Shown: positions 1 through 64,000 of the stretch, piece after piece
Layout of the letters: each line of letters opens with the position of its first letter
Position numbering within the stretch: the first letter of the stretch is position 1
Assembly (NCBI GenBank): GCA_964531645.1
Contig: CAZHEF010000001.1
Location: forward strand, 227,750-291,749
Length of the DNA: 64,000 nt
Source of the DNA: an uncultured Clostridia bacterium
GTDB lineage: Bacteria; Acidobacteriota; Aminicenantia; JBFLYD01; JBBIMS01
Direction of reading: 5' to 3'
The notes under the pieces: model-generated
Database searches by the model: none
Told to the model about the DNA's origin: nothing
The model's input: the letters and a program-made list of their open reading frames with translations, nothing else
Translations under genes and position numbers: made by a program

Positions 1-230
1 TAATTTATAGCCTCTAAGAAAGCACCCATAGAATATTCAAGCCTTCTGCCTTTTTCTTGCCTTTTTTCCACTTCAATCGCATCCATAAGAAGTGCCGGGT
101 TAGCAATGAATCTATCAGCAGAACTTAAGGTTGATTCTTTTTCTAAATCCTTCCAGATATCACTCTTAAGTCCTCTAATTACAGCTGAAATTGACGATTT
201 CACCGATGAGAAAGATTGAATTACTCTCAT
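1..230 (-). CDS. hypothetical protein, N-terminal part (ATG at 228-230; C-terminus beyond window edge)
   Basis: Open minus-strand frame runs to the window edge (MRVIQSFSSVKSSISAVIRGLKSDIWKDLEKE...). I recognise no motif. Confidence 0.3.
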   Translation of the reverse strand, partial: MRVIQSFSSVKSSISAVIRGLKSDIWKDLEKESTLSSADRFIANPALLMDAIEVEKRQEKGRRLEYSMGAFLEAIN

Positions 231-249
231 TCCATATTTTTGATTCAAT

Positions 250-489
250 TCAATTATCGCAATCTCCTTTTGCTCTCTCCGAAAGAGATTTTAGCATTTC
301 TTCTGTCTCTGGCATCGCCCTGAAAAGAAATATGGGATTTGTGTTTATACTATCAAATATTACAGCAAGTCTCCTTTCCCTTAAAGGAGGTCTTGAAACA
401 TCTCTTGTCTCTTCTTTCTTTTCGTTCTCTTGCTGAAGCCCGTATAGAATGGAAATTCCGAAAATTAGAAAACATAGTAATTTTTTCAT
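250..489 (-). CDS. small secreted hypothetical protein (79 aa, N-terminal signal peptide)
   Basis: ORF with hydrophobic N-terminus MKKLLCFLIFGISILYG. No family recognised. Confidence 0.35.
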   Translation of the reverse strand: MKKLLCFLIFGISILYGLQQENEKKEETRDVSRPPLRERRLAVIFDSINTNPIFLFRAMPETEEMLKSLSERAKGDCDN

Positions 490-526
490 TTTTTCTTTTA
501 ATCATTTTCTAAATCTTTTTAGTTCT

Positions 527-1135
527 TTAAGGTTTTGAAGTTTTGAGTCGGGAGATAATTTCCTCTACAGCCTTTTTTCCTATCTCCTTCATGTTAATTG
601 TCCTCGCTTTACCTTGTTTCCGATTCTCTCCTATGAGAACAGTTTTCCCTGAAAGGTCGTGGTATAAATTTAGTGTAAAATAAAGAGTATAGGAATACTC
701 TGCATAGGGAATTGTTGCACCTGGCATTGGTTGAGCTGTAGATTCATGCAGAAGTCCTTCCGCATAGCCCGATGATGTAAACTCCATGACTTTTCCAGAA
801 ACAATCGTATCTACTGTAAGCTCTGCAATGAGTTTCTTTAGCTCTGCCTCGCTATAGTCGGCAGACCTTTTCAAACCAAGTTTTGAAAGAGCCTCCTTTA
901 CCCTTTCCTTTTCCACAACATTGAAACCTTGTTTTTTAAAAGCCTCTATTGTTGATTCCTGTAAAATTGCTCCTGAAATTGGCTCCCCTGGTGATGGTTC
1001 GAACTCCAATACAGCAATATTCTTTACCAATTTTGAATCAAATGATGGATCCATTTTCACATTGACTGAAGGAGATGAACATTGAAACAAAAATAGAGGG
1101 ATTAAGAGAATTGCTACCTTTATCTCTTTTCCCAT
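527..1135 (-). CDS. putative lipoprotein (202 aa)
   Basis: Signal peptide ending in a lipobox-like LFQC|SS. Function not recognisable. Confidence 0.55.
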   Translation of the reverse strand: MGKEIKVAILLIPLFLFQCSSPSVNVKMDPSFDSKLVKNIAVLEFEPSPGEPISGAILQESTIEAFKKQGFNVVEKERVKEALSKLGLKRSADYSEAELKKLIAELTVDTIVSGKVMEFTSSGYAEGLLHESTAQPMPGATIPYAEYSYTLYFTLNLYHDLSGKTVLIGENRKQGKARTINMKEIGKKAVEEIISRLKTSKP

Positions 1136-1415
1136 TCACACCTCCTCTTAAATTAAGAATTTAATTTCTATCTTCTCTTCAAGAAATTTCTTCCTGTGAA
1201 GTGGATTACACCTAAAAACTCCAACTTTTTCACCTCCACTCCTATTTTATCAAATTTCATGCCAGATGAAAAAACGCTCCAAAGGAGATTTTTTAAAAAA
1301 ATTGTGTCATCCAAAAAGGTCAAATGTCATTAAATTTCAATTTTGATACTTAAAATAGGAAGATTTTTATGATAAAATTTTATTTAAAGTTATAAATCAT
1401 AATCGCTTTTTAGGG

Positions 1416-2072
1416 ATGAAAACTGAGTATTTCACAAAGGAAAATATTGAAGAAAAATCTTTAAAAATGCTTAAGAAAATAGAGAGTCTTATCCCTGTTC
1501 GTAATATCTCTTTTATTCCTGAAATATCAGCTCTTGTTGTCATAGATATGCAGAAGTATTTTCTTGATAAGAAATCCCATGCTTTTATGCCCTCTGCAAT
1601 TTCTATAATCCCCCACATTAAAGAGATGTTGGAAGAGTTCTATCGGAGGGGTCTTCCGGTCATTTTTACCCAACATACAAACACCTCAGAGAATGCAGGC
1701 AGTATGGAAATCTGGTGGAGGAGCTTGATAATGGAAGGAGACCCCATGGGTGAAATTATCAATGAATTCGATATATCGAAGGGTATTGTAATAAAAAAGA
1801 CCCAGTATGATGCATTTTATAATACATCCCTTGAGGATTTGCTAAAAAATATGAATGTCAAACAACTGGTAATTTCGGGTGTTATGACAAATCTTTGTTG
1901 TGAAACCACTGCCCGTTCTGCATTTATCAGGAGGTTCGATGTTTTTTTTCCTGTGGATGGAACCGCCACATACAATGAAAATTTTCACTTTTCATCTCTT
2001 TTAAATCTCTCCTTTGGTTTCTCAGTTCCTGTTCTGGTTAAAGATATTCTGGAGAAATTGAAAAAACAGTGA
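1416..2072 (+). CDS. isochorismatase-family (cysteine) hydrolase
   Basis: VVIDMQKYF and VISGVMTNLCCETTARSA (catalytic Cys context), typical of the isochorismatase/CSHase fold. Confidence 0.8.
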   Translation: MKTEYFTKENIEEKSLKMLKKIESLIPVRNISFIPEISALVVIDMQKYFLDKKSHAFMPSAISIIPHIKEMLEEFYRRGLPVIFTQHTNTSENAGSMEIWWRSLIMEGDPMGEIINEFDISKGIVIKKTQYDAFYNTSLEDLLKNMNVKQLVISGVMTNLCCETTARSAFIRRFDVFFPVDGTATYNENFHFSSLLNLSFGFSVPVLVKDILEKLKKQ

Positions 2073-2953
2073 AGATTGAGGATGTTGTAATTATTGGCGG
2101 AGGTCCCGCAGGGATTGCAACAGCTCTGCAACTTGCTCGTTACAGGATAAATCCATTGTTAATAGAAAAAAGAAAAATAGGAGGGCTTCTTCACAATGCA
2201 TCTTCAGTGGAAAACTTTTTGGGTTTTCCTGGTGGAATTAAAGGTGAAAAATTGGTAAGACTTTTTGAAAGACAGTTGAGAGAGGCCGGGATAAGGATTT
2301 TGTTTGAAGAGGTAAGCATACTTGACTTTGAAAATGAAATCTTCAAGATTAGATCAGGAGATTTAGCCATAAAAGCTAAAATTGTAGTTATTGCCTCGGG
2401 AACCAAGCCAAAAATATTCACAGAAATTGAGATTCCTGAAGATGTTGGCAAAAGAGTGTTTTATGAAATCGCTGAAGTCAAGAGAGTAAAAAGCAAAGAT
2501 ATAATCGTGGTTGGCGCAGGAGATGCGGGGCTTGATTATAGCCTCAATCTTGCAAGAAAAAACCGTGTGATTTTAATAAGTAAAGGCGACAAAATTAAAG
2601 GTCTTCCTGTGCTTCAGGATAGGTTGAAGAATTTTCCTCAGATTAAAATTTGCAACAGGACATCCATTAAAGAAATTTATTATGATAGAGAATATCGAAA
2701 AATATTGATTAAATGCTCAAGAGAAACAGAGGAGCTTAGGTTATATGGAGATTATATAATTTTTGCTATTGGAAGAGAACCCAATATGGATTTTATAAGT
2801 GCCTCAATGATAAAGGAAGTTCAAAATCTTGAGAGAATTGGTAAGTTATATTTTGTAGGCGATGTTAAGAATGGAATATTCAGACAGACCGCTATTGCTG
2901 TGGGAGATGGAATAATGACAGCAATGAAAATTGCATTGAAAATAAAGGAGTGA
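2069..2953 (+). CDS. FAD/NAD(P)-dependent oxidoreductase, thioredoxin-reductase-like fold (no redox CxxC seen)
   Basis: N-terminal VVIIGGGPAGIATA Rossmann motif, a second IIVVGAGDAG dinucleotide motif and a C-terminal FxxGD motif. Start overlaps the upstream stop. Confidence 0.75.
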   Translation: MKIEDVVIIGGGPAGIATALQLARYRINPLLIEKRKIGGLLHNASSVENFLGFPGGIKGEKLVRLFERQLREAGIRILFEEVSILDFENEIFKIRSGDLAIKAKIVVIASGTKPKIFTEIEIPEDVGKRVFYEIAEVKRVKSKDIIVVGAGDAGLDYSLNLARKNRVILISKGDKIKGLPVLQDRLKNFPQIKICNRTSIKEIYYDREYRKILIKCSRETEELRLYGDYIIFAIGREPNMDFISASMIKEVQNLERIGKLYFVGDVKNGIFRQTAIAVGDGIMTAMKIALKIKE

Positions 2954-2957
2954 AGAT

Positions 2958-3902
2958 ATGCAAATTTTATGTTTTTCAGGTAGAGAGGATATTGCGGTTG
3001 TTTACATTGGAAAATTTAAAGAAGAAAGGCTTGTTGAGTTTGCAGAATCCCTTGAGCCTCCTTATCCCATAGAAAAGAAATGGGTCCTTACAATATCTAC
3101 CATGTTTGGCTGTGTGATAAAATGTCTCATGTGTGATGCAGGAAGTTTTTACAGAGGCAAACTTTCAAAGGGTGAAATTCTTTCTCAGATTGATTTTCTT
3201 GTGAATAAAAGATTTCGAGGGGAAAAGATCCCGGTTGAAAAGTTCAAAATTCAGTTTTCCCGATTGGGAGAGCCATCATTAAATTCCGCTGTTCTTGATG
3301 TTCTCGCCGAACTTCCTTATCTCTATAAAGCTAATGGTCTTATCCCATCCATATCTACAATTGCACCCTATGGAACGAATAGATTCTTTGATACCCTTTT
3401 TGAAATAAAGGAATCGTTTTTTAAAGGTGGAAAGTTCCAACTTCAATTTTCCATTCACACAACAGACGAGAAACTAAGAAACCTTTTAGTTCCTGTCAAA
3501 AAATGGAGCTTTGAAGAGATTGCAAATTATGGAGAAAAATTCTACAAGAAAGGTGATAGAAAGATAACACTGAATTTTGCCATGGCAAAAGGAATGCCTG
3601 TTGAAAGTGATGTTCTTTTGAAATTCTTTGACCCCAAAAAATTTCTGATTAAGATTACTCCTCTTAACCCAACATATAAATCCTTAGAAAATGGTCTCAT
3701 CTCTTATATTGACCCTTATAAAAAGGATAAATATGAAGTAATTGACACTCTTCGCTCGTCGGGATACGAGGTTATTGTTAGCATTGGTGAGCCCGAAGAA
3801 AACATGATTGGAAGCAACTGCGGACAGAATCTGATAAAGCATTTGAGAGAAAAAAAAGAAATTCCTGATGGATATAAGTATGAAGTTATTTTAGTTGATT
3901 GA
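2958..3902 (+). CDS. radical SAM domain protein
   Basis: CxxxCxxC cluster motif (GCVIKCLMCD). Third gene of a tightly packed operon. Confidence 0.65.
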   Translation: MQILCFSGREDIAVVYIGKFKEERLVEFAESLEPPYPIEKKWVLTISTMFGCVIKCLMCDAGSFYRGKLSKGEILSQIDFLVNKRFRGEKIPVEKFKIQFSRLGEPSLNSAVLDVLAELPYLYKANGLIPSISTIAPYGTNRFFDTLFEIKESFFKGGKFQLQFSIHTTDEKLRNLLVPVKKWSFEEIANYGEKFYKKGDRKITLNFAMAKGMPVESDVLLKFFDPKKFLIKITPLNPTYKSLENGLISYIDPYKKDKYEVIDTLRSSGYEVIVSIGEPEENMIGSNCGQNLIKHLREKKEIPDGYKYEVILVD

Positions 3903-3924
3903 TTCGGGACTCTATTTTTGTTGT

Positions 3925-6768
3925 CTACTTTACTGCAGAAAATATTGCATCATGAACCCTAGGTCTTACTTCCCTTATCTTTTGGTTTTCCCTTGTTGGA
4001 TGAACTCTGTTGTTGAGAAAGACAACAAAAATATCCTTTTCAGGGTCTATCCATATTGATGTCCCAGTAAATCCGGTGTGTCCGAAGGCTTTTGAGGAAA
4101 CGAATCTTCCCGCACTACTTCCTTCTTTTGATGGGGTATCCCATCCAATCGCTCTCGTGCTTTCAGGGATATCTACCTTTTTAGTGAAATATTCTATGGT
4201 GCCTCTCTTCAGAATCCTTTTCCCATCAAATACTCCTCCATTCAGGAGGAGCTGACAAAATTTTGCAAGGTCTTGAACAGTGCTGAAGAGTCCTGCATGA
4301 CCTGAAACTCCTCCCATTGCATAAGCATTCTCATCATGAACTTCTCCATGGACAATTCTTTTTCTCCACGGGTCATTCTCTGTTGGAGCAATCCTTTGAA
4401 TTAGATTTTTTGGAGGATTGAACATAGTGTCTTTCATTCCGAGGGGCTGGAAAAGGATTCTATTTATGTAATTTTCAAGGCTTTCTCCCGTCAATTTTTC
4501 AATTATCACTCCAAGAAGGATGAAACCAAGGTCGGAATAAACAGATTTTGTTCCAGGTTCATATTCGAGGTCTTCCTCGCAAATTTTCTTTATTATATTC
4601 TCTTTCCCTTTGGTCTCAAGGAAATATCTCTTGTAAGCAGGGAGACCTGAGGAATGGGTGAGAAGATGCCAGATTGTAATTTTGTCTTTCCCCTTTACTC
4701 CAAATTCAGGGATAAAAGAAGGAACTTTAAAATCAAGTTTTAATTTTCCTTCTTCCCATAGTTTCATGCAGGCGGTTGTTGCGACTATTACCTTTGTAAG
4801 GGATGCAAGGTCGTAAATTGTATCAATTTTTACTGGGCTTGAATTTTCCTCATAACTTAATTTTCCTAATCCCTTTATAAGGAATAAACCGCCTTTTCTT
4901 CCAACTGCAATAGTTGCTCCAGGGAGTGCTTTGTCTTTTATTGATTCTTCAATTATTTTGTTAACATTTTCAATCATATCTCCAGATACTCCCGCATCAT
5001 CTGGACTTACAATTTTCAAAGAGGTGTTCACTTTCGGAGAAAAGATTCCATCTCCGATTTTAAAGAGACCAGGAACAGAGACCGGGGATTTCCCTTTTAT
5101 ATCAGTTAAACCAAATATTGCTCTTGCGCCAGCCCTTTGAAGTATCTCAGAATAACCGTAGGCACAGAGATAGTTTCTTATTTCAGGGAATTGTCTTACT
5201 ATGTAAGGATTAGAAAACGCAATTGCTGTAAAAGGTTTCTTCTGAATTGAAAGCAATTTTATAAAATCTGAAAGTTCCTGAGGAAGGGCAATTGTATCTT
5301 TCAATGCAGTAGTTCTAACAAAAATTCCTGCAACAGTTGCATCATACTCATTTAATTTTTCAAGAATAGAGAGCAATTTTCCCTTGTCTGTTTCAGTATG
5401 GATAATCTTTGTCTCACACTTATCATAAATCTTTTTGCATTCGTTCAGGAATGGCGAAGGAAGGGAAGGATTATCTTCATCGATTATTGCGAGGGCTAAG
5501 ATTTTCCCTTGTCCTCTCGGATCAATCGGAACCGCATTGTCATAATTTCTAAGAAGGGTTATGGAATCACTGGCAATCTTTTCTGCCTTTTCAATATTGG
5601 ATGGGTCTGCAAGGATTTTATTCAAGCTTTCAATATTTGAAAACCTTTTTTTGTGAATTCCAAGCCATGCTTTTGCAGAAAGAATCCTTCTGACAGACTC
5701 GTCAATCCTCTTTTCCGTTAAAATACCTTTTTTCAGGGCATCCTTTATTGCTTCTATGGCTGAAAGAGGTGCTGGAGGAATTAAGACCATGTCAACACCC
5801 GCCACAATTGCCTTTATAGCTGCATCTCCTATCCAGTAATTTTTTGTGATTCCACCCATATCCATGGCATCAGTAACCACAACACCTTTGAAACCGATTT
5901 CCTTTCTCAGAATTTCATTTATAATTTTTTCTGAAAGAGTTGATGGTATGTTATCGTCGATCCCAGGAAGAGCTATGTGGGCTGTCATTATTGCTTTCAC
6001 ACCTGTTTTTATTGCTGATTTAAAAGGATAAAGTTCAACTTTTTCGAGTCTTTCTCTGTTGGCGGGAATGAATGCGAGGGTTGTGTGGGAGTCAAGGGAT
6101 GTGTCACCATGACCTGGAAAGTGCTTTGCTGTTGCAATGAGTTTATCGTCCTGACAACCTTTTATAAATGCAACTCCTAACTTTGCCACAAGCTCAGGGT
6201 CCTCACCAAAAGCTCTTATGTTTATTATTGGATTGTCGGGATTTGAGTTTACATCCACAACAGGGGCAAATGTCCAGTTGATTCCAACAGCTCTTGCCTC
6301 AAGAGCAGTTATTTTCCCCTGGAAGTATGCATATTCCTCTGAACCCGTTGCTCCTATTGCCATTAGAAACGGAAAAGAGACCGCACTTGTGAGCTGATTT
6401 CCTGTTCCCCTTTCAAGGTCAGATGCAATGAAAAGAGGGAATTTAGCAATTCTTTGAAGCTCATTTATCAAAACGCTCGCTTCAAAAATCTCTCCACCAA
6501 ACATTATTAAACCGCCAACATTGCGATACTTTACCAAGTTAGAGAGCTCTTTGAAATATTCGCTTTTCAGATTTACAAATCTTCCTGAAAATGGAATCAT
6601 TATGAGCTGTCCAATCTTTTCATCCAGAGTCATTCCTTTCAAAGTTTTCTCTACCCACTCTCTATCACTCTCTGAGAGTTGAAAGTATTTTTCCTGCGAT
6701 GTAAGAAAGGAATTGAAAATTAAAAATACTGAAAGGATGATGAGGGACGGAATAAAAGATTTTTTCAT
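3925..6768 (-). CDS. periplasmic GH3 beta-N-acetylhexosaminidase (NagZ-like) fused to a class-C beta-lactamase/PBP-like serine hydrolase
   Basis: Signal peptide. KHFPGHGDTSLDSHT (GH3/NagZ catalytic motif). C-terminal half has SxxK (ASLTKV), YSD and HTG motifs. Confidence 0.8.
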   Translation of the reverse strand: MKKSFIPSLIILSVFLIFNSFLTSQEKYFQLSESDREWVEKTLKGMTLDEKIGQLIMIPFSGRFVNLKSEYFKELSNLVKYRNVGGLIMFGGEIFEASVLINELQRIAKFPLFIASDLERGTGNQLTSAVSFPFLMAIGATGSEEYAYFQGKITALEARAVGINWTFAPVVDVNSNPDNPIINIRAFGEDPELVAKLGVAFIKGCQDDKLIATAKHFPGHGDTSLDSHTTLAFIPANRERLEKVELYPFKSAIKTGVKAIMTAHIALPGIDDNIPSTLSEKIINEILRKEIGFKGVVVTDAMDMGGITKNYWIGDAAIKAIVAGVDMVLIPPAPLSAIEAIKDALKKGILTEKRIDESVRRILSAKAWLGIHKKRFSNIESLNKILADPSNIEKAEKIASDSITLLRNYDNAVPIDPRGQGKILALAIIDEDNPSLPSPFLNECKKIYDKCETKIIHTETDKGKLLSILEKLNEYDATVAGIFVRTTALKDTIALPQELSDFIKLLSIQKKPFTAIAFSNPYIVRQFPEIRNYLCAYGYSEILQRAGARAIFGLTDIKGKSPVSVPGLFKIGDGIFSPKVNTSLKIVSPDDAGVSGDMIENVNKIIEESIKDKALPGATIAVGRKGGLFLIKGLGKLSYEENSSPVKIDTIYDLASLTKVIVATTACMKLWEEGKLKLDFKVPSFIPEFGVKGKDKITIWHLLTHSSGLPAYKRYFLETKGKENIIKKICEEDLEYEPGTKSVYSDLGFILLGVIIEKLTGESLENYINRILFQPLGMKDTMFNPPKNLIQRIAPTENDPWRKRIVHGEVHDENAYAMGGVSGHAGLFSTVQDLAKFCQLLLNGGVFDGKRILKRGTIEYFTKKVDIPESTRAIGWDTPSKEGSSAGRFVSSKAFGHTGFTGTSIWIDPEKDIFVVFLNNRVHPTRENQKIREVRPRVHDAIFSAVK

Positions 6769-6769
6769 T

Positions 6770-7897
6770 TTATACCTCCAGGAATTTTAAATAATTTTCC
6801 GTTGATTTTAATCCATGCCCTGTTAAAGGAATAACGACAATCTCACTATTTTTCATTTTATATTTTTTAAAACCTGCAATTGCAGTTGCAGAGGTTGGCT
6901 CAATATAAATCCCTTTTCTTGAAAGCTCAAAGGCGGACTCTAAAATTTCTTCCTCCTTTACAACAATGACATCGCCATCTGTTTCTTTTATTATCCTGAA
7001 AATATTCTGCCATCTTGCTGGTTTTGCAACTGCAATCCCCTCTGCAATTGTTTTTTTCGTTTCTATTTCTGGTATCTCTTTAAGATTTTCTTTAAAAATT
7101 CTATATATGGGAGAGCAATTTTCAGCCTGTATAGCGACAAAACGAGGTATTCTTCTAATAAGTCCTGAATCCAAAAGCTCTTTGAAGCCGATGTAAGCAC
7201 CTATTAACAATGTTCCATTTCCAACGGGTAAAATAATTGTATCAGGTTCTTTTAAGCCCAATTGTTCCCATATTTCGTAGGAGAAAGTTTTTGTTCCCTG
7301 AAAAAAGAAGGGATTCCAGACATGGCTTGCATAGTAAGAATTATCAGCTGATCGAAGTGCTGATTCTCTTACATCATCTCTTGTTCCTGGAACTATATTA
7401 ATTTTTGCTCCGTAAGCTCTGATTTGAGATATTTTAGATGGAGATGCATTTTCTGGAACAAATATCTCGCATTCAATTCCTGCTCTTGCACAGTACGCGG
7501 ATATCGCACAACCTGCATTCCCAGACGAGTCTTCAACAATCTTTTTTATCCCCAGTTCTTTCAATTTGCTTACAAGAACAGTTGCTCCTCTATCTTTGAA
7601 AGAACCTGTAGGAAAAAGAAAATCAAGTTTTGCAAAGAATTCTTTCCGAGATATTTCAAATTTTATCAATGGGGTAAAATCCTCTTCAAAGGATACAATA
7701 TTTTCATCTTTTTCAATGGGTATAAAATCTCTGTATCTCCAGAGGGATCTTTTCTCTTTTATTTTTGCAGGTTCAATCTTTCCTTTAAACTCTATATCAA
7801 GAAAAGACCCGCACTCACATTTCCAGATGGGTTGAGATAGGGGATATTCTGCATTACAACTTTTACAAAAGAATCTGAAAAAGAATTCATTTTTCAT
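6770..7897 (-). CDS. thrC: threonine synthase (archaeal-type, N-terminal Zn ribbon)
   Basis: N-terminal Cys-pair ribbon CKSC...CECGS. PLP lysine motif SFKDRG. Confidence 0.8.
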   Translation of the reverse strand: MKNEFFFRFFCKSCNAEYPLSQPIWKCECGSFLDIEFKGKIEPAKIKEKRSLWRYRDFIPIEKDENIVSFEEDFTPLIKFEISRKEFFAKLDFLFPTGSFKDRGATVLVSKLKELGIKKIVEDSSGNAGCAISAYCARAGIECEIFVPENASPSKISQIRAYGAKINIVPGTRDDVRESALRSADNSYYASHVWNPFFFQGTKTFSYEIWEQLGLKEPDTIILPVGNGTLLIGAYIGFKELLDSGLIRRIPRFVAIQAENCSPIYRIFKENLKEIPEIETKKTIAEGIAVAKPARWQNIFRIIKETDGDVIVVKEEEILESAFELSRKGIYIEPTSATAIAGFKKYKMKNSEIVVIPLTGHGLKSTENYLKFLEV

Positions 7898-8279
7898 GGG
7901 GTATAACTGCTATTGCCTCTATTTCAATCTGAAAGCCATGATGAAGTTCCTTTGCAGAGACAACAGAACGGGCTGGCTTGTGTGCCCCAAAAAACTCTGA
8001 ATAAACTTTGTTAGCTCTATCCCAGAGCCCAATATCTGAGATATAAACAGTTGTTTTTAAAACATATTTTAAGTCTGAGCCAGCGGAAATCAATATCTCT
8101 TTTACATTTTTCAATACCTGAAGGGTTTGCTCTTCTATGGAGCCTATTTTCTTTTCTCCTGTTAAAGGGTCTATGGGCAACTGGCCGGAAATAAAAATTA
8201 AATTACCGTAAATTATCCCCTGGGAATAATGCCCTGCTGGCTTCGGAGCTTTCTCACTAAAAACTTTCTTAATTTTCAT
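7887..8279 (-). CDS. ridA: RidA/YjgF-family enamine/imine deaminase
   Basis: 130 aa. APKPAGHYSQGI...SGQLP RidA signature region. Overlaps the thrC start by 11 nt. Confidence 0.85.
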   Translation of the reverse strand: MKIKKVFSEKAPKPAGHYSQGIIYGNLIFISGQLPIDPLTGEKKIGSIEEQTLQVLKNVKEILISAGSDLKYVLKTTVYISDIGLWDRANKVYSEFFGAHKPARSVVSAKELHHGFQIEIEAIAVIPHEK

Positions 8280-8402
8280 AGCAATATTTTACTTTAAAAA
8301 ATCATGAATTTCTATTTAAAGACTAATATTTAGGCTTTCAATTTTTTGCAAGATTATCAACTAACTTTAATTTTTGGCTTTCTTCCTTTAAAATTTAATC
8401 TG

Positions 8403-9752
8403 ATGGGGTACAAGAGGGTGGCTATAATAGGTCTTCCAAATGTTGGGAAGTCCACACTTTTTAATAGGATTATAAAAAAAAGAAAGGCTCTTATTCACTC
8501 CCTTGAAGGGATGACCAGGGACTCCATAAGGGAGATCGCAAGCTGGAAGGGTGTGGAATTCGAGCTTATTGATACAGGAGGGCTCTGGGACTCTAATGAT
8601 GTAATTCTAAATAAGGTCAAGAAAAAAGCAATGGAGGAAGCCCTTAACTCAGACCTTTCCCTTTTCCTTCTTGACGTAAGAAGACCAATAACTCCGTATG
8701 AGGAAGGATTATTCAGAGAGATAAAAAGGAAGAATAAGGATGTTTTAGTTGTTCTTAATAAAGTGGATTCGCCTCATCAAGATATCTCGGTTTCTGAATA
8801 TTGTAGATTGGGAGTTGATAAAGTCTTTCCTGTATCAGCTGAGCATGGTTTGAAGATAAGTGAGCTCCTTGATGAAATTATTAAAAGAATTGGAAAGAGT
8901 AGCCAGCCTAAGATGGGGAAAGTAGAATTAAAGCTTGCAATTGTTGGAAAGGCAAATGTTGGAAAGTCGTCTATAATAAATAAGATTCTCGGTTATGATA
9001 GATTGATTGTTTCAGAAATACCAGGAACAACAAGGGATACTGTTGACACTCTTGTCATAAGAAATAAAATCCCCATTCTTCTTCTTGACACTGCTGGTAT
9101 TAGAAAACTCGGTAAAATAAAGGATGGAAGAGAAGCTGCATCTGTTATAAGGTCAGCGAAAGTTATTGAAAATGCTGATGTGGTCTGCCTTGTGATTGAT
9201 GGAACTGAGGGGCTCCGGAAAAATGATATTTTTATAGCAAGATTGATAAATAAAGCTTACAAACCAATGCTGATAGCTATAAATAAATGGGACCTCATAA
9301 AGTCCAAGGATATTTATCCCACTCAGTTCGGCAATGTAATAAAATCCCGTTATCCTTTTCTTGATTCTGTTCCGAAAATATATGTGTCTGCAGTAACAGG
9401 AAAGAATATTTTGAGAATTTTAGATGAGGCAATTGAATTGAAGAACAAAGCGATGAAAGAGATTCCAGCCAGCGAACTTGAAAATTTTAGAAAAGAGATA
9501 GAAGAAAGCCCTATAACCACTGATGATGGAAAAATTGTTGATATAAGGAAGATTTTTCATGTCCCGGGAATACCACCCAAATTTTTGCTTCTAACCTTTT
9601 CAGGCAAAAGATTGAACAAGTCTTGGGAATCATGGCTGAGAAAAAAGATTACTGAAAAATTTGAATTGAGGGGGATTTTATTTAAGATGGTTTTGAGGAA
9701 AAGGATAAAAAGAGGAAATAAAAATAAACTCGAAACTTTTAAATTTTCCTGA
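8403..9752 (+). CDS. der: ribosome-biogenesis GTPase Der (EngA), tandem GTPase domains
   Basis: Two G1 motifs, GLPNVGKSTLFN and GKANVGKSSIIN, with DTGG/DTAG and NKxD motifs. ORF-track start is 8346; I prefer the internal ATG at 8403. Confidence 0.9.
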   Translation: MGYKRVAIIGLPNVGKSTLFNRIIKKRKALIHSLEGMTRDSIREIASWKGVEFELIDTGGLWDSNDVILNKVKKKAMEEALNSDLSLFLLDVRRPITPYEEGLFREIKRKNKDVLVVLNKVDSPHQDISVSEYCRLGVDKVFPVSAEHGLKISELLDEIIKRIGKSSQPKMGKVELKLAIVGKANVGKSSIINKILGYDRLIVSEIPGTTRDTVDTLVIRNKIPILLLDTAGIRKLGKIKDGREAASVIRSAKVIENADVVCLVIDGTEGLRKNDIFIARLINKAYKPMLIAINKWDLIKSKDIYPTQFGNVIKSRYPFLDSVPKIYVSAVTGKNILRILDEAIELKNKAMKEIPASELENFRKEIEESPITTDDGKIVDIRKIFHVPGIPPKFLLLTFSGKRLNKSWESWLRKKITEKFELRGILFKMVLRKRIKRGNKNKLETFKFS

Positions 9753-9801
9753 AGGTATTAATTATTAAGTAAATATATAAGTAAATATAGAGGAGGTCGC
9801 C

Positions 9802-10209
9802 ATGAAAAGAAATTTTTTAATTATTTTCGGGATTTTACTGATAATTCCAATTCTTTTAAATGCTCAACCCCAGAGACCTGAAAGATTTTACAATCCCGAG
9901 ACTGTTGTCACGGTTTCAGGAGAAATTCAGAATGTTGAAACAAGAACATTTGGTCCATCAGGATTTGGCTTATTAGTTCTTTACCTTAAAACTGATAAAG
10001 AAACTATTACAGTGAATGTTGGTCCTGAAGAATATGTTTCTTCTCAAAATTTTAAGTTTGAAAAGGGCGATAAAATAGTAGTTAAAGGTTCAAAAGCTGA
10101 GATAAGGGGCGAGAATGTTATTCTTGCAGCAGAGATTCGAAAGGGTGATAAAGTTCTGAAGCTCAGGGATGAGAACGGGATGCCTCTGTGGCGTAGTCCA
10201 AGGAGGTGA
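9802..10209 (+). CDS. secreted hypothetical protein (135 aa)
   Basis: Signal peptide MKRNFLIIFGILLIIPILLNAQ. No family recognised. Confidence 0.5.
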   Translation: MKRNFLIIFGILLIIPILLNAQPQRPERFYNPETVVTVSGEIQNVETRTFGPSGFGLLVLYLKTDKETITVNVGPEEYVSSQNFKFEKGDKIVVKGSKAEIRGENVILAAEIRKGDKVLKLRDENGMPLWRSPRR

Positions 10210-10341
10210 TTCAGAGGGTTTAACTGATTTTTAAAAAAATTTTGAAAATTTGTTTTTAAAAAATAAAATGGGTTCTTTTTTACAGTTTTATAATCATTTC
10301 TATGAACTTTGAAAGGTTAAAAAGAAATTGAAGGAGGGAAA

Positions 10342-11500
10342 ATGTCTTTTAAAGATCGACAAAAAACTGGCTTTATCTTTCTTCTGGTTTCTTCTCTTGT
10401 AATCTTTCTTCTTTTTTCAGGTTTTGAGATCAAAACAGAGGGATTGAAAATTCGCCCAGTAAGAGATGATGTCGGTTTTTGTTGGAATTACGAGACCATG
10501 AAAAAGCTTGTCGATTATTTAGAGTCTCACGAAAATGGGAATTTTCAAAGAGAAGGTCTTGTAGCAGGGATATCTCCTCACGACGACTATCTCTATGCAG
10601 GAAGAATTTATTATCCTCTTTATAAAATTCTTAGAACAAAAGAGGTGGTTATTTTTGGAGTCACCCATGGAATTGTTAGAAACGAAATAAAAGGTCTTGA
10701 CTCAATTCTTATTCTTGATGAGTTTGATCTCTGGAAGGGGGGTATTAAAACCGATTGAAATTTCTATGCTAAGGGAATACCTGAAAAACAATTTGAAAAA
10801 GGAGTATTTCATTGTAAATAATCGAGCCCATGAGCTTGAACATTCCATAGAAGCCCTTATCCCATTTTTACAATATTTAAATCCTGATGTGAGAATAACT
10901 CCCATAATGATTTCTCCAATGCCCTTTGAAAAAATGCAGGAGCTCACCTCTCATTTGTCTTCTGTTATCTCCGAGTACATTGTTAAAAATAAAATTAAAC
11001 TTGGCGAAGACATCTTTTTCCTTATCTCTGCAGATGCGAATCATTACGGAAAGGATTTTGGAAACCTTGCCTTTGGTGAAGGAGCGTCTGCATGGGAAAA
11101 AGCCCTATCCTTTGACAGGATGCTTATCGATGGTTATCTCACTGGTTTAATTGATGTAAAGAAAATTTCTGGTTTAACAGGAAAACTCTGGGGAAAAACT
11201 TATCTTGATTATAAAAATTCATACTGGTGTGGTAAATATTCTATCCCTTTCGGGCTTTTAACTGTGAAGAAGATCATTGGACAACTTTTGAACAAAAAAA
11301 TCCGCGGACAGCTCTTTCGGTTCTCTGATACATACAGTGAAGGAGTGATGCCTCTTAAAAAGACCGGTCTTGGTATTACAGCACCATTCTCTCTAAGCCA
11401 CTGGGTAAGTTTCTTTTCAGCAGGTTATTATATAGAATACTGCAATTTCCTTGCTTATTATTTTCTTAGATTTTCATATTTTGTAGACAGAATGGAATAG
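10342..11500 (+). pseudogene. Memo1/AmmeMemoRadiSam-protein-B-like (LigB-superfamily) gene, frameshifted at a G6 tract (10737-10742)
   Basis: Two overlapping frames (10342-10758 and 10697-11500) jointly give a Memo-like protein: SPHDDYLYAG...IFGVTH then EHSIEALIPFLQYL. N-terminal TM segment. Confidence 0.6.
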
Positions 11501-11544
11501 TTAATTTAAAATAAAATCTGATTTAATTTTTAGGAGGAATTATA

Positions 11545-12747
11545 ATGAAAATATCTGAGAGAGGGAGAAATATTCAGGCTTCTCCAATTAGAAGGCTTGT
11601 CCCCCTTGCAGATCAGGCTAAAAAGAAAGGGATTAAAGTCTATCACTTAAATATAGGACAACCTGATATTCCGACTCCAGGGCCAGTGTTTGAGGCAATA
11701 AAGAATTTCAACGAAAAGGTTCTGAGTTATGGTCCATCCCAGGGACTTCCTGAACTGAGAGAGGAAATTGCAAAATACTTCAGGGAATACGGAATTGATT
11801 TAACTATGGAAAATGTTCTAATAACGCTTGGAGGAAGCGAGGCAATTCACTTTGCTTTCTCCGTTATAGCAGACCCGGGAGATGAAATTATAATTCCAGA
11901 GCCTTATTATACAAACTACAACGGATACGCTTCCTTTGCTGGAATTAGGATTGTTCCTGTAACATCTAAAGCTGAAGGTGGTTATAGGCTTCCTTCTGTT
12001 GAGGAAATAGAAAATAAAATAACCTCAAAAACAAAAGGGATTCTTATTTGCTCTCCCAACAATCCCACTGGAACAGTCTACAGTGATGAAGAGCTCGGTA
12101 GAATTGTCTATCTCGCTAAAAAGCATGACCTATTCATTATTGGAGATGAGGTATATAAAGAATTTATATATGATGGCTTAAAGCACAGGAGTATTCTTGA
12201 GTTGAAAGGTGTTGAAGAGAGGACAATTGTAGTTGATTCTATCTCCAAGAGATTCAGTAGTTGTGGAGCAAGAATTGGAGCAATAATAACAAGAAACAAG
12301 GAAATTATGGATTCCCTCGTCCGATTTGCGCAGGCAAGACTCTGTCCTCCCACAATTGAGCAGATAGGAGCAATTGCAGCTTATAGAATGGGTATGTCCT
12401 ATTTTAAGCCTATAAATGAAGAATACCAGATGAGAAGGGACGCCATGTTCTCGGCCCTTGAAAAAATGGAAGGAGTTATAATTAAGAAGCCCCAGGGTGC
12501 TTTCTATATATTTACAAAATTACCTGTTAAGGATGCAGATGAGTTTGCCCAATGGCTTTTGAAGGATTTTTCCGTGGATGGAGAGACTATAATGGTTGCT
12601 CCTGGAAATGGATTTTATGGAACAGAGGGGCTTGGAACGAATGAAATCCGTCTCGCTTATGTTCTGAATGTTGAAAGTATAAACAGGGCAATGTCAATTT
12701 TTGAAAAAGGACTTAAAGAGTTCAGGGTAAATGCTTCCAACATTTGA
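11545..12747 (+). CDS. aminotransferase class I/II (aspartate/aromatic aminotransferase-like)
   Basis: PLP-lysine region SISKRFSSCGARIG. 400 aa. Confidence 0.85.
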   Translation: MKISERGRNIQASPIRRLVPLADQAKKKGIKVYHLNIGQPDIPTPGPVFEAIKNFNEKVLSYGPSQGLPELREEIAKYFREYGIDLTMENVLITLGGSEAIHFAFSVIADPGDEIIIPEPYYTNYNGYASFAGIRIVPVTSKAEGGYRLPSVEEIENKITSKTKGILICSPNNPTGTVYSDEELGRIVYLAKKHDLFIIGDEVYKEFIYDGLKHRSILELKGVEERTIVVDSISKRFSSCGARIGAIITRNKEIMDSLVRFAQARLCPPTIEQIGAIAAYRMGMSYFKPINEEYQMRRDAMFSALEKMEGVIIKKPQGAFYIFTKLPVKDADEFAQWLLKDFSVDGETIMVAPGNGFYGTEGLGTNEIRLAYVLNVESINRAMSIFEKGLKEFRVNASNI

Positions 12748-13771
12748 ATGGAGAGGAGACCATCTTCTCCTTCTCGACCAGAGATTACTTCCTGAAAAAG
12801 AAGAATATATAGAATTTAGGGATTATAGGGAAGTTGCGGAAGCAATTAAAAACATGGCCGTGAGGGGGGCTCCAGCCATAGGTCTTGTTGCAGGTTATGG
12901 AGTTGTTCTTGGAGTTAACTCTATAAAGAGAAAGAAAGGGATAGAAGAAGAGTTTAAAAATATTTGTGAAAATCTTGAAAGGACAAGACCTACAGCAAGA
13001 AATTTGTTTTTTGCCATTGAAAGGATGAAAAAGGTCTTTGAAAGGGTAAAGGATAAGGAGCTTGATGAGATTAAACAGGAAATGGAGAGGACAGCAATTG
13101 AAATGGAGAAGGAAGATTATGATGCCAATTTAAAACTCTCAAATTTCGGAGCTCAACTTATGCCAGAAAACTCATGTGTGCTAACCCATTGCAATGCGGG
13201 TGGTCTTGCAACATCTGGATGGGGGACCGCTCTTGGAGTGATAAAAATGGCTCATAAAATGGGGAAGAGAATCCATGTTTATGTAGATGAGACAAGACCA
13301 CTTCTCCAGGGAGCTCGTCTCACAACATATGAGCTTTCAAGGGAAGGTATCCCATTTACTTTGATAACTGATAATATGGCAGGATTGATGATGAAAAAAG
13401 GAAAGGTTTCTGCAGTTATAGTTGGTGCGGATAGAATAACTCTGAACGGTGATACTGCAAATAAAATTGGAACATACACTTTATCAGTCCTTGCAAAAGA
13501 AAACTCTATCCCCTTTTATGTTGCAGCTCCTGTTTCAACAATAGATTTTGATCTGAAGAGTGGAGATGAGATACCAATAGAGGAGAGGAAGGAGGAAGAG
13601 GTTAAAGCTATTATTAAAGGTATTGATAATTTTGGCAATGTAAAGGTTGAAAATCCTGCCTTTGATGTCACTCCTAACAGACTGATTACAGCAATTATTA
13701 CGGAATTTGGCGTATTGGAAGCTCCTTTTGAAGAGCAATTGTCAGAAATAAAGAAACTCCTTAGTAAATAA
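12731..13771 (+). CDS. mtnA: S-methyl-5-thioribose-1-phosphate isomerase (eIF2B-like)
   Basis: VRGAPAIGLVAGYG and VIVGADRITLNGDTANKIGTY, typical of the MtnA/eIF-2B family. Confidence 0.8.
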   Translation: MLPTFEWRGDHLLLLDQRLLPEKEEYIEFRDYREVAEAIKNMAVRGAPAIGLVAGYGVVLGVNSIKRKKGIEEEFKNICENLERTRPTARNLFFAIERMKKVFERVKDKELDEIKQEMERTAIEMEKEDYDANLKLSNFGAQLMPENSCVLTHCNAGGLATSGWGTALGVIKMAHKMGKRIHVYVDETRPLLQGARLTTYELSREGIPFTLITDNMAGLMMKKGKVSAVIVGADRITLNGDTANKIGTYTLSVLAKENSIPFYVAAPVSTIDFDLKSGDEIPIEERKEEEVKAIIKGIDNFGNVKVENPAFDVTPNRLITAIITEFGVLEAPFEEQLSEIKKLLSK

Positions 13772-14826
13772 TGATAGTCTTAGGAATTGAGACTTCCTGT
13801 GATGAAACCTCAGTGGCAATCTTAAAGGATGGGAAAGAGATTCTTTCTGAGATAATTTACTCCCAGGATAAAATTCATGAACCATGGGGAGGAGTTGTTC
13901 CTGAGATAGCATCCCGTCAGCATATAAAAATAATTGACAGGGTTCTAAAAGAAGCTCTAATTGAAGCTAATTTAGATCTAAATGCTATCGACCTTTTCTC
14001 TTGCACAAGAGGTCCAGGATTAATAGGCTCTCTTCTTGTTGGACTTACCTTTACAAAATCCCTTGCCCACGCTCTTTCAAAGCCATTTATAGGGATTGAC
14101 CATCTCCATGCCCACATTGAGGCAGCCTTTCTTGAAAATGATGAAATAGAATTTCCGGCTCTTGCCCTTGTTGTTTCAGGAGGACATACAAGTATGTTTT
14201 ATCTGGAAAAGCCCCTTGATTTTAAACTCCTGGGTAAGACAAGAGATGACGCAGCGGGAGAGATTCTTGATAAAATCGCAAAATTCCTTGGAGTCGGTTA
14301 TCCCGGAGGACCTGCTATTGAGAAACTTTCAAAAAATGGAGATCCAGAAAAATTCAAATTTTCAATCCCAGTGATTAAAGGTGAAGGGCTTGATTTCAGT
14401 TTTTCGGGAACGAAGACCGCTGCTTATCTTTACATTAAAAAGGGTGTTGTGAGCAAAGAAAGTTCTGAACTTCCAGATTTCCTTGCAAGCTTCCAGAAAA
14501 GTATAATTGACCATATTATATCCAATATTGAGAAAGCTCTCGAGGAGTATCCCGCCAAATCTTTAATAGTGAGTGGTGGAGTTGCAAGAAATTCAGAGTT
14601 GAGAAGAAAGGTTTCTAAAGAGATGGTAGAAAAGGGGATTAAGGTTTATATTCCTTCTCCAAGACATTGCACGGATAATGGTTCAATGATAGCATCCCTT
14701 GCTTATAAACTGTTTATAAATGGAAAAAGGGATGGCTGGGATTCTGACGCTTATGCCCGCTTTGTGGAAGGAGCAAAAATTATTTCCATTCCCCCCTCTG
14801 AAAAAATCCGCAAAAGATATAAGTAG
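13771..14826 (+). CDS. tsaD: tRNA N6-adenosine threonylcarbamoyltransferase
   Basis: MIVLGIETSCDETSVAI, a Kae1/TsaD N-terminus with metal-binding His pairs. Confidence 0.9.
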   Translation: MIVLGIETSCDETSVAILKDGKEILSEIIYSQDKIHEPWGGVVPEIASRQHIKIIDRVLKEALIEANLDLNAIDLFSCTRGPGLIGSLLVGLTFTKSLAHALSKPFIGIDHLHAHIEAAFLENDEIEFPALALVVSGGHTSMFYLEKPLDFKLLGKTRDDAAGEILDKIAKFLGVGYPGGPAIEKLSKNGDPEKFKFSIPVIKGEGLDFSFSGTKTAAYLYIKKGVVSKESSELPDFLASFQKSIIDHIISNIEKALEEYPAKSLIVSGGVARNSELRRKVSKEMVEKGIKVYIPSPRHCTDNGSMIASLAYKLFINGKRDGWDSDAYARFVEGAKIISIPPSEKIRKRYK

Positions 14827-16646
14827 CGACCTTTTAATTTAATGAATGGCGGATTCTTAATTTTATAATTTTTTTGTAGCAAATGATCTCCAATTAAAAT
14901 TTTCCCATTCCCTCTATAATCAACAAATATTTCATCAATTCTCTTAAAAGATGTGAAGGGAATTATGAATCTACCCTTTTCTCTAATAACCATTTTCTCC
15001 CTTTCCACTTCAAAACTTTCAGGTAACGAGTGAAAGAAAATTTTTGTCTTAAGTGTGTACAAAACTTTTTTGCTCCCCGCGAGATAACCTCTGGGGAAAA
15101 TGACAAAATAGATAGAGAAGATAAGGAAAATGGCTATCAATCCAACTATTTCGAAATCCATTTTTAAATTGATTTTTTCTCTGATCAAATATCCGAGAAC
15201 AAAAAATAATGTTATTGCTAACCAGATATAGTTGGGTAGATAATAGGATATGTCTGCCTTTATGAAGGATGGAAGAAGAGAGGGAAGGGGGAGCCAGAAA
15301 TTACTGAGATATGTAAAGAGAGCTCCGTTTCTCTCCTTGACATCATGAGTTGTTGGCTGATAGAGAAAGAGTGGATTTTTGATTAAAATCAATGAAAAAA
15401 TTATTGAAATAACAATAGCAAAAAAGAAAAGGAATCGAAATAATCTTCCTTTACCGAATTCTAAAAAATAAGAAAGAAAAACAGGAAATATAAAGAAAAC
15501 AGGAAGAATGGGCCTTGCCGGAGGGCTTGCGCCTCCTCTGTGGGTGAGGAAGGAATAATTTAATAAAAATGGAATTGAGATTAAAAGGAGGGATAATGCC
15601 TCTCTTTTCTTCCTCCTGAGCATTTCAAAGGAACCAACTACAGAAAAGAAATACAATGGGGAGTAGAAGAGGAGTCCGTCCCTCTGATCGTAAAAATAAC
15701 CCAAAAGAGTCTCTATCCTCATTGTTAATGGAATCCTGTAAATTATTAAATCTTTAATGTAGAGAATACTTTCCTTTGTAAGGACGCCATGATAGAGGGA
15801 AAGGGTTGAGAAATTTCCGAACCACTTATATAAGAAGAAAAGGAATATTAGATAAGAGGTTGCTAAGGAGGCACAAGAGAGAATAATAATTTTAAGAGGA
15901 TATTTTTTCTTTAAAGAGAAGTATAAACCCAGAATAATTATTGGAACTGCAACTATAATATATTTAGCCCCAAGCCATGGCATTAGAAAAAGGAGGAAGG
16001 GGATAAAAAACCAGTCTAATTTTCCAAAATTTAAAAATATAAATTTTCTTATCCAATAGAAAGACATGGCTATAAAAAGGGGCTCAGGGTAAATGTGATA
16101 GGAGAAAAAGAGGATGGGGGATGTAAAGGAATAAAGGAACCAGACCAAAAACGAATTAAATTTTGATATGCCTAATTGATAAAGAAGGAGAAAAAGCTGA
16201 AGCCCGCTGAAAGAGATTGCGATTGTAATAAATGCCCGTGGTAGATAATTAATTAGGAATGGAAATTTAAAAGAGAGCCAGTAAAACGGGATTAAAAAGA
16301 ATGGAAGTCCTGGGAGATGAAAGGAATACCAGTAATCCTCTCCTTTTTTGCCATAATGGGCATGGAAACCGAGATCTCCAGGATAAAATTTTTTATAATC
16401 ACAATTTAGATAATTATTCCTGAGATTTACATCTTTGTCGAAGATCAGCGAGTGGGAAATTAAGAGATAGTGGGGCTCATCTCCAAGGTAAACAAGACCA
16501 TTTTTTAAGGAGATAATGAGGGAAAGATTGAAAAATAAAATAGATACCAAAAAAAGGAAAAAAAGAATTTTTTTAACACTCAATTTTTCAAAACTTTCAA
16601 TTATTTTTCCGATCTTTTCCAGATATCCATAACTGAAGGTAAACAA
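14751..16646 (-). CDS. polytopic membrane protein, GT-C-type (ArnT/PMT-like) glycosyltransferase candidate
   Basis: 631 aa with many TM helices. Very AT-rich. 3' end overlaps tsaD convergently. Confidence 0.5.
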   Translation of the reverse strand: MFTFSYGYLEKIGKIIESFEKLSVKKILFFLFLVSILFFNLSLIISLKNGLVYLGDEPHYLLISHSLIFDKDVNLRNNYLNCDYKKFYPGDLGFHAHYGKKGEDYWYSFHLPGLPFFLIPFYWLSFKFPFLINYLPRAFITIAISFSGLQLFLLLYQLGISKFNSFLVWFLYSFTSPILFFSYHIYPEPLFIAMSFYWIRKFIFLNFGKLDWFFIPFLLFLMPWLGAKYIIVAVPIIILGLYFSLKKKYPLKIIILSCASLATSYLIFLFFLYKWFGNFSTLSLYHGVLTKESILYIKDLIIYRIPLTMRIETLLGYFYDQRDGLLFYSPLYFFSVVGSFEMLRRKKREALSLLLISIPFLLNYSFLTHRGGASPPARPILPVFFIFPVFLSYFLEFGKGRLFRFLFFFAIVISIIFSLILIKNPLFLYQPTTHDVKERNGALFTYLSNFWLPLPSLLPSFIKADISYYLPNYIWLAITLFFVLGYLIREKINLKMDFEIVGLIAIFLIFSIYFVIFPRGYLAGSKKVLYTLKTKIFFHSLPESFEVEREKMVIREKGRFIIPFTSFKRIDEIFVDYRGNGKILIGDHLLQKNYKIKNPPFIKLKGRYLYLLRIFSEGGMEIIFAPSTKRA

Positions 16647-16781
16647 ATAAATGTAAAGAATAAGAATCAGAAGAGAAAGGAGGGAAATCCTTATTAAAAA
16701 TTCTTCTTTATATAAGTAAAATATTCGTGCAAAGGGAATAAAAAAAAGAAGTAAAAAGGGGAAATATTTCTTGAAAATATT

Positions 16782-18026
16782 TTAAACTCCTTTAGCTATT
16801 TGCTTTAAAGCTTCACAAAATTTATCTAACTCTGAAAATGTATTGAAAATATGAGTTGATGCTCTCACAAGATTATGGGAATACTCGTGGACAAATCTTA
16901 CCTCAATCTTCCATTTCTCCCTTAAGATCTTGTAGATATTTTCTGATTCAATCCCTTTAATTTTGAAAGCTACCATACCACAATACATTCTTGGATCTGA
17001 AGGAGATTTTATTTCCAAATTGGGAACTTCCCTCAGCTTCCCTCTCAAATAAGTATTGAGTTCTCTTATCCTGAGCTCAATCTTTTCCCTTCCTATATTG
17101 TTTTGAAATTCAAAGGCTCTCTTAAGTCCTACAAGCAAGGAATCGTTAATAGTTCCAAGATTAAATCTGTCAGAGAATTTTGAAAGTTCATTCCATCCTT
17201 CGCTTGCAATAATTGGATAGAGGAGATGATTTTTATCTTTTTTTACATAAAGAAAACCTGTCCCCTTTGGAGCAAGAAGCCATTTGTGAAAGGAACCTGC
17301 ATAGAAGTCGCACCCAGTTTCTTTTATATTTAGTTTTATCATTCCAGGAGCATGAGCTCCATCGATAAGAGTTAAAATACCTTTTGAAGAAGCCAACTCA
17401 CAAATTCTCTTTACAGGAAGTATTGCACCATTTGTGCAAAGAATGTGGCTTATACTTATAATTTTTGTCTTTTTTGTAATAGCTTTTGAAATCTCCTTAA
17501 CTATTTCTTCATCGGAAGAAGGGGTTAAGGGGAGATTCACCCTCTTGATTTTTACTTTTTCTCTTTTCTCTTTAACTTCCCAGCATGCTGTTCCTCCGAC
17601 ATGCTCATGATTTGTTAGAAGAACCTCATCCCCGCTTTTAAGGTCAAGTCCCTGTGCCACCATACTCATTGCTTCTGTTGTATTGCGGGTAAAAACTATT
17701 TCCTCAGGTTCTGCACCGAGGAATTCTCCTGCCGATTTTTTCAACCCATCCAGAGATTCTTTCTCTTCAGTAAAAAATACTTCCTGAGCAACCATATCTC
17801 TTATTGTTCCCTCAAGGACATACCTTGGAGATACTCCAAGAGTTCCTGAGTTAAGATAAATTCCTTTCTTTGACAAGACAAATTCAGAACGAACAACATT
17901 CCAGAATACCTCTTCGTCAACAACAGAACTTTCTTTGATCTCGCCACTGGCTCTCCGGCTCAAAGTCATAATAAATGGAATAATTTTCAGGAAAGCCCTT
18001 CTTCCCATTTTCATCATCTCATCCAA
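16782..18026 (-). CDS. class V aminotransferase-fold PLP enzyme (cysteine-desulfurase/epimerase-like) with Tat-type signal
   Basis: N-terminal GRRAFLK twin-arginine motif. SFHKWLLAPKGTGFLYV PLP-lysine motif. Confidence 0.75.
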   Translation of the reverse strand: MDEMMKMGRRAFLKIIPFIMTLSRRASGEIKESSVVDEEVFWNVVRSEFVLSKKGIYLNSGTLGVSPRYVLEGTIRDMVAQEVFFTEEKESLDGLKKSAGEFLGAEPEEIVFTRNTTEAMSMVAQGLDLKSGDEVLLTNHEHVGGTACWEVKEKREKVKIKRVNLPLTPSSDEEIVKEISKAITKKTKIISISHILCTNGAILPVKRICELASSKGILTLIDGAHAPGMIKLNIKETGCDFYAGSFHKWLLAPKGTGFLYVKKDKNHLLYPIIASEGWNELSKFSDRFNLGTINDSLLVGLKRAFEFQNNIGREKIELRIRELNTYLRGKLREVPNLEIKSPSDPRMYCGMVAFKIKGIESENIYKILREKWKIEVRFVHEYSHNLVRASTHIFNTFSELDKFCEALKQIAKGV

Positions 18027-18034
18027 TAAAATTT

Positions 18035-18063
18035 GAGGGGAGGGTCTCCCTCCCCTCTTTTTT
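18035..18063 (-). terminator. intrinsic terminator-like hairpin downstream of citrate synthase (T-run on + strand, so possibly bidirectional)
   Basis: GAGGGGAGGG-TCT-CCCTCCCCTC perfect 10-bp stem followed by TTTTTT. Lies 20 nt past the gltA stop. Confidence 0.5.
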
Positions 18064-18082
18064 AAATCTTTTTGTCTCTTCC

Positions 18083-19405
18083 TTAGACTCCCTTTTCTGC
18101 TGACTCCTTTATCATTGGTAGTGTAAGGGATTTCGGTCTTTCAATCGGGAAGTAAACACCCCTTGCCCATACAGCCTGGGCAGTGATTCCCATTGTTCGG
18201 GAAACACCAAAGAGAACAGTGTAAAAATCAAATTCTTTTACTCCATAGTGATACTGTAAGCATCCAGAGTGGGCGTCAACATTTGGCCACGGATTTTTAG
18301 CTTTCCCATGTTTTTTGAGAACATCAGGAACAACCTCAAAAACATTGGAAACGGTCTTGAAGACAGGATCATCAGGACAATACTTCAATGCAAACTCTCT
18401 CTGGGCAGTATATCTTGGGTCTACATTTCTTAGAACAGCATGTCCATAGCCAGGAACAACCTGTCCTGCATTGAGGGTCTTCCATGTGTATTCCTCAACT
18501 TGTTCCTTTGTTGGAACACCTTTATATTCGTCCATCAAATCAAGAATCCACTTCAGGCACTCCTGATTAGCAAGACCGTGGAGGGGTCCAGCAAGACCGT
18601 TGAGGGCTGCTGATATTGAATAATAGACATCTGACCACGCAGAATTGACAAGAAATCCTGTGTGGGCTGAAACATTTCCACTCTCATGGTCTGAATGGAG
18701 AATTAAATAGAGCCTCATAAGATTGTAGTAATCAGGATTGTCAATTCCCATCATGTGGGCAAAATTTGCTCCCCAGTCAAGTTTTGGATCTGGTTTAATA
18801 AATTTTCCATCCTTGTAGCTTCTTTTGTAAATATAACCTGCAACAACTGGCATTCTTGCAAGAAGGGTTAAGGAATCCTCGAAGGTTGCATCCCAGTGCT
18901 CCTCTCTTTTCATCCCTTCATTATACCGTTTCACAAATAAGGATTCTTTCTGCATCGCCAGTACTCCCATGGAGATCTGGGTCATGGGGTGGGTGTCTTT
19001 TGGTAGAGCATTAATTACATCAAAAACATATTTTGGAACTTCCTGCCTCTTCTTTACCTCCTCTTCCAGCTCAAGAACATCATCTTTTGTTGGAATCTCG
19101 CCAGTTAGGAGCAAATACCATAGACCTATTGGATAGGGCTCATCTCCAGGGGTTGGTCTTGGAAGTTTTTCCCTTACTTCAGGAATGGTCATTCCTCTGA
19201 AACGAATACCTTCAATGGGATCAAGATAAGAGGTTTCACATGGAAGTATCTTTACATCCCTCATTCCTCCAAGAGCCTGTTCAACAGTTACCTTGTCAAT
19301 GGGTTTGTCTCCAAGTTCTTTGACAAGTTTTGTCCTTTCCTCCCTCCACTTGGGAACAAGTTCTGCCAACCTTACCTTTACTTTTAAAGTTTTTTGTGTA
19401 GACAT
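18083..19405 (-). CDS. gltA: citrate synthase
   Basis: GYGHAVLRNVDPRY and the C-terminal catalytic region. 440 aa. Confidence 0.9.
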   Translation of the reverse strand: MSTQKTLKVKVRLAELVPKWREERTKLVKELGDKPIDKVTVEQALGGMRDVKILPCETSYLDPIEGIRFRGMTIPEVREKLPRPTPGDEPYPIGLWYLLLTGEIPTKDDVLELEEEVKKRQEVPKYVFDVINALPKDTHPMTQISMGVLAMQKESLFVKRYNEGMKREEHWDATFEDSLTLLARMPVVAGYIYKRSYKDGKFIKPDPKLDWGANFAHMMGIDNPDYYNLMRLYLILHSDHESGNVSAHTGFLVNSAWSDVYYSISAALNGLAGPLHGLANQECLKWILDLMDEYKGVPTKEQVEEYTWKTLNAGQVVPGYGHAVLRNVDPRYTAQREFALKYCPDDPVFKTVSNVFEVVPDVLKKHGKAKNPWPNVDAHSGCLQYHYGVKEFDFYTVLFGVSRTMGITAQAVWARGVYFPIERPKSLTLPMIKESAEKGV

Positions 19406-19640
19406 TTATAATACCTCCTTAGTTTTTTCCATCTTTTTGCAAACCAATCTTATTTCTTTCTCTTCCACCATTTTCCATCTTAATTTTATAAGTTAAAAAT
19501 CTAAATTTCAAGTCCTTTTACGAGAAAGGCTGGAGTTTCATAATTCAAGTCTAAAAGCCATTTTGTCCCTATCTTTAGTTCCAGTGCTTGGAGAAATATT
19601 TTTACTTGACAGACTTTTTACCAGTGAATATTATTTTTAT

Positions 19641-20609
19641 ATGAAGAAAATTGTTATTTTTGGTATTTTATTTATCTTTCCTCTTTTGAGTATTTCATGC
19701 TCTAAAAAAGATAATTCATATCTTAAACTTTCTGGAATTATTGAAGGTAAAGAAATTGAAATTTCATCGAAAATTGCTGGAAGGATAAAGGAAATTTATG
19801 TTAATGAAGGAGACAGGGTTAGAGAAAATACTCTCATAGCTGTTATCGACTGTTCAGATTACGAGATACAGAAAAAACAAATTGAGGCTATCGTAGAATC
19901 TGCTTCAGCAAATCTGAGGCTTCTCGAGAAAGGTGCAAGGAACGAAGATATTAGAATGGCAGAAGAGGCATTTAAACAAGCAGAGGCAAATTTGAGAAGT
20001 GCGGAGAGGGATTGGATTAGAGCTAAAAGACTTATTGAAGAGAAGAGTATAACTGAAAAGCAATGGGAGGATGCAAGAACTAAATATGAATTTGCATTAG
20101 CCTATTTCAAACAGAGCGAAGAGAATCTTAAAAAAATAAAAAAAGGTGCGAGAGATGAGGAGATAGAACTTGCAAGGGCGAAGCTAAAAGAGGCAATGGC
20201 GGGTCTTGAAGCGGTCGAAAAGAGAATTAAGGATTGTGAGATTTTTTCTCCTTCTGACGGAATTGTATCACTAAAATTGAGGGAAAGGGGAGAAATCGTT
20301 AATATTGGAACTCCAATTTTAAAAATAATTGATACTGAAAAAGCCTATCTTTATGTTTACATACCCGAAAAGGAAATAGGATTGGTCAAGATTGGAGAGC
20401 TGGCAGAAGTAAGAATAGATTCATTTCCTGAAAGAAAATTTATTGGAAAAATTGTCTATATTTCTCCGGAAGCTGAATTTACTCCGAAGCAGATTCAAAC
20501 TGAGGATGAAAGGACAAAGCTTGTATTCAAGATGAAAATAGAATTGGAAAATAAAGAGAGTATTTTCAAGGTGGGAATGCCAGCAGATGCTTTCATAAAA
20601 ATAAAATAA
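19641..20609 (+). CDS. HlyD-family membrane-fusion (periplasmic adaptor) protein, YbhG-like
   Basis: Lipoprotein-like N-terminus (LLSISCSKK), coiled-coil middle and a beta-barrel C-terminus. ORF-track start is 19563; the internal ATG at 19641 is preferred. Confidence 0.8.
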   Translation: MKKIVIFGILFIFPLLSISCSKKDNSYLKLSGIIEGKEIEISSKIAGRIKEIYVNEGDRVRENTLIAVIDCSDYEIQKKQIEAIVESASANLRLLEKGARNEDIRMAEEAFKQAEANLRSAERDWIRAKRLIEEKSITEKQWEDARTKYEFALAYFKQSEENLKKIKKGARDEEIELARAKLKEAMAGLEAVEKRIKDCEIFSPSDGIVSLKLRERGEIVNIGTPILKIIDTEKAYLYVYIPEKEIGLVKIGELAEVRIDSFPERKFIGKIVYISPEAEFTPKQIQTEDERTKLVFKMKIELENKESIFKVGMPADAFIKIK

Positions 20610-20616
20610 AATCTCA

Positions 20617-21546
20617 ATGGAATTTGCAATTGAGATAAAAAATTTAGAGAAGAGATTTGGAAAGTTAGTAGCTTTAAAAAATTTAAATCTTCAAGTAGAA
20701 AAGGGAATTATTTTTGGTATTGTTGGTCCTGATGGAGCAGGGAAGTCTACATTATTGAAACTGATCTGTGGTTTACTACAGCAAGAGGAAGGAGGGATAA
20801 AAGTATTGGGGAAGAACATAAGAGAAGAATTTGATTTTATTAGAAAGAAGATAGGTTATCTTTCTCAGGAATTTAATCTTTATGAAGACCTTACAGTTGA
20901 TGAAAATATTGAATTTTTTGGAGAAATTTATAGAGTGAAGAATTGGAGGGAAAGAAGGGAGGAGATTCTTAAATTTACAAATTTAATACCATTCAGGAAG
21001 AGACTTGCAGAGAAATTATCGGGAGGGATGAAGAAAAAACTTGCCCTTGCTTGCACTTTAATCCATGAGCCAGAAATATTTATTCTTGATGAGCCCACTC
21101 TCGGAGTTGATCCAGTCTCAAGGATGGAATTGTGGAAAATTATATTTCAGCTTTCAAAAAGAGGTTTAACGGTAATTTTAAGCACTTCTTATATAGATGA
21201 GGCAGAAAGATGTAACAAAATAGCTGTTATGTATAATGGATGGATTCTTTATTCTGGGGAGCCTGAAAAATTCAAGAGAAAAATGGGAAGGATGATTCTT
21301 GAGATAACTGTTTCAGAGCCAATTAGAGCCTTTGAGATATTGAAAGCAAGCAATTTATCTGAAGATTTTAATATTTCAGGGGACAGAATAAGAATAATCT
21401 CAATTAATTTAGAAGATATAGAAAAAGAGATTTATAAAATCTTAGAACCCAATGGTATAAAAATTTTTGGGACTCGAGTTAAATTCCCTTCCCTTGAAGA
21501 TTCATTTGTTTCAATTTTAAAGGAGAGTAAAGTTGGAGAATTCTAA
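20617..21546 (+). CDS. ABC transporter ATP-binding protein
   Basis: Walker A GPDGAGKST, signature LSGGMKKKL, Walker B ILDEP. Confidence 0.9.
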   Translation: MEFAIEIKNLEKRFGKLVALKNLNLQVEKGIIFGIVGPDGAGKSTLLKLICGLLQQEEGGIKVLGKNIREEFDFIRKKIGYLSQEFNLYEDLTVDENIEFFGEIYRVKNWRERREEILKFTNLIPFRKRLAEKLSGGMKKKLALACTLIHEPEIFILDEPTLGVDPVSRMELWKIIFQLSKRGLTVILSTSYIDEAERCNKIAVMYNGWILYSGEPEKFKRKMGRMILEITVSEPIRAFEILKASNLSEDFNISGDRIRIISINLEDIEKEIYKILEPNGIKIFGTRVKFPSLEDSFVSILKESKVGEF

Positions 21547-22465
21547 TATAATTGAATGTTTTGAACTTACAAAAAAATTTGGGGATTTCACTGCGGTTGA
21601 CAGGGTCAGTTTCAGCATTTTAAAGGGGGAAGTTTTTGGATTTTTAGGTCCTAATGGAGCGGGAAAGTCAACTACAATAAGAATGATATGTGGTATACTT
21701 AAGCCAACTTCAGGAAAGGTTTATGTGGATGGAGATAATGTCTGGGAAAATCCTGAAAAAATAAGAAAAAAAATTGGATACATGTCCCAGAAATTCTCCC
21801 TTTACAACGATCTTACTGTTGAAGAGAACATAAATTTTTACAGTGGTATATATGGAATTTCAAAGGAAAAGCTCAAGGAAAGAAAAAATTGGATTATTGA
21901 AATGGCTGGGCTTCAAGGGATGGAAAAGTTAAAAACATCAGAGCTTTCGGGACCTTTTAAACAGAGACTAGCCTTTGGATGTGCATTAATTCATGAGCCA
22001 GAAATTGTTTTCCTCGATGAACCTACAAGTGGTGTGGACCCTATTTCAAGAAGGAAATTCTGGGAGAAAATATATTCCCTTGCTAAATCTGGTCTCACAT
22101 TTTTTGTGACAACCCATTTTATTGATGAGGCTGAAAATTGCCAGAATGTGGCTTTTATAAATAATGGAAGAATAACAGAAATTGGCTCTCCCCAGAGTTT
22201 AAAAGAAATTCTCAAGAAAAGGGAAGTTTATGAAATTGAATGCTCCCAATTGTTTAAAGCTTTTGCTCTGCTTGAGAAAAAAGGATGGGAGAATATATCG
22301 ATTTTTGGCAAGAAACTGAGGGTTGTGAGTAATGATTACGGCGAACTGGATAAAATTAACAATTTATTAACGAATGAGGGGATTGATATTCTTTCATCCG
22401 AAAAGGTTCTTCCTTCCCTTGAGGAAGTTTTTATTCATACTGTGAAAAAAGAAGACCATGTTTAG
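21533..22465 (+). CDS. ABC transporter ATP-binding protein (second ATPase)
   Basis: Walker A GPNGAGKST, LSGPFKQRL, Walker B FLDEP. Confidence 0.9.
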   Translation: MENSNIIECFELTKKFGDFTAVDRVSFSILKGEVFGFLGPNGAGKSTTIRMICGILKPTSGKVYVDGDNVWENPEKIRKKIGYMSQKFSLYNDLTVEENINFYSGIYGISKEKLKERKNWIIEMAGLQGMEKLKTSELSGPFKQRLAFGCALIHEPEIVFLDEPTSGVDPISRRKFWEKIYSLAKSGLTFFVTTHFIDEAENCQNVAFINNGRITEIGSPQSLKEILKKREVYEIECSQLFKAFALLEKKGWENISIFGKKLRVVSNDYGELDKINNLLTNEGIDILSSEKVLPSLEEVFIHTVKKEDHV

Positions 22466-23582
22466 ATCGATAATTGAGGTTTCAAAAAAAGAGTTTATCC
22501 ATCTCAAAAGAGACTGGAGATTTATGTTTGCGTTACTATTCATTCCTGCAATTTTATTAATTCTTTACGGATATGCTCTAAACTTTGATATTAAAAATGT
22601 TCCCTTTTCTGTGATTGATTTTGATAGGAGTAAGCTAAGCAGGGATTTTGTAAACTCCCTTAAAATTTCAGAGTATTTTAAACTGAAAAATTATTTGAAT
22701 GATTATCAAGAGGGGTTTTCCCTCCTTCAGAATGGAAAGATAGGCTTGTTGCTTGTCATTCCCATTAATTTCGAGAAATCCCTTGAAAGGGGGGAGAATG
22801 TTTATATCCAGAGTTTTATTGACGGTTCCAACTCTAATAAAGGGTCTATAGTTCTCGGATATCTTAATGCTTTTACAAATTACTTCAATCAAAAATCCCT
22901 CTTGAAAAGGTGGGGAATGTTAACAGGAAAAGAATTATCTCCCATTTCTTTGAGGGTTTATTATAATCAAGAATTGAAGACAACAAATTTTCTGATTCCC
23001 GGATTGATGGGTTTTATATTGATGATTACAACTGTTTTATCTACATCTCTATCCTTTGTCAGAGAAAAAGAAAGAAGAACCCTTGAGCAACTTTATGTTA
23101 CACCTTTGAACTCCCTTGAGTTTGCCATTGGTAAAATAACCCCCTACATTATTATTTCCCTTTTAGCTACTTCCATAATTGTTTTTTTTGCGAGATTCCT
23201 TTTTCAAATACAGATTAGAGGAAACAATTTTTTCCTCTTTGTTGCTACATGCATTTACATTTCCTGCACACTCCTGATGGGTTTTTTAATTTCAACTATT
23301 GCCGAGACCCAGAGAACAGCTTTTCTCTTTGCAGTTTTGACTTCCCTTCTCCCCTCTGTTCTTCTTTCAGGCTTTATTTTTCCTGTTGAAAATATGCCAA
23401 AGATAATTCAATTTTTTACATATTTTGTTCCAGCAAGATACTATATAAAATCAATCAGATACATAATTTTGAAAGGCGCTTCCTTCAGCTCTTTCTCAAG
23501 TCAGATTTTCTCTCTTCTAATCTTTTCTCTTTTTCTTTTGTTGATTATTCTCAAAAGAATGAAAATGGTGAAAGTAAAATGA
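22458..23582 (+). CDS. ABC-2 family permease (YbhS/YbhR-like)
   Basis: N-terminal TM, large periplasmic loop and a C-terminal 5-TM bundle. Shared GFIFPVENMPKIIQFF motif. Confidence 0.8.
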   Translation: MFRSIIEVSKKEFIHLKRDWRFMFALLFIPAILLILYGYALNFDIKNVPFSVIDFDRSKLSRDFVNSLKISEYFKLKNYLNDYQEGFSLLQNGKIGLLLVIPINFEKSLERGENVYIQSFIDGSNSNKGSIVLGYLNAFTNYFNQKSLLKRWGMLTGKELSPISLRVYYNQELKTTNFLIPGLMGFILMITTVLSTSLSFVREKERRTLEQLYVTPLNSLEFAIGKITPYIIISLLATSIIVFFARFLFQIQIRGNNFFLFVATCIYISCTLLMGFLISTIAETQRTAFLFAVLTSLLPSVLLSGFIFPVENMPKIIQFFTYFVPARYYIKSIRYIILKGASFSSFSSQIFSLLIFSLFLLLIILKRMKMVKVK

Positions 23583-24688
23583 AAAAGATTCTTTTTATAG
23601 TAGTGAAGGAATTTATCCAGCTCAGAAGAGATAGAATGATGTTTCCTCTTTTATTTATTGCCCCAATTTTACAACTGATAATTCTTGGATATGTTGCAAA
23701 CGTCGATGTTAAAAACATAAAGATGGGAATTATAGATATGGATAATTCCCTTTTGAGTAGAGAGTTGATAGAAAGCTTCCCTTCCTCAGGATATTTCATT
23801 AAAAGGGTTTCCTTTATTGATGTGAAAAGGATAGATAAATTGATTGAAAGGGGAGATGTATCCCTTGTATTATTTATACCCAAAGGATTAGAAAAAAATA
23901 TTTCAAAGCTCGATCATGCGAGGGTTCAGCTCATTATTGATGGAACAGACGCAACAGTAGCAACAATTGCGATGAATTATTCCTCCCAGATAATAAGTAA
24001 ATTTTACATGAAAAGCTCTGAAAAAATCCTGCCTTCCGATTTTGGTTGGATAGAGCTTCAAAGTAGGGTTCTTTACAATCCTGAGTTGAGGGGCTCGAAT
24101 TTTATGGTTCCTGCAATTATAACCTTGCTTATTACTCTAATAATCGGTGTTCTCTCATCAATGGCAATTGTAAGGGAAAGGGAAGGAGGAACCCTTGAAC
24201 AGCTAATTGTAACACCAATAAAACCATATCAGTTTATAATAGGGAAAGTAGCTCCATTTGTTCTGATTGCCTATCTGGACATTTCAATCATTACACTTGT
24301 TGCAATTTATTGGTTTGAAATTCCTGTTAAAGGAAGTATACCTCTTCTCTATTTATTTTCAGGTTTCTACATTCTTTATACAGTTGGTATTGGCGTATTT
24401 CTTTCAACAATTTCAAAGACTCAGCAGCAAGCAATGATTACTGCAATGTTCTTTATTTTCTTGCCTTCCATTTTACTTTCTGGATTTATTTTCCCGGTAG
24501 AAAATATGCCAAAGATAATCCAATTTTTTACTAATTTTGTTCCATTAAAGTTTTTCCTTGAGATTGTTAGAGGAATCTTTTTGAAAGGGAATGGTTTCAA
24601 AGAACTTTATGATGAAGCATCCTTCATATTTCTCTGGGGTTTAGCGGTTCTTTTATTCAGCTTTCTGCGATTCCGAAAAAAACTGTAG
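23579..24688 (+). CDS. ABC-2 family permease (paralog)
   Basis: Same architecture and the same SGFIFPVENMPKIIQFF motif as the upstream gene. Confidence 0.8.
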   Translation: MKKILFIVVKEFIQLRRDRMMFPLLFIAPILQLIILGYVANVDVKNIKMGIIDMDNSLLSRELIESFPSSGYFIKRVSFIDVKRIDKLIERGDVSLVLFIPKGLEKNISKLDHARVQLIIDGTDATVATIAMNYSSQIISKFYMKSSEKILPSDFGWIELQSRVLYNPELRGSNFMVPAIITLLITLIIGVLSSMAIVREREGGTLEQLIVTPIKPYQFIIGKVAPFVLIAYLDISIITLVAIYWFEIPVKGSIPLLYLFSGFYILYTVGIGVFLSTISKTQQQAMITAMFFIFLPSILLSGFIFPVENMPKIIQFFTNFVPLKFFLEIVRGIFLKGNGFKELYDEASFIFLWGLAVLLFSFLRFRKKL

Positions 24689-24737
24689 AGCCTAATAAAA
24701 TATCCAAAAATCTCGTATAATAATTCTGGAGGAAAAA

Positions 24738-26819
24738 ATGTGGAAAAGGATAATTTTATCAATTGTTAGTGTTTTTTTATTGTTTACTATTTCATCGGCA
24801 TTTACCATTGAAGGTATTATGAAAGCTCCTTTTCCATCAGGACTTGTCTCATTCAAAAGCAGGGATAGAGTTGCATGGGTTTTCAATATTGAAGGGAGAA
24901 GAAATATATGGGTTGCAGATGGACCGGAATGGACACCAAGAAAAATTACTAATTACGACCAAGACAACGGCATTGAAATTTCCCATCTTTCATTTTCACC
25001 AGATGGCTCAATAATTGTTTTTGTCCTTGGTGGTTCCCCCAACAGGCAGGGAGAGTTTCCAAATCCTACTTCAGATCCAAGAGGAGCAAAACAGGAGATA
25101 TGGGCTGTAAATGTTGAGGATGGAAAGACATGGAATCTTGGTGAAGGTTCAAATCCAGAGATATCTCCTCTTGGTGATATTGTTGCATTTTTGAGGCAGG
25201 GAAGAATTTATTACTCAAGCATTGATGGCTCAAAAAAATCCCTGTTGATGTTTTTTGCAAGAGGTAGAATTTCCAATTTTTCATGGTCTCCTGATGGTAG
25301 TAAGATTGCCTTTGATAGCGTGAGGGAAGATCATAGTTTCATTGGGATATTTGATTTAAAGGAAAATTCTATAAAATGGCTTTCTCCATCAATTGAGTTT
25401 GATTCAAACCCTGTTTGGTCTTCCGACGGTAGATACATTGCCTTTTTCCGATTCCCGGGAGGAGAAAGAAGGTCTTATATGACTGGAGGTTCTTCATTCT
25501 CTGTTACGGTTTGTGATGTTCAAGCAGAAAAATGCTTGGAAGCCTGGAGATGTCCAGATTCTTCTGGAGGCTTTGCCCAGAATTATCCAGCCAGTCCTAT
25601 TTTATGGGCAGGAGACAGGATTATTTTCTATTCCGAACATGATGGATGGCTGCATTTATATTCTCTTTCACCAAAGGGTGGAGATGCTATTTGCCTAACA
25701 CCTGGAGAGTTCGAAGTTGAAAATGTAGCGGTTTCCCCCGATGGAAAAACCATATACTTTAATGCTAATAAGAATGATATTGATAGAAGACATATTTGGG
25801 CAGTATCTCCTTCAGGTGGGGTTCTTCAGCAGATTACCTCAGGAAAAGGGATTGAGTGGAGCCCTGTTGTTTCCTCCTCGGGAAAATTTCTTATATATTT
25901 TTGTTCAACCGCTTATCAGCCCGCTTCTCCTGCGGTCTTAGAAATTTCCTCTAAGAAGCAAAAACTTATTTCCAGCCATTTAATTCCAAAGGAATTTCCT
26001 ATCAATGAACTTGTTGAGCCTCAGCAGGTTATTTTTAAATCTCCTGATGGACTCAATATTCATGGGCAACTTTTTCTTCCAAAGAACATTAAAAAAGAGG
26101 AGAAACTACCTGCGGTAATTTATCTCCATGGAGGTCCTATAAGGCAGATGCTCCTTGGATGGCATTATAGCTCTTATTATCACAATGCTTACGCTTTCAA
26201 CCAATTTTTAGCATCAAAAGGTTACATCGTTCTCTCGGTTAACTTCAGAAGCGGAATTGGTTATGGAAGAGCATTCAGGACTGCTCCAAATCAGGGTCCA
26301 AGGGGCGCTTCAGAATATCAGGATGTTGTTGCGGGAGCAAAGTATCTTCAGGCAAGAAATGATGTTGACCCCCAAAGAATTGGTTTATGGGGTGGCTCTT
26401 ACGGAGGATATTTGACAGCGTTAGGGCTTGCAAGGGATTCCGAAATTTTTTCTGCGGGAGTTGATCTCCATGGAGTGCACGACTGGTCATTGAGGGCAAG
26501 GAGAAGGGATGGAGGAGGTTGGGACATAAAAGAGGAGGAGTATAAAATTGCCTATGACTCTTCTCCAATTGCAGATGTCTATTTCTGGAAATCTCCTGTT
26601 CTTTTTGTTCACGGTGATGATGATAGAAATGTTGATTTTATTCAGACGACTATTCTTGCCCAGAAACTAAGGGAATTGAACAAAGCCCATTTTGAAATTC
26701 TTGTTATTCCTGATGAAGTCCACAGTTTTTTGATACATAAGAGCTGGATTGAAGTTTTCAAAAAATCCTTTGATTTCTTTGAGAGATTTTTAAAAGGAAC
26801 TGCAAAAGAGACTAAATAA
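24738..26819 (+). CDS. S9 prolyl-oligopeptidase-family serine peptidase with N-terminal beta-propeller
   Basis: Signal peptide. TolB-like repeats. GGSYGGY (GxSxG) nucleophile elbow. Confidence 0.8.
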   Translation: MWKRIILSIVSVFLLFTISSAFTIEGIMKAPFPSGLVSFKSRDRVAWVFNIEGRRNIWVADGPEWTPRKITNYDQDNGIEISHLSFSPDGSIIVFVLGGSPNRQGEFPNPTSDPRGAKQEIWAVNVEDGKTWNLGEGSNPEISPLGDIVAFLRQGRIYYSSIDGSKKSLLMFFARGRISNFSWSPDGSKIAFDSVREDHSFIGIFDLKENSIKWLSPSIEFDSNPVWSSDGRYIAFFRFPGGERRSYMTGGSSFSVTVCDVQAEKCLEAWRCPDSSGGFAQNYPASPILWAGDRIIFYSEHDGWLHLYSLSPKGGDAICLTPGEFEVENVAVSPDGKTIYFNANKNDIDRRHIWAVSPSGGVLQQITSGKGIEWSPVVSSSGKFLIYFCSTAYQPASPAVLEISSKKQKLISSHLIPKEFPINELVEPQQVIFKSPDGLNIHGQLFLPKNIKKEEKLPAVIYLHGGPIRQMLLGWHYSSYYHNAYAFNQFLASKGYIVLSVNFRSGIGYGRAFRTAPNQGPRGASEYQDVVAGAKYLQARNDVDPQRIGLWGGSYGGYLTALGLARDSEIFSAGVDLHGVHDWSLRARRRDGGGWDIKEEEYKIAYDSSPIADVYFWKSPVLFVHGDDDRNVDFIQTTILAQKLRELNKAHFEILVIPDEVHSFLIHKSWIEVFKKSFDFFERFLKGTAKETK

Positions 26820-26822
26820 ATA

Positions 26823-27443
26823 ATGCGATTAGGAAGAAAGATTGAGAGGATATTCTTAGCAGGTCTCTTTGCAACACTTCCCTTAATAATTACTTTTGTT
26901 CTTCTAAAAATACTTTTTGAGGCGGTTGATGGTCTTCTCTCTCCAGTTTTTCGAATAATTTTTAAAAGGAATATCCCCGGTCTGGGTCTTCTTTCAACTG
27001 TTCTTTTAATTTTCCTTGTGGGCTTCATGGTTAGAAACCTAATGGGAAGATGGCTTATTGGAAGAATTGAGGAGTTTATTTCAAAGATTCCTTTTATTAA
27101 AACCATTTATACATCAGCAAAACAGCTTATATTTTCATTCTCTCCTGAAAATAAAAAGGGCTTGAAAAGAGTGGTAGCAGTAAAGTTTTTCGGTGATAAT
27201 TACTCCATTGGATTCGTTACTAATGAGACAGTTATGATTATTGGTGGGGAGGAAAAGAAGGCATACTCAATCTTTCTTCCCACAACCCCATCTCCTGTGA
27301 CTGGATTTTATCTATTAATACCAATGGAAAGTGTAATTCATCTTGATCTTACTGTTGAAGATGCTATAAAAATACTTATATCCGGAGGAGCTGTCCTTCC
27401 CCAAAATTTTATTGAAGAGAAGATGGATTTAATTGAAAGGTAA
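26823..27443 (+). CDS. DUF502-family membrane protein
   Basis: 206 aa with two N-terminal TM helices. Resemblance to the DUF502 architecture. Confidence 0.6.
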   Translation: MRLGRKIERIFLAGLFATLPLIITFVLLKILFEAVDGLLSPVFRIIFKRNIPGLGLLSTVLLIFLVGFMVRNLMGRWLIGRIEEFISKIPFIKTIYTSAKQLIFSFSPENKKGLKRVVAVKFFGDNYSIGFVTNETVMIIGGEEKKAYSIFLPTTPSPVTGFYLLIPMESVIHLDLTVEDAIKILISGGAVLPQNFIEEKMDLIER

Positions 27444-27477
27444 GCTTAATTAAAATATAATTCTTTTTTGAAAGGAA

Positions 27478-29253
27478 TTGGATATGAAAAAAATAATTTT
27501 AATTTTGATTTTTTTCTTTTTAATTTCAAACCTTTTTTGTGCAATTCCAGTTTTTCCTTTAAAAGACATGAAGCCGGGACTAACAGGAAAAGGGAAAACA
27601 GTTTTTCAGGGGAGAAAGATTGAAGAGTTTGATGTAGAAATTCTTGGAATTCTGAAAAATCCAATACCCGGGAAGAATCTTATAATTGCAAGATTGAAAG
27701 GAGATATTATCCAGAAGACAAATGTTATTCAAGGGATGAGCGGAAGTCCTGTTTATATTGATGGAAAATTTCTTGGGACCATCTCCTATGCATTCCCATG
27801 GTCAACAGAGCCAATAGCAGGAATTACTCCTGCGGAAGATATATTCTCTATACCAAAGACTCAACCCCCTCCATCACCTTCTCGGAGTTTCATTCCTTTT
27901 AAAAAATCCTTAAGTCTTGAAGAGATTGAGAAAATTGCTTCTTCATTAAATGTATCTTCCTCTCTAAAAGGGATTTTCCATGAGACTCCAGTTCTGACCA
28001 ATTTTTTAAGCTCCTCTTCCTTAATAAAATCTCTTTTCTCATGGATGGGCCTTTCATCCTTTTCATTTCTTCCTGTAGATCAGGGAGAGAAGCTTAAAGG
28101 AAGATTTTTTGATGGCGATCCCATTGCAGTTCAGTTGATCAGAGGTGATTGGGATCTTTCAGCTGTTGGGACTGTATCATATGTGGATGGAGACTCCTTT
28201 TATGCATTCGGGCACCCTCTCTTTAACCTTGGACCTGTTGATTTCCCTGTTGCAAAAGCTGAGATAATAACAGTTGTTCCCAATCAGGAAGCATCTTTTA
28301 AACTTGCAACCATTGGCGATAGCGTTGGAAGATTAGTTCAGGATAGATACAGTGGCATCTTTGGAAAAATTGGTGAATCCCCCAATTTAATCCCATTAAA
28401 AATTGAGATAGATAAAGGGAAATCAGGGAAAAAGGAACTAAAATTTGAAATTGTTAATCAGAGATTCTTATCCCCACTACTTGTTTTAATCTCTATTTAC
28501 AATTCCCTTCTCAGTGAGTTTCTCGGCAATGAGTTGGAAGAAACAAATTTCCATGGAGATGTAACCATATCCCTTGATGGTGAAGTTGTTATTTCAGAAG
28601 GTAGGAATGTGAAGATTGAAGATTTTTTCTCAGGAGAGTCAGCGTTGTTTGATACTTCTGTGCTTCCAGCATCAGTCGTTTATTATCTTTTAAATAATGA
28701 ATTTGAAATTGTAAAGGTTCAGGATATAAAACTGAAGATTTCACTCTTTGAAAATTTTGATAGTGTGAGTATTGATAGAGTATGGGTTGAGGGGAATGAG
28801 GTTGAATCTAATAAAAATGTCAATTTAAAGGTTTTCTTGAAGACATGGAGAGGGAAGGAAAGAGTTGAGGAAGTTAGCCTTCCGGTTCCCAAGTTGAGGC
28901 CAGGAGAAGAGCTCGAGGTTATAATTGCTGATGCAGAATCCATGTATTACTTCGAGATAAAAACTTACAAGGGAGGGGTGATGCCAGGTAGTACGGATCA
29001 ACTTATCAGGGCTTTGAATAATTTGAGGAAAAATAACAGAATTTATTTCAAATTAAGGATACCTTCTGAAGCATCATTTTTAAAAGGAGAAGAGATCTCA
29101 TCAGTTCCTCTATTTTTTAAGTCAGTTATAGGCTCTTCAAGGGTTTCATCATCTCCAGTTCCTGTTTCAAGCTCAACATTAAAGGAATATCAGTATCCTC
29201 TTGATAAATTTGTTAAGGGATTTAAAGTGATAAACTTAAAAATAAAGGAGTGA
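27478..29253 (+). CDS. secreted SpoIVB-like (MEROPS S55-type) serine peptidase homolog
   Basis: Signal peptide. IQGMSGSPVYIDGKFLGTISYAF matches SpoIVB GMSGSPI...G.VTHVF. FYAFGHP and SGIFGKIG match the SpoIVB His-region and following segment. Confidence 0.55.
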   Translation: MDMKKIILILIFFFLISNLFCAIPVFPLKDMKPGLTGKGKTVFQGRKIEEFDVEILGILKNPIPGKNLIIARLKGDIIQKTNVIQGMSGSPVYIDGKFLGTISYAFPWSTEPIAGITPAEDIFSIPKTQPPPSPSRSFIPFKKSLSLEEIEKIASSLNVSSSLKGIFHETPVLTNFLSSSSLIKSLFSWMGLSSFSFLPVDQGEKLKGRFFDGDPIAVQLIRGDWDLSAVGTVSYVDGDSFYAFGHPLFNLGPVDFPVAKAEIITVVPNQEASFKLATIGDSVGRLVQDRYSGIFGKIGESPNLIPLKIEIDKGKSGKKELKFEIVNQRFLSPLLVLISIYNSLLSEFLGNELEETNFHGDVTISLDGEVVISEGRNVKIEDFFSGESALFDTSVLPASVVYYLLNNEFEIVKVQDIKLKISLFENFDSVSIDRVWVEGNEVESNKNVNLKVFLKTWRGKERVEEVSLPVPKLRPGEELEVIIADAESMYYFEIKTYKGGVMPGSTDQLIRALNNLRKNNRIYFKLRIPSEASFLKGEEISSVPLFFKSVIGSSRVSSSPVPVSSSTLKEYQYPLDKFVKGFKVINLKIKE

Positions 29254-29257
29254 GATA

Positions 29258-31390
29258 ATGAAAAGAATGATTATTTTTCTTTTGATTTTTCCAATTTTAC
29301 AAATTTATTCATCTCTTCCTAACAAGTTCAGCAAAGAAGGAGAAGAATTTTTAAAGGGTAAATTTACAGGGACTGCTTTATTCGAAGAAGGGATAATCCT
29401 TTCCTTCAAAGACAAAAAGATTGATTCCCCTTCCGAGGAATTTTATTTCTCTACAATATCTGACTCCAAGGGAAATTTGTATCTGGGAACAGGCCATGAC
29501 GGAAAGTTATGGCTGATTGATTCAAAAGGGAAAGCCTCTCTTTTTTTTGATGCACCTGAAATGGATATTCTTGCTCTTGCCTTCGATTCTTCAGGAAATA
29601 TATATTGTGCAACATCTCCCAACGGAAAGGTATATAAAATATCTTCTGATGGTAAATCGAATGTATTTTTTGATCCGGAGGAAAAATTTATCTGGGATAT
29701 AGTTCTTGATGAAAAAGGAAATCTATATGTTGCTTGCGGCGAGAAGGCTATTATTTATAGAGTCTCTCCTGATGGCTCAGCAAAGGATATTTTCACTTCC
29801 TCTGAAAATCATATTTTTAAAATTCTTCTCACAAAAGAGGGAATACTGGCAGGAACAGGAGGGGAAGGACTCCTGATAAAGGTTTCAGACAATAAATTTT
29901 CTGTTGTTTATGACCCTCCCTATAAAGAAGTGAAGGAAGTAATTCTTGATCCCCAGAATAATATCTGGATAGGTTGTAATGCAAAAACCTCAGAACAAAA
30001 AATGGCTCCTCCAAAAGAAACGCCTATAAGTGTTATGCCATCAGTCTCGGTTGAGGTAGTAGCATTTGCCATTCCCGCTGAGACCAAAGAAGTTAAGATT
30101 CCTGAGGAAGAAAAGGGGGGTGGAATTTTTAAAATAACTCCTTCAGGACTTGCAAAGGAGGTGTGGTCTTCCTCTGATGAGGTTGTTTATTCTTTAAGTT
30201 ATTCAAGAAAAGAGGAGAAAATTTACTTTGGAACAGGGCCAAAAGGGAGAATTTATGCTATAGATAGTAATGAGAAAAAATATCTCGTTCTTCAGAAAGA
30301 TTCTGAAAGTATATATAGGATAACTGACAATTATTTTATAACCAATAACCCTGCCAAATTGTTCAGCATTGAACCATCCCAAACCCTTGAAGGTGAATAT
30401 ATTTCTGAGATAATTGATGCGGGGATGATTTCCAACTGGGGAAGAATAAACTGGGTTGCAGATATTCCTGAAGGAACATCTGTTCAGCTCATGACAAGAA
30501 GTGGGAACAAAAAGGTTGTTGATGAAAGCTGGAGCGGATGGTCTCCTCCATACAAAAATATTCTGGGTGAAAATGTCCTTAGTCCCAGGGGAAGATTCAT
30601 TCAGTTCAGAGCTCTTCTAAAATCCTCTCTCTCCCTGAAAACTCCTGTTATAAGAAGGGTTGAGATATTTTACCTTCAGGTAAATGTACCTCCTCTTATA
30701 AAGAGCATAAAAGTTCATCCTCCCCATGAAACATTTCAGAAGCCTTTGAGCCTTGAAGAGGAAATCATGGGTTATGAGAAGGATAAGGGTTTGCCAGAAA
30801 AGGAAAGAACCGATGAGGTATTGACTTTAATGGCTAAAACTACTGGAAAGAAGATCTATAAAAAAGGGTTCAGGACGATTTCATGGGAGGCTGAAGATCC
30901 TAACAAGGACAAACTTTCCTATTCTGTACTTATTAAGGAGGAAGGGGATAAAGATTGGAGGGTAATTAAAAGTGATTATACTGAAACTATAATTTCCCTC
31001 GACACATTTATCTTTGAAGATGGAATATATAGAGTAAAAATCGTTGCTTCGGATGTTCTTTCCAATCCTTTAGATTTAGCCCTTCAAAGTGGAAAAGTTT
31101 CTCTCCCATTTTATATTGACAATACTCCTCCTACTGTTGAAGGAATATCCTTTCAAGAAATTGCTGGTAAAAGGCAGCTTCTTTTCACCGCAAAGGACAA
31201 TATTACTCCCATAAAAGAAGTCTATTATTCATACGAATTAGGGAAATGGCTTGTGGCTTTCCCGAAGGATGGAATTTGTGACAGTCCAGTTGAGGATTTT
31301 GTTCTTGAAATTCCGAGAGATAAAAAGGATATTGTTATAAAAGTTGTGGATACTCTTGACAATGTAGCGGTTGTAAAAAAGAGCTTTTAG
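29258..31390 (+). CDS. secreted beta-propeller repeat protein with C-terminal beta-sandwich (Y_Y_Y/FN3-like) domains
   Basis: Signal peptide. Repeated GN[LI]Y.G/A.. motifs (GNLYLGTG, GNIYCAT, GNLYVACG, NNIWIGC) typical of Reg_prop-type propeller blades. Confidence 0.5.
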   Translation: MKRMIIFLLIFPILQIYSSLPNKFSKEGEEFLKGKFTGTALFEEGIILSFKDKKIDSPSEEFYFSTISDSKGNLYLGTGHDGKLWLIDSKGKASLFFDAPEMDILALAFDSSGNIYCATSPNGKVYKISSDGKSNVFFDPEEKFIWDIVLDEKGNLYVACGEKAIIYRVSPDGSAKDIFTSSENHIFKILLTKEGILAGTGGEGLLIKVSDNKFSVVYDPPYKEVKEVILDPQNNIWIGCNAKTSEQKMAPPKETPISVMPSVSVEVVAFAIPAETKEVKIPEEEKGGGIFKITPSGLAKEVWSSSDEVVYSLSYSRKEEKIYFGTGPKGRIYAIDSNEKKYLVLQKDSESIYRITDNYFITNNPAKLFSIEPSQTLEGEYISEIIDAGMISNWGRINWVADIPEGTSVQLMTRSGNKKVVDESWSGWSPPYKNILGENVLSPRGRFIQFRALLKSSLSLKTPVIRRVEIFYLQVNVPPLIKSIKVHPPHETFQKPLSLEEEIMGYEKDKGLPEKERTDEVLTLMAKTTGKKIYKKGFRTISWEAEDPNKDKLSYSVLIKEEGDKDWRVIKSDYTETIISLDTFIFEDGIYRVKIVASDVLSNPLDLALQSGKVSLPFYIDNTPPTVEGISFQEIAGKRQLLFTAKDNITPIKEVYYSYELGKWLVAFPKDGICDSPVEDFVLEIPRDKKDIVIKVVDTLDNVAVVKKSF

Positions 31391-31510
31391 TTTTTAATGA
31401 TTTTTTCAAAGGCGTCAATTGTTGATATCATTGTTATAAATAATCATTCAGTTCCCTTTAATTTTTTTTTCTTTTCCAATATAATAATAAAGATATGAAT
31501 GAGAAAATAA

Positions 31511-31526
31511 TGTTTCACGTGAAACA
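31511..31526. promoter_or_regulatory. parS: parS centromere site (perfect 16-bp palindrome TGTTTCACGTGAAACA)
   Basis: Exact match to the canonical parS consensus tGTTtCACGTGAAAca. Overlaps the parA start codon. Confidence 0.8.
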
Positions 31527-32287
31527 TGAGGCATAAAATATTATCTATAGCCAATCAGAAAGGTGGTGTTGGTAAAACAACCACCGCAATAAATCTCTCT
31601 GCCTGTCTCTCAGCAGCAGAAAAGAGAGTCCTTCTAATAGATATGGACCCCCAGGGGAATGCCACCAGTGGATTGGGTTTGAAAAGGGAGGATGAAGGGG
31701 GTTCCCTTTACGATGTCTTAATGAATGGAAATCCCATGGAGAAAATAATAACTTCTACTGAGGTTCCTTTCCTTTTCCTATGTCCTTCTTCCCGTTCCCT
31801 CTTTGAGGCAGAGATTTCTCTTCATGGAAAGGAAGGAAGGGAAAAAAAATTGCTTTCAGCTCTTAACCCAGTTGCAAATCAATATGATTACATTTTAATT
31901 GATTGTCCTCCATCTCTTGGTTATTTAACCCTGAATGCTCTTGTGGCTTGTGATTCGGTCATCATTCCTTTACAATGTGAATATTATGCAATGGAAGGGC
32001 TTTCAGACCTTCTTAACACTCTTGAAGAGGTGAAAAAATACCTGAATTCCCATCTGGAAATTGAGGGAATATTACTAACCATGTTCGATGAAAGGACAAA
32101 TCTTTCCCATGAGGTTGAAAAGGAAATAAGGGAAGTTTTCGGACAAAAGGTTTTTAAAACCGTTGTTCCTAGAAGTGTGAAGCTTAGTGAAGCACCAAGC
32201 TTTGGAAAGCCCATAATTCTTTACGATATTAAATCTAAGGGGGCGATTGCATATTTAAATCTTGCAAAGGAGATATTGGGAAGATGA
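31526..32287 (+). CDS. parA: chromosome partitioning ATPase ParA/Soj
   Basis: Deviant Walker A KGGVGKTT. 253 aa. Confidence 0.9.
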   Translation: MRHKILSIANQKGGVGKTTTAINLSACLSAAEKRVLLIDMDPQGNATSGLGLKREDEGGSLYDVLMNGNPMEKIITSTEVPFLFLCPSSRSLFEAEISLHGKEGREKKLLSALNPVANQYDYILIDCPPSLGYLTLNALVACDSVIIPLQCEYYAMEGLSDLLNTLEEVKKYLNSHLEIEGILLTMFDERTNLSHEVEKEIREVFGQKVFKTVVPRSVKLSEAPSFGKPIILYDIKSKGAIAYLNLAKEILGR

Positions 32288-33117
32288 CAAGAAAAGTTCT
32301 TGGTAGAGGAATTAAGGCATTATTATCCGATGAAGTTACCCTCCTCAAAGATGAGAAATTTGTTGAGATTGATATTGACCTCATTCATCCGAACCCATAT
32401 CAGCCAAGAAAAAATTTCTCTGAAGAAAGCATGAAGGAGCTTGTGGAGTCAATAAAGGAGGCGGGCATAATTCAGCCTGTTCTTGTTACTCCTGATGAAA
32501 GTGGTTATACCCTTGTAGTGGGAGAAAGGAGATGGAGGGCAGCCCAGATATTAGGACTGACAAAAATTCCAGCTGTTGTTAAAAATATAGAGCCTTCCCA
32601 GCAACTGGAACTTGCTCTCATTGAAAATCTTCAGAGGGAGGATCTTAATCCCATAGAAGTTGCAACAGCTTATCAGAAATTGATTGAAATTTCAAATCTT
32701 ACCCATGAGGATCTTGCAAAGAAAGTTGGAAAGGATCGTAGTTCAGTAACAAATTATCTTAGACTTTTGAAATTACCCGATGAGATAAAAGAGATGATTT
32801 CTGAAGGTAAAATTGATATGGGACATGCAAGGACGCTTCTTGCCGTTGATGATCCAGAGATACAGAGAAAAATGGCAAGAATAGTTTATGAAAAAGGGCT
32901 CTCTGTGAGAGAGCTTGAAAGAATTTTAAAGAGAGGCTCTTATAAGAAAAAAAGAGAGGGGTTTGTTTCAATGCCAATTCTTGAAGAGGAGCTCAGGAAA
33001 ATATTTTCAACAAAGGTCAAAGTTATGAAAAGAGGCAAGGGAGGCTATCTTTTAATAAGATTTTATTCTGATGAAGAGCTTGAAAGGATTTGCAATATAA
33101 TTAAAGGAGGAAATTGA
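32284..33117 (+). CDS. parB: chromosome partitioning protein ParB/Spo0J
   Basis: ParB box GERRWRAA and an HTH region. Confidence 0.9.
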   Translation: MTRKVLGRGIKALLSDEVTLLKDEKFVEIDIDLIHPNPYQPRKNFSEESMKELVESIKEAGIIQPVLVTPDESGYTLVVGERRWRAAQILGLTKIPAVVKNIEPSQQLELALIENLQREDLNPIEVATAYQKLIEISNLTHEDLAKKVGKDRSSVTNYLRLLKLPDEIKEMISEGKIDMGHARTLLAVDDPEIQRKMARIVYEKGLSVRELERILKRGSYKKKREGFVSMPILEEELRKIFSTKVKVMKRGKGGYLLIRFYSDEELERICNIIKGGN

Positions 33118-33118
33118 A

Positions 33119-33472
33119 ATGAAGTTTAAGAAAGAAGGAGAAGCAGGAGATTTTACTGGTTTTATTGATGAAGGAGCGGAGATAAATGGAGAGCTAAGAT
33201 TTAAAAGTATATTTAGAGTTGATGGACAGATAAAGGGAAAGGTTTTTTCTGATTCTGAACTTCACATTGGGGAGAAGGGAGTTGTTGAAGCTGAAATTGA
33301 AATTGGGAGTGTTTTTATCAATGGGATATTCAGGGGAAAAATTCTTGCAAAAAACATAGTCCATATTCATGCCAGTGGAAAGGTTTTTGGGGAGATAGAA
33401 ACTCCGGTTCTGGTAATTGAAGAGGGTGCAATTTTCCAGGGTAATTGCAAAATGCAAGACAAAACAGTATGA
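33119..33472 (+). CDS. bactofilin (DUF583 beta-helical cytoskeletal protein)
   Basis: 117 aa. Repetitive hydrophobic/Gly beta-helix pattern (GELRFKSIFRVDGQIKGKV...GSVFINGIFRGKI). Confidence 0.8.
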   Translation: MKFKKEGEAGDFTGFIDEGAEINGELRFKSIFRVDGQIKGKVFSDSELHIGEKGVVEAEIEIGSVFINGIFRGKILAKNIVHIHASGKVFGEIETPVLVIEEGAIFQGNCKMQDKTV

Positions 33473-34185
33473 AAAGGGGTGTAGCAATAATTCCAGCCCG
33501 TTATCATTCAACAAGATTTCCTGGGAAACCTCTTGTTCTGCTTAAAGGGAAGCCACTCATTCAGCATGTCTGGGAAAGAGCATCAAAGGCAAAGAATATC
33601 GAGAAGGTTTTAGTAGCAACAGATAATGAAAAGATTGGAAGGATTGTGAAGGAATTTGGTGGAGAATGTATAATGACATCTCAAGAGCATAAAAGTGGAA
33701 CTGATAGAGTTGCGGAGGTCATAGAAAAAATGGATTTCGGGATAATAGTAAATGTCCAGGGAGATGAACCCATGATTGAACCCATGCTGGTTGATAGAAT
33801 TGTTGAGGTTCTTAATGATGAAAGAGTTCCCATGGCATCGATTTATGAGATTTGGGATGATAGGGAATTATTTTTTAATCCCAATATTGTGAAAGTAGTT
33901 GTGGACAAAGATGGATTTGCAATTTATTTTTCAAGAAGCCCGATCCCATATTCAAAAGATAATTCCAAATTTTTTCGCCATGTCGGTATTTATGGATATA
34001 AAAAAGATGTTCTCCTTAATCTTGTAAGGCTTCCCAGATCATCCCTTGAAATTAAAGAGAATCTTGAACAGCTAAGAGCTATTGAAAATGGAATAAAAAT
34101 AAAAATGATAGAGTCAAAGAAGAAAACAAAGGGGGTCGACACCCCCGAGGATTTAATGGAAGTGGAGAGGTTATTGGATGAGTAA
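33445..34185 (+). CDS. kdsB: 3-deoxy-manno-octulosonate cytidylyltransferase (CMP-KDO synthetase)
   Basis: VAIIPARYHSTRFPGKPL N-terminus. A start at the internal ATG near 33469 is possible. Confidence 0.85.
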   Translation: MQNARQNSMKRGVAIIPARYHSTRFPGKPLVLLKGKPLIQHVWERASKAKNIEKVLVATDNEKIGRIVKEFGGECIMTSQEHKSGTDRVAEVIEKMDFGIIVNVQGDEPMIEPMLVDRIVEVLNDERVPMASIYEIWDDRELFFNPNIVKVVVDKDGFAIYFSRSPIPYSKDNSKFFRHVGIYGYKKDVLLNLVRLPRSSLEIKENLEQLRAIENGIKIKMIESKKKTKGVDTPEDLMEVERLLDE

Positions 34186-35776
34186 ATTTATTTTTGTTAC
34201 TGGTGGAGTTCTTTCTTCCCTTGGAAAGGGGATTGCATCTGCTTCTATAGGAACCCTTCTCGAGAGCATGGGATTTAAAATAAGTTTCCTCAAATTTGAC
34301 CCATATTTAAATGTTGATCCAGGGACACTCAGCCCCTATCAGCATGGAGAGGTTTATGTTACTGAGGATGGAGCAGAAACAGATCTTGACCTTGGACATT
34401 ACGAGAGATTTACAAGTATTACAACCTCTCAGGCTAACAACTGGACAGCGGGAAGGATATATGCATCAATAATCGAGAAAGAGAGAAGGGGAGATTATCT
34501 TGGAAAGACTGTTCAGGTGATACCCAATGTAACAGATGAAATAAAAAATGCTATTTTTGCAGTTGCAAAGGATGTTGATATAGTGATAGTGGAGGTGGGA
34601 GGAACTGTGGGAGATATAGAGAGCCTTCCCTTCCTTGAGTCAATAAGGCAGATGAGACTTGAGCGGGGTTCAAAGAACACATTGTTTATCCATCTAACTC
34701 TTATCCCATACATACCTACAGCAGGAGAAATAAAGACAAAACCTACTCAGCACAGTGTGAAGGAGCTAAGGGAAATAGGAATTCAACCCGACATCCTTCT
34801 TTGCAGAACCGATAGATTTCTTTCAAAGGAGATAAAATCAAAAATAGCTCTCTTTACAAATGTGGCGGTGGAATCAGTAATCACAGCCAAGGATGTTGAA
34901 TCTGTTTATGAAGTCCCTCTTGTTTTTCATCAGGAAGGGCTTGACAGCATAATTATTAAGTATCTTGATCTTCCTGGAAGGAATGCTAATCTTGAAAACT
35001 GGCTTGAAATGGTAGATAGAATAAAAAATCCCCTCGACGAAGTGGATATATATGTTGTGGGCAAATATACAATTTTGGCTGATTCCTATAAAAGTCTTGT
35101 AGAAGCTCTAAGACACGGAGGAATGGATCACAGGTTAAAAGTGAACATAAAATGGGTGAAAGCAGAGGAAATTGAGGAAGGAAATGAGGCCTTGTTAAAG
35201 GAGGCTCATGGAATTTTAATACCAGGAGGATTTGATACAAGGGGTATAGAGGGAATGATAAAAACTGTCACCTATGCAAGGGAGAAAGGGATCCCCTTCT
35301 TTGGAATATGTTTAGGAATGCAATGTGCAGTAATTGAATATGTGAGAAATGTTTGTAAAATAAAGGACGCCCATAGCGAAGAGTTCGCCCCTTCAACAAA
35401 AGATAAAGTCTTTATGAAATTGACTGAACTAAGGGGAATTGATCTTATGGGTGGAACAATGAGACTCGGTGGGTACAGATGCATTCTTGATGAGAAATCC
35501 CTCGCCCACAAAATTTATGGAAAAAAGGATATTGTTGAAAGACACAGGCATAGATATGAGTTCAATCCAGCATTTCAGGATCTGATAATTAGTAATGGTA
35601 TGATGGTGAGCGGAATAAATCCAGAAAGGAATCTTGTTGAGATTGTGGAATTGAAGGAGCATCCATGGTTTCTCGGATGCCAGTTCCACCCTGAGTTTAA
35701 GTCAAAACCTTTCAGCCCCCATCCTCTATTTGCGAGTTTTATAAAGGCTGCTTACAAATACAAGAAAAAGAAATGA
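34178..35776 (+). CDS. pyrG: CTP synthase
   Basis: MSKFIFVTGGVLSSLGKG N-terminus. Glutaminase domain GICLGMQ. Confidence 0.95.
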   Translation: MSKFIFVTGGVLSSLGKGIASASIGTLLESMGFKISFLKFDPYLNVDPGTLSPYQHGEVYVTEDGAETDLDLGHYERFTSITTSQANNWTAGRIYASIIEKERRGDYLGKTVQVIPNVTDEIKNAIFAVAKDVDIVIVEVGGTVGDIESLPFLESIRQMRLERGSKNTLFIHLTLIPYIPTAGEIKTKPTQHSVKELREIGIQPDILLCRTDRFLSKEIKSKIALFTNVAVESVITAKDVESVYEVPLVFHQEGLDSIIIKYLDLPGRNANLENWLEMVDRIKNPLDEVDIYVVGKYTILADSYKSLVEALRHGGMDHRLKVNIKWVKAEEIEEGNEALLKEAHGILIPGGFDTRGIEGMIKTVTYAREKGIPFFGICLGMQCAVIEYVRNVCKIKDAHSEEFAPSTKDKVFMKLTELRGIDLMGGTMRLGGYRCILDEKSLAHKIYGKKDIVERHRHRYEFNPAFQDLIISNGMMVSGINPERNLVEIVELKEHPWFLGCQFHPEFKSKPFSPHPLFASFIKAAYKYKKKK

Positions 35777-36600
35777 AGAGGGTAAAGATAAAAGAAAACT
35801 TTATAATCCCTGAATGCGGGCTCTTTTTAATTGCAGGCCCCTGCGTTATTGAAAGTGAAGAGCATACAATTTTCATCGCAGAGGAGTTGAAGAAAATATC
35901 AATAACATTTTCCATTCCGCTAATTTTTAAAGCATCCTTTGACAAAGCCAATAGATTATCAATTAAGTCATTCAGAGGACCAGGTCTTGAGGAGGGGCTC
36001 AGAATTCTAAAAAGAGTAAAGGATGAGTTCGGACTACCTGTTCTTTCCGATGTCCATGAAGTATATCAGGTGGAAAAGGCTCAAGAGACCCTTGATGTGA
36101 TCCAGATACCAGCTTTTCTTTGCCGGCAGACAGATCTTGTTCTTGAGGTTGCGAAAACAGGGAAACCAATTAACCTAAAAAAAGGGCAATTCATGGCGCC
36201 GTGGAACATGCTTTCCATTGTAGAGAAGGCTCTTTCAAAGGATAATGAAAAGATATTTATAACTGAAAGGGGAACAACTTTTGGATACAACAATCTTATT
36301 GTTGACATGAGATCAATTCCAATAATGAGAGATTTTGGATTTCCCGTTGTCATTGACGCCACCCACAGTGTTCAGACTCCAGGTGCCGGTGGAGAGAAGT
36401 CGGGAGGAGATTCAAGGTTTGCTCCCTGCATAGCAAAGGCAGGTGTTGCTGTTGGTGCAGATGGTGTTTTCCTTGAGGTTCATGATGCTCCCGAAAAAGC
36501 CCTTTCCGATGGTCCCAACTCCCTGCTCCTTTCGAAACTCCCTTCTCTCATAAAAGATCTCCTTTCTATTTATACTATTGTTCAAGGAGGAAAGGAGTGA
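35773..36600 (+). CDS. kdsA: 2-dehydro-3-deoxyphosphooctonate aldolase (KDO-8-phosphate synthase)
   Basis: LFLIAGPCVIESEEH. 275 aa. Confidence 0.9.
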   Translation: MKRVKIKENFIIPECGLFLIAGPCVIESEEHTIFIAEELKKISITFSIPLIFKASFDKANRLSIKSFRGPGLEEGLRILKRVKDEFGLPVLSDVHEVYQVEKAQETLDVIQIPAFLCRQTDLVLEVAKTGKPINLKKGQFMAPWNMLSIVEKALSKDNEKIFITERGTTFGYNNLIVDMRSIPIMRDFGFPVVIDATHSVQTPGAGGEKSGGDSRFAPCIAKAGVAVGADGVFLEVHDAPEKALSDGPNSLLLSKLPSLIKDLLSIYTIVQGGKE

Positions 36601-37550
36601 AGGAAATAGGTAAAAGGGTTTTAGCGGTTGAAGCCAATGCAATTAAGAAGATCAGTGAAAGGCTTGATAGAAACTTTGACCAGGCTGTTGAGCTTTTATA
36701 TAACACAGGGGGAAGGATAATTGTCACAGGAATAGGAAAATCTGGTCTTATAGGAAGGAAAATTGCTGCTACATTCACTTCAACGGGAACTCCCTCTGTT
36801 TTCATCCACTCTACAGATGCAGTTCATGGAGACCTTGGAGCCTTTCAGAAGGAAGATGTTGTCATTGTAATTTCTTACAGCGGAGAGACGGAGGAGGTGA
36901 TCTCTTTATTGCATTACATTAAAAGGATAGGTTCCAAACTAATAGGAATTACTGGAAATCCAAATTCCAAACTGGCAAAGCACAGTGATGTTGTTCTTGA
37001 TGTGAGTGTTGAAAGGGAGGCCTGTCCCATAGGGCTTGTTCCCACAACCTCCACTACTGCAACCCTTGCCCTTGGTGATGCCCTTGCAGTAGCTTTAATG
37101 GAGAGGAGAGGGTTTACTGAAGAAGATTTTCTCTTTTACCATCCCGGAGGTCAAATTGGCAAGAAACTCTTAAAAGTTAAGCATTTGATGCATGTTAAAG
37201 ATGAAATACCGATTGTAAATGTAAACACTAAAATGAAAGACGCTATAAAGGAGATGACTGCAAAAAAACTCGGTGTAACATCGGTTGTGGACATGAATGG
37301 AAAGCTTGTTGGAATTATTACAGATGGAGATCTGAGGAGACTCCTTATTAAATATGGGGATATTTTAGAGAAAGCTGCTTGTGAATGCATGCATCCTGAT
37401 CCAATAACAATCGACAAAGAAGAAGTTGCAACAAAAGCTCTGCAGATAATGGAAGAGAAGAAAATAACATCCCTACTCATAAAAGATAAAAATGGAAGAG
37501 TTGAGGGAATAATCCATCTCCATGATCTGTGGAGAACAGAACTCTTCTGA
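36597..37550 (+). CDS. kdsD: arabinose-5-phosphate isomerase (SIS + tandem CBS domains)
   Basis: GRIIVTGIGKSGLIGRKIAATF SIS motif plus a C-terminal CBS pair. Confidence 0.85.
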   Translation: MKEIGKRVLAVEANAIKKISERLDRNFDQAVELLYNTGGRIIVTGIGKSGLIGRKIAATFTSTGTPSVFIHSTDAVHGDLGAFQKEDVVIVISYSGETEEVISLLHYIKRIGSKLIGITGNPNSKLAKHSDVVLDVSVEREACPIGLVPTTSTTATLALGDALAVALMERRGFTEEDFLFYHPGGQIGKKLLKVKHLMHVKDEIPIVNVNTKMKDAIKEMTAKKLGVTSVVDMNGKLVGIITDGDLRRLLIKYGDILEKAACECMHPDPITIDKEEVATKALQIMEEKKITSLLIKDKNGRVEGIIHLHDLWRTELF

Positions 37551-37558
37551 GGTAAAAA

Positions 37559-38077
37559 ATGAAAAATCTGGAAAGAATTAAATTATTAGCCATTGATGTT
37601 GATGGAACAATGACAGATGGGACAATCTATCTCCTTGGAAATGGAGAAGAGATAAAGGGGTTCAATGTTAAGGATGGAACAGGGATAGTTCTTGCAAAGC
37701 TTGCGGGAATTATTCCAGTGATAATAAGTGGTAAAAAATCAAAAGCTGTTAATAAAAGAGTAAAAACATTGGGGATAGAGGATTATTATGAAGGAGTGAA
37801 TGACAAGAGAGGAGTTATGGAAGATATATTGAAAAAATATAAACTTCAATGGGAAAATTGTTGTTTTATAGGGGATGATATAGTAGATATGGAAGTTATA
37901 AAGCTGGCAGGATTCTCAGCTTCTCCAAAGGATGCCCATCCTTCAGTAAAAAGTATTGTTGATTTTATAAGTAATTATGAAGGGGGGAAAGGAGCTGTAA
38001 GGGAAATAATAGATTTTATACTAAAAAATCAGAATAAGCTTGAAGAATCAATAAAAAAGTTCAATCGGGTCTTTTAG
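37559..38077 (+). CDS. kdsC: KDO-8-phosphate phosphatase (HAD family)
   Basis: LAIDVDGTMTDG HAD motif I. 172 aa. Confidence 0.8.
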   Translation: MKNLERIKLLAIDVDGTMTDGTIYLLGNGEEIKGFNVKDGTGIVLAKLAGIIPVIISGKKSKAVNKRVKTLGIEDYYEGVNDKRGVMEDILKKYKLQWENCCFIGDDIVDMEVIKLAGFSASPKDAHPSVKSIVDFISNYEGGKGAVREIIDFILKNQNKLEESIKKFNRVF

Positions 38078-38084
38078 TTTTTCA

Positions 38085-40355
38085 ATGTTATTGAAGAAAT
38101 TTGATAAATACATAATTTCTGAAATAATTCCACCTTTTTTCCTTGGTTTACTTCTTTATACCTTTGTCCTTCTAATGAACAACATTCTCCAACTGGCTGA
38201 GCTTTTTATTACTAAAGGAGTTCATATAAAAACAGTTCTTAAAATTCTGGTTCTTATTTTGCCATCCATACTTGCCTTTACTCTTCCCATGGCAGTTTTA
38301 ATGGGAATACTCGCAGGTTTGAGCAGGCTATCATCGGATTGGGAAGTCATGGCACTAAAGTCCCTTGGAGTTTCAAGTATTAGATTTTTAAGACCCCTTC
38401 TAACTTTTTCAATAATAATATTTTTAATTTCCCTTTACATATCAACATCTCTTGCTCCCAATTCCAATTTTGAACTCTTAAAAACCCTTTTTACTTCAGT
38501 GGCCACAAAAACTCCTGCAGAAATTAAACCGAGACAATTCAATGAGAAAATTCCCCATCTTGTTATTTATGTAAACGATATAAAAGGCGGACTATGGGAA
38601 AATATTTTTGTTCAGGACAGTTCCAACCCTGAAGAGTCAAAGATAATTGTTGCAAAAAAGGGAAGGTTTTTGTCGGATCAGGAAAAGAGAGAGGCTTACA
38701 TAGATTTTATAGATGGAACAATCCATGTTTTCCCAGCCAGAAATCCGAAAGAAACAAGGATTGGTTTCTTCTCCCGATCAACAGAAAAGATTGATCCAGA
38801 AGCTATTTTCCCCACATTTAAATTTGAAAAAAGGATAAGAGAGAGAAACATTGTTGAGCTCTGGAAAAGTCTGAAGGAAGAAGACCCTCAGAAGAGAATT
38901 TTTGTAAAAAATGAGTTTCACAAAAGGCTTGCTTTTCCTTTTGCCTCTGTAATATTTGCAATTCTTGGCTTGCCATTGGGAACGACCACAAAGAAAGGGG
39001 GAAAGGTCTCAGGATTCTCATTAAGCCTTCTATTTATCCTGATTTACTACACAATAGCAACTTTTGGAGAAAATCTCTCATTAAAAGGGACTATTTCGCC
39101 TTTTTTAGGATTATGGAGTGCAAATATTATACTTTTTATATTCAGTGCAGGCTTAATTTATTTCCATCATAAAGAGAAAAGCTTAAAATTGGGTGTTAAA
39201 TTGAAAAAAAAGGGGGGGGTCGAAGAACCCAAAAGCACAAAAAAAATAAGAAGTAAAAGATGGTCTCTCAAATTTCATTTTAAATTTCTAAGTATTCTTG
39301 ACAGATATATTTTAAAAAAATCACTCTTAATTTTTCTCATTGCAATTCTAAGTATTTACATAATTTCCATGATAATCACTTTCTTTGAACTCCTTGATAA
39401 TGCCAATGAGAATAAAAGACCAATTTCATCCATCCTGAGATATTTGTGGTTTTACACTCCCCAAGTTTTATACTGGGCATTGCCCATCTCTTCCTTCACA
39501 GCAATAGTAATATCCCTTGGAATTATGACAAAATTCAACGAAGTAAATGCAATGAAAGCTTGCGGAATTAGTGTCTACAGGATTGCTTTGCCATTGATAC
39601 TATTCGGACTTTCAGTTAGTGCATTAAGCTTTTATATCCAGGAGAGAATTCTTCCTTCATATAACAGAAACGCTGAAGAAGCAAAGGCATATATAAAGGG
39701 AGCGCCTTCTCCAAGAACATATATGAGAGTTGATAGGAGATGGGTTATGGGTAAAGTGAACAGGATTTTCAACTATAGATATTTTGATGTAGAAAAAAAG
39801 ATCTTTGATTACATCTCAATATATGAGCTCTCGCGAAATTTTGCCCTTGAGAAAAGATACTTTGGGGAGAAGGGTTATCTTGAAAATGGTTTTCTTAAAA
39901 TTGATAACGGATGGGTTGTTGATTCCGAAGGATTAACAAAAAATTTAAGAGATTTCAAAATCCAGATTGAAGAGGATCCTTCTTACTTTGTAAAGGAGTG
40001 GAAAGAACCTGAGGAAATGAACATTGGAGAGCTGAAGGAGTACATTAAAGGATTAAAAGAAAGGGGTTTTGACACAGTGAAATTTGAAGTTGAATATCAT
40101 TCAAAGTTTTCGTTTCCCTTTATCTCTTTGATAATGTCACTGATTGCGATCCCCTTTTCTTTTTCAGTAGGAAAGAGAGGAGCATTATATGGTGTAGGAT
40201 TCAGTCTATTAGTTGCAATTATCTACTGGGTTATTTTCAGTATCTTCAAAAGTCTCGGAAATGTCCAAGTTCTTTCTTCCTTTTTATCTGCCTGGATAGC
40301 TAATTTCATTTTTGGTTTGATTGGTGCCTATTTCCTTTTCTCTGTGAGAACCTAA
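38085..40355 (+). CDS. lptFG: fused LptF-LptG (YjgP/YjgQ-family) LPS export permease
   Basis: 756 aa containing two YjgP/YjgQ-like modules, each with 6 TM helices and a periplasmic beta-jellyroll. Directly follows the kds genes. Confidence 0.7.
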   Translation: MLLKKFDKYIISEIIPPFFLGLLLYTFVLLMNNILQLAELFITKGVHIKTVLKILVLILPSILAFTLPMAVLMGILAGLSRLSSDWEVMALKSLGVSSIRFLRPLLTFSIIIFLISLYISTSLAPNSNFELLKTLFTSVATKTPAEIKPRQFNEKIPHLVIYVNDIKGGLWENIFVQDSSNPEESKIIVAKKGRFLSDQEKREAYIDFIDGTIHVFPARNPKETRIGFFSRSTEKIDPEAIFPTFKFEKRIRERNIVELWKSLKEEDPQKRIFVKNEFHKRLAFPFASVIFAILGLPLGTTTKKGGKVSGFSLSLLFILIYYTIATFGENLSLKGTISPFLGLWSANIILFIFSAGLIYFHHKEKSLKLGVKLKKKGGVEEPKSTKKIRSKRWSLKFHFKFLSILDRYILKKSLLIFLIAILSIYIISMIITFFELLDNANENKRPISSILRYLWFYTPQVLYWALPISSFTAIVISLGIMTKFNEVNAMKACGISVYRIALPLILFGLSVSALSFYIQERILPSYNRNAEEAKAYIKGAPSPRTYMRVDRRWVMGKVNRIFNYRYFDVEKKIFDYISIYELSRNFALEKRYFGEKGYLENGFLKIDNGWVVDSEGLTKNLRDFKIQIEEDPSYFVKEWKEPEEMNIGELKEYIKGLKERGFDTVKFEVEYHSKFSFPFISLIMSLIAIPFSFSVGKRGALYGVGFSLLVAIIYWVIFSIFKSLGNVQVLSSFLSAWIANFIFGLIGAYFLFSVRT

Positions 40356-40356
40356 A

Positions 40357-40839
40357 TTACATCTTGTATTTTCCAAAGTCTTCTGGTTTTAGTTTTTCAA
40401 GCCATTTTTGAAGTTTTTCCTTGTCATCAAGCAAATCCATCTCTGCAGTGTGAGCTCTTGTCAGAACTGACTCTTCAACATAAATGGGGGAATCAACTCT
40501 TAGGGCAAGAGCTATGGCATCCGAAGGTCTTGAATCTATCATTATAATTTTTCCTTCCTTTTCGAGATAAATTAGAGCATAGAATGTGTTATCTTTAATG
40601 TCACAAACAACCACTTTGTTAACTTTTACACCAAGGGAATTCAGGAGATTCCTTAGAAGATCATGGGTCATGGGTCTTGGCGTCTCTATCCTTTCAAGTC
40701 TCAAGGAGATGGCATTTGCCTCGAAAACTCCTATCCAGATGGGAAGAATCTTAGTCCCCTCTAAATTTGAAAGAATCACAACAGGCATATTATTCACTGG
40801 GTCAACGATCAAACCTTTTACTACCATTTCTATTTCCAT
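40357..40839 (-). CDS. bifunctional nuclease (BFN/DUF151) domain protein
   Basis: 160 aa. General resemblance to the DUF151 family. Confidence 0.6.
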   Translation of the reverse strand: MEIEMVVKGLIVDPVNNMPVVILSNLEGTKILPIWIGVFEANAISLRLERIETPRPMTHDLLRNLLNSLGVKVNKVVVCDIKDNTFYALIYLEKEGKIIMIDSRPSDAIALALRVDSPIYVEESVLTRAHTAEMDLLDDKEKLQKWLEKLKPEDFGKYKM

Positions 40840-41005
40840 TTCAACCTCCTAGCTAAGTTAAATATAGAAAGTTTAGAGAGTTTTGTCAATAGCATTATTG
40901 TAGCATTCATCCTGCATCTATAAAGGTGCTAAAAATTTCAAAAAACTTAACAAATTTAAATTTATCCTGTAAAATTTAAGTTTGAATAATTGAGAGGAGG
41001 AGGAA

Positions 41006-42163
41006 ATGAGAAAAATAAAGGGATTTTTAATCTTAGCAATTTTCTTTGTAGCATTCATCTATGCAGATGAGTGCACAACTGCAGTTATAAGTGGCACTGC
41101 AACAAAGGATAGGGCTCCAATCCTATGGAAAAACAGGGATACAGATGTTCTATCTAATAAAGTTGTCTTTGTAAGGGAATCTCCTTACAGCTATCTTGCC
41201 CTTGTGAATGCCAATGAGACATCGGGAAGGATAGTATGGGCTGGATTAAATTCAGAAGGTTTCGCAATAATGAACTCAGTAGCCTATAACCTTCCCCAGA
41301 AAAGTGGAGAAAAGGAAGATCTTGAAGGGATGGTAATGGCAGATGCTCTGAGGAAATGCGTAACTGTTGATGATTTTGAAAAATATCTAAAGGAGAATCT
41401 TGGAGAAAGTCTTGGTTGCAGGGCAAATTTTGGAGTGATAGATTCTCATGGAGGAGCTTCCCTTTTTGAGGTTCATAATCATGGTTATAAAAGGATTGAT
41501 GCAAAGGATTTCCAGGAAGGATATATTATAAATACTAATTTTTCAAGGAGTGGTGAAGAGAATAAAGGTAGAGGTTATGTTCGATTTGAAAGAGCATCTT
41601 TACTTTTTAGAGAAAATTATCCTATAACCCATGAATTCATAATTCAGAAAGTAGCAAGGGATTTTGAAAATCCTTTTCTAAAATATTTCCCGGAAAATAA
41701 GATGAGGGTAATTCCAGAAAAATCTTTCTGGATCTATGCAGACCACACAATAAACAGATACATTACCGCAAGCTGTGTTGTTATTCATGGAGTGAAAAAA
41801 GGTGAAAAGGGGAGAGCTACCATGTGGGTTATCTTGGGCGAACCAGTGTGCTCTATTACGGTTCCCCTTTGGGTTGAGGCAGGGGAAACACCTTCTCCAT
41901 TGAGGGAAGGAGATACTGCTCCCATATGTGTAGAAGCATTTAGATTGAAGAATATTGTCAGACCATTTAAAGATGTTGAAAGAAAACAGTATATTGATTT
42001 GCCAAAACTTTTGGGAATGCTTCCCATAATACTTGGGAAGGAAAAAGAGATACTTGAAAAAACAAGAGAATTTCTGGAGAAGAATCCATCTTCTTCTGAA
42101 CTATCAAATTTTGAAAGCACTATTGCTGAGATGGTTCTTGAAACATTGAAAGATATAAAGTAA
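41006..42163 (+). CDS. secreted Ntn-hydrolase cysteine peptidase (C69/C59-like)
   Basis: Signal peptide immediately followed by CTTAVISG (N-terminal nucleophile Cys after cleavage). Confidence 0.5.
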   Translation: MRKIKGFLILAIFFVAFIYADECTTAVISGTATKDRAPILWKNRDTDVLSNKVVFVRESPYSYLALVNANETSGRIVWAGLNSEGFAIMNSVAYNLPQKSGEKEDLEGMVMADALRKCVTVDDFEKYLKENLGESLGCRANFGVIDSHGGASLFEVHNHGYKRIDAKDFQEGYIINTNFSRSGEENKGRGYVRFERASLLFRENYPITHEFIIQKVARDFENPFLKYFPENKMRVIPEKSFWIYADHTINRYITASCVVIHGVKKGEKGRATMWVILGEPVCSITVPLWVEAGETPSPLREGDTAPICVEAFRLKNIVRPFKDVERKQYIDLPKLLGMLPIILGKEKEILEKTREFLEKNPSSSELSNFESTIAEMVLETLKDIK

Positions 42164-42227
42164 TTCAGAAAAAAACAAAGTTGAAAATGAAATTTTTATT
42201 AAATAAACTTAAACCTAAGGAGGAATT

Positions 42228-44171
42228 ATGGGCAAGAATATTGTTGAAAAAATTTTAGAGGAACATCTTGTGGAAGGAAATCTAAAAGAGGGAGAAGAAA
42301 TTTATATTTTCATTGACCAGGTTCTCACTCAGGATGCTACAGGAACAATGGCTTATCTGCAGTTTGAAGCGATGGGGCTGGACAGAATTCAGGTTCCCAT
42401 TGCGGTCTCTTATGTTGATCACAATACCCTCCAGATTGACAACAAAAATCCTGATGACCACATTTATTTACAGACAGTTGCTAGAAGATATGGAGCATAC
42501 TTTTCAAGACCTGGAAACGGAATATGCCATCAGGTCCATCTTGAAAGATTTGCAAGACCGGGTGCCACCCTTCTTGGTTCTGATAGCCACACACCAACAG
42601 CTGGAGGGATTGGTTCTCTTGCAATAGGTGTTGGAGGGCTTGAAATTGCGTCAGCAATGGGAGGAGAGCCTTTTGCTCTAAAAGTTCCAAAGATAGTGAG
42701 AGTTTGGCTCGAAGACGAACTTAATCGCCCCTATGTTATGGCAATGGATATAATCCTTGAGCTCCTTAGAAGATTGACTGTAAAAGGTGGTGTAGGAAAG
42801 ATTTTCGAATACGATGGACCTGGTGTTAAAAATCTTACAGTAACTGAAAGAGCTACCATAACTAATATGGGAGCTGAACTTGGAGCAACAACTTCAATAT
42901 TTCCATCAGATGAGATAACAAGGAAATATTTGAAAGCTCAGAAAAGGGAAAATCATTGGAGAGAGCTAAAAGCTGATTCTGATGCAAATTATGCTGAAGA
43001 GATCCGGATAAATCTTTCTGAGCTTGAACCACTCATTGCAAGACCCCATCAACCTGACAATGTTGTCAAAATTAGAGAAATTACAGGAATAAAGGTAAAT
43101 CAGGTCAATGTTGGCTCATGCACGAATTCTTCTTATCAGGCTCTCAAGTCTGTTACTGCATTTTTGAGAGGAAGAACAGTTCATCCTTCAGTTTCAATGA
43201 CTGTCAGCCCTGGCTCAAAACAGGTCTATGAAATGATGGCAAAGGAGGGAGACCTTGCAGAACTTATTGCATCTGGAGTAAGAGTCTTAGAATCCGCTTG
43301 TGGTCCATGTATTGGAATGGGACAGGCTCCTCCATCCAAGGGAGTATCTGTAAGGTCATTTAATAGAAATTTTAAAGGTAGGTCTGGAACTATCGATGCT
43401 GAAATTTATCTTGCCTCTCCAGTCTCCTGCGCAGCAATTGCTCTAAAAGGAGAAATTGTTGACCCGAGGGATGTTAGTGTTGAAATCCCAGTTTTTGAAG
43501 AGCCTGAATTCTTTATTACAAACGATAACATGATAATTCCACCCCTTCCTCCAGAAGAGGCGAAAAAAGTTCAGGTCATCAAGGGTCCTAATATTAAAGA
43601 TGTTCCTGTAAAAGGCGCTCTCGAGGATAAAATTCAAATAACAGCTCTTTTAAGGGTTGGCGACAATATAACTACAGATGATATTATGCCTGCCGGAGCA
43701 GAAATTCTCCCCCTTCGTTCAAATATACCTGAGATATCCAAATATGTATTCTGGCGAATTGACAAAGAATTTTACAAAAAAGCTCAGGAAGTCGGGACAT
43801 CAATTGTTATTGGCGGAGAAAATTACGGTCAGGGCTCATCCCGAGAGCATGCTGCCCTTGCCCCCATGTATCTCGGATTGAGGGCGATTCTTGCCAAGTC
43901 CTTTGCAAGAATTCACAGGTCAAATCTAATAAATTTCGGAATTCTTCCTCTTACATTTTCCAATCCATCAGATTACGATAAGATTGAACAGGGGGATATA
44001 CTTGAGATTGTAAATATTTATGATTCTTTGGAAAATGATAAACCCTTCAAGGTCATAAACAAATCCCAAAATTACACCTTTGAAACAGTTGCTAAATTTA
44101 CAAAGAAGGAAAAGGAAGTTCTGAAAGCAGGCGGATTACTTCCTTATATTAAGAAGAAGAGAGGAAGTTAA
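42228..44171 (+). CDS. aconitase-family hydratase with fused large and small (LeuC/LeuD-like) domains
   Basis: GSDSHT, CGPCIGMG and SREHAA motifs. 647 aa. Confidence 0.8.
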   Translation: MGKNIVEKILEEHLVEGNLKEGEEIYIFIDQVLTQDATGTMAYLQFEAMGLDRIQVPIAVSYVDHNTLQIDNKNPDDHIYLQTVARRYGAYFSRPGNGICHQVHLERFARPGATLLGSDSHTPTAGGIGSLAIGVGGLEIASAMGGEPFALKVPKIVRVWLEDELNRPYVMAMDIILELLRRLTVKGGVGKIFEYDGPGVKNLTVTERATITNMGAELGATTSIFPSDEITRKYLKAQKRENHWRELKADSDANYAEEIRINLSELEPLIARPHQPDNVVKIREITGIKVNQVNVGSCTNSSYQALKSVTAFLRGRTVHPSVSMTVSPGSKQVYEMMAKEGDLAELIASGVRVLESACGPCIGMGQAPPSKGVSVRSFNRNFKGRSGTIDAEIYLASPVSCAAIALKGEIVDPRDVSVEIPVFEEPEFFITNDNMIIPPLPPEEAKKVQVIKGPNIKDVPVKGALEDKIQITALLRVGDNITTDDIMPAGAEILPLRSNIPEISKYVFWRIDKEFYKKAQEVGTSIVIGGENYGQGSSREHAALAPMYLGLRAILAKSFARIHRSNLINFGILPLTFSNPSDYDKIEQGDILEIVNIYDSLENDKPFKVINKSQNYTFETVAKFTKKEKEVLKAGGLLPYIKKKRGS

Positions 44172-44281
44172 AAATAGCGAGAACGGAAATTATAGCTTGG
44201 AGTTGACAGCTATTTTAGTCTTAAGTTTGTATGACCTTTACCTTCATCCCTCAGCCTCTGCTTCCGAGCTTCCGTTCCTTC

Positions 44282-45012
44282 TCACTTTTCTATTTTCTTC
44301 AATCTCTCAATTGTTTCATGAACTTCTTTCTCTTTTTCTATTCCATATTCAAGATATTTTTGAAGAAATTTAATTGCATTAGACTTATCCCCTGTCTTTA
44401 TATAGAGCATCCCTAGCTCATAGTAACATTCTCCATCTGTTGGGAATAATTTTATTGCGGAAAGGAAGCTTTCTATCCCTTTTTTAATTTCTTCTTTCTC
44501 TTTGTAGAGAAATCCAAGGGATTTGCAAGAATGAAAGGAGACAGTTCTCTTTAAAGCAGTTACAGAAACCCTTCTCGTATCTCCAAAAACCATCTCTTCA
44601 GGCTCTTCACCTGTCTCCGTTCCTCTACTGTCATATTTAATCGCATTTTTCCAGGAAACTTCAGCTTTATCATATTCTTTACGAGCAAAATATGCACATC
44701 CTAAATTGTAATAGCCAAGAGCATCCCTTCCATCTATTTTAACAACCTTTTCAAATGCCTTTATTGCTTTTTCAAAATCAAAAATTCTGAAATATATATT
44801 TCCTAATAGGTCGTAGGCTTGGAGGAAATTGTTCCCTATCTCCAGTGCCAGCTCAAAAGTCCATTTTTCAATGGGAAGTCCTTTTTCATAAACTTCCCTT
44901 GCTGATCTTAAACCTGTTCCAGATGTTTTCTTTCAAAGTTTCTATACCTTTTTCTAGGTCTCCATTTCTTATCTGTTTAAGAGCCTCTTTATAAATATTT
45001 TGCAATTTAATT
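44282..45012 (-). pseudogene. TPR-repeat protein, apparently frameshifted near 44915-44935
   Basis: TPR-like translation continues upstream of the 44282-44593 ORF in the same frame to a TGA at 44936-44938. It then continues in another frame to about 45012. No in-frame ATG for the upstream part (a possible TTG). Confidence 0.4.
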
Positions 45013-45174
45013 GAATCTACATCCTAGCAATAAGTGAACGCTGTAAAAAAGAATAATGAAAACATGAAGAAATAAAATCTTCTTTGGATTTTAATTTTAA
45101 TTCTCAAACCCTTAATTTTATTATTTATAATTAATTATCTTTTCTTTCAACTGCCCTTCTCGCCTTTCTCGTCC

Positions 45175-45639
45175 TTATGTCATCCAGTTTGAAATGGCGA
45201 AAATTGCTGAGATTTTCTCGTTGGCTTCCCTCAATTTTTTGGAAAGTTCATTTACGAATGATTTTAAAATTTTTAGAGCCAGTGCAGGATTCTTCTCCAT
45301 CAGTTTTCTGAAGTCGTTAAGAGGAATCTCGAGAAGTGAAACATCTGAGTGGGCAATTGCCCAGGCAGACCTGAAAGAATCTTCAACAAGGGACATTTCT
45401 CCAAAATAGTTCCCTTCCTCGAGAATTGCAAGGGCTTCCTCACCTATTTTTGGAATCATCTTAGAAATTCTCACTTTTCCTTCATAAATTACATATAAAG
45501 AATCAGACTTATCACCCTCTTTAAATATAACAGTATCTTTTTTAAGCTCCTTTACCCTTCCAATATGCAATATTTCTGTGATCTCTTCTTTGTTCAATTC
45601 CTTAAACAGGCAGATGCTCTGAAGAAAATCTTCCTTCAT
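45175..45639 (-). CDS. stand-alone cyclic-nucleotide-binding (cNMP) domain protein
   Basis: FGEMSL and RSAWAIA region typical of the CAP-family cNMP-binding fold. No HTH output domain (154 aa). Confidence 0.7.
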   Translation of the reverse strand: MKEDFLQSICLFKELNKEEITEILHIGRVKELKKDTVIFKEGDKSDSLYVIYEGKVRISKMIPKIGEEALAILEEGNYFGEMSLVEDSFRSAWAIAHSDVSLLEIPLNDFRKLMEKNPALALKILKSFVNELSKKLREANEKISAIFAISNWMT

Positions 45640-46421
45640 TGTTCTTTTTTAAAAAAGATTGTTGATATAAAGGTTCTTTTTAAGCCAGCAAGTGCTTTCT
45701 CAGCAGATTTTCTCACCCATGAATGGGAGTCCTTTGTAAGATCTACAAGATGTTGAATTACTTCCTCGCCACCTATTTTGGAGAAGAATTCTATAAGTTT
45801 CAATTTGACTTCTATATTTGAATCCTTTTTTAGATCAATAACCTCCTGACTTATTACTGCGAGTCTTTTATTGCCCATAAGCTCAAGGACACAACTTTTT
45901 ACATGCCATTGAGGTTTTTTAAGGAAAGAAAGGAGTGCATGAATGTCAATATCCTCCCTTGGTGTAAGAGCTTTTAGAGCATAAGTTCTGACCTCCCAGC
46001 TTGGATCTTCAAGGAAATTTAAAAGTGTATCAGTAACCCATTTCTCGTTTTTCTCCTTTATTCTTTCAATTAAATTTATTTTTTCTGCCTTTTCTCCGCT
46101 AAGAAGAACTTTTTCGACTTCTTCCTTGAAAATTCCCTCCTCGGAGATTTCTTTTTTTATTGATTTGATGACTTTATCCACCGAATCTCTTACAACAGGG
46201 TTCGGATCAGAGAGAAACTGAGTGAAAAACTCTTCATCTTTTAATCCGATTTCTCCTGCTAATTTTATCGCATGGGCTTTTAAAGGTGGGAAAGATTCTT
46301 TTAATGATGCAAGGATAAATTTTTCTTTCTCTTCGAGATTGTGGAATTCTTCACTCTTTAAAAATTCAAGTTTCTTTTTCGGTGGAAGAGATTCAAAATC
46401 TTCAATCAAAAATCCCATCAT
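45636..46421 (-). CDS. HEAT/PBS-lyase-like repeat protein
   Basis: Repeated helical ~30-aa units with VR/SA spacing. Overlaps both neighbours by 4 nt. Confidence 0.55.
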
Positions 46422-47629
46422 ACTAAATCCAGAATATGACCCATTTTTTCTTTTTTTGTTTTAAGATAAAACTTGTTTTCAGGGAGAGGTGGAATCTCAA
46501 TGGGGACCCTCTCAACAATTGTAAGTCCATATCCTTCAAGAGCATAGAATTTTCTTGGGTTATTTGTGAGCAGTCTCATTTTTCTAATCCCAAGGGTGAA
46601 TAGAATCTGGGCGCCAATACCATATTCCCTCTGATCGGGTTTGAAACCAAGCTTTTTATTCGCCTCCACTGTGTCAAGACCCCTTTCCTGAAGACAATAT
46701 GCTCTAATTTTATTTGTGAGTCCAATCCCTCTGCCTTCCTGATTCAACATATAAAGTATAACACCTTTTCCCTCCTTTTCAATCATCTCCATCGCTTTAT
46801 GAAGCTGAGGACCACAATCACACCTCAGAGAGCCAAAAGCATCTCCTGTAAGACACTGGGAATGGGCTCTAACAAGGATAGGCTCATCGGGATTAATCTC
46901 CCCTTTTACAATAGCAAGATGGGTTTCGTGATGGATTATATCTTCAAAAACCATTATTTTAAAATCTCCGTAAGCAGTGGGAAGATCCGCCTCAGCAATT
47001 TTTTTGACAAGGATCTCGCTCTTCAGTCTGTATTTTATCAGGTCAGCAATAGCAAGAATTTTTATACCGATTTTTTTTGAAAGCTCCTCAAGTTGGGGCA
47101 TTCTCGCCATTGTTCCATCTTCATTCATTATCTCACATATAACCCCAGCCGGGTAAAGACCAGCTATTCTCGCTATGTCAACAGAGGCTTCTGTCTGACC
47201 CGCCCTCTCAAGAACACCACCTTTTCTTGCCCTCAAAGGGAAAATATGCCCCGGTCTTGCAAGGTTCTCAGGCTTGGTTTTAGGGTCAATAGCAGTGAGA
47301 ATTGTTTTCGCTCTGTCAAATGCGGAAATTCCAGTGGTCACACCTTCCTTTGCATCAATGGAGACTGTGAAAGCGGTTCCGTATGGAGCAGTGTTACTCT
47401 CATCGTTTACCATTAAAGGGAGGTCCAGTTCCTTTATCCTTTCCTCACTCAAGGAAAGGCAAATAAGACCTCTCCCGTATTTGGTCATAAAATTTATAGC
47501 TTCAGGAGTGATCTTTTCCGCTGCAACCATAAGGTCCCCTTCATTTTCTCTATCCTCATCATCAACTATTATAATCATCTTTCCATTTCTAACATCTTCA
47601 ATGACTTCTTCAACTTTTGCTAAAAGCAT
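46418..47629 (-). CDS. ribBA: bifunctional 3,4-dihydroxy-2-butanone-4-phosphate synthase / GTP cyclohydrolase II
   Basis: RENEGDL (RibB) and CDCG (RibA zinc site) motifs. 403 aa. Confidence 0.9.
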
Positions 47630-47694
47630 TTTTCAACCTCCTTAAATAAAATTTTACCATTTTAAAAATATTAATGGAAGGATTTGGAAAAAAA

Positions 47695-50346
47695 TCAAGC
47701 TTTACCTTTTTTAAACCTCTTTATCAGTTTTTCCAGTTCAACAGCAAAGAAAAGGAGGGATGAGAAGAGAAGCATTGCTATAAATTCAGGAATTGAAAGG
47801 GGGGTTGTTTTTAGAATTTTATTGAATAGTGGGATGTAGATTGTTCCAATCTGAAGAAGAAATGTTCCTACAATTGTCCAGAAAAGGAAGGGATTTGAGG
47901 TGAAACCAATTTTGAATGTTGAATGGATGAAGGATTTGCAGGCAAAGGCATGCCATAGCTGGCTTAAACAGAGAATATTGAAAGTAATTGTCTGCCAGTG
48001 AAGATTAAATTTTATAGCTAATCCCTGCGCTAAAAGAGTTATGGCGCCAATGAATATACCTGACCAGAGGATGCTTAACCCAAGCCCTCCTGAAAAAATG
48101 TTCTCTTTAGGATTTCTCGGAGGTCTTTCCATAATCCCTTTCTCCTCTTTTTCAGATGAGAAGGCAATTCCTGGAAGTCCATCTGTTACAAGGTTTATCC
48201 AGAGGATCTGTATTGGTTGAAGAGGGAGGGGGAGTCCGAAGAAAGGAGCAAGAAAAATTGCGGTTATCTCTCCAACATTACTGGCAAGAATGAATCTTAT
48301 AAATTTAAGGATATTGTCGTAAATTTTTCTCCCTTCCTTTATTGCCTTTACAATTGTGGCAAAGTTATCATCAAGAAGAATCATGTCTGATGCTTCTTTT
48401 GCAACATCAGTTCCAGTTATTCCCATCGCAACTCCAATATCTGCCTTCTTCAGGGAAGGAGCATCGTTTACACCATCACCTGTCATTGCCACATATTCTC
48501 CCTTATCCTGGAGAGCTTTTACAATCTTCAATTTCTGTTCCGGCGCAACCCTTGCATAAACTTCAATTTTATTTACTCTCTCTTCAAGCTCCGATAGAGT
48601 GATAGCATCAAGTTTTACTCCTGTAATTATTGAATAATCATCCTCTAAAATCATGAGTTTCTTTGCGATAACCTTTGCTGTTAAAGGATGGTCACCAGTA
48701 ATCATCACTGGTTTGATGCCGGCTGATTTACAAAGTCTGACTGCCTCAAACGCCTCTTCCCTTGGAGGATCTATCATCCCTATAAATCCGATAAAGGTAA
48801 GATCATCTTCAACATTTTCAGGCTCAAAATTTTCTGGAAGAGAATTCCACTCTCTTATTGCGAAGCCGAGAACCCTCAACCCATCCCCAGCCATTTTCTC
48901 ATTAGTGATTGTTAATATATTCCTATCAATCTCCCTAACTTTTCCATCCATCACAAACTTTGAAGACTTTGCAACAATAACCTCTGGAGCTCCCTTTGTA
49001 ATTGATAAAATTTTCCCATCCTTCCATTCGTGAAAGGTTGTCATACATTTCCTCTCTGAATCGAAGGGAATTTCAGCAATTCTTTTCATATCCTTTTCAA
49101 TTTCTTCCTTTCCCATTCCAGAGTCCATCCCTAATTGGAGAAGGGCTATCTCAGTGGGGTCACCGATGAATTTATCTCCCTGGAAGGATGCATCATTGGA
49201 TAATGTAGCGATCTTTAAAAGGAAAGAAATTGAATTCAAATTGTTTCCATTTTCTAAAGCTTTCATATTCTCTTTTTTGTAAATTTTCCCATTCCAGAAA
49301 ATCTCCTCCACTTTCATTCTGTTAACCGTTAGAGTTCCTGTCTTGTCTGTGCATATGTAAGTTATAGAGCCAAGGGTTTCAACTGCTGGAAGCCTTCTTA
49401 TTAAAGCATTCTCCTCAACCATCCTTTTTGCACCAAAAGAAAGGGATATAGTTATAACTGCAGGCAGAGCTTCTGGTATTGCAGCAACTGCAAGGCTAAC
49501 GGCAGTTATAAAAAGGAGTATAGGTTCTCCTCCTCTCAGTAATCCAATCAAAAATACCATCGTACATATGAAGAGAAATGCTATTGAAAGTTTTTTTCCA
49601 AGATCTGTAAGCCTTCTCTGAAGAGGGGTTTTCTCCTCCTTTGCCTCCTGAAGCATGTTTGCAATTCTGCCAAGCTCCGTTCTCATTCCTGTTTCAACAA
49701 CAATCCCATTCCCTCTACCCATCGTGACAGCGGTTCCTTTAAACAGCATATTTTTCCTGTCTCCAAGGGGAAGATGCTTTTCCTTCAGAGTTTTTGTTAT
49801 TTTTTCAACAGGAACAGACTCCCCTGTTAATGATGCCTCATTTACTTTTAACTGATATGCCTCTATCAATCTAATATCTGCAGGAACAACATTTCCTGCT
49901 TCGATCAGAACAACATCACCTGGAACAATCTCTTCAACAGGAATCTTTTTTATCTCTGAATCCCTTAAAACCATTCCTTCCGGTTCTGCCATTTCCCTCA
50001 GTTTTTCCATTGCTCTTTCCGCTTTGTATTCCTGAACAAAACCAATAACTGCATTGAGGAAAACTATGAGAAGGATTGCAATGGAATCCATCCCCTCTCC
50101 AAGGAATGCAGATATTATTGCAGCGATGATAAGAATTATTATCATAAAATCTGAGAACTGGCTCAGAAAAAGGAAAAAGGGGCTCTTTTTCTTTTTCTCC
50201 TCAATCCTGTTCAAACCATATATGGCTATTCTCTTTCTTGCCTCATCAGAAAAAATCCCCGATGGCGATGAATCAAGGATTTCAAAAATTTCCTCTATTT
50301 CTTTTCTATACCAGTCGGTTCTAACCTCTTCCATATAAAACCTCAA
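47695..50346 (-). CDS. P-type cation-transporting ATPase (type II, Ca2+/cation pump-like)
   Basis: DKTGTLT phosphorylation motif, TGDGVNDAP hinge, 10 TM helices. Confidence 0.9.
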   Translation of the reverse strand: MRFYMEEVRTDWYRKEIEEIFEILDSSPSGIFSDEARKRIAIYGLNRIEEKKKKSPFFLFLSQFSDFMIIILIIAAIISAFLGEGMDSIAILLIVFLNAVIGFVQEYKAERAMEKLREMAEPEGMVLRDSEIKKIPVEEIVPGDVVLIEAGNVVPADIRLIEAYQLKVNEASLTGESVPVEKITKTLKEKHLPLGDRKNMLFKGTAVTMGRGNGIVVETGMRTELGRIANMLQEAKEEKTPLQRRLTDLGKKLSIAFLFICTMVFLIGLLRGGEPILLFITAVSLAVAAIPEALPAVITISLSFGAKRMVEENALIRRLPAVETLGSITYICTDKTGTLTVNRMKVEEIFWNGKIYKKENMKALENGNNLNSISFLLKIATLSNDASFQGDKFIGDPTEIALLQLGMDSGMGKEEIEKDMKRIAEIPFDSERKCMTTFHEWKDGKILSITKGAPEVIVAKSSKFVMDGKVREIDRNILTITNEKMAGDGLRVLGFAIREWNSLPENFEPENVEDDLTFIGFIGMIDPPREEAFEAVRLCKSAGIKPVMITGDHPLTAKVIAKKLMILEDDYSIITGVKLDAITLSELEERVNKIEVYARVAPEQKLKIVKALQDKGEYVAMTGDGVNDAPSLKKADIGVAMGITGTDVAKEASDMILLDDNFATIVKAIKEGRKIYDNILKFIRFILASNVGEITAIFLAPFFGLPLPLQPIQILWINLVTDGLPGIAFSSEKEEKGIMERPPRNPKENIFSGGLGLSILWSGIFIGAITLLAQGLAIKFNLHWQTITFNILCLSQLWHAFACKSFIHSTFKIGFTSNPFLFWTIVGTFLLQIGTIYIPLFNKILKTTPLSIPEFIAMLLFSSLLFFAVELEKLIKRFKKGKA

Positions 50347-50432
50347 ACAGAAATTTTATAATATTTTCTTAAAATTTGGAATGCCAAAGTATTCTAAATT
50401 TTGAAAAATTCAATAAGATTCAATGAATTACC

Positions 50433-50462
50433 TTGACATTATAGTAAAAATCCAGATAAAAT
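50433..50462 (+). promoter_or_regulatory. candidate sigma70-type promoter for the pilus/secretion operon (TTGACA-N18-TAAAAT)
   Basis: -35 hexamer at 50433-50438, -10-like hexamer at 50457-50462. The -10 lies only 9 nt before the mshE-like ATG, so possibly a leaderless transcript. Confidence 0.25.
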
Positions 50463-50471
50463 AAAAAAGGA

Positions 50472-52157
50472 ATGGAGATTACAAAGAAAGAACAAAAACC
50501 TAAGCTTCTTGGAGAGAGGCTTCTTGAGCTGGGGCTCCTTACACCCCAGCAACTGGAGATAGCCCTGAAGGAACAGAAAAGAACAGGAGAGTTGTTAGGT
50601 GAAATCCTTGTAAATTTAGGATTTATATCCCAGGATGTCCTTTCCTCAACTCTTGCCTCACAATCAGGCGTTGAGTATCTTGATTTGAAAAGAACAATTG
50701 TTGAAACCGATGCTCTTGAGCTTGTTTCAGAATCCTTTGCAAGGGAGAGAAAGGTAATGCCGATTTCCCTTCAGAACAATGTTCTAACAGTGGCAATGGC
50801 AAATGTTTTTGATGTTGAAATAATTACAGAACTGGAGAGAATGACGAAAAAACTTATAAAGGTTGTATCTGCTCCAGAAACTGAAATTTTAAGTGCCATT
50901 GATTCCAATTACATTGGAGGAGCTTCCATTGATGAGTTGATAGAGGATAGTGTAAGACTTGCAACAAGATTTGGAGGGGCGGAGGTTGCAATTGCTGAGG
51001 AAGCTCCAATTGTAAAACTTGTAGACCAGTTGATTTTTAAAGGAGTAAAGGAGGGTGCAACTGACTTACACATTGAACCTGAAGAAAAAATTGTAAGAAC
51101 AAGATACAGAATAGATGGGATCCTTTACAGTGGTCCAACTTTTCCCAAGAGTCTTCAACCATCAATTACAGCGAGGTTGAAAATTCTTGGTGGAGCAAAT
51201 ATTGCGGAGACAAGACTCCCGCAGGATGGGAGAATGAAATTACAGCTTGGAAGAAAAGTTCTGGATATAAGAGCCTCCTTCTTTCCAACGATCTATGGCG
51301 AAAATGTTGCTTTAAGAATTCTTGACAAAACCCGATTAATCCTCGGCCTTGACCAGCTTGGATTTAATGCTGAAAATCTTGCAATTTTTAAAAGATTGAT
51401 AGAAAAACCATATGGAATAATTCTTGTTACAGGTCCTACAGGTTCAGGAAAGACAACAACTCTTTACGCGGCTCTTTCCTATCTAAATTCTCTTGAAAAA
51501 AACATAATGACTGTTGAAGACCCAGTGGAGTATGAGTTTCCAATAATAAGACAATCTCAGGTAAACCCAAGGGCGGGTTATAATTTTGCTGAATCAATGA
51601 GGGCAATTCTGAGACAGGATCCCGATATAATATTTGTTGGTGAGATGAGGGATAGGGAAACTGTTGACATGGCTATTAGAGCAGCTCTGACCGGTCATCT
51701 TGTCCTCTCCACCCTTCATACTAATGACTCAATAAGTGCAATCCCTCGATTGATGGATATGGGAGCAGAGCCTTTTTTAATCGCATCAACAGTTATAGGA
51801 GTTGTAGCCCAGAGATTGGTCCGTTTGATATGTGAGGACTGTAAAGTTCCCTATCAACCATCAGAGGATATTTTAAAAAGGATAGGCTGGCAGAAAGGTA
51901 TTCCAACTTTATACAAGGGAGAAGGTTGTCCAAAGTGCGGGAAGAGAGGTTATCGAGGGAGGATGGGACTTTTTGAGGTTTTTACAGTAACGGACAGGAT
52001 AAGAAAACTTATAAATGAAAAAGCTGATTTTGTTAAATTAAGGGAGACAGCTCTTGAAGAGGGGCTCGTAACTCTTTTTGAGGATGGGATTGAGAAAGCA
52101 AAGAATGGTCTTACAACGATAGATGAGGTTGTAAGGGTGGCTTTCGGAGAATTCTAA
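50472..52157 (+). CDS. type IV pilus / T2SS assembly ATPase, MshE/PilB/GspE family with N-terminal MshEN-like domain
   Basis: Walker A GPTGSGKTT, His box, tetracysteine CEDC...CPKC. N-terminus RLLELGLLTPQQLEIAL..Q plus a second LGEILVNLGFISQDVL repeat. Confidence 0.85.
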   Translation: MEITKKEQKPKLLGERLLELGLLTPQQLEIALKEQKRTGELLGEILVNLGFISQDVLSSTLASQSGVEYLDLKRTIVETDALELVSESFARERKVMPISLQNNVLTVAMANVFDVEIITELERMTKKLIKVVSAPETEILSAIDSNYIGGASIDELIEDSVRLATRFGGAEVAIAEEAPIVKLVDQLIFKGVKEGATDLHIEPEEKIVRTRYRIDGILYSGPTFPKSLQPSITARLKILGGANIAETRLPQDGRMKLQLGRKVLDIRASFFPTIYGENVALRILDKTRLILGLDQLGFNAENLAIFKRLIEKPYGIILVTGPTGSGKTTTLYAALSYLNSLEKNIMTVEDPVEYEFPIIRQSQVNPRAGYNFAESMRAILRQDPDIIFVGEMRDRETVDMAIRAALTGHLVLSTLHTNDSISAIPRLMDMGAEPFLIASTVIGVVAQRLVRLICEDCKVPYQPSEDILKRIGWQKGIPTLYKGEGCPKCGKRGYRGRMGLFEVFTVTDRIRKLINEKADFVKLRETALEEGLVTLFEDGIEKAKNGLTTIDEVVRVAFGEF

Positions 52158-53368
52158 TGCCATATTATCTCTATAAAGCAAGGGATGGGAGAGGGAAGGA
52201 AGTTAAAGGTGTTGTTATAGCTGAAAACGAAAGTGCTCTTTCCCTGACCCTTGAAAGGATGAATCTTTACCTGGTTAGCGCAAAGGAGGTGAAAAAAGAG
52301 AGGGAGAGTTTAAGACCTGTCGGCGTCAAAAGAAGAGATTTAATTACTTTTACAATCCATCTATCAACTTCCATTGAGGCTGGAATTGCAATAATAACAG
52401 CAATAAGGGATTTTGCAGAGAGCACTGAAAACCAGAAGTTTAAAGAGGTTCTTAATGACATTGTAAAACAGCTGGAAGCAGGAGCTTTTCTATCCGATGC
52501 CATGAGCAAGTATCCAAGGGTTTTCTCTGAATTATATGTTAATATTTTAAGAGCAGGTGAGGCAACAGGTAATGTTGATATGGTTTTAAAAGACCTTGTG
52601 AGATTTCTTGAATGGCAGGAAGAGCTTTCTGCTCAGGTTAAACAAGCTTCCATATATCCAACATTTGTCATTTCTCTGATAATTGGAGTGATTACAATAA
52701 TGATGACATTCACCCTCCCAAAATTCTTCCCTATTTTAAAAAGTTTCAATGTTGAACTTCCTCTTCCTACAAAAATTCTTATGACGGTTTCATCATTTTT
52801 TGCAAGATTCTGGTGGGCATTTTTGGGAGTAATTATTGGCTTTGTAATAATTTATATGATAACTAATAGAACTCCTGAAGGGAAAAGGTTCTGGGATAAA
52901 ATAGAACTCGGGCTTCCGATATTTGGAAGTCTAAACAGAAAAGTTGCCCTTTCAAGATTCTCCCATTATTTGAGCATTCTCTACAAAGCTGGAATCGGGA
53001 TTGTCCAGGCTCTATACATAGTTGAGAAAATAGTTGGGAATTCAATTATCGCGGGTGAAATTAAAAGAGTAAGGGAAGGAATTGTGAGAGGTGAGAGTCT
53101 ATCTGAAGGCTTGAAAAAATCAAAATATTTCCCTCCCCTTGTAAATAGAATGATTGAGGTAGGTGAGGACACAGGAAAGCTTGACGAAAGTCTTAACAAA
53201 GTTTCTGAATATTATGATAGAGAAGTTCCCGCTGCAATAAGGAGATTTTTCGCAATCCTAGAACCAACCATGATAGTTCTTTTGGGAGGGATGGTTCTAT
53301 TTATGGCTCTTTCAATATTCTTGCCCATGTATAGACTAACATCCACTATAGGAGCTGTTGCCAGATGA
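52157..53368 (+). CDS. pilus/T2SS inner-membrane platform protein (PilC/GspF/MshG family)
   Basis: 403 aa with two GspF repeats and 3 TM segments. Start overlaps the mshE stop. Confidence 0.85.
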   Translation: MPYYLYKARDGRGKEVKGVVIAENESALSLTLERMNLYLVSAKEVKKERESLRPVGVKRRDLITFTIHLSTSIEAGIAIITAIRDFAESTENQKFKEVLNDIVKQLEAGAFLSDAMSKYPRVFSELYVNILRAGEATGNVDMVLKDLVRFLEWQEELSAQVKQASIYPTFVISLIIGVITIMMTFTLPKFFPILKSFNVELPLPTKILMTVSSFFARFWWAFLGVIIGFVIIYMITNRTPEGKRFWDKIELGLPIFGSLNRKVALSRFSHYLSILYKAGIGIVQALYIVEKIVGNSIIAGEIKRVREGIVRGESLSEGLKKSKYFPPLVNRMIEVGEDTGKLDESLNKVSEYYDREVPAAIRRFFAILEPTMIVLLGGMVLFMALSIFLPMYRLTSTIGAVAR

Positions 53369-54858
53369 CAAGGGTTGTTATGAAGAAAGATTTCATGGCA
53401 ATAGGAATTGAGGAGAATGAAGTAAAATTAATGGAGATTGAATTTAAGGGAAAACTTTTGAATGTAAAGAGAGCGCTGATATTCAATATAACAAATATTG
53501 AAGAGCTTTCCTCATCCCTGATGGAAAAAATCAAGAAAGATGGCTATACAAAGAAAACTGCTATAGTCCTCCTTCCATTTTCAAAGGTGTCAAATTTTAC
53601 ATTGACATTACCGCCAATGCCAAAGTCAGAAATAAAAAGTGTGGTGGAAAGGGAGCTGAGGAAAAATTATCAGTTTCTTGAAGACATCTGTTACGAATTT
53701 TTTGTTGCAGGGACCAAATTCGAAGCGGAAGAAAAGAAGAAAGAGATTGTTGTAACGCATGTAGCAAGGGATTATATTAATTGGATCATCGACGCTTTAA
53801 ATAAATGCGGATTGATACCAGTTATAATAACATCTCCCTTTCAGGCTTATCATAATCTCCTTACTTTCTCAAAATTCTATAAGCCCGGGAAATCAATAGC
53901 ATTTCTTGATGTCTCAGAGTCAAAGGCTTCAATTGCTCTTTTCAGGGAGAGTACATGGTTTTTATCCCGAGATTTCGCTCTTGGAAGTTTCGAAGGTGGT
54001 AGCGGTCTTGACAAATTATTCATTGAGGTCAACAGAGCTTTTCATTATTTTAAGCAGAGAAACAGAGGTTATGAAATTAATCAACTAATAGTTGGAGGGA
54101 GTAATCCAGCTTTAAAGGAAATAAAAGATTATCTTTTGAAAACTCTTAGAATTCCTGTCCACATTGTGGACTGGGAGTTGCTAAAAGATTTTATGCTTTC
54201 CCGTTCTTTCCCTCCCGAGGAGCTTGATTATTTTGCCAACTCCTTTTTTCTTTTAGTAGGAGCCTCCCTCAACTATTTTGTAAAGGATGCCATTAATTTC
54301 ATCCCTCCAGAAATATACGAAAAGAGAATGTTAAAATACAGGCTTAGAGGTCTTGGTATAGCTGCTCTGGCTCTCCTTTCACTTGTTGTTTTTGCGAATA
54401 AATATCTTGGTTCCATCCAATGGAGTTATAACCAGTCTCTCCTTGTCCAGAAAAACTATATAGAAAAGCAAACATCTCAGATAAAAGATATTGAATCGTC
54501 AAAAAAGGAGAGACGACTTGCCCATAAAAGATTCTCTACTCTTCGTTCTCCTTATAAATATTCCAGTAATTTTTCTGAGTTTTTAAGAGAGCTTTCTCTG
54601 ATTGTGCGTGAAGAGATAAAAATAGATTTTCTTGAATCCCAAAAAATAGAAAATGGATGGAGATTTTCCTTTGATGGTAATGTTGTTGCTAATGATCCTC
54701 TACAAGCTCAGGAAATCTTTTCCAATTTCTCTGAGAGAATTAAAAAGATTCAATTTATAAAAAATCTTAATATCTCATCTCTCCAGATGAAAAGTAATCC
54801 AATGGAAAGTAATAAAGTAACAATGATATTTAAAGTCCAGGGGGAAATTGAATTATAA
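53365..54858 (+). CDS. PilM-PilN fusion (MshI-like): actin-like ATPase-fold domain + bitopic PilN-like domain
   Basis: N-terminal ~310 aa actin-fold-like. TM at about residue 330, preceded by FIPPEIYEKR (PilN-like). Confidence 0.6.
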   Translation: MTRVVMKKDFMAIGIEENEVKLMEIEFKGKLLNVKRALIFNITNIEELSSSLMEKIKKDGYTKKTAIVLLPFSKVSNFTLTLPPMPKSEIKSVVERELRKNYQFLEDICYEFFVAGTKFEAEEKKKEIVVTHVARDYINWIIDALNKCGLIPVIITSPFQAYHNLLTFSKFYKPGKSIAFLDVSESKASIALFRESTWFLSRDFALGSFEGGSGLDKLFIEVNRAFHYFKQRNRGYEINQLIVGGSNPALKEIKDYLLKTLRIPVHIVDWELLKDFMLSRSFPPEELDYFANSFFLLVGASLNYFVKDAINFIPPEIYEKRMLKYRLRGLGIAALALLSLVVFANKYLGSIQWSYNQSLLVQKNYIEKQTSQIKDIESSKKERRLAHKRFSTLRSPYKYSSNFSEFLRELSLIVREEIKIDFLESQKIENGWRFSFDGNVVANDPLQAQEIFSNFSERIKKIQFIKNLNISSLQMKSNPMESNKVTMIFKVQGEIEL

Positions 54859-55529
54859 TGGAAAAAAAGAAAGTTGTTTTTTATTTAGCTAAAATTGGTG
54901 GGATTACGCTAATCATACTTGTCTCAATTTCTTTTCTTCTTTTTTCCCTCCGTCCAAAATTAGCATATTTCAAAAAAGCCAAAGAAGAGATGAAAAAGAA
55001 TCAGGCAGTTATAGAGAGGTTTGACAGGGATAAAGCTATCTTCCAGAAAGAGAGTGAGGATGAAGTAAAATTGTGGCAGGAAGTCAAAGAGGAGCTGGAC
55101 TCTAAAATTAAAAGGCTTGGTTCAGATGAAGAGATATTTTCCTATTTTTCAAGCCTTTTGAGGGAGCTTAAGGATAAAGCCTCCTCTTCAGGTATCAGGC
55201 AGGTGATGCTTCAGTCCCAGAGCAAGAGTTTTACAATTAATGTAAACCCTGACCCTTCATTTCCCTCGTTCATAAAGGGTATCAGGGAAACAGGAATTGA
55301 AAATGTGGAAGGGGAGGAAGATTTTGGTGAGCCAATCGGGAAGCTCAATTTTATTGGCTTTAAGATTTTATACACTTCAGACATAAGAACATCTTCACTC
55401 TTCATAAGGTCTCTTCCATCTCTTTCCAGTTTGTTATCAATAGAGAAGATAGAAGTTTATGCACAAGAATCTCAACCTGTTTATGTTCTTTATGTAAAGT
55501 TTTATTTTAAAAGGGTGAGAAATGCTTAA
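54858..55529 (+). CDS. PilO/MshJ-like bitopic assembly protein
   Basis: N-terminal TM then coiled coil. Assigned from position in the operon. Confidence 0.4.
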   Translation: MEKKKVVFYLAKIGGITLIILVSISFLLFSLRPKLAYFKKAKEEMKKNQAVIERFDRDKAIFQKESEDEVKLWQEVKEELDSKIKRLGSDEEIFSYFSSLLRELKDKASSSGIRQVMLQSQSKSFTINVNPDPSFPSFIKGIRETGIENVEGEEDFGEPIGKLNFIGFKILYTSDIRTSSLFIRSLPSLSSLLSIEKIEVYAQESQPVYVLYVKFYFKRVRNA

Positions 55530-56016
55530 AAATAAATATTTTGCTATGTTCCTTTCTATTATTGCAATAATTGTTGTCTATTTCTTTTTTGTAAAAGGAT
55601 TTATTATGAAAAGGCAGGCAAGATCCTTTGTCCAGAAGCCTCTTAAAAAAGTTGAAGAAAAATACGAAGCTCCGGTAAGCGAAAGTATTGATTTAAATAA
55701 CCCTTTTAAAATGGAGCAGATTTCTTACAATCCGGATGAGGAGTGGGGGAGAGATATTTTCAAAAGAGTTTCAATGGAAGAGAAGATTGAAGAAGCTCTA
55801 ATGGAGGAACTTCCAAAACTTGCTGCAATTATCAGGGACAACCAGAGAATTCTTGCAATATTGAACGGAAAAATTGTTAAAGAAGGTGAAAGAATTGATG
55901 GAATTCTTGTGAAAAAGATTCTTACAAACAGTGTTATAATAGATAGAGGAGCAGGCGAAGAGCATGTTTATATTTTTAATCTCCAGAAAGGAGGTCAATT
56001 TGAAAAAAATAATTAA
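55522..56016 (+). CDS. PilP/MshK-like small periplasmic assembly protein
   Basis: TM/signal anchor plus ~130-aa periplasmic domain. Assigned from position. Confidence 0.35.
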   Translation: MLKNKYFAMFLSIIAIIVVYFFFVKGFIMKRQARSFVQKPLKKVEEKYEAPVSESIDLNNPFKMEQISYNPDEEWGRDIFKRVSMEEKIEEALMEELPKLAAIIRDNQRILAILNGKIVKEGERIDGILVKKILTNSVIIDRGAGEEHVYIFNLQKGGQFEKNN

Positions 56017-57766
56017 ATTTTTAATTCTAACGATAATATTTCTTTTGTTTTATTCCTGTGCCCCAAAGATTGGAAAAATAGAAACAATACCTCCTGAAAA
56101 AAAAGCTGAAGAAATACCACTGGTTGACCTTACCATTACAAAAACGGAAGAAATAAAGAAGGAGCTCCCCGCTGAAGAGGGAAGGAGACAGATTGTAAAG
56201 GTAAAGGATGTAGACATAAAAGATCTCCTCCTTGCTCTGACAGCAGATACTGACATAAGTTTAATAATAGATCCTGATGTAAAGGGGATTATTCCAATTC
56301 TCGATGTTAAAGATATAACCCTCGGAAAATTACTTAATTATGTTCTCCCTCAGCTTGGTCTTGCCTATTCCTGGGATGGAAAGATTTTAAGGGTTTTTAA
56401 AGCCCGGCTTGAGACAAGAGTCTTCTATCTTAACTACATTGCAGTTGCAAGGGAGGGTGAAAGGAATGTATCTTACTCTACTCGCTCCACAGTTGGTGGA
56501 GGCGGAATGGGAGCAATGGGTGGAGTTGGAGGAGTAGGTGGCGTGTCCGGGGGAGTAACTGGAATGGGTGGATTTGCAGGAGGAGGTAGTGGAGCAGAAG
56601 CGCAAAGCACAACAAACATAAAAACAAAAACAGAGACAAACATATGGAATGACCTTGTTTCAGGACTCGAAGCTATAGTTTTCGGAAAAAGTACAGGAGG
56701 AGCTGAAAAAGCAAAGGTTCCGGAATCATACTCCCGATCTGACGAAGAGGGAAGAAGACTTATAGTATCACCCCAGACCGGCGTCATAATGATTACAGAT
56801 TATCCTAAAAAAATTAGTCAAGCTGCCCATTTCATTGAATCCCTTGAAGGTTCTTCCCAGAGACAGGTCTGGATTGAGGCAAAAATTCTTGAGGTTATTC
56901 TTGACCAGAAGCATCAGATGGGTGTAAACTGGAATGCGGTTTTGAATCCTGGGGAAAGATTTTTAGGGCTTCTTCCTTCTACTGATACTGTAATGTATCC
57001 GTCAACATCTTTGGATACAAGAAAACCGGTTAATCAGGATTTATCATCTTCCTATGGTAGTTTTCAGTATGGTGTTACAAACAATAAAATCGATTTTATT
57101 TTAGATGCCCTCTCAAGACAGGGACAGTTGAAAGTCTTGCTTTCTCCGAGACTCTCTGCATTAAATAATGAAAAGGCTGTTATAAGAGTTGTAAGGGAGG
57201 AAGCATTTTTCAATCTTTATACTCTTACAACAATTGCACAGGCTGGAGCTGTAACTGCTCCCTCAATAAATCTTCAAATAGTTCCTGTTGGAATAATGAT
57301 GGACATAATACCACAGATTTCACCAAGCGGTGAGATAACTCTCAGTATAAACCCGGATATTTCAGAACTTGTGGAAATAAGAACATTTCAGTCTCAGGGT
57401 GCGATGGCTACCCAACCAGTAATCGATAGAAGAAGTATAGACACAGTTGCTAAGGTTAAGGATGGTCAGACAATAATAATTGCTGGAATTATAAAAGAGA
57501 GAAAGAAAGAAGAACTGAGAGGAGCACCTTTTCTAATGAAAATACCCTTCCTTGGAACTATGTTCAGAAGAACTGAGCAGAGTGTAGAAAGGTCTGAGCT
57601 TGTAATTTTAATAACCCCAACTCTTATGGTTGGTAAAAAGATTCAGGAGCTTTCTGATGAGGAAAGAAAAAGAGTTGAAGAAGCAGTAAAGCCATTCCAT
57701 TTTGGTGATATAGAGCCTTGGAAAGAGGGCGTGAAAGGAGAATTGAAAAAGAAAAAGGATAACTGA
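55964..57766 (+). CDS. secretin (PilQ/GspD/MshL family) outer-membrane channel, lipoprotein-type
   Basis: Lipobox LFYSC and a Gly-rich linker. C-terminal secretin domain (LSPRLSALNNEKAVI, GQTIIIAGII...ELVILITP). A TTG at 56000 behind AGGAGG is a likelier start than 55964. Confidence 0.8.
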   Translation: MFIFLISRKEVNLKKIIKFLILTIIFLLFYSCAPKIGKIETIPPEKKAEEIPLVDLTITKTEEIKKELPAEEGRRQIVKVKDVDIKDLLLALTADTDISLIIDPDVKGIIPILDVKDITLGKLLNYVLPQLGLAYSWDGKILRVFKARLETRVFYLNYIAVAREGERNVSYSTRSTVGGGGMGAMGGVGGVGGVSGGVTGMGGFAGGGSGAEAQSTTNIKTKTETNIWNDLVSGLEAIVFGKSTGGAEKAKVPESYSRSDEEGRRLIVSPQTGVIMITDYPKKISQAAHFIESLEGSSQRQVWIEAKILEVILDQKHQMGVNWNAVLNPGERFLGLLPSTDTVMYPSTSLDTRKPVNQDLSSSYGSFQYGVTNNKIDFILDALSRQGQLKVLLSPRLSALNNEKAVIRVVREEAFFNLYTLTTIAQAGAVTAPSINLQIVPVGIMMDIIPQISPSGEITLSINPDISELVEIRTFQSQGAMATQPVIDRRSIDTVAKVKDGQTIIIAGIIKERKKEELRGAPFLMKIPFLGTMFRRTEQSVERSELVILITPTLMVGKKIQELSDEERKRVEEAVKPFHFGDIEPWKEGVKGELKKKKDN

Positions 57767-58680
57767 TGTACGAATCTTTTTACGGATTCAGGGATAATCC
57801 ATTTTCTCTCACACCTGACCCTAAATACTTCTTTTTCAGTAAAGACCACGAGGAGGCTCTTTCTCACATAATCTTTGCCATAAATCAAGGGGAGGGTTTC
57901 ATAGTCCTTGTTGGAGGTGTTGGGACTGGAAAAACTACGATTTCAAGGGTTTTAATGGAAAGACTTGGGAATTTTCTTTATACTTCCCTGATTTTGAATC
58001 CTTTTCTAACAGAAGTAGAACTTCTTAGTTCAATACTTTGGGACTTCCATCTCATTCCTTCAGGACATACCAAAAAGGAATTAATAGACCAGCTGAACAA
58101 ATTCCTTCTGGAAGAGGTTGCCCCCTCTGGAAAGAGGGCTCTTGTAATAATTGACGAAGCCCAGAACCTGAGCATGGAAGTTATGGAGCAGATAAGACTT
58201 CTGTCAAACCTTGAAACAGACAAAGAGAAGCTTCTTCAAATACTCCTCATTGGTCAGGAGGAGCTTGTAAAAAAACTTTCAAATCCCTTCCTCAGACAGC
58301 TTAACGGAAGAATCACAACAAGATATTTTCTTTCACCTCTTAAGAAAAAGGAGCTGAGGGAATATATGGAGCACAGGTTAAAAGTTGCATCTCCTAAGGT
58401 TAATGTTAAATTTACAAAAGGCGCTATTAAAGAAGTTTATAAGTTTTCGAAAGGTATTCCTCGTTTAATCAATATGATATGCGATAGAGCATTGCTTGCT
58501 GGTTTTGTAAAAAGTTCAACAACAATTGACAGAGGAATGGTTATAAAGGCAAGAAGGAGCCTTGTTGGAGAGAAGGAAAAGGAGTTTGAAAGAATTATTA
58601 ACAGGAAAAAAGGTTTGAAAAAACTCCTTTCCTTTTTCAAGAGAAAATCAGTCTTAGATTTTAATCTTTCACGAAGATGA
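57766..58680 (+). CDS. ExeA/GspA/MshM-like AAA ATPase
   Basis: Walker A GGVGTGKTT, Walker B VIIDEAQN. Confidence 0.75.
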   Translation: MYESFYGFRDNPFSLTPDPKYFFFSKDHEEALSHIIFAINQGEGFIVLVGGVGTGKTTISRVLMERLGNFLYTSLILNPFLTEVELLSSILWDFHLIPSGHTKKELIDQLNKFLLEEVAPSGKRALVIIDEAQNLSMEVMEQIRLLSNLETDKEKLLQILLIGQEELVKKLSNPFLRQLNGRITTRYFLSPLKKKELREYMEHRLKVASPKVNVKFTKGAIKEVYKFSKGIPRLINMICDRALLAGFVKSSTTIDRGMVIKARRSLVGEKEKEFERIINRKKGLKKLLSFFKRKSVLDFNLSRR

Positions 58681-59801
58681 GTCTAATTTCTGATGCTTTG
58701 AAGGAAGCCCAGAGAAAGAGAGGAGAGAAAAGAGAAAGCCCTCCCTCACTCCCCACTTCTTCACTACCAGAAAGAAAAAGGAAGAGGCAAAGACCTTTTT
58801 TAGGTCTGACAGTTTTTGCTGGCATCCTCCTTGCATTCTTGGTATTTTTCTATTTTCAAATGGATAAAATATTAAAAATCAGAAACAGAAATATTGTAAA
58901 GCCTGCAACTTCCCGGATAGAAATGGAGGAGTCAAAACCTCCGATGGTAGGGACAAAAACGGAGAGTATTGAAATCAAAAAAGAAACTACTGAAAACTTG
59001 GTTCAAACAAATACACTGCCTGAAAACCAGAAAAGTGAGCCAAAAGAAAAAACAAGCTTTTCCCTGCAACCTATTCCTGAGATACCTCCTCCACATCTAA
59101 AGCAGAAAAATGAGAAAAAGGAAATAATACCCCAAAAAATCCATGAAGAAATTCCTGCTATGGGAGAGGAGAAGGAGGTCGGACAGATTGAAATAATCAG
59201 GTCTTCAACTTCATCAGAAAAATCCGAAATGGAAGAGAAATTCTTGGAGATTGAAAGGGCTGAGAAAAATAATGACTGGGGAAAAGCTTGTTCACTTTGG
59301 GAAAAAATAATAGAAAAAAATGAGAAGAAAGAATATTTCCTGAATGCGGGGGTAGCATATAAAAATACAGGAAATTGGAATAGGGCGGAAGAGCTATTCC
59401 TTAAAGCCCTCGCTCTTGACCCCCGTTATCTCTCTGCCTTGAACAATCTTGGAGTCCTTTATCTTGAAAAAAAAGATTATGATAAAGCCATTGAATATCT
59501 TGGGAATGCTCTAAGAATATCCCCCGAAGATTCGGAAATTTATGTTAACATTGGAATTGCTTTTTTTAAAAAGAATGAATTTCAGAAAGCTGTTGCCTGT
59601 TTTGACGAAACATTAAAGCTAAACAGTAAGCTTTATCAACCCTATTATTATCTCGGAATCATTTATCTTAATCAAAGGGATAGGGAAAAAGCTTTATTTA
59701 ATTTTATTAAGCTACTTGAAATAGCCCCGGAAGATTTCTCTCCTGAATTGAGAAAATGGGTAAAGGAAAAAATAGATATATTGAGAATTCCCAATCCTTG
59801 A
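58677..59801 (+). CDS. bitopic TPR-repeat protein (MshN/ExeB-like partner of the AAA ATPase)
   Basis: N-terminal TM segment, charged Pro/Glu-rich linker, C-terminal TPR repeats (ALDPRYLSALNNLGVLY, etc.). Confidence 0.6.
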   Translation: MSLISDALKEAQRKRGEKRESPPSLPTSSLPERKRKRQRPFLGLTVFAGILLAFLVFFYFQMDKILKIRNRNIVKPATSRIEMEESKPPMVGTKTESIEIKKETTENLVQTNTLPENQKSEPKEKTSFSLQPIPEIPPPHLKQKNEKKEIIPQKIHEEIPAMGEEKEVGQIEIIRSSTSSEKSEMEEKFLEIERAEKNNDWGKACSLWEKIIEKNEKKEYFLNAGVAYKNTGNWNRAEELFLKALALDPRYLSALNNLGVLYLEKKDYDKAIEYLGNALRISPEDSEIYVNIGIAFFKKNEFQKAVACFDETLKLNSKLYQPYYYLGIIYLNQRDREKALFNFIKLLEIAPEDFSPELRKWVKEKIDILRIPNP

Positions 59802-59828
59802 CAAAAAATCTTTTAAAAGCTAAAATTT

Positions 59829-61352
59829 TTGATGATTCCTATTTTAAAAATAGTAATATTAACTTTATATTTCTTACTTCTTCTGATCCTCTCACTCTAC
59901 GGGATTCACCGATATATTTTGTTATACCTCTTTTTTAAGTATAAAAACAGGATAAGCTGTCCCAGAGCTTATTTCCGTGGAGAAGACCTTCCTAAGGTAA
60001 CGGTTCAGCTACCTATTTACAATGAGGTATATGTTGTTGGAAGACTTATAGATGCTGTTTGCAGGCTTGATTACCCGAAAGAGAAACTGGAAATTCAGGT
60101 TCTTGATGACTCCACGGACGAGACAAAAGATATTGCAATGGCTCAGGTGGAGAAGTATAAGAATCTTGGCTTCAACATCAAATATTTTCACAGGGATTCA
60201 AGAAAAGGATTCAAAGCGGGTGCTCTCCAGGAAGGTCTTTTAAAGGTAGAGGGTGATTTTGTAGCCATATTTGATGCAGACTTTATACCAAATCCTGATT
60301 TTCTGAAAAGAACCATTCACTATTTCACTGATGAATCCATTGCTCTCGTGCAGGCAAGATGGGGTCATATCAATCGAGAGTTCTCTTTCCTCACCATGGT
60401 TCAGTCCATACTCCTCGATGGGCATTTTATTGTAGAGCATGTGGCAAGGAACAGGTCGGGAAGATTCTTTAACTTTAATGGGACAGCTGGAATATGGAGA
60501 AAGGTTGCAATATTCCAGGCGGGGGGTTGGGATGGTTCAACTCTTGCAGAGGATTTAGACCTGAGTTACAGGGCTCAACTCCTTGGCTGGAAATTCGTTT
60601 ATTTGCCCGATTTCTCGGTCCCGGCTGAATTGCCTGTTGATATAAATGGTTTTAAAAACCAACAGCACAGATGGGCAAAGGGCTCTGTGCAGGCGGCAAT
60701 GAAGCTTCTTCCAAAAATAGTGAAGGCAAAAATCCCTTTAAAAATAAAAATAGAAGCTTTCTTCCATTTAACGGGAAACTTTACATTCCCCCTTATGATT
60801 CCACTTTCTCTTCTTGTTTTCCCAACAGTTATAATTAGAAAAGGACTTGGATTATACGATATGGTTATTGTTGACCTACCCCTTTTCTTATTCGCTACAG
60901 GTTCCTTTGCTTTATTCTATGCTCTTGCCCAGAAGGAACTTTATGCAGACTGGGACAGAAATATAAAATACATCCCTTTTGTCCTCTCTCTTGGGGTTGG
61001 ACTTTCCATAAACAATACAATAGCTGTTCTTGAGGCTTTGAAGGGGAAAAAATCTGAATTTGTCAGAACTCCAAAATTTGGAATAGAAGGAAAGAATCAA
61101 TCCTGGGTGGGGAAAAGATACAGAGGGAATCGAAGTTATATTCCTTATCTTGAACTTGCAATGACAATATACTTTGTGATGGTAATTATGGGCGCTTTTA
61201 TTACTGAAATTTATATGACGATTCCTTTCCTCCTTATTTTCTTCTTTGGCTATGTTTATCTTACTTATCTCTCATTCTTCCAGCATAAAAAACCCCTTGA
61301 AATTTATCCTCTCGAACCTCATAAAGCGAAGAGTTTTATACCCAGAAAGTAG
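59829..61352 (+). CDS. processive family-2 glycosyltransferase (cellulose-synthase-like / CslA-like polysaccharide synthase)
   Basis: D, DxD, D and QQHRW motifs. TM helices at both termini. No PilZ domain. Confidence 0.8.
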   Translation: MMIPILKIVILTLYFLLLLILSLYGIHRYILLYLFFKYKNRISCPRAYFRGEDLPKVTVQLPIYNEVYVVGRLIDAVCRLDYPKEKLEIQVLDDSTDETKDIAMAQVEKYKNLGFNIKYFHRDSRKGFKAGALQEGLLKVEGDFVAIFDADFIPNPDFLKRTIHYFTDESIALVQARWGHINREFSFLTMVQSILLDGHFIVEHVARNRSGRFFNFNGTAGIWRKVAIFQAGGWDGSTLAEDLDLSYRAQLLGWKFVYLPDFSVPAELPVDINGFKNQQHRWAKGSVQAAMKLLPKIVKAKIPLKIKIEAFFHLTGNFTFPLMIPLSLLVFPTVIIRKGLGLYDMVIVDLPLFLFATGSFALFYALAQKELYADWDRNIKYIPFVLSLGVGLSINNTIAVLEALKGKKSEFVRTPKFGIEGKNQSWVGKRYRGNRSYIPYLELAMTIYFVMVIMGAFITEIYMTIPFLLIFFFGYVYLTYLSFFQHKKPLEIYPLEPHKAKSFIPRK

Positions 61353-61371
61353 TTTTGAAACCCCAAACTTC

Positions 61372-63678
61372 TTAATGTGTAATCATAAGTATTCTTTTAC
61401 CATCAGGTATTTCTTCCATTTTTCTGTAATCTCCTGAGACATAAAGTTTTATCTGGTCATCATAGTTTTTGCTTAAAAAATTGCCACTCTGTCCCGACGA
61501 ATTTACCATAATTGACCTTGAGAAGTCAGAGAAATCGATGATCATCCTGAAAGCAGATGAGCCAGTTACTCTGAAGTCTTTCCCCCTGTAAAATCCTGCA
61601 AAATGCACACATCCCCTTCCTCCCTTCATAAAATATGGGCCACGATTGAAAATATATTTCAAAAATGGGATTGAGCCAAAAGGATGGTTGTAATAAATCA
61701 GATGTGTTTCTTCCCAATCAATTTTCTCCCTTCCTTTGTAATCCTCTTTATACTTCTCGTAAGTATCAACAAGACTTTTCTCCACAATCTCTTTAAAACT
61801 TTCTTTCTTTTCAGTTCTCAAATCATCAATCCAGCAATAAAAATTTTCATCTTCACTACCATCAGGATAATTCATTATTCTATATGTCCAGCTTGTAGAT
61901 ACAAGTCTTCTTCCATTTACGTCTTTGAAATTGTCCTCAAAAATATTCTTTGCAAGGAAATATTCGAAATTATAGAAAAGATAAGGAGCAAACCCACCGT
62001 CAATTTTAAAATCCCAATCCTTAAAATACTTCATAACAAAATTAGCCTTTTCAGATTTGAAATTAATTTTTTTAATTTTTTTTATTATAAATTCTGCTCC
62101 CTTATGTAAAGTGTCTGTCTGGATTCTTTTCATGTCTTCAAGGGTCAATTTCTTTTTGCTTTTTACAAGCTCTTCAATTCTGTCTGCTCTGAAAAATGGT
62201 CCCCAGCTTTTCGAAAAAATTGGTATCTCATTTTCGGGTAGAACAGGATTATTGGCAGTGACTATAAATCCTCTTTCCGGATTTATAAGATATAGTTTTT
62301 TATCTTCCTCCCAGAAACCTTTCCATAGATCTTCATCTCCTTGACTAGGAAGAGGCAAAGAGCCATCTCCTTTACTCCTTATCGGGATAAGACCTGCTGG
62401 AAAATAACCTATATTACCTTCTCTATCTGCAAAAACAATGTTCTGGGCTGGAGAGGAAAATTTTTTCAGAGCTGAAAGAAACTCCTCATAGTTTCTTGAG
62501 AGATTCATTTCAAAAAATGCCTCTATTGTTTTTGAAGGATAATCTGTAACAGTCTGAATTCCCAGATAAAGTTCTCCAAATTTTCTTACTCTTCCAAAAT
62601 CTGTTAGTTTAACATCCTTTGTGACCTCTCCGATCCCCTTTACCTTTATAATTTTTTTCAAAACTTTAAACTCCTTCCACTTTCCGTTCCATAAATACTG
62701 ATTTCCATTTTCAGGGTTAATTTTGAGAATATAATAATCAATAACATCAGACTCTATATTGGTAAAACCCCAACCGATATTTTTGTTTCTTCCAATTATA
62801 ATAAATGGTGTTCCTGGCAAAGTGTTACCGCAAAGTTCAATTTCTCCACTCCTTGCATAAATCTGGTAAAAATAGGATGGGAATCTGAGGTCAAGATGGG
62901 GGTCGTTGGCAAGATATGGAAAACCTGTATCAGTAAGATTTCCTGAAATTACCCAGTTGTTACTTCCTATCCCTTCCATAGAAATCGAGGAGAGTTCTTC
63001 ACCAAAGATTTTTTCTTTTAAATTATTATATTCCTCTTCCTTGACAATGCTTGTGCTGAAGTTTCCATAAATTAATTTTTTTGCTTTCTCAAAGCCAAGA
63101 GCATTTACAATTTGATAATTATAAAGCTCAGAACCATCCCTGCAGAGAATATTTTCCATTACCTTTAAAATGCATAGGGAGTCCTTTTCGCTCCATTTCT
63201 CAGGTTTATAATTCAAAATCTTAAACTCGATGGGAAGATTCTGAGTCTCAATAAAATAATTAATCCCCTCTGAATAATGCTCAATTAGCTCTTTTATTTT
63301 TGGGTTAATTATATCCATTTCCCTTTTAATGTATTCCTCCACAAGTATTTCTTTCTGACTGATGTCTGAGTCAAGAGTTATCTTACCAAATATCTCCGAC
63401 AATCTTCCCTGAGCCATTCTTCTGATCAGCTCCATCTGATAGAGTCTGTCCTGGGCATGGACAAATCCAATGGCAAAGAAAAGGTCTTCAATGTTTTCTG
63501 CTCTTATAAAAGGGACTCCCCATCTGTTCCTTTCAATCTCAATCCTATTTTGAACTTTATCTGTCTTCAAAATCCCCTTAGTCTTTGGAAGAATGGAACG
63601 AAGCCAAAGGAAAAGGGAAAAGGAGAAAACTATAATAATTAAGAATAAAACCATTAAAGCTTTTTTCAATAATTTCAT
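61372..63678 (-). CDS. penicillin-amidase-family (S45 Ntn-hydrolase) acylase, possibly an N-acyl-homoserine-lactone acylase
   Basis: 768 aa, signal peptide. SNNWVISG matches the processed N-terminal Ser nucleophile region of S45 acylases. Confidence 0.85.
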   Translation of the reverse strand: MKLLKKALMVLFLIIIVFSFSLFLWLRSILPKTKGILKTDKVQNRIEIERNRWGVPFIRAENIEDLFFAIGFVHAQDRLYQMELIRRMAQGRLSEIFGKITLDSDISQKEILVEEYIKREMDIINPKIKELIEHYSEGINYFIETQNLPIEFKILNYKPEKWSEKDSLCILKVMENILCRDGSELYNYQIVNALGFEKAKKLIYGNFSTSIVKEEEYNNLKEKIFGEELSSISMEGIGSNNWVISGNLTDTGFPYLANDPHLDLRFPSYFYQIYARSGEIELCGNTLPGTPFIIIGRNKNIGWGFTNIESDVIDYYILKINPENGNQYLWNGKWKEFKVLKKIIKVKGIGEVTKDVKLTDFGRVRKFGELYLGIQTVTDYPSKTIEAFFEMNLSRNYEEFLSALKKFSSPAQNIVFADREGNIGYFPAGLIPIRSKGDGSLPLPSQGDEDLWKGFWEEDKKLYLINPERGFIVTANNPVLPENEIPIFSKSWGPFFRADRIEELVKSKKKLTLEDMKRIQTDTLHKGAEFIIKKIKKINFKSEKANFVMKYFKDWDFKIDGGFAPYLFYNFEYFLAKNIFEDNFKDVNGRRLVSTSWTYRIMNYPDGSEDENFYCWIDDLRTEKKESFKEIVEKSLVDTYEKYKEDYKGREKIDWEETHLIYYNHPFGSIPFLKYIFNRGPYFMKGGRGCVHFAGFYRGKDFRVTGSSAFRMIIDFSDFSRSIMVNSSGQSGNFLSKNYDDQIKLYVSGDYRKMEEIPDGKRILMITH

Positions 63679-63863
63679 CTTTCACTCCTTTCCTTAGCTT
63701 TAAACTAAATTTTAATTTTGGAGAATCTTATTTGCAAACTCGTAATGAAAATTTGACATTGGTTTTTTAGGATAGTATAAAAAAATAGGTTATGATGTCT
63801 GTCAACAAAAATTCATTAACAGCCTTTTTCCCCTTAATGTAAGGAGCATATAAATAAAGGCTA

Positions 63864-64000
63864 TGCAAGAGTTATGCGAGCGCATAGACGCATTACTTAG
63901 CAAGAGCGAGCAGGTCTTGTCTACACAAAAGCCTCCTCCGCCGAACGTGATCAGCGCCCCCACCGTTGACCATGGCGCTTTTGTTGAATGGCAGACTCAA
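63864..64000 (+). CDS. 5' end of a GC-rich ORF of foreign-looking composition (MQELCERIDALLSKSEQVLSTQKPPPPNVISAPTVDHGAFVEWQTQ...)
   Basis: ATG preceded by AAGGAG. GC and GC3 far above the rest of the window. Runs off the window edge. Confidence 0.35.

Follow-up and report, generated by a model that had tools for sequence, protein, structure and literature searches.

The PA clan is among the largest and best-studied enzyme superfamilies, and the catalytic order His-Asp-Ser, with the His-bearing barrel first, is treated as its defining property. The window analyzed here, a DNA stretch of 64,000 nucleotides, includes a gene whose product carries a SpoIVB-like Ser motif upstream of the His region. 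This locus raises the question of whether the two barrels of the fold can be encoded in reverse order in a natural protease. A first-pass annotation, made from the sequence alone, had suggested that the fold is circularly permuted or its barrels swapped, in a lineage that is Gram-negative and does not sporulate, and the proposal was supported by the order of the segments, the presence of single motifs, and the evidence on the second barrel. It is quite likely that the protein is a Sec-exported serine endopeptidase with the SpoIVB (S55)/PA-clan fold, in which the two β-barrels are encoded in reverse order. The features of the gene and its product are summarized in Table 1.

Table 1. Features of the protease gene and its surroundings. 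Positions are those of the window, and residue numbers follow the ORF.
Feature	Residues	Position	Strand	Basis
Likely ribosome-binding site, AGGA		27473–27476	+	Sequence reading; putative role
Whole gene, putative exported barrel-swapped S55-like serine peptidase	1–591	27478–29253	+	ORF list; homologs align end to end
Putative signal peptide (KK, hydrophobic run, ...LFCA)	1–22	27478–27543	+	Predicted from sequence
Barrel 1 and a short helix; counterpart of the C-terminal Ser barrel of SpoIVB/PA proteases	23–125	27544–27852	+	
GMSGSP; S88 presumed nucleophile, G86 presumed oxyanion-hole glycine	86–91	27733–27750	+	Invariant, 146/146; aligned to SpoIVB GMS378GSP
Inter-barrel linker, Pro/Ser-rich, variable in length	126–210	27853–28107	+	pLDDT <50; lowest conservation
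Barrel 2, PA-type, six-stranded; counterpart of the N-terminal His barrel of SpoIVB	211–300	28108–28377	+	
D224, alternative candidate triad acid	224	28147–28149	+	144/146; adjoins the position aligned with SpoIVB D213
AFGH; H246 presumed catalytic base	243–246	28204–28215	+	146/146; aligned to SpoIVB ALGH236
QDR; D289 candidate triad acid, β5-β6 turn	288–290	28339–28347	+	144/146; putative role
β-β-α-β-β-α module, beta-grasp-like	301–408	28378–28701	+	Predicted secondary structure
LKFEIV hairpin, inside the 301–408 module		28387–28455	+	
Two C-terminal β-rich domains	409–591	28702–29250	+	
Downstream partner gene, 710 aa, N-terminal β-propeller, hydrophobic signal-like N-terminus		29258–31390	+	Propeller matches

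The ORF was recovered exactly as it had been annotated at first, with 591 codons from a TTG and a translation of 591 aa. The true start is probably the ATG at 27484, giving a protein of 589 aa, because AGGA lies 7 nt upstream of this ATG and the nearest homolog, 93% identical, has the N-terminus MKKIIL. The residue numbers used here are therefore larger by 2 than those of the likely protein from this ATG. The first 22 residues are little conserved among homologs and resemble a signal peptide, which suggests export of the protease by the Sec pathway.

The first barrel is recognizable through conventional searches. Pfam Peptidase_S55 (PF05580) matched the protein with 41.9 bits (e-value 1.5e-10), above the curated threshold of 25, and the match is partial, since profile positions 127–194 of 210 correspond to residues 41–106 and only the Ser-bearing C-terminal half of the profile is covered. 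The same profile was matched by all 49 aligned family members, with other members covering profile positions ~107–201. TIGR02860 was matched at profile positions 312–380 of 402 with 36.9 bits, far below its equivalog cut-off of 305.25. The sole sequence match in PDB was SpoIVB (9lnf_A), through the Ser region, with the e-value 1e-5 for the single sequence and 4e-9 for the family profile. The hhalign comparison of residues 23–125 with SpoIVB 311–413 yielded an e-value of 1.7e-15, or 7e-18 with a deeper family alignment, while barrel 1 against the N-terminal barrel (N-barrel) of SpoIVB stayed at the noise level. With about 29% identity over ~100 residues, barrel 1 is, by sequence comparison, the Ser barrel of S55 and clearly homologous to that of SpoIVB. 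G86-M-S88-G-S-P91-V-Y is followed by G100-T-I-S-Y-A-F106, where the first-pass annotation had read them, and G[MIV]SGSP occurs only once in the protein, which agrees with its claim that a second Ser motif is absent. As the Ser barrel directly follows the signal peptide, no room is left for an upstream His barrel.

The second barrel was recognized mainly through structure and conserved motifs. Modelled with AlphaFold2 over its whole length (mean pLDDT 76, pTM 0.73), the protein has both barrels confidently folded, with β-rich blocks at residues 36–118 and 215–298, as well as well-predicted C-terminal domains. Residues 207–591, modelled without the Ser barrel, reached a pLDDT of 80.7, and the best PDB matches of this model were PA proteases, each over 61–75 residues corresponding to one barrel; among them were an alpha-lytic-type protease (1.8 Å over 61 residues) and MamO. 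HMMER searches with barrel 2 against PDB and Pfam returned no match even at e-values up to 10, either with the single sequence or with the profile, and an HMM of the SpoIVB N-barrel scored at most 6.5 bits against the family sequences, compared with 6.6 bits for the reversed-sequence control. With hhalign, barrel 2 and the SpoIVB N-barrel were aligned with a score of 22.4 (P 0.002), a value reached by none of 100 column shuffles (null 11.8 ± 2.8). The alignment is collinear: AxGTVT is placed on GIGTMT, AFGH246 on ALGH236, and the 14-mer VGRLVQDRYSGIFG, which ends in GIFG, without gaps on SpoIVB IGDINRNSPFGIFG. The segments FYAFGHP and SGIFGKIG lie at residues 241–247 and 292–299, where they had been placed before. 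The C-terminal barrel of SpoIVB was aligned to barrel 2 with a nearly equal score, 20.4. The two PA barrels are related to each other, and the similar scores are thus not surprising; given this near equality, the main grounds for assigning barrel 2 to the N-barrel are the AFGH and GIFG motifs and their invariance.

The topology of both barrels was further supported by covariation, analyzed by mean-field DCA on 266 sequences (Neff about 180). Among the top 60 pairs, 52 are intra-domain and form antiparallel ladders. In barrel 2, β1 is paired with β4 (P215-A261, I216-V258, A217-A259), β4 with β5 (I263-A277, I264-T278, D255-R285), β1 with β2, β2 with β3, and β3 with β6 (D239-K297). The resulting strand order, 1-2-3-6-5-4, is the Greek key of PA barrels, and barrel 1 shows an equivalent pattern, so that the two six-stranded Greek-key β-barrels characteristic of the PA clan are both present. 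Contacts between the barrels are underpowered at this Neff: 11 inter-barrel pairs were observed in the top 100 against 8.4 expected, the best being I94-I263 at rank 10. At the same low power, I84-V266, D95-P253, G96-A229, and K97-G238 flank the Ser loop. Barrel 2 is an independent PA-type barrel, and its sequence link to the SpoIVB N-barrel is weak but consistent.

Conservation was analyzed for 146 sequences, the window protein and 145 representatives at 25–41% identity. G86, S88, G89, S90, P91, and H246 are conserved in all of them, and D224 and D289 in 144 each. H246 is the only invariant His of the protein, and among the polar residues only S88, S90, D224, T232, H246, S273, and D289 reach a conservation of at least 97%. 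Seeming invariants of the C-terminal region decay in this deep set, to 42/146 for E441 and 38/146 for K518. The residue order is S88, (D224), H246, and D289, with H246 158 residues C-terminal to S88. H246 directly follows β3 and D289 comes 43 residues further; in chymotrypsin, His57 (AAH57C) is likewise just after β3, and the distance from His57 to Asp102 is 45 residues. The conservation of S88, H246, D224, and D289 is the signature expected of a working Ser/His/Asp site split over two barrels, and both the convergence of the triad in three dimensions and the catalytic activity are presumed.

These residues also bear on the possibility that the protein is a half-protease or pseudo-enzyme, in which S55 ancestry is limited to the Ser barrel and the small β-barrel further along is unrelated (MreC-, PilZ-, or OB-like). 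Such a protein would serve in non-catalytic binding or as a scaffold, or would rely on another partner residue, such as K275 in a Ser/Lys dyad. This Lys gives way to R, M, or E in nine of the 146 sequences, whereas the two Asp residues are each kept in 144. The sole invariant His is found in AFGH after β3, as in ALGH236 of SpoIVB and AAH57C of chymotrypsin, and three collinear motifs are aligned with the SpoIVB N-barrel at a score that no shuffle attained. A perfect GMSGSP over more than 3,500 clusters is also unexpected for a pseudo-enzyme. This explanation is considered unlikely.

The linker between the barrels has the lowest conservation in the protein (0.31, with 23% gaps in the deep alignment) and corresponds to a low-confidence stretch, residues 129–206, in the whole-protein AlphaFold2 model; it is probably disordered. 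Its identity as a degenerate PDZ domain was considered and rejected, as the hhalign comparison with SpoIVB gave only an e-value of 0.57 and long-linker variants contain no PDZ. No PDZ match was found in the window protein, the 49 aligned members, or the variants longer by ~100 aa.

Such a linker would permit a protease assembled from two chains or in trans, either through cleavage of the linker by autoprocessing or through the pairing of barrels between subunits in a domain-swapped oligomer. Its length, disorder, and variability, with the Ser-to-His spacing ranging from 131 to 258, are compatible with such assembly, and SpoIVB itself autoprocesses and multimerises (PMC12502668). The intra-chain covariation between the barrels is weak, and contacts in cis and in trans are indistinguishable by covariation. 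On the other hand, AlphaFold2 folds the monomer with the pTM given above, and the deep alignment revealed no conserved cleavage motif within the linker. Assembly in trans is improbable, and since the gene order would still be swapped, it is a variant of the barrel-swapped reading rather than a contradiction to it.

The swapped order is not a peculiarity of the window. Over 6,400 homologs were returned by a word-indexed search; the 120 best matches are all about 575–660 aa with coverage of 95–100%, and the named ones among these 120 are from Aminicenantes/Acidobacteriota. Homologs of ~560–720 aa are aligned end to end. In an exhaustive search of the representatives of 50%-identity clusters with the family profile, 3,543 clusters were found at e-values up to 1e-30 and 8,893 at up to 1e-3, the latter count probably including canonical SpoIVB proteins matched through the Ser barrel. 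The top 150 cluster representatives are mostly full-length end-to-end matches, with few fragments. GMSGSP precedes xFGH in all 121 close homologs, with a spacing of 157–176, and in 263 of the 266 deep sequences (the 121 close homologs and 145 distant representatives), with a spacing of 131–258 and no barrel upstream. Orthologs with the Ser-then-His order, which the first-pass annotation had named as a comparison of interest, are thus the rule, and the swapped order characterizes a very large family as a whole.

An artefact has a negligible probability, whether from wrong calling or truncation of the gene, from a frameshift that conceals a His barrel further upstream, or from tandem duplication in the ordinary order: the mechanical ORF does begin at the TTG and not at the likely ATG, but the upstream DUF502 gene stops at 27443, leaving before the protease gene 35 nt that contain the ribosome-binding site, a signal peptide is present at the N-terminus, the same length and architecture are seen in thousands of homologs from independent assemblies, and the tandem duplicate is ruled out by the single Ser motif and the single invariant His.

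The comparison with SpoIVB of Bacillus subtilis (MEROPS S55, PDB 9LNF) was based on full-length references translated from 80 Bacillaceae genome loci; a homolog search with an 87-aa SpoIVB fragment had returned only fragments of up to 151 aa. In these loci the order is YGALGH236, NSPFGIFG (GIFG at 294–297), and GMS378GSPI, as stated in the first-pass annotation. The two proteins have in common the GMSGSP Ser barrel, the motifs GTxT, A(F/L)GH, and GIFG collinear in both His barrels, and export, which is predicted for the window protein. They differ in that His236 precedes Ser378 in SpoIVB whereas Ser88 precedes His246 here, and in that SpoIVB contains a PDZ domain, which the window family lacks. 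The window family has an inter-barrel linker of 85–170 aa, predicted to be disordered, and the window protein has about 290 extra C-terminal residues. SpoIVB functions in the sigma-K checkpoint of sporulation, with SpoIVFA, BofA, and SpoIVFB as partners, while no sporulation context is seen here. Measured against the features of S55, the protein has the Ser in GMSG(S/A)P and exceeds the PF05580 cut-off with a partial match only, while a full-length collinear match, a His upstream of the Ser, and a PDZ domain are all absent.

The acid of the triad is another difference. D289, present in 144 of the 146 family sequences, is aligned to SpoIVB N290, which is invariant in all 80 Bacillaceae sequences. 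In the SpoIVB motif RD213SAAGIGT the Asp is invariant. In the crystal structure of SpoIVB reported in 2025, H236 is close to residue 378 and D363 is about 24 Å away, and the triad was termed 'unusual' (PMC12502668). As D289 is aligned to the invariant N290, it may be that SpoIVB replaced the canonical acid by Asn290 and that the window family keeps the Asp; if N290 corresponds to the triad Asp, as the alignment indicates, this would be relevant to the unusual triad. The retention of the canonical Asp, against Asn290 in SpoIVB, also means that the window family may resemble the ancestral S55 active site more closely than SpoIVB does.

The order His, Asp, Ser is not seen in the window protein, in contrast to other PA-clan proteases. 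In HtrA/DegP/DegS, Rv3671c, and MamO (S1C), as well as in SplE, V8, alpha-lytic, and viral 3C proteases, the His barrel is first and the order is His-Asp-Ser. No sequence-level similarity of the family to HtrA-type or other PA-clan proteases was found. A survey of the PA clan gives the order His/Asp/Ser for all of its serine families, with no mention of permutation (PMC6524800), and the same canonical order is given in another report (PMC3434108). S55 was noted as 'widely detected' in acidobacteria by a MEROPS count in a genome paper (PMC8841776), and apart from this count nothing relevant was found in the literature on S55 outside spore-formers or on family members. Full-text literature searches revealed no natural permuted PA-clan protease. 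The permuted papain-fold peptidases (PPPDE) illustrate that a natural circular permutation can be tolerated with the catalytic residues kept. They are a precedent for a permuted protease fold, although their fold is different, with a papain-like Cys nucleophile, and they have no bearing on the PA clan.

For the ~290 residues downstream of barrel 2, no significant relative was detected. The first-pass annotation had noted a second KFEIV-like strand at residue ~315; the strand exists, slightly further downstream at residues 321–326. Its interpretation as a remnant of a duplicated barrel received only marginal support (P 0.01–0.07): the hairpin containing LKFEIV scored 11.6–15.3 as a scar of a Ser barrel, and these scores were reached by 1–8 of 120 shuffles. 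Such a scar is a weak possibility. It is more likely that the hairpin belongs to a beta-grasp-like module packed on barrel 2. R222-E324, the second-strongest covarying pair, connects the hairpin with β1 of barrel 2, and Foldseek indicated a weak resemblance of the module to superantigen-like proteins that combine a barrel with a beta-grasp domain. The two domains at residues 409–591 are confident in the model.

The gene downstream of the protease begins 4 nt past its stop codon. The pair of protease and propeller genes recurs in three other diverged genomic contexts (39% identity, e-value 2e-177), in which the other neighbours mostly differ, and a β-propeller gene encoding ~720 aa is a conserved downstream partner of the protease. 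The S9 peptidase and DUF502 genes, which precede the protease in the window, are not part of the conserved neighbourhood. The lineage had been read as Gram-negative, and the Aminicenantes/Acidobacteriota names of the homologs agree with this; a KdsB-like gene in the window fits a diderm. No sporulation-related Pfam match was found among the window genes scanned, from 19.5 to 36 kb.

In the proposed mechanism, barrel 1, equivalent to the C-terminal barrel of canonical PA proteases, would supply Ser88 and the G86-M-S88 backbone of the oxyanion hole. The long, variable, and probably disordered linker would lead to barrel 2, equivalent to their N-terminal barrel, which would supply His246 as the general base. 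The orienting Asp would also come from barrel 2; D289 is the candidate by topological position, and D224 is the alternative. On packing of the barrels, Ser, His, and Asp would meet at the interface, as in canonical PA proteases. The beta-grasp-like module would be docked on barrel 2 and followed by the two β-rich domains, and these roughly 290 residues probably bind the substrate or the co-encoded β-propeller partner. The physiological role of the protease is likewise presumptive.

The databases label the family by the partial S55 domain only. Automated labels such as "SpoIVB peptidase S55 domain-containing", and even "SpoIVB peptidase precursor", wrongly suggest sporulation functions in non-sporulating diderm bacteria, and alignment-based active-site checks would probably score the family proteins as being without the His. 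The protease and the β-propeller protein together represent an uncharacterized envelope module of an abundant uncultured lineage.

It is plausible, and somewhat favored, that the family arose by an ancient circular permutation of the PA-clan fold and comprises active serine proteases in at least 3,500 clusters, mostly from Aminicenantes/Acidobacteriota. A large natural family with swapped barrels would be a new topological variant of the PA clan. It would bear on how a single barrel, once duplicated and fused, gave rise to the two-barrel fold, and the tolerance of the fold to rewiring would matter for protein engineering. If this is true, the homologous barrels of the chymotrypsin fold can be wired either way round.

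The protease gene was followed directly by a gene for a beta-propeller protein of about 710-726 aa, both in the window and at L081, L085 and L086, the genomic loci of other, diverged members of the protease family, with a gap of 4-14 nt between the two genes in all contexts examined (see the table below). The propeller protein has a signal-like N-terminus followed by a PQQ/Reg_prop-like beta-propeller in its N-terminal part, and its long C-terminal region showed no family match. The copies from the window and L081 are 39% identical (E 2e-177). The protease and propeller genes probably constitute a functional two-gene module. Immediately upstream of the protease lie the genes for an S9 peptidase and then a DUF502 protein, neither of which is conserved at this place across the other genomes covered. 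For the 154-aa minus-strand ORF there, a spurious shadow ORF is the likeliest reading.

Features in the window and at the loci of diverged family members
Feature	Sequence	Positions	Strand	Remarks
HlyD-family membrane-fusion protein, two ABC ATPases, two ABC-2 permeases	Window	19563-24688	+	Operon-like run
S9 prolyl-oligopeptidase/DPP-IV-like protein	Window	24738-26819	+	Hydrophobic N-terminus, PD40 propeller repeats, Pfam E 2e-39
ORF, 154 aa, Lys/Arg/Ile-rich	Window	26642-27106	-	Overlaps S9 gene end and DUF502 gene start
DUF502 membrane protein	Window	26823-27443	+	
Conserved motif, last domain of protease	Window	29020-29046		Residues 515-523, NLRKNNRIY
Beta-propeller protein	Window	29258-31390	+	Directly 3' of protease gene
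Beta-propeller protein	L081	9832-12012		
Beta-propeller protein	L085	7784-9964		
Beta-propeller protein	L086	7829-9988		
ParA-like, ParB, then KdsB-like cytidylyltransferase, CTP synthase	Window	31526-35776	+	

In the wider window, the presence of a KdsB-like gene agrees with an LPS-bearing (diderm) organism, and the ParAB genes suggest that the chromosomal origin region is nearby.

The mechanically called protease ORF begins at TTG 27478 (window 27473-27486). Because AGGA at 27473-27476 precedes ATG 27484 and the nearest homolog begins at MKKIIL, the sequence indicates that the true start is this ATG, two codons downstream. In some family members, such as P0334 (721 aa) and P0383 (691 aa) from the search of representative sequences, the stretch separating the barrels is longer by about 100 residues, and no Pfam domain, PDZ included, was detectable in it. 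Within Aminicenantes, the last domain carries a highly conserved motif, LNNLRKNNRIYFK, which decays among distant representatives, its K518 being kept in 38 of the 146 sequences; it may form a lineage-specific interaction surface.

In an ungapped alignment with SpoIVB from the Bacillaceae loci L001-L080 (e.g., L003 residues 284-297), the family-invariant D289, at the Asp102-like position, corresponds to SpoIVB N290, which is kept in 80/80 Bacillaceae sequences. SpoIVB D213 is likewise invariant, and its aligned position adjoins D224 of the family. The crystal structure of SpoIVB was reported to show an "unusual catalytic triad", with a D363-H236 distance of 24 Å (PMC12502668). The match of D289 to N290 and the adjoining positions of D224 and D213 may have a bearing on this unusual triad of SpoIVB.
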